Part shown: positions 1 to 28,180 of the stretch, one piece after another | Numbering within the stretch: the first letter of the stretch is position 1 | Layout: the number at the start of each line of letters is the position of its first letter | IMG/VR virus record: IMGVR_UViG_3300021516_000014 | Span: 1-28,180 of that record | Direction: 5' to 3' (one strand) | From: a virus | Taxonomy: Duplodnaviria; Caudoviricetes | Length of the DNA stretch: 28,180 bases | The notes under the pieces: generated by a model | Database searches by the model: none | What the model was told of the DNA's origin: nothing | Seen by the model: only the letters and a program-made list of their open reading frames with translations | Position numbers and translations under genes: made by a program

Positions 1-1958
1 AGTTGATGCTCTGGGGAGAGCTGCATGAGTTCTTCGAGGATAGCCGGGTGCTGGTAGGCTTTTAGGCCGCAGCGGGGTTCGATGAGGTGCTCAGGCACGA
101 CGAGGCCGTCGAGGTAGTGGGCGAAGGGTTGGAGTTCGGATTGGAGGATGTCCTTAAGGACGGTGATTTCGTCGCCGGGCCAGGGGAGGGTATGGCGGAC
201 GCAGCGGAGGATGATGAGTTTGTCGAGTAGAGACGGGTCGAGCGGGGGGAGGACTTGGAGGTTTTCGGGCTCGTCGTTCAGGGAGATGGACATGGCCCAG
301 ATGGGTCGGAGGGTGATGGCCTGGCGGTTCTTGGGGTGGCAGGACTGATTCTGGGCGAAGAGCATGGATTTGATGTTGGAACCCAGGGCGCGGCGAGAGT
401 GGATGTCGCGGCCGGGCGCCTCGTCTTCGATTGCCAGGTGCTCGGATGCGAAGAGATCGCCGTTGAAGTCGGTCGCGCCGGACATATAGCGGTAGGGTTT
501 GGCGATGCGGCCGCCGAGGAGGGGCGTGATGACGGCAGACTGGAGGAAGGACTTACCGCAGGCGGCGGGTCCTACGAGGGCGAGGGCCTGACTGGATCGC
601 CAGGTGCCTGTCAGGACGGCCTGCCGGCGGAGCGCGAGCCAGTAGATGATGCGCCAGTATTGATCGTCGTTCTGGTCCAGGAGGTTATGGATGTAGGTCA
701 GGATGCGGGCGCAGTCGCCGGGGGCGCCCGGGAGTGGGACGACGGAGCGGGTAACGAGGATCGTGCCGTAGAGACCAGCGCGGTGGCCGGCGAGTGGGCC
801 GGCGTATTCGATGAGGGTATCGCGGGTGCGGCGCAGGAGCTGGCGATCGACCTCGGAGGTGCCGGTTTCGTCCTTAACGTGGGACACACCGGATTCGAGG
901 AGGAACGTGCGGGCGCGGTCGCCGTTGATCTGGGCGTAATCGCCCCACGCGTTACGGGTCCACCACTGGCCGGAGTTCGGATCGTAGTGGAGATCGTCGA
1001 GTGGGTTCGCCGCAGCCGGTACGGGTTCAGCCTGAACGGGTCGCGGTGGATCGCCAGCGGCGTCGAGGAGGCCCTGGATAGATACGTCAGGCGGGATAGG
1101 GTCGGCGAGATCCCAGCCCTCGGGGAGCGTATCGGGGAGTGAAACGAGGCGGGAGGCGGGGAGGCGTGCCTTAAGGTAGATCATGGCGTCGCGACCGGGT
1201 TTATCGGCGTCGGGCCAGAGGATTACGGGGGTATCGCGGGTCAGGAGAGGGTCGATAGCGGCCCGCTGGATTCGTTTGGAGCCGCCCTGCCAGGTGATAA
1301 CGACGTGGGACGGGAAGAGTTTCGAGGCCGCGATGGCGGTTTTCTCACCCTCGACGATGAGAACCGGGTCGGTTGGGCGCCGTGCGAGGAGGTGGAGGTT
1401 GAAGAGGGGGACGGGTTCGGGTGCGGTCCAGCCCTTCCAGCGCCAGTGGCGTGGGTTCAGGGGGTCCGGTGGCTGGTTCTCAGGTGGTAGGAACCGGAGG
1501 GGCCGGACGTCCTTGGAGCCGTCGGGAAGGTCGAATCGGACGACGTAGGCGTAGATTGCGCCGTCGGCGTCGGGATATGGCCAGGCAGCGGAGCCGTATC
1601 GGTAGGGCTGAGAGGCGTCGTTGCGGTGGCCGTGTTTCAGGGGATCGAAGCGGCGCGGTTCGGGTTGGTAATCGTCGCGTATACCGAGGAATTCGCGGGC
1701 CCACTGGGCGGCCCTGGATTTCGGATAGACGTGATGCTGGCCGATGAGTTCGAGGAGATCGCCGCCCTGACCAGCGGCGTGGTCGTACCAGAGGCCCTGC
1801 TTAGGGCCGGAGAGTTCGACGTACAGGGAGTCGCCTGCGTCGCCGAAGACGTTGCCGACGATCCACTGGGGACCGATCTGACGGCCGGCGGGTAGGAGTT
1901 GAGAGCAGAGTTCTGCGACCCGGACGGAGAGGGCGTCCGAGAGTTCTGTGAGGGTCAT
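1..1958 (-). CDS. DNA primase-helicase fusion (TOPRIM primase + SF3-type P-loop helicase); 3' end runs off the window
   Basis: Not in the ORF track because there is no stop in the window. Translated by hand from ATG at 1958: MTLTELSDALSVRVAELCSQLLPAG...GLWYDHAAGQGGDLLELI. TOPRIM motifs VLIVEGEKTA, ILWPDADKPG and GWDLAD, then Walker A LVGPAACGKS, Walker B HLAIEDE and motif C-like SISLNDEPENL. Confidence 0.88.
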   Translation of the reverse strand, partial: MTLTELSDALSVRVAELCSQLLPAGRQIGPQWIVGNVFGDAGDSLYVELSGPKQGLWYDHAAGQGGDLLELIGQHHVYPKSRAAQWAREFLGIRDDYQPEPRRFDPLKHGHRNDASQPYRYGSAAWPYPDADGAIYAYVVRFDLPDGSKDVRPLRFLPPENQPPDPLNPRHWRWKGWTAPEPVPLFNLHLLARRPTDPVLIVEGEKTAIAASKLFPSHVVITWQGGSKRIQRAAIDPLLTRDTPVILWPDADKPGRDAMIYLKARLPASRLVSLPDTLPEGWDLADPIPPDVSIQGLLDAAGDPPRPVQAEPVPAAANPLDDLHYDPNSGQWWTRNAWGDYAQINGDRARTFLLESGVSHVKDETGTSEVDRQLLRRTRDTLIEYAGPLAGHRAGLYGTILVTRSVVPLPGAPGDCARILTYIHNLLDQNDDQYWRIIYWLALRRQAVLTGTWRSSQALALVGPAACGKSFLQSAVITPLLGGRIAKPYRYMSGATDFNGDLFASEHLAIEDEAPGRDIHSRRALGSNIKSMLFAQNQSCHPKNRQAITLRPIWAMSISLNDEPENLQVLPPLDPSLLDKLIILRCVRHTLPWPGDEITVLKDILQSELQPFAHYLDGLVVPEHLIEPRCGLKAYQHPAILEELMQLSPEHQ

Positions 1959-1979
1959 GCTTGTAGTGAGTGAGTGAGG

Positions 1980-2228
1980 TTAAGGAGTGGTTGTCATAAA
2001 GGCTGGCGTGTGATCGCCGACGTAGGCACCGAGTTGGTTGAACTCGTGGAACTCGACGGCTTCCTCGTAGGTCATGCCGTAGGATTCCAGTTGAGCGATA
2101 ACGCGGTCGTAGTCGTAGATCACGAATGCTTCCGATCCGAATCGGCTGGCGACGCCTAGGATGCAGTCGTCGAAACCGTCCATCAGCAGGAGGTCTGGGT
2201 TTATGTCTGCGATTTGATCACGTGTCAT
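1980..2228 (-). CDS. Conserved-looking small acidic phage hypothetical protein
   Basis: 82 aa ORF. The DGFDDCILG...YDYDRVI...EEAVEFHEFNQLGAYVG.TP pattern is familiar from aquatic phage hypothetical proteins. Co-oriented in the operon. Confidence 0.75.
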   Translation of the reverse strand: MTRDQIADINPDLLLMDGFDDCILGVASRFGSEAFVIYDYDRVIAQLESYGMTYEEAVEFHEFNQLGAYVGDHTPAFMTTTP

Positions 2229-2247
2229 AAAAAAAGAGGGGACACTT

Positions 2248-2454
2248 TCAGGGTTCGCTGTCGCAGTTCAGGTCGTATTCCGTTGCATCCAGGAGCGCGA
2301 TGCGGATCTGGCTCTCGGTCGCCTGCGCGGTGCCACAGAGCATTCCGAGGCGTTCGTAGAATCGGTACTTACCTTCCGGTGAGAGGTGCTCGGGTGCTTT
2401 CTGGCCGTGTAGGGCCTGCGTGATAGCAGCTGCGCGGATTGTAGGGTTGCTCAT
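2248..2454 (-). CDS. Hypothetical protein
   Basis: 68 aa ORF whose start overlaps the VRR-NUC stop by 4 nt (ATGA). Confidence 0.65.
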   Translation of the reverse strand: MSNPTIRAAAITQALHGQKAPEHLSPEGKYRFYERLGMLCGTAQATESQIRIALLDATEYDLNCDSEP

Positions 2455-2822
2455 AGGTTGTCGGTGTCTGAAACGGATCGCGCCACGATGGCGTGACCGC
2501 CGGCTGTGGTGATTTGGTCGAGCCAGTTCTGTTGGTCAGGACGGACACGGCCGGTTTTGGTTTTGATTTCGATGGAGAGGAATTGGGCGATCTGGGAGCC
2601 GACCATGTCGGGTGTCACGGTGAGTGTGCGCCAGCCGATGAGGTCACCGGACCCGGGGAACAGGCCCATGCGAACGTGACGTGCGTCGCGCAGGAATACG
2701 CCTTCGGGATCGCGTAGCGCCTGGCCGACGTAGCCCTCGCCGACCTGATTACGGAAGACGCGGACGTGCGGTTTAGATCCAGCGGCGCGGAGGATCAGGG
2801 CTTGGAGTTCGGATTCGGTCAT
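2451..2822 (-). CDS. VRR-NUC domain nuclease (PD-(D/E)XK)
   Basis: N-terminal ESELQ, G..PGSGDLIG, FLSIEIKTKTGRVRPDQQNWL and GG.AIVARS are hallmark VRR-NUC motifs. 4-nt overlap with the helicase stop. Confidence 0.92.
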   Translation of the reverse strand: MTESELQALILRAAGSKPHVRVFRNQVGEGYVGQALRDPEGVFLRDARHVRMGLFPGSGDLIGWRTLTVTPDMVGSQIAQFLSIEIKTKTGRVRPDQQNWLDQITTAGGHAIVARSVSDTDNL

Positions 2823-4183
2823 AGAGATTTGCGTTGACGTGCTTGCCAGCGGAAGAAGGCCCAGCCTAGCTTATATCCCCGCTGCTTGGCGAGTGCTCGG
2901 AAGTCGTCGAGCGTTTTGCATTTGCCTTCTTCACGGCGATCTTCGCGTTTCTTGGAGATGTCTTCGATCGACAGGCGCTGAAGCTCACCATCGACCTCCT
3001 CGATTTCGCGAGCGGCTATCTCACGCTGCGATCCGCACTGAGGGCAAACGGTTCCTGCAAAAATCGCGAAGCACTTGGAGCACTGCTTGGTTTCGACGAG
3101 CGAGGATTTCTTCAATCGCTTCTCGCGCCCGCTAAGGTCCCAGTCGCGCTCCTGCTCAGCGAGTCCATGGCGGAGACAGTTCCCAACGTGATCGAGGATG
3201 ATCGCGTTAACCTTGCCCGGGTACGGCCGCAGGGCCCGGCCCACCTGCTGAAGGTGCATGGAAAGAGACTGAGTTGGCCGAAGCAGGATGGCCGCGTTCA
3301 CGGCCGGCAGATCGAATCCCTCGGAGATAAGTTCGCAGGAGGTAAGGACCAGGATTTTACCAGCGGTCAGATCATCCACGCGCTGCTTTCGGACCTCGGG
3401 ATCTAGGGTTCCGTCGATGCTAGCAGATGGGATTCCGCAAGAGTTAAACGTATCGGCGACGTGCTGAGCGTGAGCGACCGATATACAGAACGCGACGGCC
3501 CGCTGCCGGTTACAGAATCTCACGTAATGAGTCACTGCATCGCCTGTGATGCGTGGCGTATCGACGATCTCCTCGGTCTCGGAGCGATCGAAGTCGCCGG
3601 CAATCGTGTGGACCTGAGACAGATCGACTGCCTCACGAGGCGCGTAGTACACGGGCTGCGCCAGGAATCCGTTGTCGATGAGCCACTGGACAGACGGACC
3701 CATGACCATGCGGTCAAACATGGCCCCAAGACCCTTGCCATCGAGGCGCTCTGGGGTCGCAGTCACGCCGATAAACTTGGCGGTCGGCCATGCTGCGAAC
3801 ATCTGGACGTAGGACTTGGAGACCGAGTGGTGCGCTTCGTCGATGATAACGAGATCCGGAGCGGGTATAGTATCCAGGCGACGGGCTAAGGTCTGGATCG
3901 AAGCGACCATGGCAGGCTGAGTGGACGTGGATTTACCTGCCTGAATGAAGCCATGCGGAACGCCGACGCGCTTCAGAGTGGCGCTGATTTGATCGAGGAT
4001 TTCGCGGCGATGCGCGATAATGATAACGCGAGACCCCCGCTTGAGGACCTGGGACGTGATGTAGGAGAAGAGGACTGTTTTGCCGGAGCCAGTCGGGCTC
4101 ACCGCCAGCGGGCGGTTTGCTCCAGATCCGAACGCCCCTCTGATATCGTTTGCCAGCTGGTTTTGGTAAGGCCGGAGTTCCAT
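2819..4183 (-). CDS. Superfamily 2 DEAD/DEAH helicase with C-terminal Zn ribbon
   Basis: Likely start MELRPYQ at 4183. Motifs SPTGSGKT, IIDEAHH, TATP, SEGFDLP and QQVGRALR, plus CSKC...CPQC. Confidence 0.95.
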   Translation of the reverse strand: MELRPYQNQLANDIRGAFGSGANRPLAVSPTGSGKTVLFSYITSQVLKRGSRVIIIAHRREILDQISATLKRVGVPHGFIQAGKSTSTQPAMVASIQTLARRLDTIPAPDLVIIDEAHHSVSKSYVQMFAAWPTAKFIGVTATPERLDGKGLGAMFDRMVMGPSVQWLIDNGFLAQPVYYAPREAVDLSQVHTIAGDFDRSETEEIVDTPRITGDAVTHYVRFCNRQRAVAFCISVAHAQHVADTFNSCGIPSASIDGTLDPEVRKQRVDDLTAGKILVLTSCELISEGFDLPAVNAAILLRPTQSLSMHLQQVGRALRPYPGKVNAIILDHVGNCLRHGLAEQERDWDLSGREKRLKKSSLVETKQCSKCFAIFAGTVCPQCGSQREIAAREIEEVDGELQRLSIEDISKKREDRREEGKCKTLDDFRALAKQRGYKLGWAFFRWQARQRKSL

Positions 4184-4193
4184 CGTGAGCCGT

Positions 4194-4238
4194 AGGCTGC
4201 GTTCTGAGGCTTGACGTGTCAAGCATAAGCTGCACACT
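4194..4238. promoter_or_regulatory. Overlapping divergent sigma70-like promoters centred on palindrome GCTTGAC-gt-GTCAAGC (4209-4224); candidate RHH operator
   Basis: Plus strand: TTGACG 4211-4216, 16 nt, CACACT 4233-4238, then ATG at 4245. Minus strand: TTGACA 4222-4217, 17 nt, CAGCCT 4199-4194, then ATG at 4183. Confidence 0.6.
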
Positions 4239-4244
4239 GCCGGC

Positions 4245-4436
4245 ATGAAAAACACGGTTCGAGTGAGCTACAGGTTGCCGATTGAAGTGGCGAAGATGCT
4301 TGAGGATGAAGCGGTGCGTGCCCGGCGCACGAAGACGGCGGTGCTGATTATTGCGATCGAGGACCACGTTCTGCGATGTGATGATGAACGGTCGGATTGG
4401 GTTGAAAAACCCGTTGACACTAAGAAGAAGCGGTAG
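4245..4436 (+). CDS. Ribbon-helix-helix (CopG/Arc-like) transcriptional regulator
   Basis: 63 aa. Alternating strand VRVSYRLP, helix IEVAKMLEDEA, turn RRTKT, helix AVLIIAIEDHV. Confidence 0.8.
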   Translation: MKNTVRVSYRLPIEVAKMLEDEAVRARRTKTAVLIIAIEDHVLRCDDERSDWVEKPVDTKKKR

Positions 4437-4442
4437 AACGAT
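4414..4442 (+). promoter_or_regulatory. Putative promoter for the capsid operon, inside the 3' end of the RHH gene
   Basis: Perfect -35 TTGACA at 4414-4419, then 17 nt, then AACGAT as a weak -10. Confidence 0.45.
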
Positions 4443-4450
4443 ACCTCCAC

Positions 4451-4643
4451 GACGCATAGCTTGGTTTCGTCAACCAGGCGCGAACTGGGCGCGTAATTCC
4501 AGTTGGCCAAGAGTGCTGAAGAGCACTCGCCGGTTCCACGGCTCGGACTCGCCACCGAGGTTGGATTGATGGTCTTAGGACCTGCAATCTGCCTCGTGTC
4601 TCGGAGGGGTAGGTGAAGTAAACCCCGGGATAGGAGAGCCAAT
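4451..4643 (+). ncRNA. Candidate structured RNA / 5' leader of the major capsid gene (unknown family)
   Basis: Six back-to-back stem-loops fill the longest intergenic gap in the window. Example: GAGTGCT-GAAG-AGCACTC at 4511-4528. See findings. Confidence 0.55.
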
Positions 4644-6239
4644 ATGGCCAGTGGAAATGTAATCAGCTGTAAGCAGTTTCAGTCTTTTCTTGTCTCGCAG
4701 GAACCTGTGTATGACAAAGAAATCCTCAAGGATATCCGCCCGTTTGACGGGTTGATCGGATACTACAACACCGGATCGTTCGACGCGTATTCCGGCACCA
4801 CTCACACGTTTGACCGCTTCAACAGCGTGTTCCCGAATGTGACTGGCGCTTGGGAGAATCCTACGGGCGCCGCCTGTACTGGAACGCCTTGCGACACGGA
4901 AGAGAACAAGATCGGTTGGGGCTTCACCCGCAATACCTACTCGCTTGAAAAGCAGGCGTGGGGTTCGGATCTGTTGTGCTTCGACCAGATTATGACGAAG
5001 ACGAAGGCCAAGGAGCACTTCCGTCAGATCATCGACGACGTTCTTCGCCCTGCGACGAACTGGATCACGACCTACTACCTCCAGCGTAAGGCGATGGAGC
5101 TGTCTGGTTACGATGCTCTCAGCAACACTCAACCTGGAGCTTTCGCAGTTGTTCCTGGTCTTCCGGCGATTGCCTTCTCTTGGGTTGGCACTGGTTACTC
5201 GGTACTGCGTGTAACCGACACTGCTGCCGCTCCCATTGCTTTTGCTACGGTTGGAATGTTGACTCCGGACATCCTCCGTAGCCGCGTGACCCGTCAATAC
5301 TTCCTGGGCGCCGTTCAGGCCGGTAAAGATGGTTACGACAGTCTCCAGCTGCACACCGACAAGGACACCTTCCGTTACCTGTCCAAGGAAAATCCGTTGC
5401 TAGTAAGTTCCTGGCGTTTCGGTGAGTTCGCTCCCGCTGCCAAGGAGTTCTACAAGTACGGCTTCATGGGATACGTCGGCGACTTCATGGTGAAGGTGCT
5501 GCAATTCCCGCTGCGATTCGTTTCGACTGCCACCGCTGGTAATTACCGATTGGTTCTTCCCTATCGGAACGTTACAGCGACCCAGGGTATCCGATCTGAG
5601 TTCAACCCTGATTACAACGCGGCTCAGTACCAGATCAGTTACATCAACAACCCGCGTGCGTTGCGCGTGTTGCCGTTCCGCCCTGAGGCCGTAAACCCGA
5701 ATATGCCGTTCCTGGTTCGGGATTACGGTGGTCGCTGGAAGTTTGCGACCAACGACTTGGGTGCAGATTGCTCCGGTAAACCGATCGACAACAGCCGTGG
5801 TAACAAAGGTAAGTTTATCGCCGACTTCCAGTTGGCTGTAAAACCTGAGCATCCCGAATGGCTTGAGGCGATCTTCCATAGGGTTAGCCAAGTGTGCCCA
5901 ATATTTATCGGTGGTTGCGGCGCCGATCCTGGCGAACTCGCTCAAAACTACAACTCTGCGGATCCTGTTTGCCCGCGAGTGATTCAGTTCACGGCGACTA
6001 CTGTCACTGGCGGAACTAACTTTGTGCTGAACGCCAATGCCAGCATCTTGTGTAACGACAATTACATCACAAGTCCTGCTATCAATGCTGCGAATGTGGC
6101 GGCCTTGGTGGTTGCAATTCAAGCGGCTTGGACTGCCGAGTTTGGCGCTGGCTCTGGAACCTGGAGCGTTGTCTCTGGCAACTTGATCCAAATTAGCGGA
6201 ACTACCTGCGACAACGTCACGTTGGAGTTCTCGATTTAA
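4644..6239 (+). CDS. Putative major capsid protein with C-terminal extension domain
   Basis: 531 aa with an SD-like AGGAGA upstream, strongly biased codons and an immediately following terminator. No other MCP candidate exists in a window that has portal and terminase. It resembles capsid proteins of uncultured aquatic phages by recall; the HK97 fold was not verified. Confidence 0.72.
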   Translation: MASGNVISCKQFQSFLVSQEPVYDKEILKDIRPFDGLIGYYNTGSFDAYSGTTHTFDRFNSVFPNVTGAWENPTGAACTGTPCDTEENKIGWGFTRNTYSLEKQAWGSDLLCFDQIMTKTKAKEHFRQIIDDVLRPATNWITTYYLQRKAMELSGYDALSNTQPGAFAVVPGLPAIAFSWVGTGYSVLRVTDTAAAPIAFATVGMLTPDILRSRVTRQYFLGAVQAGKDGYDSLQLHTDKDTFRYLSKENPLLVSSWRFGEFAPAAKEFYKYGFMGYVGDFMVKVLQFPLRFVSTATAGNYRLVLPYRNVTATQGIRSEFNPDYNAAQYQISYINNPRALRVLPFRPEAVNPNMPFLVRDYGGRWKFATNDLGADCSGKPIDNSRGNKGKFIADFQLAVKPEHPEWLEAIFHRVSQVCPIFIGGCGADPGELAQNYNSADPVCPRVIQFTATTVTGGTNFVLNANASILCNDNYITSPAINAANVAALVVAIQAAWTAEFGAGSGTWSVVSGNLIQISGTTCDNVTLEFSI

Positions 6240-6255
6240 TCGGGTCGATAACAAC

Positions 6256-6284
6256 GGGGCTCTCCTTCGGGAGGGCCCCCTTTT
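6256..6284 (+). terminator. Rho-independent terminator after the capsid gene
   Basis: GGGGCTCTCC-TTCG-GGAGGGCCCC stem with a cUUCGg tetraloop, followed by CTTTT. Confidence 0.85.
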
Positions 6285-6373
6285 GAGGTGCTGGTAGCCA
6301 CCCGGAGCGTCCGGGATGCTAGCAGCCTCTCACCAAGACCTCTTACCAAGACTTCAAAGAAAAGGATTTTACG

Positions 6374-6637
6374 ATGTACGGACAAATGATGGGTAAACGA
6401 AAGATGGACGGCATGGGCCGCATGAGTTCCGAGGTTGAAACCGTCGAGTTCACTCCTCCCAAAGAATTAAAACTGGAAGGCGATTCAGGAACCGCAATGG
6501 TTGACTGGCGCATGACACCGCGTGGAACCGTTGAGATCATTGGATTCGACGGCATAACGCTTGGTGAGACTGGCAAGCAAGACATGGAAGAGGACGCTGC
6601 CGAAAACGAAATGGATGACATGGAGGAGGAAGCCTAA
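6374..6637 (+). CDS. Small acidic hypothetical protein
   Basis: 87 aa, Met-rich N-terminus, Asp/Glu-rich tail. AAGGA upstream. Confidence 0.7.
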   Translation: MYGQMMGKRKMDGMGRMSSEVETVEFTPPKELKLEGDSGTAMVDWRMTPRGTVEIIGFDGITLGETGKQDMEEDAAENEMDDMEEEA

Positions 6638-6638
6638 T

Positions 6639-7046
6639 ATGCCTGTTTTAACCCCTCAACAACTTGGAGATACAGGCGTATGCTTTGACTGCATGGAGCC
6701 AGGTTTGCAGCAGACGATGCTGCTGTCGTTGCTCCAACAGATTCAGGTCGCTTCATTCGACGCTGCCCGTACAACCGCAAGCCCAGGTGGACTTTTGACT
6801 GCGACTGCAACGGCCGCTGCTAACCCTGGTCGCCGTCGGTTTGTAATCCAGAACCAGAAGACTACTGAGCATCTCCACGTAAAGTTTGGAACCGGATGCA
6901 CCACGACTGATTACCACTACGTTCTTTTGAGCGCCGCAACCGCTGGCGCTGGAGCAACATCCCTAACTTTTGAAGGCTACACTGGCGCGATTAGCGTCGC
7001 TCCCGTCGCCGGAAGCCCGTCCTACACCTTTGCTGAATTTGTCTGA
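6639..7046 (+). CDS. Putative minor virion/decoration protein
   Basis: Likely start MPVLTPQQLG at 6639, 1 nt after the previous stop. Helical N-terminus, then a beta-rich domain (ANPGRRRFVIQNQ...LHVKFG...YTGAISV). Confidence 0.65.
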   Translation: MPVLTPQQLGDTGVCFDCMEPGLQQTMLLSLLQQIQVASFDAARTTASPGGLLTATATAAANPGRRRFVIQNQKTTEHLHVKFGTGCTTTDYHYVLLSAATAGAGATSLTFEGYTGAISVAPVAGSPSYTFAEFV

Positions 7047-7049
7047 CCT

Positions 7050-8864
7050 ATGACAACCCCTTCGATTCAAACCCTTATTACGCAGGCTCAACAGGTTCTA
7101 AACCTGAAGTCTACCAATGAGATCCGCGCCACGCTTGCCGCCGTACTTGCTAACGCAAACGTCGGCACACCGCTCAATCCGAACCTGACCACGCAACAGC
7201 TGTGGGACGAGTTCTATGAAATCGTTCGCCAGCCAAGCGACGACATCATGTCGATCGTCGTCGATCAGATGATGCGGATGGTGTTCTCCCCGCCGGCCCC
7301 CGGTGGTGCTGGTGCGGACAAGCAGGTGATTTTTAATGACATGGGGGTGTTGGCGGGAGACCCCGGTCTGGTTTACAACAAAACAACTGATGCGCTGACC
7401 GTTGTCGGACTCGTTACCGCTGGCTCCGCCACCATCACCGGCGATCTGACGGTGCGGACGGATAAACTGAAGGTTACGAGTACGGGTGTGGGTTTTGGCA
7501 CAACGACTCCGACTGGTGTTGCTGATTTTCTTAGCGCTGTTATTGGAAACTCCAATGTGCTAACCATTGGTAACAACGAGTACGGAGCCGCGACGTATCT
7601 CAACAGCAATTCCGTTTCGCTCACGTTTAATCGCGGCACGTCCTTCAAGACCGGAGCTGTTGTCTCTTCTAACGTAACAAGCGGAAACCTGTCGGAAGGT
7701 TACATTGCGTTTCAGACTTCTACTTCAAATGTGCTTACCGAGCGGTATCGCATTGACAATGTTGGCAACAGCATTTGGTCCGTAGCTGGCACCACCGCCA
7801 TGACCCTCAACTCTACGGGGTTGGGCGTGGGGGTTACGCCTGCTGCTGGTGATGGTTCTGGTATTTTTAAAGCCGCTGGAACCGGTGCCTTAACCGCAAG
7901 CACTCGGGTTGGTCTTGATGTCCGAGAATTAACTTCCGGCAATCAGGCTGGTCTAATTTTTGGAGCAATGACCACCGAGAATACCGGCGTCATCGGTTCT
8001 CGTACTGCGAGCGGAAACATCGCTTTCCAGACGTTCAATGGTGCGTCTTGGGGAGAGCGGATGCGGATTGATTACCTCGGCAACGTCGGCGTGGGGGTTA
8101 CGCCGAGTGCGTGGGGTTCTAGCTACAAAGCTGTTCAATTGACTGGCGGTGTTTTAACTTCTTATGTAAATGGAACAATAGCCGTCATTCAGAATTCCTA
8201 TGATACTACGGCTGGAACATTCAGATATGTTGTCGCTGCGTCTTCACCCGCATCATTTTATCAACAATTTAATGGCGCACATGAATGGTCTAACGCTTCT
8301 GCCGGAACCGCTGGAAACCTAATCAATGGAACTGGAGCATGGACATCCAGAATGACCCTCGATGCGAGTGGGAATTTGCTGGTGGGGACGACAGCGGTTG
8401 GAATGACTGCTGGTGGTGTTCGCTTAAAAAATGGTGGCGGAAATCTTGGTGAAATAACCCTATCTAATAATAGTGGAGCCGCAGATTACGTTGCTCGTTT
8501 TGTTTGGGGTTCAGGTGCTACGTTAGTTGGAAACATAACCGTTTCTTCAGTTGCCACTGTCTACAACACAATTTCCGATTATCGTCTGAAGGAAGCCGTA
8601 AAACCGCTAAACGGAGGTTTGGCTCGCGTCAATGCGCTAAAGCCTTCCGTTTATAACTGGAAGTCTGATGGTTCGACCGGAGAAGGTTTCTTGGCCCACG
8701 AACTGGCCGAAGTGGTTCCTGCTGCTGTGACTGGAGAAAAAGATGCCCTGAACGCAGACGGAAGCATTAAGTCTCAGGGCATTGATATGTCCCGAGTCGT
8801 CCCCATCTTGGTTGCAGCCATCCAAGAACTTACCGCCCGCGTCCAAACCCTCGAATCCCGCTAA
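7050..8864 (+). CDS. Fibre protein with repeated beta modules and C-terminal intramolecular chaperone (Peptidase_S74)
   Basis: Repeats ERYRIDNVGN, ERMRIDYLGNVGVGVTP and RMTLDASGNLLVGTT. Autocleavage motif ISDYRLKE, GFLAHELAEVVP.AV and terminal coiled coil LVAAIQELTARVQTLE. Confidence 0.9.
   Translation: MTTPSIQTLITQAQQVLNLKSTNEIRATLAAVLANANVGTPLNPNLTTQQLWDEFYEIVRQPSDDIMSIVVDQMMRMVFSPPAPGGAGADKQVIFNDMGVLAGDPGLVYNKTTDALTVVGLVTAGSATITGDLTVRTDKLKVTSTGVGFGTTTPTGVADFLSAVIGNSNVLTIGNNEYGAATYLNSNSVSLTFNRGTSFKTGAVVSSNVTSGNLSEGYIAFQTSTSNVLTERYRIDNVGNSIWSVAGTTAMTLNSTGLGVGVTPAAGDGSGIFKAAGTGALTASTRVGLDVRELTSGNQAGLIFGAMTTENTGVIGSRTASGNIAFQTFNGASWGERMRIDYLGNVGVGVTPSAWGSSYKAVQLTGGVLTSYVNGTIAVIQNSYDTTAGTFRYVVAASSPASFYQQFNGAHEWSNASAGTAGNLINGTGAWTSRMTLDASGNLLVGTTAVGMTAGGVRLKNGGGNLGEITLSNNSGAADYVARFVWGSGATLVGNITVSSVATVYNTISDYRLKEAVKPLNGGLARVNALKPSVYNWKSDGSTGEGFLAHELAEVVPAAVTGEKDALNADGSIKSQGIDMSRVVPILVAAIQELTARVQTLESR
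7824..7840 (+). repeat. 17-bp direct repeat copy 1 (GGCGTGGGGGTTACGCC)
   Basis: Exact match to 8088-8104; self-complementary ends GGCGT/ACGCC. Confidence 0.9.
8088..8104 (+). repeat. 17-bp direct repeat copy 2 (GGCGTGGGGGTTACGCC)
   Basis: Exact match to 7824-7840, 264 bp downstream and in frame. Confidence 0.9.
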
Positions 8865-8867
8865 TTT

Positions 8868-9275
8868 ATGACCATCCTCTGGATCATCGAACGCCTTCTC
8901 GTTAAGCCCACCGAAGGCTCCCTCACCGATGTCGTAATCACCGCCGATTGGCGATGCAACGGCACTCAGGATCAATACAGCGGCACCTGCTACGGCTCCT
9001 GCTCGTTCCAGCCGCCGAGTGGTGAGTTCACGCCTTACGAAGACCTGACCGAGCAGCAAGTCCTAGACTGGTGCTTCGCCAATGGAGTCGATCAAGCGGC
9101 TATTGAGGCGAACGTGACGCAGCAGATCAACGACCAGATCAATCCGCCGGTGATTGCTCCGCCGTTGCCGTGGGTGCCGGTGCCGCCTCCTGAAGTCGTT
9201 CCTCCGTTGATCGAGCAGGCTGTGCCGGTTTTGGTTGCGGAGCCTGTGGTTATCGCTGACGCTCCCTCCGCATGA
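8868..9275 (+). CDS. Fibre-associated hypothetical protein
   Basis: 135 aa with DVVITADWRC...FTPYEDLTEQQVLDW...PLPW, a pattern typical of genes following S74 fibres in aquatic phages. Pro-rich tail. Confidence 0.8.
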   Translation: MTILWIIERLLVKPTEGSLTDVVITADWRCNGTQDQYSGTCYGSCSFQPPSGEFTPYEDLTEQQVLDWCFANGVDQAAIEANVTQQINDQINPPVIAPPLPWVPVPPPEVVPPLIEQAVPVLVAEPVVIADAPSA

Positions 9276-9421
9276 TCAAGATCGAACTCACTCAGGAGCA
9301 GGCCAACAGCCTCCTCCAACTCATCGACATTGCCATCAAGGCCGGTGGCTACCAAAACGCCAAGGTGGGCGTTCCTTTGGCCGACATCATCCTCGCAGCC
9401 GCACAGCCTAAATCCGAGTAA
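9272..9421 (+). CDS. Small hypothetical protein (49 aa)
   Basis: Below the ORF-track cutoff: MIKIELTQEQANSLLQLIDIAIKAGGYQNAKVGVPLADIILAAAQPKSE. ATGA overlap upstream, TAATG overlap downstream. Confidence 0.75.
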   Translation: MIKIELTQEQANSLLQLIDIAIKAGGYQNAKVGVPLADIILAAAQPKSE

Positions 9422-9591
9422 TGGAACCAACGAACAGCAGCACCAGCCCTGGACTTAGCCTAGCAGCAGCGGCAGGTGCCACCGCTGTTTCGTTTATTCC
9501 AGTACTGACCGACTGGGTTCGCCTTATCACCGCGCTGATTGGCTTGGCCTGCGCCATCTATGCCGCATATCGATTATTCCGCTCAAAATGA
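9421..9591 (+). CDS. Small membrane protein, holin/antiholin-like (56 aa)
   Basis: MEPTNSSTSPGLSLAAAAGATAVSFIPVLTDWVRLITALIGLACAIYAAYRLFRSK: two hydrophobic segments and a basic C-terminus. Translationally coupled on both sides. Confidence 0.65.
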   Translation: MEPTNSSTSPGLSLAAAAGATAVSFIPVLTDWVRLITALIGLACAIYAAYRLFRSK

Positions 9592-9785
9592 AAAACACGA
9601 AAACAACTCTTGCCGGTGTAGGTGCCATTCTCGTCGCTGTCGGTGGTGCCCTTCGGGCTGCCTTCGACGGTGACGCAAGCACCAACATCGACATCGCTTC
9701 GACCATCGCCGCGGTCACTGCTGGCATTGGCCTTATCATGGCCAAGGACGCCAACGAAAAGACTCCTGTCGTTCCTCCGGTTTGA
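9588..9785 (+). CDS. Putative holin (2 TM)
   Basis: 65 aa. KTTLAGVGAILVAVGG and IAAVTAGIGLIMAKDA hydrophobic helices. Confidence 0.65.
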   Translation: MKNTKTTLAGVGAILVAVGGALRAAFDGDASTNIDIASTIAAVTAGIGLIMAKDANEKTPVVPPV

Positions 9786-9949
9786 ACTGGATCTACCAAC
9801 TCGTGAAGGCTCTCCTGGATTTTCTCCGGGAGACGCCTGCACCAAAAGTAGAAGATGGAAATGCGCCAAAGCCTCTCAAATCTGATCTGGCTGCTCGTGT
9901 TGCCAATCTGCCTGGGTTGCCAGCAGACAAAAGTAATCCTCGTTCCTAG
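9782..9949 (+). CDS. Putative i-spanin-like / amphipathic small protein (55 aa, TTG start)
   Basis: TTGA overlap with the holin stop. MNWIYQLVKALLDFLRETPAPKVEDGNAPKPLKSDLAARVANLPGLPADKSNPRS. Overlaps the lipoprotein gene in another frame, as Rz/Rz1 do. Confidence 0.5.
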   Translation: MNWIYQLVKALLDFLRETPAPKVEDGNAPKPLKSDLAARVANLPGLPADKSNPRS

Positions 9950-10079
9950 CGGTGATCCGGTGATGCTAGCAGAGCCCGTCCGCGCTCACGTCTACGCGTT
10001 TGACAAGGACGGCAAGCTATCTGGCCCGAGTCGGGTTACCCTTCCAGCTGGGTGGTACGTACTGCCGAAAGCCAAATGA
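9855..10079 (+). CDS. Putative o-spanin (Rz1-like lipoprotein)
   Basis: Signal peptide LIWLLVLPICLG|C with a lipobox-like Cys and a Pro-containing mature part. Start could be 9855 or 9861. Confidence 0.65.
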   Translation: MEMRQSLSNLIWLLVLPICLGCQQTKVILVPSGDPVMLAEPVRAHVYAFDKDGKLSGPSRVTLPAGWYVLPKAK

Positions 10080-10321
10080 TCACCTACCGAGGCCAGAAAT
10101 TTGCCGGGTACAACAAGCCGAAATCAACCCCGGGGGCCTCGAAGAAGTCTGCTGTGTTGGCCAAGGAGGGCGGTCAGGTGAAGCTCGTGCGCTTTGGTGA
10201 TCCGAACATGAGCATCAAGAAGCACATTCCAGAGCGTCTTAAAAGCTTTCGTGCCCGGCATGGTTGTGACACACCGGGCACGAAGTTATCTGCGAAGTAT
10301 TGGAGTTGCCGCGCCTGGTGA
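10076..10321 (+). CDS. Conserved basic phage protein of unknown function (RFGDP...RKSFRARHxC...YWSC type)
   Basis: Start MITYRG at 10076 with ATGA overlap. KLVRFGDPNM...KSFRARHGCD...AKYWSCRAW is a widespread phage DUF pattern. Confidence 0.8.
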   Translation: MITYRGQKFAGYNKPKSTPGASKKSAVLAKEGGQVKLVRFGDPNMSIKKHIPERLKSFRARHGCDTPGTKLSAKYWSCRAW

Positions 10322-11569
10322 TCAGTACGCCGACGGCAACTCGTCGATCGCGTCTTCAGCGCTCTTAGGAGCGATGCGCGTCGCAGTCGAGGTTCCCTCA
10401 CCCTGACCGGGTTCAGAGGATCGGACCTTTCCAACCTTCTTCTCCAGCTCCGCCACCTTTTGCTGAAGACGGATTACTCGCAGGCGCTCACGGCCGTAGG
10501 CCCGAGCACGTAGTGCAACCTGAGCCTGAGCCTTCGTAATGAGGTCAACCTTGTCCTCGTAGCCCATGTCAGCATCGACGCCCTCGCCTTTCAGCGCGAT
10601 TCGGATCAGCCGATCACTCTCGTCCAGGAGCTTGTTGCCATCATCGTCACCATCTTCCCTGCCGAACAGCTGCGGGTGGCTCTTTTCGTAATCCGAGAAC
10701 TGCGATTCAAACAGCTCACGCGAGCGAGACTGACGTCCTTCTACCTGCTTCGATCGCTCAACCTCACGCTGCGCTCCCTTCTCCTTCCATTCAGCGATGG
10801 ACTTGTCGCGAGACTGAGTGAGTTCGAGTAACCGACGGCGGTGGGCCATGATCTCGGGCGCAGCTGGCCCGAACGTCTCCTGAGCGATGATCGCGGCCTT
10901 GGCGACCGGCACATTTAGAATCGCCATGATGTCATGGTGACTAGCGTCGCGCTCAGTGCCATCGGCATCAGTGACGCGGATTCCGTCAATATCGCCCAGG
11001 GCGGTCTGCCACGCTTCGCGCAGAGGGGTCTCGTACTTCTGCTTGTACTCACCGGAACGCGTGTAGTTCAGATACCGCACCTCGGTGTCCAGCTCCTCGG
11101 CGTTCTTCCGGATGGAATCCATCTCGGCCTTCAGCGACTTGGTAGCCTCTTCAACTTCCTTCCGAGTGCCTTCGGACCTAGCGCGCTCAAGCTCAGAGAC
11201 CTTGGCCGCGAAATCGTCGCGCTCTTTCTTGGTCAAGTCGTACTGCTCACGGAACTGCTTGATAGACGTGGGCTCAGGCTTGGCGGGCTCAGCCTTAGTG
11301 GCCGGCGTTGGTTCATCCTTCTTGGCAGTAAACTTATCGAGGTTGAAGAAATCCTCGTTCTTGGGCTTAGCAAGGTCAGCAGGGGCAGGCGCCTGAACTT
11401 CTGGCGCGGATACCGCAGGCGCAGGAGCTACCTCTTGAGGAGCCTGCTGGGACTGTGATCCCATTGGGTTGTCTAGCCCACTGCCTTCAATGGCGTCGAT
11501 TCCCGCAAATGCGTCAGCGTAATCCGCCCCGCGATCAGTTGGAGCATCAGGTGATAATAGGATTCTCAT
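10322..11569 (-). CDS. Putative capsid scaffolding protein
   Basis: 415 aa with an acidic Pro/Ala-rich N-terminus and long coiled-coil stretches. Lies two genes downstream of the portal, the usual podovirus scaffold position. Confidence 0.55.
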   Translation of the reverse strand: MRILLSPDAPTDRGADYADAFAGIDAIEGSGLDNPMGSQSQQAPQEVAPAPAVSAPEVQAPAPADLAKPKNEDFFNLDKFTAKKDEPTPATKAEPAKPEPTSIKQFREQYDLTKKERDDFAAKVSELERARSEGTRKEVEEATKSLKAEMDSIRKNAEELDTEVRYLNYTRSGEYKQKYETPLREAWQTALGDIDGIRVTDADGTERDASHHDIMAILNVPVAKAAIIAQETFGPAAPEIMAHRRRLLELTQSRDKSIAEWKEKGAQREVERSKQVEGRQSRSRELFESQFSDYEKSHPQLFGREDGDDDGNKLLDESDRLIRIALKGEGVDADMGYEDKVDLITKAQAQVALRARAYGRERLRVIRLQQKVAELEKKVGKVRSSEPGQGEGTSTATRIAPKSAEDAIDELPSAY

Positions 11570-11823
11570 TCGAGGTTTTGAGTGGTGGTCGGTTTATCTT
11601 TCCGCATCTCTGCAAGCCCGTTGAGTTCATCAATCAACGCCTTTGCGCCCTGTCTGCGACAGTTTGCATTCCATCCGTGTTGAGGATTCTCTGAGGCTGG
11701 CAGGTTCCAGCAGAAATTATTGAACGCAACGAGTAGGGCAGCCTGTAAGTCCTGATTATCCAGGAGGCGCTTAAGCTCGTTGAGGCGCTGTTGGTTTTTT
11801 TGAAACTCTTGTTTTGGGGTCAT
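11566..11823 (-). CDS. Hypothetical protein between portal and scaffold
   Basis: 85 aa with 4-nt overlaps to both neighbours. RQGAKALIDEL motif. Confidence 0.7.
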   Translation of the reverse strand: MTPKQEFQKNQQRLNELKRLLDNQDLQAALLVAFNNFCWNLPASENPQHGWNANCRRQGAKALIDELNGLAEMRKDKPTTTQNLE

Positions 11824-14093
11824 TGGTTGAGAATATTGGCCTGAGTCTTGAGATCCATGGCGGCGATGTCTGCGCGAGTCAGAGCGCCTTTGCGCTGAGC
11901 TTCAGCGATCGTGCTAGCATTCTTGCGCTGCTGATCTTGATCGAACGCGATCTGCTTCTGAGTCCGCTTCTGCTCGGAGTTTGCAGCAGCAATTTGCGAC
12001 TTGGACTGCGCGGTGATGAGCATCGCCTGGATCTTTGCAGCCGTCTCGGGATCCATTCCGTTTCCAGCTGCGCCGGCTTCGGCCTGAGCCTGAGCCTGCT
12101 CTTGGAGGCGCTGCACGTAGCCCTTGATGTAATTCGACGCCTGGCCGATTCCGTCGTTGTAGACCTTGATGTTCTGCTCCTGGCCCGGGTCCTGGGAGAT
12201 CAACTGAATCTGCTCCTGGATATGCTGGATCACGTTGGCCAATCCCAGCACGCGATCCATCGTGGTCATGCCGCCACCTTCCTTTTCAATGCGGCCAATG
12301 GCGCCACCAAGCATTTGAAGCAGCGTCTGAATGTACTCAGGGCGATTGAGTGCGCTTGCGATAACGACAGGCTGACCGTCGATAAGCGTGCCCCACGCCA
12401 TAGTAGCGCGTTCGACAGCCGGTGAGACCGGCTTGTTGTCGATCGGAGCCAAGCGACTTGCCAGGAGGGGATCATCAGTGTTGGCCTCGACATACATATG
12501 GACAACCTCGGCCTGAGAATCCGGAGCTAGCAGCGGTCGGATAGCCATTAGGCGGTCAGCCTGAGCAATCTCCAGCATCTTGTTGCCGGAACCCATGACG
12601 CGCTCGGGCATGATGTCCCATGCGTCGAGGTTGTTAAACACAGACGGATCCACGCCTTCAGCCTCACACTTGCGGCGGAACGTTTTGCAGTCGGGGTGAT
12701 CGATCGTGCAGAACCGGCGAGCGATTTCACGGTACTGGAACGTCTGCTGGGTGTAGGCGCGAGTCAGCATCGAGCCCATCAACGCGTTGGCGTTGTTTAC
12801 GCGAGCCATCACCTCGGTAGCGGTCAGCTCCTTAGAAGAGCCATCGTTCACGTCTTGAGTGTAGGCCGCGCTGGACTCAGCCATGATCTGCCGGTGCATC
12901 GCCATGGCCCCTGAGAGCATCGTGTAATCAACGACGTGACGTTCAGACTGAGGAACCCAGGAGAGGCCCTCGGGAATCACGCCCATGTTGAACAGGTCGA
13001 TCTTCTCCATGCGCTCCATATCGCCGTCGGCGACATTACGGAACAGCCAAAGCATCTGCTCGAACACTGAGTCTGTGAACTTACAGCGGAGTCGGTTCTG
13101 AAGGTGGCAGACAGCGTAGAGCAAATAACCCAGCGAACGCACTGAGTGCCAACGAAACGGCGGAACCACAGCGCCATCAGCGAACTGAATGTGCATCAGC
13201 TCGAAGATATCCCGGCCGTAACAGCGGTCGCCGGCATCGAAGAGCCACTGACCAGCGGTCTGCATATTGCCGATTCCGCTGTTGTACTGGTCAACGATGA
13301 TGCGGCGGCGCCAAGAAGGATCGTCGCTGGTCGTGTCTAGGAAGTAGAAATCGTAGCACCGCAGCACCGGAGTCGCATCGGAGCCCCAGTAACCAGAGTT
13401 CTCCTTGAAGTCTTCCTCAATCTTTTCAGGGAAGTATTGGCCGGACCAGTCGTTCACCTGGAGACTCGTAGCCTCGCGCTGAATCATCGCAGCCAGCAGT
13501 TCGTTCACCAGCTTCAGGTTCCAACCGGGATCGACGTTCTCACCGCGAGTCATGCGAATGAGGTCCGCAGCCGTGAAGGAGGTGTAGATCGCGAAGTGCG
13601 ACATATTCTCCATCGTGGTCAGCGTGTTCGTAGGAACCAAAATGTCTTCAGTTCCACGGGCCGACGGGCACCATTCACGGTCACGCAGCCACGTCACCGG
13701 CCCAATGCCGTGAAGAACCGTCGCAGCAAACTGGGATTCCAGGACCGTGGAATACTTCGGAGACCGCTTCATTACGCGGTTCAGTTGCTTCGTGATGATG
13801 TTGCCCCACTCGGTGCGCTTATCCCGGGGGCCGGTATCGAGGCCCACAGAAAAGTAGTTCTGAGGCTTGAGGAACGCGTTGGTAAACTGCTGACGCGCAG
13901 CATGAATAATCCGCGTGCCTTCCAGAAAGTTGACGTTTGTCTGGATTCGGTTGTCGCGAGCCTCCTCTTCGCTGTACGGAGGATTACCGTTAAAGGTAGC
14001 GTTGATGCGTGCTCGATTGCGAGAACGAGGCTGTTCAGCCTCAAGCATTGCGCTGACTACATTCCAGACTCTACTTGGTTCTTTGAAACTCAT
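11820..14093 (-). CDS. Putative portal protein (long, P22-like size, with Gln/Ala-rich helical C-terminus)
   Basis: Likely start MSFKEPSRVW at 14093, 757 aa. KELTATEV motif typical of podovirus portals. Q/A-rich barrel-like tail. Downstream of terminase. Confidence 0.78.
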   Translation of the reverse strand: MSFKEPSRVWNVVSAMLEAEQPRSRNRARINATFNGNPPYSEEEARDNRIQTNVNFLEGTRIIHAARQQFTNAFLKPQNYFSVGLDTGPRDKRTEWGNIITKQLNRVMKRSPKYSTVLESQFAATVLHGIGPVTWLRDREWCPSARGTEDILVPTNTLTTMENMSHFAIYTSFTAADLIRMTRGENVDPGWNLKLVNELLAAMIQREATSLQVNDWSGQYFPEKIEEDFKENSGYWGSDATPVLRCYDFYFLDTTSDDPSWRRRIIVDQYNSGIGNMQTAGQWLFDAGDRCYGRDIFELMHIQFADGAVVPPFRWHSVRSLGYLLYAVCHLQNRLRCKFTDSVFEQMLWLFRNVADGDMERMEKIDLFNMGVIPEGLSWVPQSERHVVDYTMLSGAMAMHRQIMAESSAAYTQDVNDGSSKELTATEVMARVNNANALMGSMLTRAYTQQTFQYREIARRFCTIDHPDCKTFRRKCEAEGVDPSVFNNLDAWDIMPERVMGSGNKMLEIAQADRLMAIRPLLAPDSQAEVVHMYVEANTDDPLLASRLAPIDNKPVSPAVERATMAWGTLIDGQPVVIASALNRPEYIQTLLQMLGGAIGRIEKEGGGMTTMDRVLGLANVIQHIQEQIQLISQDPGQEQNIKVYNDGIGQASNYIKGYVQRLQEQAQAQAEAGAAGNGMDPETAAKIQAMLITAQSKSQIAAANSEQKRTQKQIAFDQDQQRKNASTIAEAQRKGALTRADIAAMDLKTQANILNQ

Positions 14094-14100
14094 ATTGATC

Positions 14101-14493
14101 TCAGATTGCTTTTCGTTCCTGCGAAATCCAGCATTTATCAGGCATTTCACGATCGCCTAGGTAACTCAATGGCACCCAGACCTTGAGCTTCAGGTAACAG
14201 CCGCAGACTTCGCAGGTGCCAGCATTAGACTCACCTTGAAGGATCATAGCCATGTCGTGGCGCAGCTGCTCCTGCTCAATGATAACTTCAGCGACAGTCT
14301 TCTCGATCGCATCTGGCTTGGTGGGTTTGTTATGCAGGCAGTGCAGACACGTATCAAGACGATGCTGCGCTACTGAGCGATCAACGGGAATGCCACCATC
14401 GCCCAGCCATTCCGCAAGAATCCTGACGCCTTGCGCTGTGTTTTTAACCCTTTCCACCGCACGAGCGACAGCCTGATACCCTTGGTTGAGCAT
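14101..14493 (-). CDS. Hypothetical Cys-motif (putative Zn-binding) protein
   Basis: Likely start MLNQGY at 14493. RLDTCLHC...CEVCGCYLKLKVW...KCW. Confidence 0.7.
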   Translation of the reverse strand: MLNQGYQAVARAVERVKNTAQGVRILAEWLGDGGIPVDRSVAQHRLDTCLHCLHNKPTKPDAIEKTVAEVIIEQEQLRHDMAMILQGESNAGTCEVCGCYLKLKVWVPLSYLGDREMPDKCWISQERKAI

Positions 14494-14722
14494 TAGTTTG
14501 AGTGGATTGAGTTGTTGTTTGCTGGGGAAAACGAGCTTTTGTGTAGGCTTCCAAATCACTAACCGCTTGTTCAAATGACGATGGAAGGTGATTAGCAACC
14601 CGGTGCTGCTGGATCAATCGAGCCATCGAATAAAAATCGTAATTCATCGGGTTTGGCGCGGTCCACTTGGTTGCGGGTTCGTAGAACTGCCATCCACCGT
14701 TTGGAAACGTGTTGTAATTCAT
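14444..14722 (-). CDS. Hypothetical protein with C-terminal GCxxCGG
   Basis: 92 aa, FPNGGWQFYEP...GCRSCGGKG. Overlaps the next gene by 50 nt. Confidence 0.7.
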   Translation of the reverse strand: MNYNTFPNGGWQFYEPATKWTAPNPMNYDFYSMARLIQQHRVANHLPSSFEQAVSDLEAYTKARFPQQTTTQSTQTNAQPRVSGCRSCGGKG

Positions 14723-14734
14723 GCTGCCTGATTT

Positions 14735-15154
14735 TTAAAACGGCAGATCATCGGCGTCGAGATCAGGCTTCGGGGCGGTGGGCGCGGTATCCTGACGCGG
14801 CGCGGGCGCGGCACCTTCATCACGTCCCTTAAGGAACTGGAAGGTTTCGATCATAATCCGCGTGGTAGACCGCTTCTCGCCACTCTTCTTGTCGTCCCAC
14901 TCTTCACGGGTCAGACGCCCTTCGACCAACAGCGGGTGGCCTTTCTTGACGTACTGACCGATCGTATCAGCCTGCTTTCCGAATGCCTTGCACTCAGCAA
15001 AGTAAACATCCTCCTTCTCTTCGCCGGCTTCGGTTTTCCAGCGGCGATTCACGGCCAAGCTCAAATTACAGACGGTGGTCCCCTTAGGAAGCGTCTTAAG
15101 TTCAGGGTCGCGAGTGAGGTTTCCGATCAGGATGACTTTGTTGAATGATGCCAT
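14735..15154 (-). CDS. ssb: Single-stranded DNA-binding protein
   Basis: MASFNKVILIGNLTRDPEL...KG..LLVEGRL, with acidic C-terminal DDLPF. Confidence 0.97.
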   Translation of the reverse strand: MASFNKVILIGNLTRDPELKTLPKGTTVCNLSLAVNRRWKTEAGEEKEDVYFAECKAFGKQADTIGQYVKKGHPLLVEGRLTREEWDDKKSGEKRSTTRIMIETFQFLKGRDEGAAPAPRQDTAPTAPKPDLDADDLPF

Positions 15155-15158
15155 AAGG

Positions 15159-16931
15159 TTAGGAATAGGTTAGCGAATGTTCAGTATCCATCGTGCGACG
15201 CTTATCTGACAGACGTGTCAGCCACTTTGGTGTCTGTCGCTTGACAATACCAACCCCCTGCCCGCCTGCAATCTCAAATCCCGTTCTGCGAGCCATTTCG
15301 AGTGCGACCACAAAAGAGTCCCATAAATCAGGGGATCGGCCCATGCGTTCCTTGGTTTTGTGCTTAGGCTCCACGTCGATCAAACCAGTGCGGGAGATTC
15401 CCCATTCGCGCATCGACCCTTCCTCGGCGACTTCCCGGGGAAGTTTCCTCAGCTGCTTGGATTCGATCAGCAGGCGCGACGAATACCAGAGAGCCGTGAC
15501 CATCTTGCCGTAGGCTTCACGCTCAGTCTTCGGATCACCTTTCCGAACAGGGCGATCCGTCGGCCGGCCACCAAACTCGATCGGCACCACCTCGGGCGAC
15601 CACAGGCGGGCGAACGCAGACATTAGCGTGCCGCGTCCGGTAGAATCGAATCCCACCTGATCAGGCGGGATATTCCGTTGCTTGCAGTACAGCAGCACGT
15701 ACTCAGCGATCTGCTCCTCGGCTTGTTGGGCTTTGACGGCCGTCACGGGGATTACGATCGGAGCTTCAGCGAATGCTAGCACGATGCGTCCAGTAGCGTC
15801 TGGACCGTACTGAAGGTCGGTCATAACGCATCGGTCACCACCGATGCCTGAGTACGCTGCGTCGATCCCGATGATTCGCGTGATCTTGTCGGCGCCCTGC
15901 CACATGATTTCATCGAACGCCTGGTTTTGCTCGCACAGCGACATGGTCACCACGCGCCGTGTACCGCCGTCTCGGGGCAGCAGCCCGAGGTTCATCATCG
16001 AGAACTGCAACGAGTCTCGGCCGTAGTAATCCAGATCCGCCTGAATCTGCTCCGGCGTGATGATGCCTCGATACGGATTGGTGCCTTTCGGGAACTTCGC
16101 GTTCGGCGTGTCGTACCCGCACAGCTGAACAGCAACCCCTCCTGGAGCCCGCGTTCTCCAGGTGCGTGTTTGCTCCAGATACTCAATGCCTTCCCAGCCG
16201 CCCATCGTGGAATGCGGCTCACAGACAACCCCAAGCGCGTCGTTGCGGTCCTTGGGATTCCCCATTGCGATCAGCTTGAACTCAGGATTCTTGCGAAGGT
16301 TAGCGACTGAATCGAGGAACCCCCGGCTCATCAGAGACGCCTCGTCTGCGATCAGCATCACTCGATCGTTCTTAAGTCCGACGTAGTTCGAGAGACCAAC
16401 AAACGTACCGCCGACCTTGCACGCTACACCGATGATTCCGTCGCGGAAGTCTTGCGCCTCGGCGTCTTGGTCAGAACTGGTAAGGATGAACCGGCTCTCA
16501 ATAACGCGCCCTGGCAGCCATTCCCGGCGAGCCTTGGCCTTGTTGTGCAACTCCTTGATCGAGCCCCAGATTCGCAGCTGAAGACCCTCACGCGTCGTTG
16601 ACGACATGATGATCGAGGTGCCAGTTGGGTAGATGTAGAACGTGCAGAGCCCGAAAGCTGCGGAGGTGTAGGTCTTGCCAGATGATCCTGGTCCCATGAT
16701 TCCAACCTCTTGATTTTCCGCGAAAGTCTTGATCAGCAGGTCAGACCAGATGTGCCAATCGAAGTGAGGCCAGAGCGCCGTCATGGCTGCTTTGAAGTGA
16801 TGATATTTCCCGCATCCGTACTTGACGCCGCCGGACATTATGTAACCGCCACGACGAACCATTTCAGCCTCGATGAGAAAGCGGTCTTTAGTACGCCACG
16901 GTATAGACAGGTAATCTGCGCTCTCATTCAT
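15159..16931 (-). CDS. terL: Terminase large subunit
   Basis: Likely start MNESADY at 16931. Walker A GPGSSGKT, Walker B MLIADEAS, coupling motif MGNP, nuclease motifs IIGIDAA, FDSTG.G and RSPDLWDS. Confidence 0.9.
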   Translation of the reverse strand: MNESADYLSIPWRTKDRFLIEAEMVRRGGYIMSGGVKYGCGKYHHFKAAMTALWPHFDWHIWSDLLIKTFAENQEVGIMGPGSSGKTYTSAAFGLCTFYIYPTGTSIIMSSTTREGLQLRIWGSIKELHNKAKARREWLPGRVIESRFILTSSDQDAEAQDFRDGIIGVACKVGGTFVGLSNYVGLKNDRVMLIADEASLMSRGFLDSVANLRKNPEFKLIAMGNPKDRNDALGVVCEPHSTMGGWEGIEYLEQTRTWRTRAPGGVAVQLCGYDTPNAKFPKGTNPYRGIITPEQIQADLDYYGRDSLQFSMMNLGLLPRDGGTRRVVTMSLCEQNQAFDEIMWQGADKITRIIGIDAAYSGIGGDRCVMTDLQYGPDATGRIVLAFAEAPIVIPVTAVKAQQAEEQIAEYVLLYCKQRNIPPDQVGFDSTGRGTLMSAFARLWSPEVVPIEFGGRPTDRPVRKGDPKTEREAYGKMVTALWYSSRLLIESKQLRKLPREVAEEGSMREWGISRTGLIDVEPKHKTKERMGRSPDLWDSFVVALEMARRTGFEIAGGQGVGIVKRQTPKWLTRLSDKRRTMDTEHSLTYS

Positions 16932-16932
16932 C

Positions 16933-16969
16933 TTGCGGGAATCCTGCTGTGGCCCTTCAATCGGTTCAA
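16933..16969. promoter_or_regulatory. Putative overlapping divergent promoters between terL and the tail operon
   Basis: 43-nt gap. Plus strand: TTGCGG, 17 nt, TTCAAT (16933-16961). Minus strand: TTGAAC, 17 nt, CAGGAT (16969-16941). Confidence 0.45.
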
Positions 16970-16974
16970 GCGTC

Positions 16975-19014
16975 ATGGTCGCAGAAAAAAATCGCATAGT
17001 AGACGGCCTCCTCACCGCTGAAGGTGGGGTGGACAGCGGTTTTTCGCCCTCACTCATTCAACCCAACCAGCTAGCATGGGCGGTGAACACAACGGTGCGC
17101 GGAGGATTTCCTAAAGCGCGGCCGGGGATTTGGACCAAGCTGCTGACGTTTAACGATCCTACGGTGGTCTACAACAACGGGTACTACAACGCTGCGGTCC
17201 AGTCGGCTTTCAAGGAAGGGTTCTTTCAGGGGTGCGGAGCTTACATCAACGACAACGGAGACCCTTATATTTACGCTTCAATCGGAGGAAAAAACTTCCA
17301 GATTGACATCGGAAACAATTTCCTAGTCACAGATCAAACTCCTCAAATTTCAACGTTTTCAGTCAATACACGAGGCCGCGTATCAAATGTGGCAACCTAC
17401 GTATGCGGTGCTCCTCATAACTTGTTTCCTGGCATGGTGGTGCGCCTGCCAGAGCCTGTTGGCGCCCTCTTTACCGAAGGATTCTTCGGCGATTTTGTTG
17501 TCCAGACTATTCCAAGCCCAACAACTTTCACTACCTACAGCCCGGGAGTTGATGCAGGACCCCTTCTCGGACCAAATTTTACTGGCTATTTACTAGCGGC
17601 AAATAATCCGAATGCAGCTCACGTCTACTTTCAGCAAGCGGAGAACTGGCTGATAATTCAAGACGGCCTAAATGCCCCATATCTCTACGACGGAACTTCG
17701 TTTAGACGAGCTGCAAGCGATGAGGTTCCCGTTGGAGGTCCGATGGCTTACGGAAAAGGACGCCTCTGGGTTGCAAACGGATCGGAATACTACGGCGGAG
17801 ACTTGGTCTACGGTGACCCTGCATTTGGAAGAAACTCTGTCATTCGGTTTACCGAGAACACATTCATCAATGAAGGCGGCGCTTTTGCGGTCTCAAATGG
17901 ACCAATCACGGGGTTGGCATTCGCGGCCAACCTGGACACGTCCCTTGGAGACGGCGACCTGCTGGTGTTTACCCCGACCGCCACTTACGCGTTTAACGCG
18001 CCTGTGGACCGGGATGTTTGGAAGGATCTCAGTTATCCAATCCAGCGATTCGCGCTCCTGAACTTTGGATCGTTCAACCACGAATCCATCGTGCCGGTAA
18101 ACGGCGATCTATTCTTCCGCGCTCAGGACGGCATCCGATCGTTGATCTACGCTAGACGCGACTTCACTGAGTTTGGAAACACACCGATTAGCCGGCAGGT
18201 TACTCGCGCAATAGCTTACGACACGGAGTTTTACTTAACGGCTGCTAGCTCCGTGAACTTCGATAACCGGATGCTGATGACCATTCAGCCTCAGAAGATT
18301 AACGGTAGAGGTATCGTGCATCGAGGACTCGTAGTGTTGGACTTTGATCTTGTTTCTGGAATGGGTCGTAAATTGCCGCCGGCATGGGAGGGTGTATGGA
18401 CCGGAGTGGATGTATTCCAGATGCTTACGATCCGAATCCAAAAACAGGATCGTTGTTTTATGTTTGGGTTGAATCAAGGAGACATTGGACTCTTTGAGGT
18501 CACTAAGAACGGCCAGTTCGACTTCGATGGATACGATGATGTACCGATCGACTGGACCATTGAGACCCGCTCACTGACATTTGCTGAACCATCTAACAAG
18601 AAACGCCTTGTCAGCGCCGAGCAGTGGTATGACCAGGTGATGGGCAATATCGAAGCCAAGGTCTACTTCAAGGCCAACGAGGGCGAGTGCTGGCAACCAT
18701 GGGCTGAGATCAAGGACTGCGCCAAGTACCGCAACTGCGAGCCAGGCGAGATTTCCTGCCCCCCTGCGGTGATCAACTGCCAGGAGGTAAAATACTACCA
18801 GCCCCCTGCAAGATCACGTATTGCCCTACCGCAGCCTCCAGACAAGTGCGACGTGCAGACCGGGGGATTTACCCGCGATGGCTACGAGTTCCAGCTGCGC
18901 TACGTGAACACCGGCCGATTCCGCCTCAAGCGGGTGGCTATGGTCGCTCAACGCCTTCAAGAGGATATTTACGGCGATCTCAGCCGCGTCGCCTGTCCGC
19001 TACTCTCCGAATAG
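16975..19014 (+). CDS. Putative tail nozzle / tubular protein B (P22 gp10, T7 gp12-like beta-propeller) with inserted FCCH-like domain
   Basis: Likely start MVAEKNR at 16975, 679 aa. N-terminal GGVDS..SP.LI..NQ..WAVN, propeller-like strands (YGKGRLWVA, GDLFFRAQDGIRSL, FDNRML) and a C-terminal FQLR...GRFRL sandwich. Confidence 0.7.
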   Translation: MVAEKNRIVDGLLTAEGGVDSGFSPSLIQPNQLAWAVNTTVRGGFPKARPGIWTKLLTFNDPTVVYNNGYYNAAVQSAFKEGFFQGCGAYINDNGDPYIYASIGGKNFQIDIGNNFLVTDQTPQISTFSVNTRGRVSNVATYVCGAPHNLFPGMVVRLPEPVGALFTEGFFGDFVVQTIPSPTTFTTYSPGVDAGPLLGPNFTGYLLAANNPNAAHVYFQQAENWLIIQDGLNAPYLYDGTSFRRAASDEVPVGGPMAYGKGRLWVANGSEYYGGDLVYGDPAFGRNSVIRFTENTFINEGGAFAVSNGPITGLAFAANLDTSLGDGDLLVFTPTATYAFNAPVDRDVWKDLSYPIQRFALLNFGSFNHESIVPVNGDLFFRAQDGIRSLIYARRDFTEFGNTPISRQVTRAIAYDTEFYLTAASSVNFDNRMLMTIQPQKINGRGIVHRGLVVLDFDLVSGMGRKLPPAWEGVWTGVDVFQMLTIRIQKQDRCFMFGLNQGDIGLFEVTKNGQFDFDGYDDVPIDWTIETRSLTFAEPSNKKRLVSAEQWYDQVMGNIEAKVYFKANEGECWQPWAEIKDCAKYRNCEPGEISCPPAVINCQEVKYYQPPARSRIALPQPPDKCDVQTGGFTRDGYEFQLRYVNTGRFRLKRVAMVAQRLQEDIYGDLSRVACPLLSE

Positions 19015-19015
19015 T

Positions 19016-22000
19016 ATGCCTTCTTCAAACCCAGTCGATTACGGCGCAGATCCCTGTGGACTGAGAAACAGCGCGTGGGCGATCAACGAATGTCTGTTTG
19101 CTGCGCTGCGTTGCGATTTTCCAGTGGGGACATTCCTGCTTGGATCGAGTCCTGGGGCAAAGATTATAGACCGTGTCCGCACCGCAGGCGTTGCGACGTT
19201 CAACACGTCCACACCGCACGGGCTCGTTGTCGGCGAGAAGATCACCTTGTACGGGTTTACGGACGCTAGCTTCAATGGCACCGGGCCGTTACAGTTTGGA
19301 TTCGCGGTTCTTAGCATACCTACTCCGACGCGATTTACAGCAGCGGTTCCTGGGGCTGATGCAACCCTGGTCACCGAAGACGGCTGGATCAACCTAATCG
19401 GCGGTGGTTACACGTCCTCGTTGGTCATGGGATACCCACCGTTGACGGGCGTTATCAACAACGTCGCGTTTACAGGTCAGGGCATTGGAAAGACGATCCT
19501 GAAGTTTGCTGACAACGCTTCAACCAAAAGAGGGGACACTTTTGGGTTTAATATCCAGATGCTGAAAACTCTGGGAAATTACACAGGGTCTGGAGCTGTA
19601 GGGGCACCTGGAGCTTACGCGGGCGCGCCACTGAACAGCATCAACTGCAAGAACACCCTGATCGAGGATATCACGTTTGATGGCAACTACGCAAACAATT
19701 CGGTTTCAGATATCAAGATCGTATCGGTGCAGCGTACAAATGGGATCAACACGTACACCGTGGACAAGCCATTGTACGCACCTGCGCTTTCAGGGACTCA
19801 ATTCTATTCCGTACCTCCTCCGGCATACATTCCTCCAATTTCACCTGCTCCGTACACTAACATCAGCGCAATCGGGCAGTATATCAGCAACGTGGTGACC
19901 ACTGGCCCTGGAAATGATGCTTCGTTTGTTGGTTTTGGCAACATCACTAACGTAACTTCGTTTTCGTTTCAGCGCGACCTAAGGGTGGTGCTTTTACGTG
20001 CAAGAATAAATCCGTTTGGATATGCTATCTACACTAAGCATCCGCAGTGGAATTTTGGATTTACAACTGGAGATTCAATAAATGTTACAGGGTTTTCAAA
20101 TGCATCTTTCAATGGCACGTTTATAGTTGCTGGATTCCTTTCAACCGAAGAGGTTTACTGCTTAAATGCAGCACCTACGACTGCAACTCAGATTTTTGCG
20201 TTTACACGAACCGCAGGAAATGCAATTTACGATACTTCAACTCCGCATGGTTTTATAGGAGGTGAAACTGTTTTAATAGAAGGGCTTTCGAATCCTGCAT
20301 TTAACGGTACGTTTGTTGTAAATGGGTATCCAACACCAACTCAGTTTACGTGCGCTAACGCAGGCACAAATCTGCCAGTCACATCTAGTGTTGGATACGT
20401 TTACAAATTAGTAAATGAAAACGCCCGTGCTTGGGCTTATCCAAACGTGGCTCTTACGCCGCAAACAAAAGCTGGAGTAAACTCACTTTACACAGTCGCA
20501 GGAATCAATCACGTCGGAGAGAACGCGCTAGTTCAGAATAACCAATTCTACGACTTTGGAGTCGGGATTGCTGACGCTGAGACGTTCATCGTAAAATCGT
20601 TCCTACCCATGAACGTGGATGACCTCACGGCTGGCGCTAAGGTGCTCAACAACGATTTCAGCTATCAAGGCAGAAACTCGATTCAAGGTACGCTGTACCC
20701 CGGAAACGCGGAGGCAAACACGCAGTGCGCTGTTGGCGGTTACTCCAGCCTGGTAAATCCAATCAACGTGGTGTCTCGTGTTGGCGGCGTTGCGACTTAC
20801 ACCTGCGTGATGAAGCACACGTTGAGGGTGGGGGATGTGGTAATTGTAAATAATTTTTCAGACGCCACCTTCAATGGGACTCTAACCGTAATCTCAACTC
20901 CAGATTCCTTCCGATTCACTGCAAGTACAGGTGGCCCAAACATCCTCCCCGGCCTCTACCTCGACGGCCAGGTGATCATGCTCCGCAGTCGGAGAATCTT
21001 TGCCTCTGGATGCGAGTTTAAATACAACCGCGTCCAAGGCGGCATTGACGTGGTAAACCAGCAGAGCCCTGTCCATGCTGTCACGGCCCGTGAAACCAGC
21101 GGGATGGACGTTAGCTACAACAACTTTGACGGTTTCCACGACACCTGCTTTTACGTTGATTCCTATCATCACAAAGGAACACATATCCATCATAACTCGG
21201 CGTTGAACGTCTCGGCGTTTGTTTCCTTGGTTGTGCAAGATTGGTTTACGTTGATATCCGCTACGGGAGAGGCGAATCCTGAGACCTACTCGACGTTGAT
21301 CGCCGCTCACAAGGATATGCTGATTGAGAACAACGATGTTCTATTGACGGGGCCGGGCTCGTGGTTCTACCAGACTGCGTACACCCCTTTGGACGCCGTG
21401 TTCTTAATCAACAATCACGACGTAAATAAATCCATCTGGTACTACCCGACGGACTACCAGATACCAATTTCAACCGTAACGCGTGCGGCAGGAATTTCCA
21501 CGTTTACGACGGCTTCAGCTCACGAGCTTCAGGTCGGCATGGAGGTTTCAACGGTTTCGGTTACAGATGGCACGTTCAACGGAGTTTTTGCAGTTCTCAG
21601 CATTCCAGCTGCGAATCAGTTCACGGTTACAAATGGCGGCACACCTGGAAGTTCAACCGGCGGTTTCCTCGGTATCAACAGCCCGGTCCACTTCCCGTGG
21701 GAAATCAAACCCATCGGATTCCAGCGCACTGCCGGCGTCGCCACGTACACAACCAACAAGGCGCACCAGCTGGTTTTTGGCGCTCACGCGACCGTTGAGG
21801 GGCTTAACAACGCTTCATTCAACGACGAGGTAATCGTGACCGGAACCCCTACGACCACGACGTTTACCTGCGCGAGTCCTGGTCCCAACGTCGCGTTTAC
21901 ATCATCAACCGGCAACTTCCTGAGGTACGTCGATAACATCCAGATTGGATGCAACACGGTGCGTCGGTTGAGTGGAAACGGATTGGCGGTAAACAACGGT

Positions 22001-22153
22001 GGCAAGTTCGGGAGCGCGTTTCTCCAGGGACGCCCTAGCCGCTGCGTTGCGCCTCTTGAGCAATTTTTCTATTTCGATTGTCCCGAGGGCTGTTTGGCGC
22101 TTGAATGCGACCCAGGCCCGTGTAAGCCAAACGACTATCTTTACCGCATCTAA
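19016..22153 (+). CDS. Tailspike-like protein: pectate-lyase-like beta-helix interrupted by ~7 FCCH-like repeats
   Basis: N-terminus NPVDYGADP.G...SA.AI...FP.GTFLL resembles the Pectate_lyase_3 start. FTGQGIGKTILK and IEDITFDGN are beta-helix rungs. Repeats R..GVAT.TT...H.L..G..V...G.....FNG.F.V...P....FT. Confidence 0.75.
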   Translation: MPSSNPVDYGADPCGLRNSAWAINECLFAALRCDFPVGTFLLGSSPGAKIIDRVRTAGVATFNTSTPHGLVVGEKITLYGFTDASFNGTGPLQFGFAVLSIPTPTRFTAAVPGADATLVTEDGWINLIGGGYTSSLVMGYPPLTGVINNVAFTGQGIGKTILKFADNASTKRGDTFGFNIQMLKTLGNYTGSGAVGAPGAYAGAPLNSINCKNTLIEDITFDGNYANNSVSDIKIVSVQRTNGINTYTVDKPLYAPALSGTQFYSVPPPAYIPPISPAPYTNISAIGQYISNVVTTGPGNDASFVGFGNITNVTSFSFQRDLRVVLLRARINPFGYAIYTKHPQWNFGFTTGDSINVTGFSNASFNGTFIVAGFLSTEEVYCLNAAPTTATQIFAFTRTAGNAIYDTSTPHGFIGGETVLIEGLSNPAFNGTFVVNGYPTPTQFTCANAGTNLPVTSSVGYVYKLVNENARAWAYPNVALTPQTKAGVNSLYTVAGINHVGENALVQNNQFYDFGVGIADAETFIVKSFLPMNVDDLTAGAKVLNNDFSYQGRNSIQGTLYPGNAEANTQCAVGGYSSLVNPINVVSRVGGVATYTCVMKHTLRVGDVVIVNNFSDATFNGTLTVISTPDSFRFTASTGGPNILPGLYLDGQVIMLRSRRIFASGCEFKYNRVQGGIDVVNQQSPVHAVTARETSGMDVSYNNFDGFHDTCFYVDSYHHKGTHIHHNSALNVSAFVSLVVQDWFTLISATGEANPETYSTLIAAHKDMLIENNDVLLTGPGSWFYQTAYTPLDAVFLINNHDVNKSIWYYPTDYQIPISTVTRAAGISTFTTASAHELQVGMEVSTVSVTDGTFNGVFAVLSIPAANQFTVTNGGTPGSSTGGFLGINSPVHFPWEIKPIGFQRTAGVATYTTNKAHQLVFGAHATVEGLNNASFNDEVIVTGTPTTTTFTCASPGPNVAFTSSTGNFLRYVDNIQIGCNTVRRLSGNGLAVNNGGKFGSAFLQGRPSRCVAPLEQFFYFDCPEGCLALECDPGPCKPNDYLYRI

Positions 22154-22155
22154 CC

Positions 22156-23136
22156 ATGGCAACCGTTGATATTTCAGCCGGCACACTGCCGCCACCAGCC
22201 TGCTACGCGTCCGAACAAGATCGCCTTGACGCTTACGCTGCCGCATTGATCGGAAACCTGAACAGCGGAGCAGAGTGGGCAGCCTCTCAGACAGCGCCTG
22301 GAAACAGCGGGCTGTACTGGCTTCGGACTGATATCAGCAATCGTCCAGTTGAGGTGTTGAAGTTTTCGTCTGCGGCCGGAGATTCTCAATTCATTCGGCT
22401 GTCGAGTGAAGTGGTGTTTGCTGGCACCTCTACCGGAGCCGCTGGAGCTTACGCGGTCATAAACTCGCCGCCATATCCAAGCCCGGGGTCAGCTTATCGG
22501 ACCGGACAGATTTACACCTTCCTTGCAAACCACACCAACACTGCTGGATGCACACTGAACGTCGATGGCCAGGGAGCTAAGACGATCACGAAGGATGGCG
22601 CAGCGGCGTTGACCGCAAACGACATCCTGATTGGCCAGGTGGTTTCAGTGCTGTATGACGGCGTGAATTTCCAGTTAATCACTCAGAAACGGGATTTGAC
22701 GCGACTCAGTTTAAAGCAGTTTTTTACGTATGCGTCACCTGGAACCGCCCTTTCATCTTTTGCTAGCGATGTGCTTGTCGCTTTCCCGCACGGTTTTATA
22801 AATCCAACCAGCGGTGTTCCATTAATGCCGTTTATGGTGCGAGTCGTACTAGTAAGAATTGCAGCTGGGTCTGTTGTATTTAATGGAGTAAGCGGTGTAA
22901 CAACTTACACTTGGTATAGCGGACAAGAAGTTGATTGCTTGCATTTTGTAAGCTCAGGAACTGCTCCGTATGAAAAACTTCCGTCATTCAGGTATGTCTG
23001 CGACTTCACGAATGTTTGGGTTTCGCTTAATCTTTTGGGAGTAATTTCAATTCCGTTCTTCAATCCAGGTCTTGTCGCTGCGGATTACCAAGTAAAAGTC
23101 TACGCCACGGCCCTAAACCCGGCTTACGTCCCATGA
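22156..23136 (+). CDS. Putative tail fibre/appendage protein
   Basis: 326 aa. Central Y..G..YTF.ANHTNT...TLNVDG.GAK.I.K.....L..NDI..GQ.V..LYDG domain common in phage tail proteins. AT-richer C-terminal domain. Confidence 0.7.
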   Translation: MATVDISAGTLPPPACYASEQDRLDAYAAALIGNLNSGAEWAASQTAPGNSGLYWLRTDISNRPVEVLKFSSAAGDSQFIRLSSEVVFAGTSTGAAGAYAVINSPPYPSPGSAYRTGQIYTFLANHTNTAGCTLNVDGQGAKTITKDGAAALTANDILIGQVVSVLYDGVNFQLITQKRDLTRLSLKQFFTYASPGTALSSFASDVLVAFPHGFINPTSGVPLMPFMVRVVLVRIAAGSVVFNGVSGVTTYTWYSGQEVDCLHFVSSGTAPYEKLPSFRYVCDFTNVWVSLNLLGVISIPFFNPGLVAADYQVKVYATALNPAYVP

Positions 23137-24221
23137 GAAAAACCCTCGCCCAAGCCAAGAACTCCACGATCCCGCAGGCAGTCGGTCTGGCCACCTGCGA
23201 CGAGCGTTTCGTCCAGCTGCTCAACGAGGCTCAGGCTCGCTTGGCAGACATGGGCAAGTGGTGGGGCACGTACAAGAAGCTGCGCGTCTGCGTCACCGCC
23301 GGCTGCATCACCTGGCCTCGCGAGGTTAAGACGATCGAGGCAATGAACCTCTGCGGCTACAACATCCCCATCCAGAACCAGTGGTACGAGTTCCAGACGG
23401 ATACACGCGCACCGCGCACCGGATGCGGCCGTGAAGGATGCGAGCAGGACCAGCTGCTGGATCGTGGCATGGTGACGCAGTTTCGGGACTCGGTTGGCAA
23501 CTGCTACATCAGGGTGACGCCGCAGCTGTCAGCTGATGCCGGTAAACGTGTGCTTCTCCAGGGGCTTGATCCCAATGGAATTCCAATCCGCACGTTGGAC
23601 TCGGTCACCGGAGAATACGTCTGGGGTGAGTACGTCACGCTTCCAAACCCCTCTATTACGGCCTACGTCCGGACAAGTAATCGGTTCAAGCAACCGGGTC
23701 TGACTGGCGCCCAGAAGCCGCTGACTCAAGGAAGCCTGACGATTATTGCGGAAAACGACACAACTGGTCTATTAACCCAGGTCGCAGTCTGGGGCCCGAG
23801 CGAGCAGAACCCCGAGTACCGACGCACATACCTTGTTGGGATGCCCGAGGTATGCGGCGGGGCTAATTCATGCAGCACCACCCAGGACAACTGCTGCATC
23901 GACAACGGAGACGGCTGCGTGCCAGCAGACGAGACTTGCACCAACACCGTCGTAGAAGCGATCGTTCGCTTGGATTTCATACCGGCAATCGTTGATTCAG
24001 ACTGGCTGTTTATCGGGAACCTCCAGGCGATCAAGCACATGATGAAAGCGATCCAGAAGGAAGACCGGAATCAGTACACCGAGGCTGAGCGCGAGATCCA
24101 GCTAGCACTTCGGTCGCTTCGGAATGAGCTTGAGGCGTACAGCCCCAACGAGCGCAGCGTAATCAACGTGCAGCCTTTCGGGTCTGCTAAGATTCAATAT
24201 AGGTTTGGTGGATTCATCTGA
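23133..24221 (+). CDS. Putative head-tail adaptor / tail tubular protein A-like
   Basis: 362 aa. N-terminal helix VQLLNEAQARL..W and C-terminal helices AIKHMMKAI...ALRSLRNEL, the layout of podovirus adaptors. Cys-rich insert. Confidence 0.5.
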   Translation: MRKTLAQAKNSTIPQAVGLATCDERFVQLLNEAQARLADMGKWWGTYKKLRVCVTAGCITWPREVKTIEAMNLCGYNIPIQNQWYEFQTDTRAPRTGCGREGCEQDQLLDRGMVTQFRDSVGNCYIRVTPQLSADAGKRVLLQGLDPNGIPIRTLDSVTGEYVWGEYVTLPNPSITAYVRTSNRFKQPGLTGAQKPLTQGSLTIIAENDTTGLLTQVAVWGPSEQNPEYRRTYLVGMPEVCGGANSCSTTQDNCCIDNGDGCVPADETCTNTVVEAIVRLDFIPAIVDSDWLFIGNLQAIKHMMKAIQKEDRNQYTEAEREIQLALRSLRNELEAYSPNERSVINVQPFGSAKIQYRFGGFI

Positions 24222-24685
24222 TGACCGAAGAGCTTCCAGTAGCCGTGCAGCCTGTTACGTGGCTCGACATCCTGACGGATGAGAGCGTCACGTTCGATGA
24301 TCGTCTGGACAGGTGGGAAGCGTTCGTGGCGAATATTCCCCAGCAGGAGTGTCCGCTCAAGCACACGTTCCCAGAGGGGATGTACGTGCGTGAAATTTTC
24401 ATGCCGGCTGGATCTGTCGTCACCAGTCGCATCCATAAGTTCGACAATCCGTTCTTCATCACCAAAGGCAGGATCACCGTGGTGAGCGAGAACGAGGGCA
24501 TGGTGACCTACACGGCACCGTATTCGGGCATCACCAAGCCAGGAACTCGCCGTGTGCTGTTGATCCATGAGGACACCATTTGGACCACGGTTCACCTTAA
24601 TCTGGATAACAAGACGGATCACGAAGAGCTTTTGAACGACCTCACTTACGTGGGTCAAAACCAATACTTACTATGTCATTCGTAG
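24221..24685 (+). CDS. Cupin-like conserved phage protein
   Basis: PLKHTF.EGMYVREIFMPAG..VTSRIHK...KG.I.V...APY.GITKPGT.R....HEDT.WTTVH. This family is typically found just before podovirus ejection genes. Confidence 0.75.
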   Translation: MTEELPVAVQPVTWLDILTDESVTFDDRLDRWEAFVANIPQQECPLKHTFPEGMYVREIFMPAGSVVTSRIHKFDNPFFITKGRITVVSENEGMVTYTAPYSGITKPGTRRVLLIHEDTIWTTVHLNLDNKTDHEELLNDLTYVGQNQYLLCHS

Positions 24686-25416
24686 CCACAGCAATCGGAG
24701 TCGGAGCCGCTGGCTCATTAGCTGGCGCAGCAATGTCTGCATCGTCTGCTAGCGCCGCACGCCGACAGGCCGCCGACGCAGCAAACCTTCCTGGAATCAA
24801 CATTGGATCAGCGCTTGGAGAATCCTCATTGAACGCGCCGCGTGCCCGTGAAATGGAGGCTCAGCGAAATGCGGTCAGTCGCGCTCAGTTGCTGGAATCG
24901 CTCGGAATCCAAATCCCTGGATACCAAGAAGGCCAAGCTCAGCGCACTCAGAACGCGATGGCATTACTCCGTGGAGAGCTTCCTCCGGACGTGCTAGCTC
25001 AGGTTCAACGCAAGGCTGCTGGTAAAGCTGTTCAAGGGGGTTACGCAGGAAGCGCAGCTGGAAGAAATCTTGTGGCGCGAGACATCGGCAGGACCAGTCT
25101 TGATCTTAGTAATCTTGGAGGACAGCAATTTGCTAATATTATCGGCACGACTCCAATGGCCCCGTTAGCCAACTACGAATTTACGCCGCAACAGATCGCC
25201 TCACTTCGTGGAGGTGAGCGTGGCGCCCAGCAGCAGGCTCTCCTTGGAGTTGCCGGTATGCCGAGCGCAACTGGAGTCGCTGGTCAGGCATTCGGATCGC
25301 TTGGATCAGGTTTAACTAACCTTGGATTCGCGCAGCTTGGGGCGCAGTACAACAGACCTTACGGAGCTGGCGGAAACAACTGGTCCGGCGGAACAACCGA
25401 CGCTGGTGGATCGTAG
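24673..25416 (+). CDS. Putative internal virion / DNA ejection (pilot) protein
   Basis: MSFVATAIGVGAAGSLAGAAMSASSAS Gly/Ala hydrophobic N-terminus with a Gln/Ala/Gly-rich body, like P22 gp7 or T7 gp14-type proteins. Confidence 0.7.
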   Translation: MSFVATAIGVGAAGSLAGAAMSASSASAARRQAADAANLPGINIGSALGESSLNAPRAREMEAQRNAVSRAQLLESLGIQIPGYQEGQAQRTQNAMALLRGELPPDVLAQVQRKAAGKAVQGGYAGSAAGRNLVARDIGRTSLDLSNLGGQQFANIIGTTPMAPLANYEFTPQQIASLRGGERGAQQQALLGVAGMPSATGVAGQAFGSLGSGLTNLGFAQLGAQYNRPYGAGGNNWSGGTTDAGGS

Positions 25417-25427
25417 AAATTACTCTT

Positions 25428-26828
25428 ATGGCAAACCCTTTCTCAGGACTCGAAAATATCGGGCAGTCGTACCTCGCAGGCGTTCAGCTGGCGCAACAGC
25501 GTAAATATCAGGAGGAAGCGGCAGCGCAGCGTGCTGAAGATACGCGGGTGCGGCAGCAGTATTACACCCAAATGGGCACCGATCGGGAGGCTGCGTTGAA
25601 AGAACGTATTCAGGCGCGGCTTGATGCGGCAGCCAGCCAGTTTGGTCAGGATTTAATTTTAAATTCTCAAGGTTTACCCGACATCCCGGGATCCGCTTTG
25701 AAGCGCGATCGCCGTCTTCAATCCGATACGCTAGCAGGCGCGGAGGGGGAAATCGCTGCGATGTACGGAACCCAGCCGCCGTTATCTCCGGAAGTTATCG
25801 GAAGCCCAGCATACCAAGCTGGACGCCTACGAGGTACAGCGCGAACAATGGCTGACAAAAGAGCCGAGAACGTGGCATTGATTCGGAGGGGATTTATGCC
25901 GGTTGGTCAAGAACAGGATCAAGAGCTTCCACAGGGTGTAATAAACCAGATCGAGGGATTTTCTCCTGACATTTTTGACGGAGGTGGAGCGCCTTTAACT
26001 GAGGCTCCTATGGGTACTGGTGCGCCGTCTGGCGGTGGTCAACTGGTCACCATCAATGGCCGGCAGTACAGAGCTCCGGCTGCCAGAGCGTTAAAAGAGC
26101 AGCCTCTTGGATATGAGGAAGTAGAGACTCCTGGTGGAGGGAAAGTTCGCATGAATTTAACCCCTGAGCGAGTTAGGCAACTTACGGCTGCAAGGCTTGC
26201 ATCTGCTAATAAAGAGCCAGGAATCTTTGACGACATTGATGCCGCTGAAAAGCAACTGCAAACGATGCAGGATAAAGGCACTGAAGAATTTAACCTTGAA
26301 CGAGACAACCAAGGAAACGTGAAGGTTGTTAAGGATCAGACATTTTCGATTGGAAAATCTCCTGAGCAGATTCAGTCAGACCTCAATTTAGAGCGTGAAA
26401 AACGAGCAACTCGTCGCGGTATTAAAACTACAGGTTTGGGTACAGGAGCGCCTATGCCTCAAGGCAGGAATCGCGTGATGGATGTTCGATCTATTGCAGG
26501 GCTTCCCCCCATCGGACGCGGTAGAACCAACGCTCCAGTAGCCGCTCCAGGTCAAGTAAGACTTCCAGTTGATTCGCTTGCTCCAGCCAATTCCATGTCG
26601 AGTGAGGCGCTTTCGCAACTTGATCCAGAGGAGCTTCGCCAAGCCATGCTTGAAGCTCAGTCCGGCGGTATGGATCCCGCAGCTCTTGGACTTCAATTGC
26701 GTCAATCGCTTAATCAGGCAGGCGTTCCAACAGCGGCCGGAACCAACTCCTATCCATTGGGATTGTCTCCGGAGCAATTTGACGCAATCCTGCGAATGCC
26801 GCGTGGTCGTGCGCCCGTGGAACTCTAA
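25428..26828 (+). CDS. Putative internal virion / ejection protein
   Basis: 466 aa, MANPFSGLENIGQSYLAGVQLAQQR, helical and low-complexity, Cys-free. Second gene of the ejection triplet. Confidence 0.6.
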   Translation: MANPFSGLENIGQSYLAGVQLAQQRKYQEEAAAQRAEDTRVRQQYYTQMGTDREAALKERIQARLDAAASQFGQDLILNSQGLPDIPGSALKRDRRLQSDTLAGAEGEIAAMYGTQPPLSPEVIGSPAYQAGRLRGTARTMADKRAENVALIRRGFMPVGQEQDQELPQGVINQIEGFSPDIFDGGGAPLTEAPMGTGAPSGGGQLVTINGRQYRAPAARALKEQPLGYEEVETPGGGKVRMNLTPERVRQLTAARLASANKEPGIFDDIDAAEKQLQTMQDKGTEEFNLERDNQGNVKVVKDQTFSIGKSPEQIQSDLNLEREKRATRRGIKTTGLGTGAPMPQGRNRVMDVRSIAGLPPIGRGRTNAPVAAPGQVRLPVDSLAPANSMSSEALSQLDPEELRQAMLEAQSGGMDPAALGLQLRQSLNQAGVPTAAGTNSYPLGLSPEQFDAILRMPRGRAPVEL

Positions 26829-26834
26829 TTTACT

Positions 26835-28180
26835 ATGGCAATCGAGATCGACTTTGGACGCGAGCTGGGTCGGTTAGCGTTCCCGGATGACATTACGGAT
26901 GAGCAGGCTCAGTCCTACGTTCGTGAAAATTATCAAGCGATCCGACAAGGACTTCTTGGTCAGCGGCAGGAAGAGCTAGCAGCTGAGACGCAATCACAGG
27001 AAGCGGCAAAGTACCGCGCCGGCGATTACGGGACGTTGGAAACTATTGGGGCAACCATTGCTGAGCTTCCGAAGGCCACGCTTAGCGGCCTTGGTCAAGC
27101 CGCAAAGGGGTTTGCGAGGGTTTTTGAGTCAGGTGATCCATTCACTGAATCAACTCCTCAGGAACAACGGAGAATGGTTGCTCAAAGTCCGTTTACTACG
27201 GGGGGAGAGAATTTAATTTCAGCTGGTCAGGCAATGCCTTCTTTGCCTGGAGTCGAAGAGAGTATCCCAGCTCAGATTGCCGGCGGCGTAGGAAGTACGC
27301 TGTCTGTACTTCCAGGTGCGCTTTTAGCGGGTCCCGTTGGAGCAGGCGCTCTCTACGGATTGTCCGCAGGTGAAGCTGGAGCTGAAGATGCCCGCAGAGT
27401 TATTAACCGACGCATCGCTGAACGGCTTGCAGCTGGTGATTCACAAGGAGCTGAGGATCTTCAAGCGCAGGCGTCGCAACTGGAATCTCAATCGTTCCTC
27501 CTAAATGCTGCCATCGGCGGTGTGTCAGAGGGTGTGCTTGGTGTCGCAGGAAAAATCCGTTACGGAAAATCCAATATCGGCGGCGTTGGAACTCGCCTCG
27601 CCGAACGAATGATTCCGAAAGCTGCTAGCTTGCGGACTCAGAACATGATTCGAGGCGGCGTAGAGGGTGTCGTTACAGAAGGTCTTCAGGAATCATTGGA
27701 GCAGTCCATGGGCAACATGGCTGCCAAGGTTACCTACGAACCTGAGCGCGGTATCATGGATGGCGTAGCGCAGGCTGGATTTATTGGCGCTGCGACCGGC
27801 GGACTTGTTGGTGGCGCCATTGGATCTAAGCGGAATCCAAACCTCGCCACTGCAAACGCAATCGCCGAGGCCACGGGCGCAGATCCCGCAAACCCGCTGC
27901 CGCGTTCAACAGCAACTGTTTCTGGTCTACAAGACGGGCCTCAATCCATGGGACCGATCGACATCGAGCCCGAGATCACGCCGGAAGATGTCATGCGGAA
28001 GTCTCAGGAGGCCGGCTTAGCTGGTCAGGAGGAAGTGGTTACTGAGCCCGTCCCGAAAGTTACACCTGTGCCTGCACAGCCGCAGGTTGATGTCGTTCGT
28101 TTGGATGACCTCCGCAAAAAAGCTAATGCTGGCACGATTAATCCAGATGAGCTTGCGGAGTTGACCTTAATGCATCAGAC
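26835..28180 (+). CDS. Large internal virion / ejection protein, N-terminal part (runs off the window)
   Basis: Not in the ORF track. Hand translation MAIEIDFGRELGRLAFPDDITDEQAQ...IAGGVGSTLSVLPGALLAGPVGAGALYG...EGVVTEGLQESLEQ...GAATGGLVGGAIG. Gly-zipper hydrophobic segments and EG..E..Q motif typical of large podovirus core proteins. Confidence 0.75.
   Translation, partial: MAIEIDFGRELGRLAFPDDITDEQAQSYVRENYQAIRQGLLGQRQEELAAETQSQEAAKYRAGDYGTLETIGATIAELPKATLSGLGQAAKGFARVFESGDPFTESTPQEQRRMVAQSPFTTGGENLISAGQAMPSLPGVEESIPAQIAGGVGSTLSVLPGALLAGPVGAGALYGLSAGEAGAEDARRVINRRIAERLAAGDSQGAEDLQAQASQLESQSFLLNAAIGGVSEGVLGVAGKIRYGKSNIGGVGTRLAERMIPKAASLRTQNMIRGGVEGVVTEGLQESLEQSMGNMAAKVTYEPERGIMDGVAQAGFIGAATGGLVGGAIGSKRNPNLATANAIAEATGADPANPLPRSTATVSGLQDGPQSMGPIDIEPEITPEDVMRKSQEAGLAGQEEVVTEPVPKVTPVPAQPQVDVVRLDDLRKKANAGTINPDELAELTLMHQ

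Follow-up and report, generated by a model that had tools for sequence, protein, structure and literature searches.

Stem-loops at the 5′ terminus of bacterial mRNAs, such as those of ompA and T7 gene 10, stabilise the messages that carry them, and in the SAM-II/V, preQ1-II and fluoride riboswitches a pseudoknot domain is followed by a competing helix near the ribosome-binding site (RBS). The RNA leader described here, located upstream of a phage capsid gene, differs from the pseudoknot riboswitches in having no conserved ligand-pocket bases, no Rfam match and a structural gene downstream. As in the stabilising stem-loops, in the form given in the available part of the source (PMC3997798), its 5′-most bases are predicted to be paired, however they pair into a hairpin loop, forming a pseudoknot, and not into a simple stem. 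The gene 32 leader of phages T4, T2 and RB69 likewise carries an H-type pseudoknot in a phage 5′ leader upstream of the RBS (PMC3014915, available part); the present leader has four predicted pseudoknots, one of them at its predicted first bases, and a conserved alternative helix, its region before the RBS is GC-rich and paired (hairpins H5 and H6) among the aligned leaders of alignment A2 and not an unstructured A+U-rich operator, and its downstream gene encodes a capsid protein whereas gene 32 encodes a ssDNA-binding protein. The xrRNAs of flaviviruses and dianthoviruses, for which a block to RNase J1 has been shown, also form pseudoknots between a 5′ strand and an apical loop and undergo a programmed change between two folds, however these RNAs lie in the 3′ UTRs of eukaryotic RNA viruses and form a ring round the 5′ end, in the account given in the accessible text (bioRxiv 10.1101/262683), whereas the RNA described here is a phage 5′ leader.

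Conserved structured leaders before phage head genes have also been catalogued as GP20-a (RF02991), GP20-b (RF03003) and candidates from IMG/VR (PMC10690425). The available part of the last source predicts thousands of IMG/VR RNA candidates, five of them upstream of the PHA00201 capsid gene; these candidates are 29-151 nt long, shorter than the present leader, and neither Pfam nor PHROGs gives a match for the capsid protein encoded here. Four short core motifs were absent from three of the supplements to that work, as were two motifs and three sample numbers from a fourth, in the portions available, and part of the leader may already be listed there, without a function. No description of the leader RNA was found in the literature searched, most subscription papers lying outside it, and the leader is a real, apparently undescribed RNA family. 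Judged from sequence comparison, what stands out is the pseudoknot at the predicted transcription start together with a covarying two-state core.

The window, that is, the whole stretch of 28,180 nt analysed here, belongs to a linear IMG/VR virus record from an uncultured aquatic phage that is 51% complete. The leader lies on the plus strand between a 63-aa ORF (4245-4436) and a 531-aa ORF (4644-6239). The original prediction took this to be the longest intergenic gap in the window, however at 207 nt it is shorter than 9275-10322 (1046 nt) and 14150-14444 (293 nt) when compared against a set of 25 ORFs, the two longer gaps containing short ORFs that are possibly not real genes. No annotated phage was matched. 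A Verrucomicrobiales label appears on a single homologue and on one of four short contigs; the remaining three are assigned to other phyla, and the capsid protein was not found in 300 other genomes of the phylum bearing that label.

The downstream gene (4644-6239, plus strand) had been labelled a capsid gene from its sequence, and this is borne out by the predicted fold. Sequence searches of PHROGs, Pfam and PDB returned nothing for the 531-aa protein. Its predicted model (mean pLDDT 79) has an HK97-type fold, with the Moo19 and N4 capsids as the best Foldseek matches (E 1e-11 to 6e-11) and a match to the HK97 capsid at E 9e-8; the top match in a viral library was a major capsid protein (E 5.5e-13), and the Atlas capsid clusters score the protein at 0.94. 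The earlier label is therefore right, since the model matches phage capsids, and the product is predicted to be the major capsid protein. Residues 445-531 (window ~5975-6239) make up an additional C-terminal domain, modelled with confidence and distinct from the HK97 fold, that is absent from many homologues, which are ~440 aa long, and is possibly a built-in decoration domain. A terminator-like hairpin follows the capsid stop codon at 6256-6283 on the plus strand (10 bp, UUCG loop, short T run), with a second long imperfect hairpin directly after it (6256-6330 in all), upstream of the ORF at 6374. By the same rule a terminator-like hairpin lies 3′ of the capsid gene in only 4 of 44 homologues, and a monocistronic capsid mRNA was rejected as a rule for the family.

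Elsewhere in the window, the terminase large subunit gene (15159-17057, minus strand; phrog_2 match, E 7e-11) is transcribed in the direction opposed to that of the structural block, and as called it collides head to head with a long ORF that has no annotation (16933-19014, plus strand), the two overlapping. In PHROGs the open-ended ORF at 26835-28180 weakly resembles virion RNA polymerase (E 7e-7) and DarB-like proteins (E 9e-6), which may reflect low-complexity similarity. The primase-like region at 1-2000 has a GC content of 64-65% and a GC skew of +0.3, high relative to the rest of the window.

All six hairpins proposed for the leader are present: H1 (4459-66/4472-79), H2 (4483-88/4499-4504), H3 (4511-17/4522-28), H4 (4542-46/4555-59), H5 (4564-68/4585-89 plus 4571-74/4579-82) and H6 (4606-10/4622-26 with an outer extension 4597-4602/4627-32), as is the motif ACTCGCC at both 4525 and 4547. 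The plus strand folds at -85.8 kcal/mol (z -4.33), with none of 200 shuffles as good, and the minus strand gives z -2.73, with 3 of 200 shuffles as good; among 140 tiled 196-nt windows only one, a 69% GC tile, folds lower than the leader. Folding strength and the homologues together support the proposal of a conserved, plus-strand structured RNA. Two-sided changes occur at 6 of 6 pairs in H2 and 6 of 7 in H3, and the stem of H6, which at 4597-4632 (plus strand) has a purine-rich loop and ends just 5′ of the Shine-Dalgarno sequence, passes the partner-strand swap test at p < 1e-5 in 12 lineages. A GGC/GCC extension suggested for H3 finds no support from homologues (swap p 0.13), the GGC beside H3 pairing better with the H4 loop. 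The hairpins stand, but the wiring first proposed for them is mostly wrong, and it misses four pseudoknots, a hairpin at 4530-41, a promoter and an alternative long helix.

That the RNA belonged to no recognisable family also held, since cmscan against Rfam 15 gave no match at the gathering score anywhere in the window, and below that score only two chance snoRNA matches outside the leader (E 2.7 and 4). At 20 homologous loci the same search found only one tRNA, away from the leader; this weak match, on the minus strand at 240-312 of locus L280, lies ~1.7 kb upstream of a distant capsid gene. No second copy of the leader was found within the window by nhmmer, and among leaders below 48% capsid identity nhmmer gave no convincing match to the core (best E 0.027, inside a coding region). 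A 17-nt core pattern occurred in 78 viral stretches, 40 of which were unrelated to the capsid gene and by eye carried no leader features.

Homologue searches returned 41, 78, 4 and 80 loci. The capsid protein is matched at 242 loci, 214 of them with a usable upstream region, which yielded 101 distinct leaders, and 50 dissimilar representatives were chosen from leaders reaching down to 33% capsid protein identity. Alignment A2 holds 57 of the 62 unique leaders with a capsid identity of at least 47%; two truncated leaders (L065 and L226) and three that could not be aligned by eye (L247, L252 and L253) were left out. Approximately 45 of the 57 rows are close relatives, and partner-strand swaps were therefore also run in 10-12 dissimilar lineages. 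Leader L155 was left out of the tests of PK1 and PK2, of the first tests of PK4 and of the comparison of folding energy and RBS opening between the two states described below, truncated leader L251 was left out of the PK1 test, and L081 and L275, whose proteins are cut short, were left out of the capsid tree, a quick tree of 48 rows. In this tree the A2 leaders belong to one capsid clade (SH-aLRT 100) that also contains L247, L252 and L253.

A sigma70-type promoter is predicted at 4414-4442 on the plus strand, with a -35 element TTGACA (4414-19), a 17-nt spacer and a -10-like AACGAT (4437-42), placing the predicted start of transcription at ~4449. A strict promoter scan omits it because the -10 element matches at only 3 of 6 positions. 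Among the 50 dissimilar leaders, 42 have a TTG-type -35 element, matching at 5 or more of the 6 positions, at a distance of 178-276 nt before the capsid start codon, and the promoter call is absent in the other 8. The promoter overlaps the 3′ end of the 63-aa ORF, which is ribbon-helix-helix-like by Atlas features. TTGAC promoter-like sites also stand back to back in this area (4211-4436 on the plus strand, 4222 on the minus strand); the predicted start of the plus-strand site is the ATG of the 63-aa ORF, as in a leaderless message, and the minus-strand site at 4222 is directed toward a helicase gene.

Of the words sampled from the stretch, 25-40% are contained in 18 RNA runs. Four runs were examined as contigs, which carry no start, strand or single-transcript information. 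Run X3 has one contig at 4467-5987 and nothing over 3900-4404, a weak hint that fits a leader joined to the capsid message. The entire stretch is covered in run X1, and in runs X4 and X5 cover begins at 4179 and 4404, upstream of the predicted start; this cover could be DNA or read-through.

The predicted 5′ end of the leader takes part in an H-type pseudoknot, PK1 (4451-4479, plus strand), which joins 4451-54 to 4468-71 inside the H1 loop. When the 42 leaders with a promoter call were scanned automatically, 22 showed a strong H-type pseudoknot whose first base lies 33-41 nt past the -35 element, against 5.9 +- 2.4 of 42 (maximum 14) in 30 dinucleotide shuffles and 2-7 of 42 at seven other offsets between -12 and 59; PK1 is weak or missing in the remaining 20. 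With the hairpin picked blind to the PK1 pairing, the 5′ ends of 39 leaders pair with their own loops at -6.63 kcal/mol compared with -4.48 +- 0.38 kcal/mol when partners are swapped, none of 20,000 permutations matching this value, and the 29 leaders with a capsid identity under 47% give the same outcome. Neither in-place shuffles (-4.44 +- 0.36) nor an untranscribed upstream segment (-4.29) reproduces it. Under one filter a strong pseudoknot follows 14 of 90 other promoter-like sites at these loci versus 15 of 29 capsid promoters, and PK1 is found in every major branch of the quick capsid tree. A second H-type pseudoknot, PK2 (4479-4504, plus strand), pairs 4479-82 with 4490-93 in the H2 loop (swap p 5e-4, 11 lineages). 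Two or three bases upstream of PK1 probably stay unpaired, and these could still suffice for RppH access.

Downstream of PK2, the plus strand can form a double-pseudoknot domain at 4504-4565, termed state A, composed of H3 (4511-28), a small hairpin P3 (4530-32/4539-41), H4, PK4 between 4504-07 and the H4 loop (4551-54), and PK3 between the P3 loop (4535-38) and 4562-65. The same strand can instead form a long helix, termed state B or helix B, at 4556-4596 (4556-61/4591-96 and 4563-68/4585-90, capped by 4571-74/4579-82), which is present in the minimum free energy (MFE) fold. Helix B is incompatible with H4 and PK3 because it uses the 3′ strands of both; of 15 leaders compared, 14 have helix B overlapping H4, and in the last one only PK3 is overlapped. 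A nested-only consensus fold misses most of the core because of these competing folds.

Both states show compensatory change. Across PK1, PK2, P3, H4 and PK3, 94.5% of state A pairs are paired, with two-sided changes at 21 of 31, and helix B is paired in 91.1% of cells, with two-sided changes at 9 of 16 pairs. The swap test gives p 1e-4 for H4 and, for the three helices that were spotted by eye and then tested on those same sequences, p 4e-4 for PK3, p 6e-5 for helix B (12 lineages) and p 0.005 for PK4 in 11 lineages, or 0.037 in 12 when the window is fixed. PK4 is the weakest helix: its register moves from lineage to lineage, so that the MAFFT alignment shows a two-sided change only once. Comparison of homologues thus supports, for the core, two conserved folds that exclude each other, as expected of a riboswitch. 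In 14 leaders, the nested part of state A lies ~13 kcal/mol above B when no pseudoknot credit is given, and stacking in PK3 and PK4 together contributes ~-15 when loop penalties are not yet counted, which leaves the two states roughly balanced in predicted energy. State A can form first during transcription, since it is complete by 4565 and B needs 4585-96. Helix B was rejected as an intrinsic terminator, a clear T6 run following it in only 1 of 15 leaders (L158) and several having no T-rich tail; no conserved U tract was found after it.

The core is absent from L247, L252 and L253, which belong to the same capsid clade, so the switch is dispensable in close relatives. These three appear as replaced leaders within the clade; by eye, L247 has two tandem PK1-type modules and an H4-like loop, without helix B. 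Distant leaders (33-42% identity) share other modules. A knotted-looking GAAG...CUUC-AAAA-CCC motif lies ~100 nt before the start codon in L280, L281, L165, L166, L193, L168, L173 and L272, and in L162, L169, L164, L198 and L276 a hairpin immediately precedes a start region that is U-rich and lacks a clear Shine-Dalgarno sequence; the modules have the look of distinct RNA families that follow a common PK1.

The original prediction also put forward a possible kissing loop and RBS switch. The complementarity between the H4 loop (4549-53) and the H6 loop (4612-16) exists, however the kissing loop drawn from it is unsupported: of its five pairs, one is broken in 16 and another in 15 of the 57 leaders, own and swapped partners do not differ (p = 0.97, 12 lineages), and the H4 loop pairs upstream instead, in PK4. 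The second element, GGCUC at 4540-44 with GAGCC at 4636-40, beside the SD-like AGGAG (4632-36) and the start codon (4644-46) on the plus strand, is likewise complementary and occurs in the MFE fold, however it is kept mainly in close relatives (46-50 of the 57 rows). The 4540-44 strand would be freed to form this pairing in state B, and across 12 lineages the freed strand shows a modest preference for its own start region (p 0.014). For 5 of 6 leaders of the close clade, the RBS is costlier to open in state B than in state A (16.6 vs 14.3 in the window), and among 8 more distant leaders the cost is higher in B in 2, higher in A in 4 and equal in 2. For all 14 leaders B is higher in 7 and A in 4 (2 with longer coding sequence). 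The proposed RBS switch is therefore only weakly supported, its two-state core being conserved and its effect on the RBS having no consistent direction. The segment 4586-96 was also considered as a conserved anti-SD in state A and rejected (swap p 0.15 and 0.91), single cases such as L063 looking strong.

Taken as a whole, the interpretation we favour, which we hold to be evenly poised between right and wrong, is that the RNA acts in cis as the leader of the capsid mRNA: PK1 and PK2 would form a 5′ cap against decay, and the A/B switch would tune initiation, state A being the ON form in the close clade and being maintained by a protein or by folding kinetics. The predicted pairings on which it draws, PK1-PK4, H4 and helix B, are supported by covariation among homologues. 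Transcription would begin near 4449, and the first bases would pair into the H1 loop as PK1, followed by PK2. This cap may hinder 5′-end-dependent decay by RppH and by RNase E or J; RNase E and RppH require single-stranded 5′ ends, for which reason 5′ structure stabilises mRNA, according to the available part of the source (PMC3997798). The double pseudoknot at 4504-4565 would then fold first, and the emerging 4585-96 would extend from H5 and displace PK3 and H4 to give state B. In the close clade, B is predicted to be OFF, freeing 4540-44 to pair beside the start codon, and A to be ON, however this direction is inconsistent in distant lineages. State A would be held by a phage protein or by folding kinetics, either of which is likelier than a metabolite because the domain has almost no invariant unpaired bases. 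A more specific version is put forward tentatively as a possibility: the first nucleotides of the capsid mRNA would be capped by a pseudoknot, and the double pseudoknot after it would be a bistable switch, flipped by a factor of the phage or the host, that gates capsid synthesis.

A purely protective leader, by analogy with the xrRNAs, is somewhat improbable. Here the four pseudoknots would act as stacked nuclease roadblocks with no control of translation, and the A/B alternative would be a folding pathway or a remodelling step linked to degradation. The lack of a conserved direction of RBS opening is consistent with this, as is the fact that PK1 alone is common to the whole capsid family while the modules downstream of it are replaced. 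Strong pseudoknots are also enriched at downstream offsets of 60-149 (8-16 of 33-42 leaders), and the accessible text on pseudoknotted xrRNAs describes them as blocking RNase J1 and able to remodel in degradation (bioRxiv 10.1101/262683). A passive roadblock, however, needs no second, exclusive helix kept by compensatory change, as helix B is.

An unlikely alternative, again by analogy, is a feedback operator similar to that of gene 32, in which excess capsid or assembly protein would bind the core or the H6 loop and stop initiation. The H6 loop (4611-4621) has a conserved purine-rich motif, in which 10 of 12 lineages retain G4612 and G4618, and this motif and the H5 internal-loop bases at 4582-4589 are conserved beyond what pairing explains and are candidate protein sites; for the operator, conserved bases in the H6 loop and at 4582-87 count in favour. 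Autoregulation also has a reported precedent in the P22 scaffolding protein, which is said to regulate itself. The gene 32 leader offers a pseudoknot upstream of the RBS (PMC3014915, available part), however the clade has no unstructured A+U-rich tract between pseudoknot and RBS.

Less probable still is a metabolite riboswitch or self-cleaving ribozyme, with the double pseudoknot as aptamer or catalytic core and helix B as the inactive form. A compact double pseudoknot, a competing helix of similar predicted energy and a position 5′ of the RBS would all suit it, however few loop bases are kept: among the core loop and linker bases only U4549 and C4550 are retained in 12 of 12 lineages and A4554 in 10, so that no set of invariant unpaired bases forming a ligand pocket was found in the 12 lineages. 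The U-C...A loop pattern recurs in PK1 and therefore looks structural. The PK1 loop begins Y-U-C-R in 9 of 10 lineages and the PK4 loop in 10 of 12, matching the YUNR U-turn motif, which speeds RNA-RNA pairing in the available part of the source (PMC8464778); this suggests, from base conservation, that the two loops are one reused structural module, and it speaks against a metabolite pocket or catalytic core. Rfam returned no match, and the strand order and catalytic bases of HDV-like, pistol or twister ribozymes were not found, by Rfam and by comparison with their topologies, the strand order being unlike that of HDV-like or pistol ribozymes when compared by hand. A standalone noncoding RNA cut from or overlapping the capsid mRNA, for instance a pRNA-like packaging or assembly RNA with intermolecularly paired loops, which the original prediction had listed beside the cis-acting leader that is now most likely, is very improbable, since its own promoter, its dense tertiary pairing and the inability of covariation to separate intra- from intermolecular pairs are set against a plus-strand scan of 4000-5000 that found no terminator, in the leader or elsewhere, a contig (4467-5987) that runs into the capsid gene, a terminase large subunit match in the phage and the single copy in the window.

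Two incompatible folds that both covary within one phage leader are what marks out a riboswitch or an attenuator; here they stand before a capsid gene and lack a metabolite pocket, which suggests an undescribed means of controlling how much of the most abundant virion protein is made. PK1 persists throughout the capsid family to protein identities as low as 35%, yet its sequence is hardly conserved at all, and RNA screens that rely on sequence would overlook it; a pseudoknot cap as 5′-end protection of a bacterial mRNA was not described in the literature searched. If PK1 does protect the 5′ end, it would be a small mRNA stabiliser that can be moved from one message to another, and it may be to bacteria what the xrRNAs are to eukaryotic RNA viruses.
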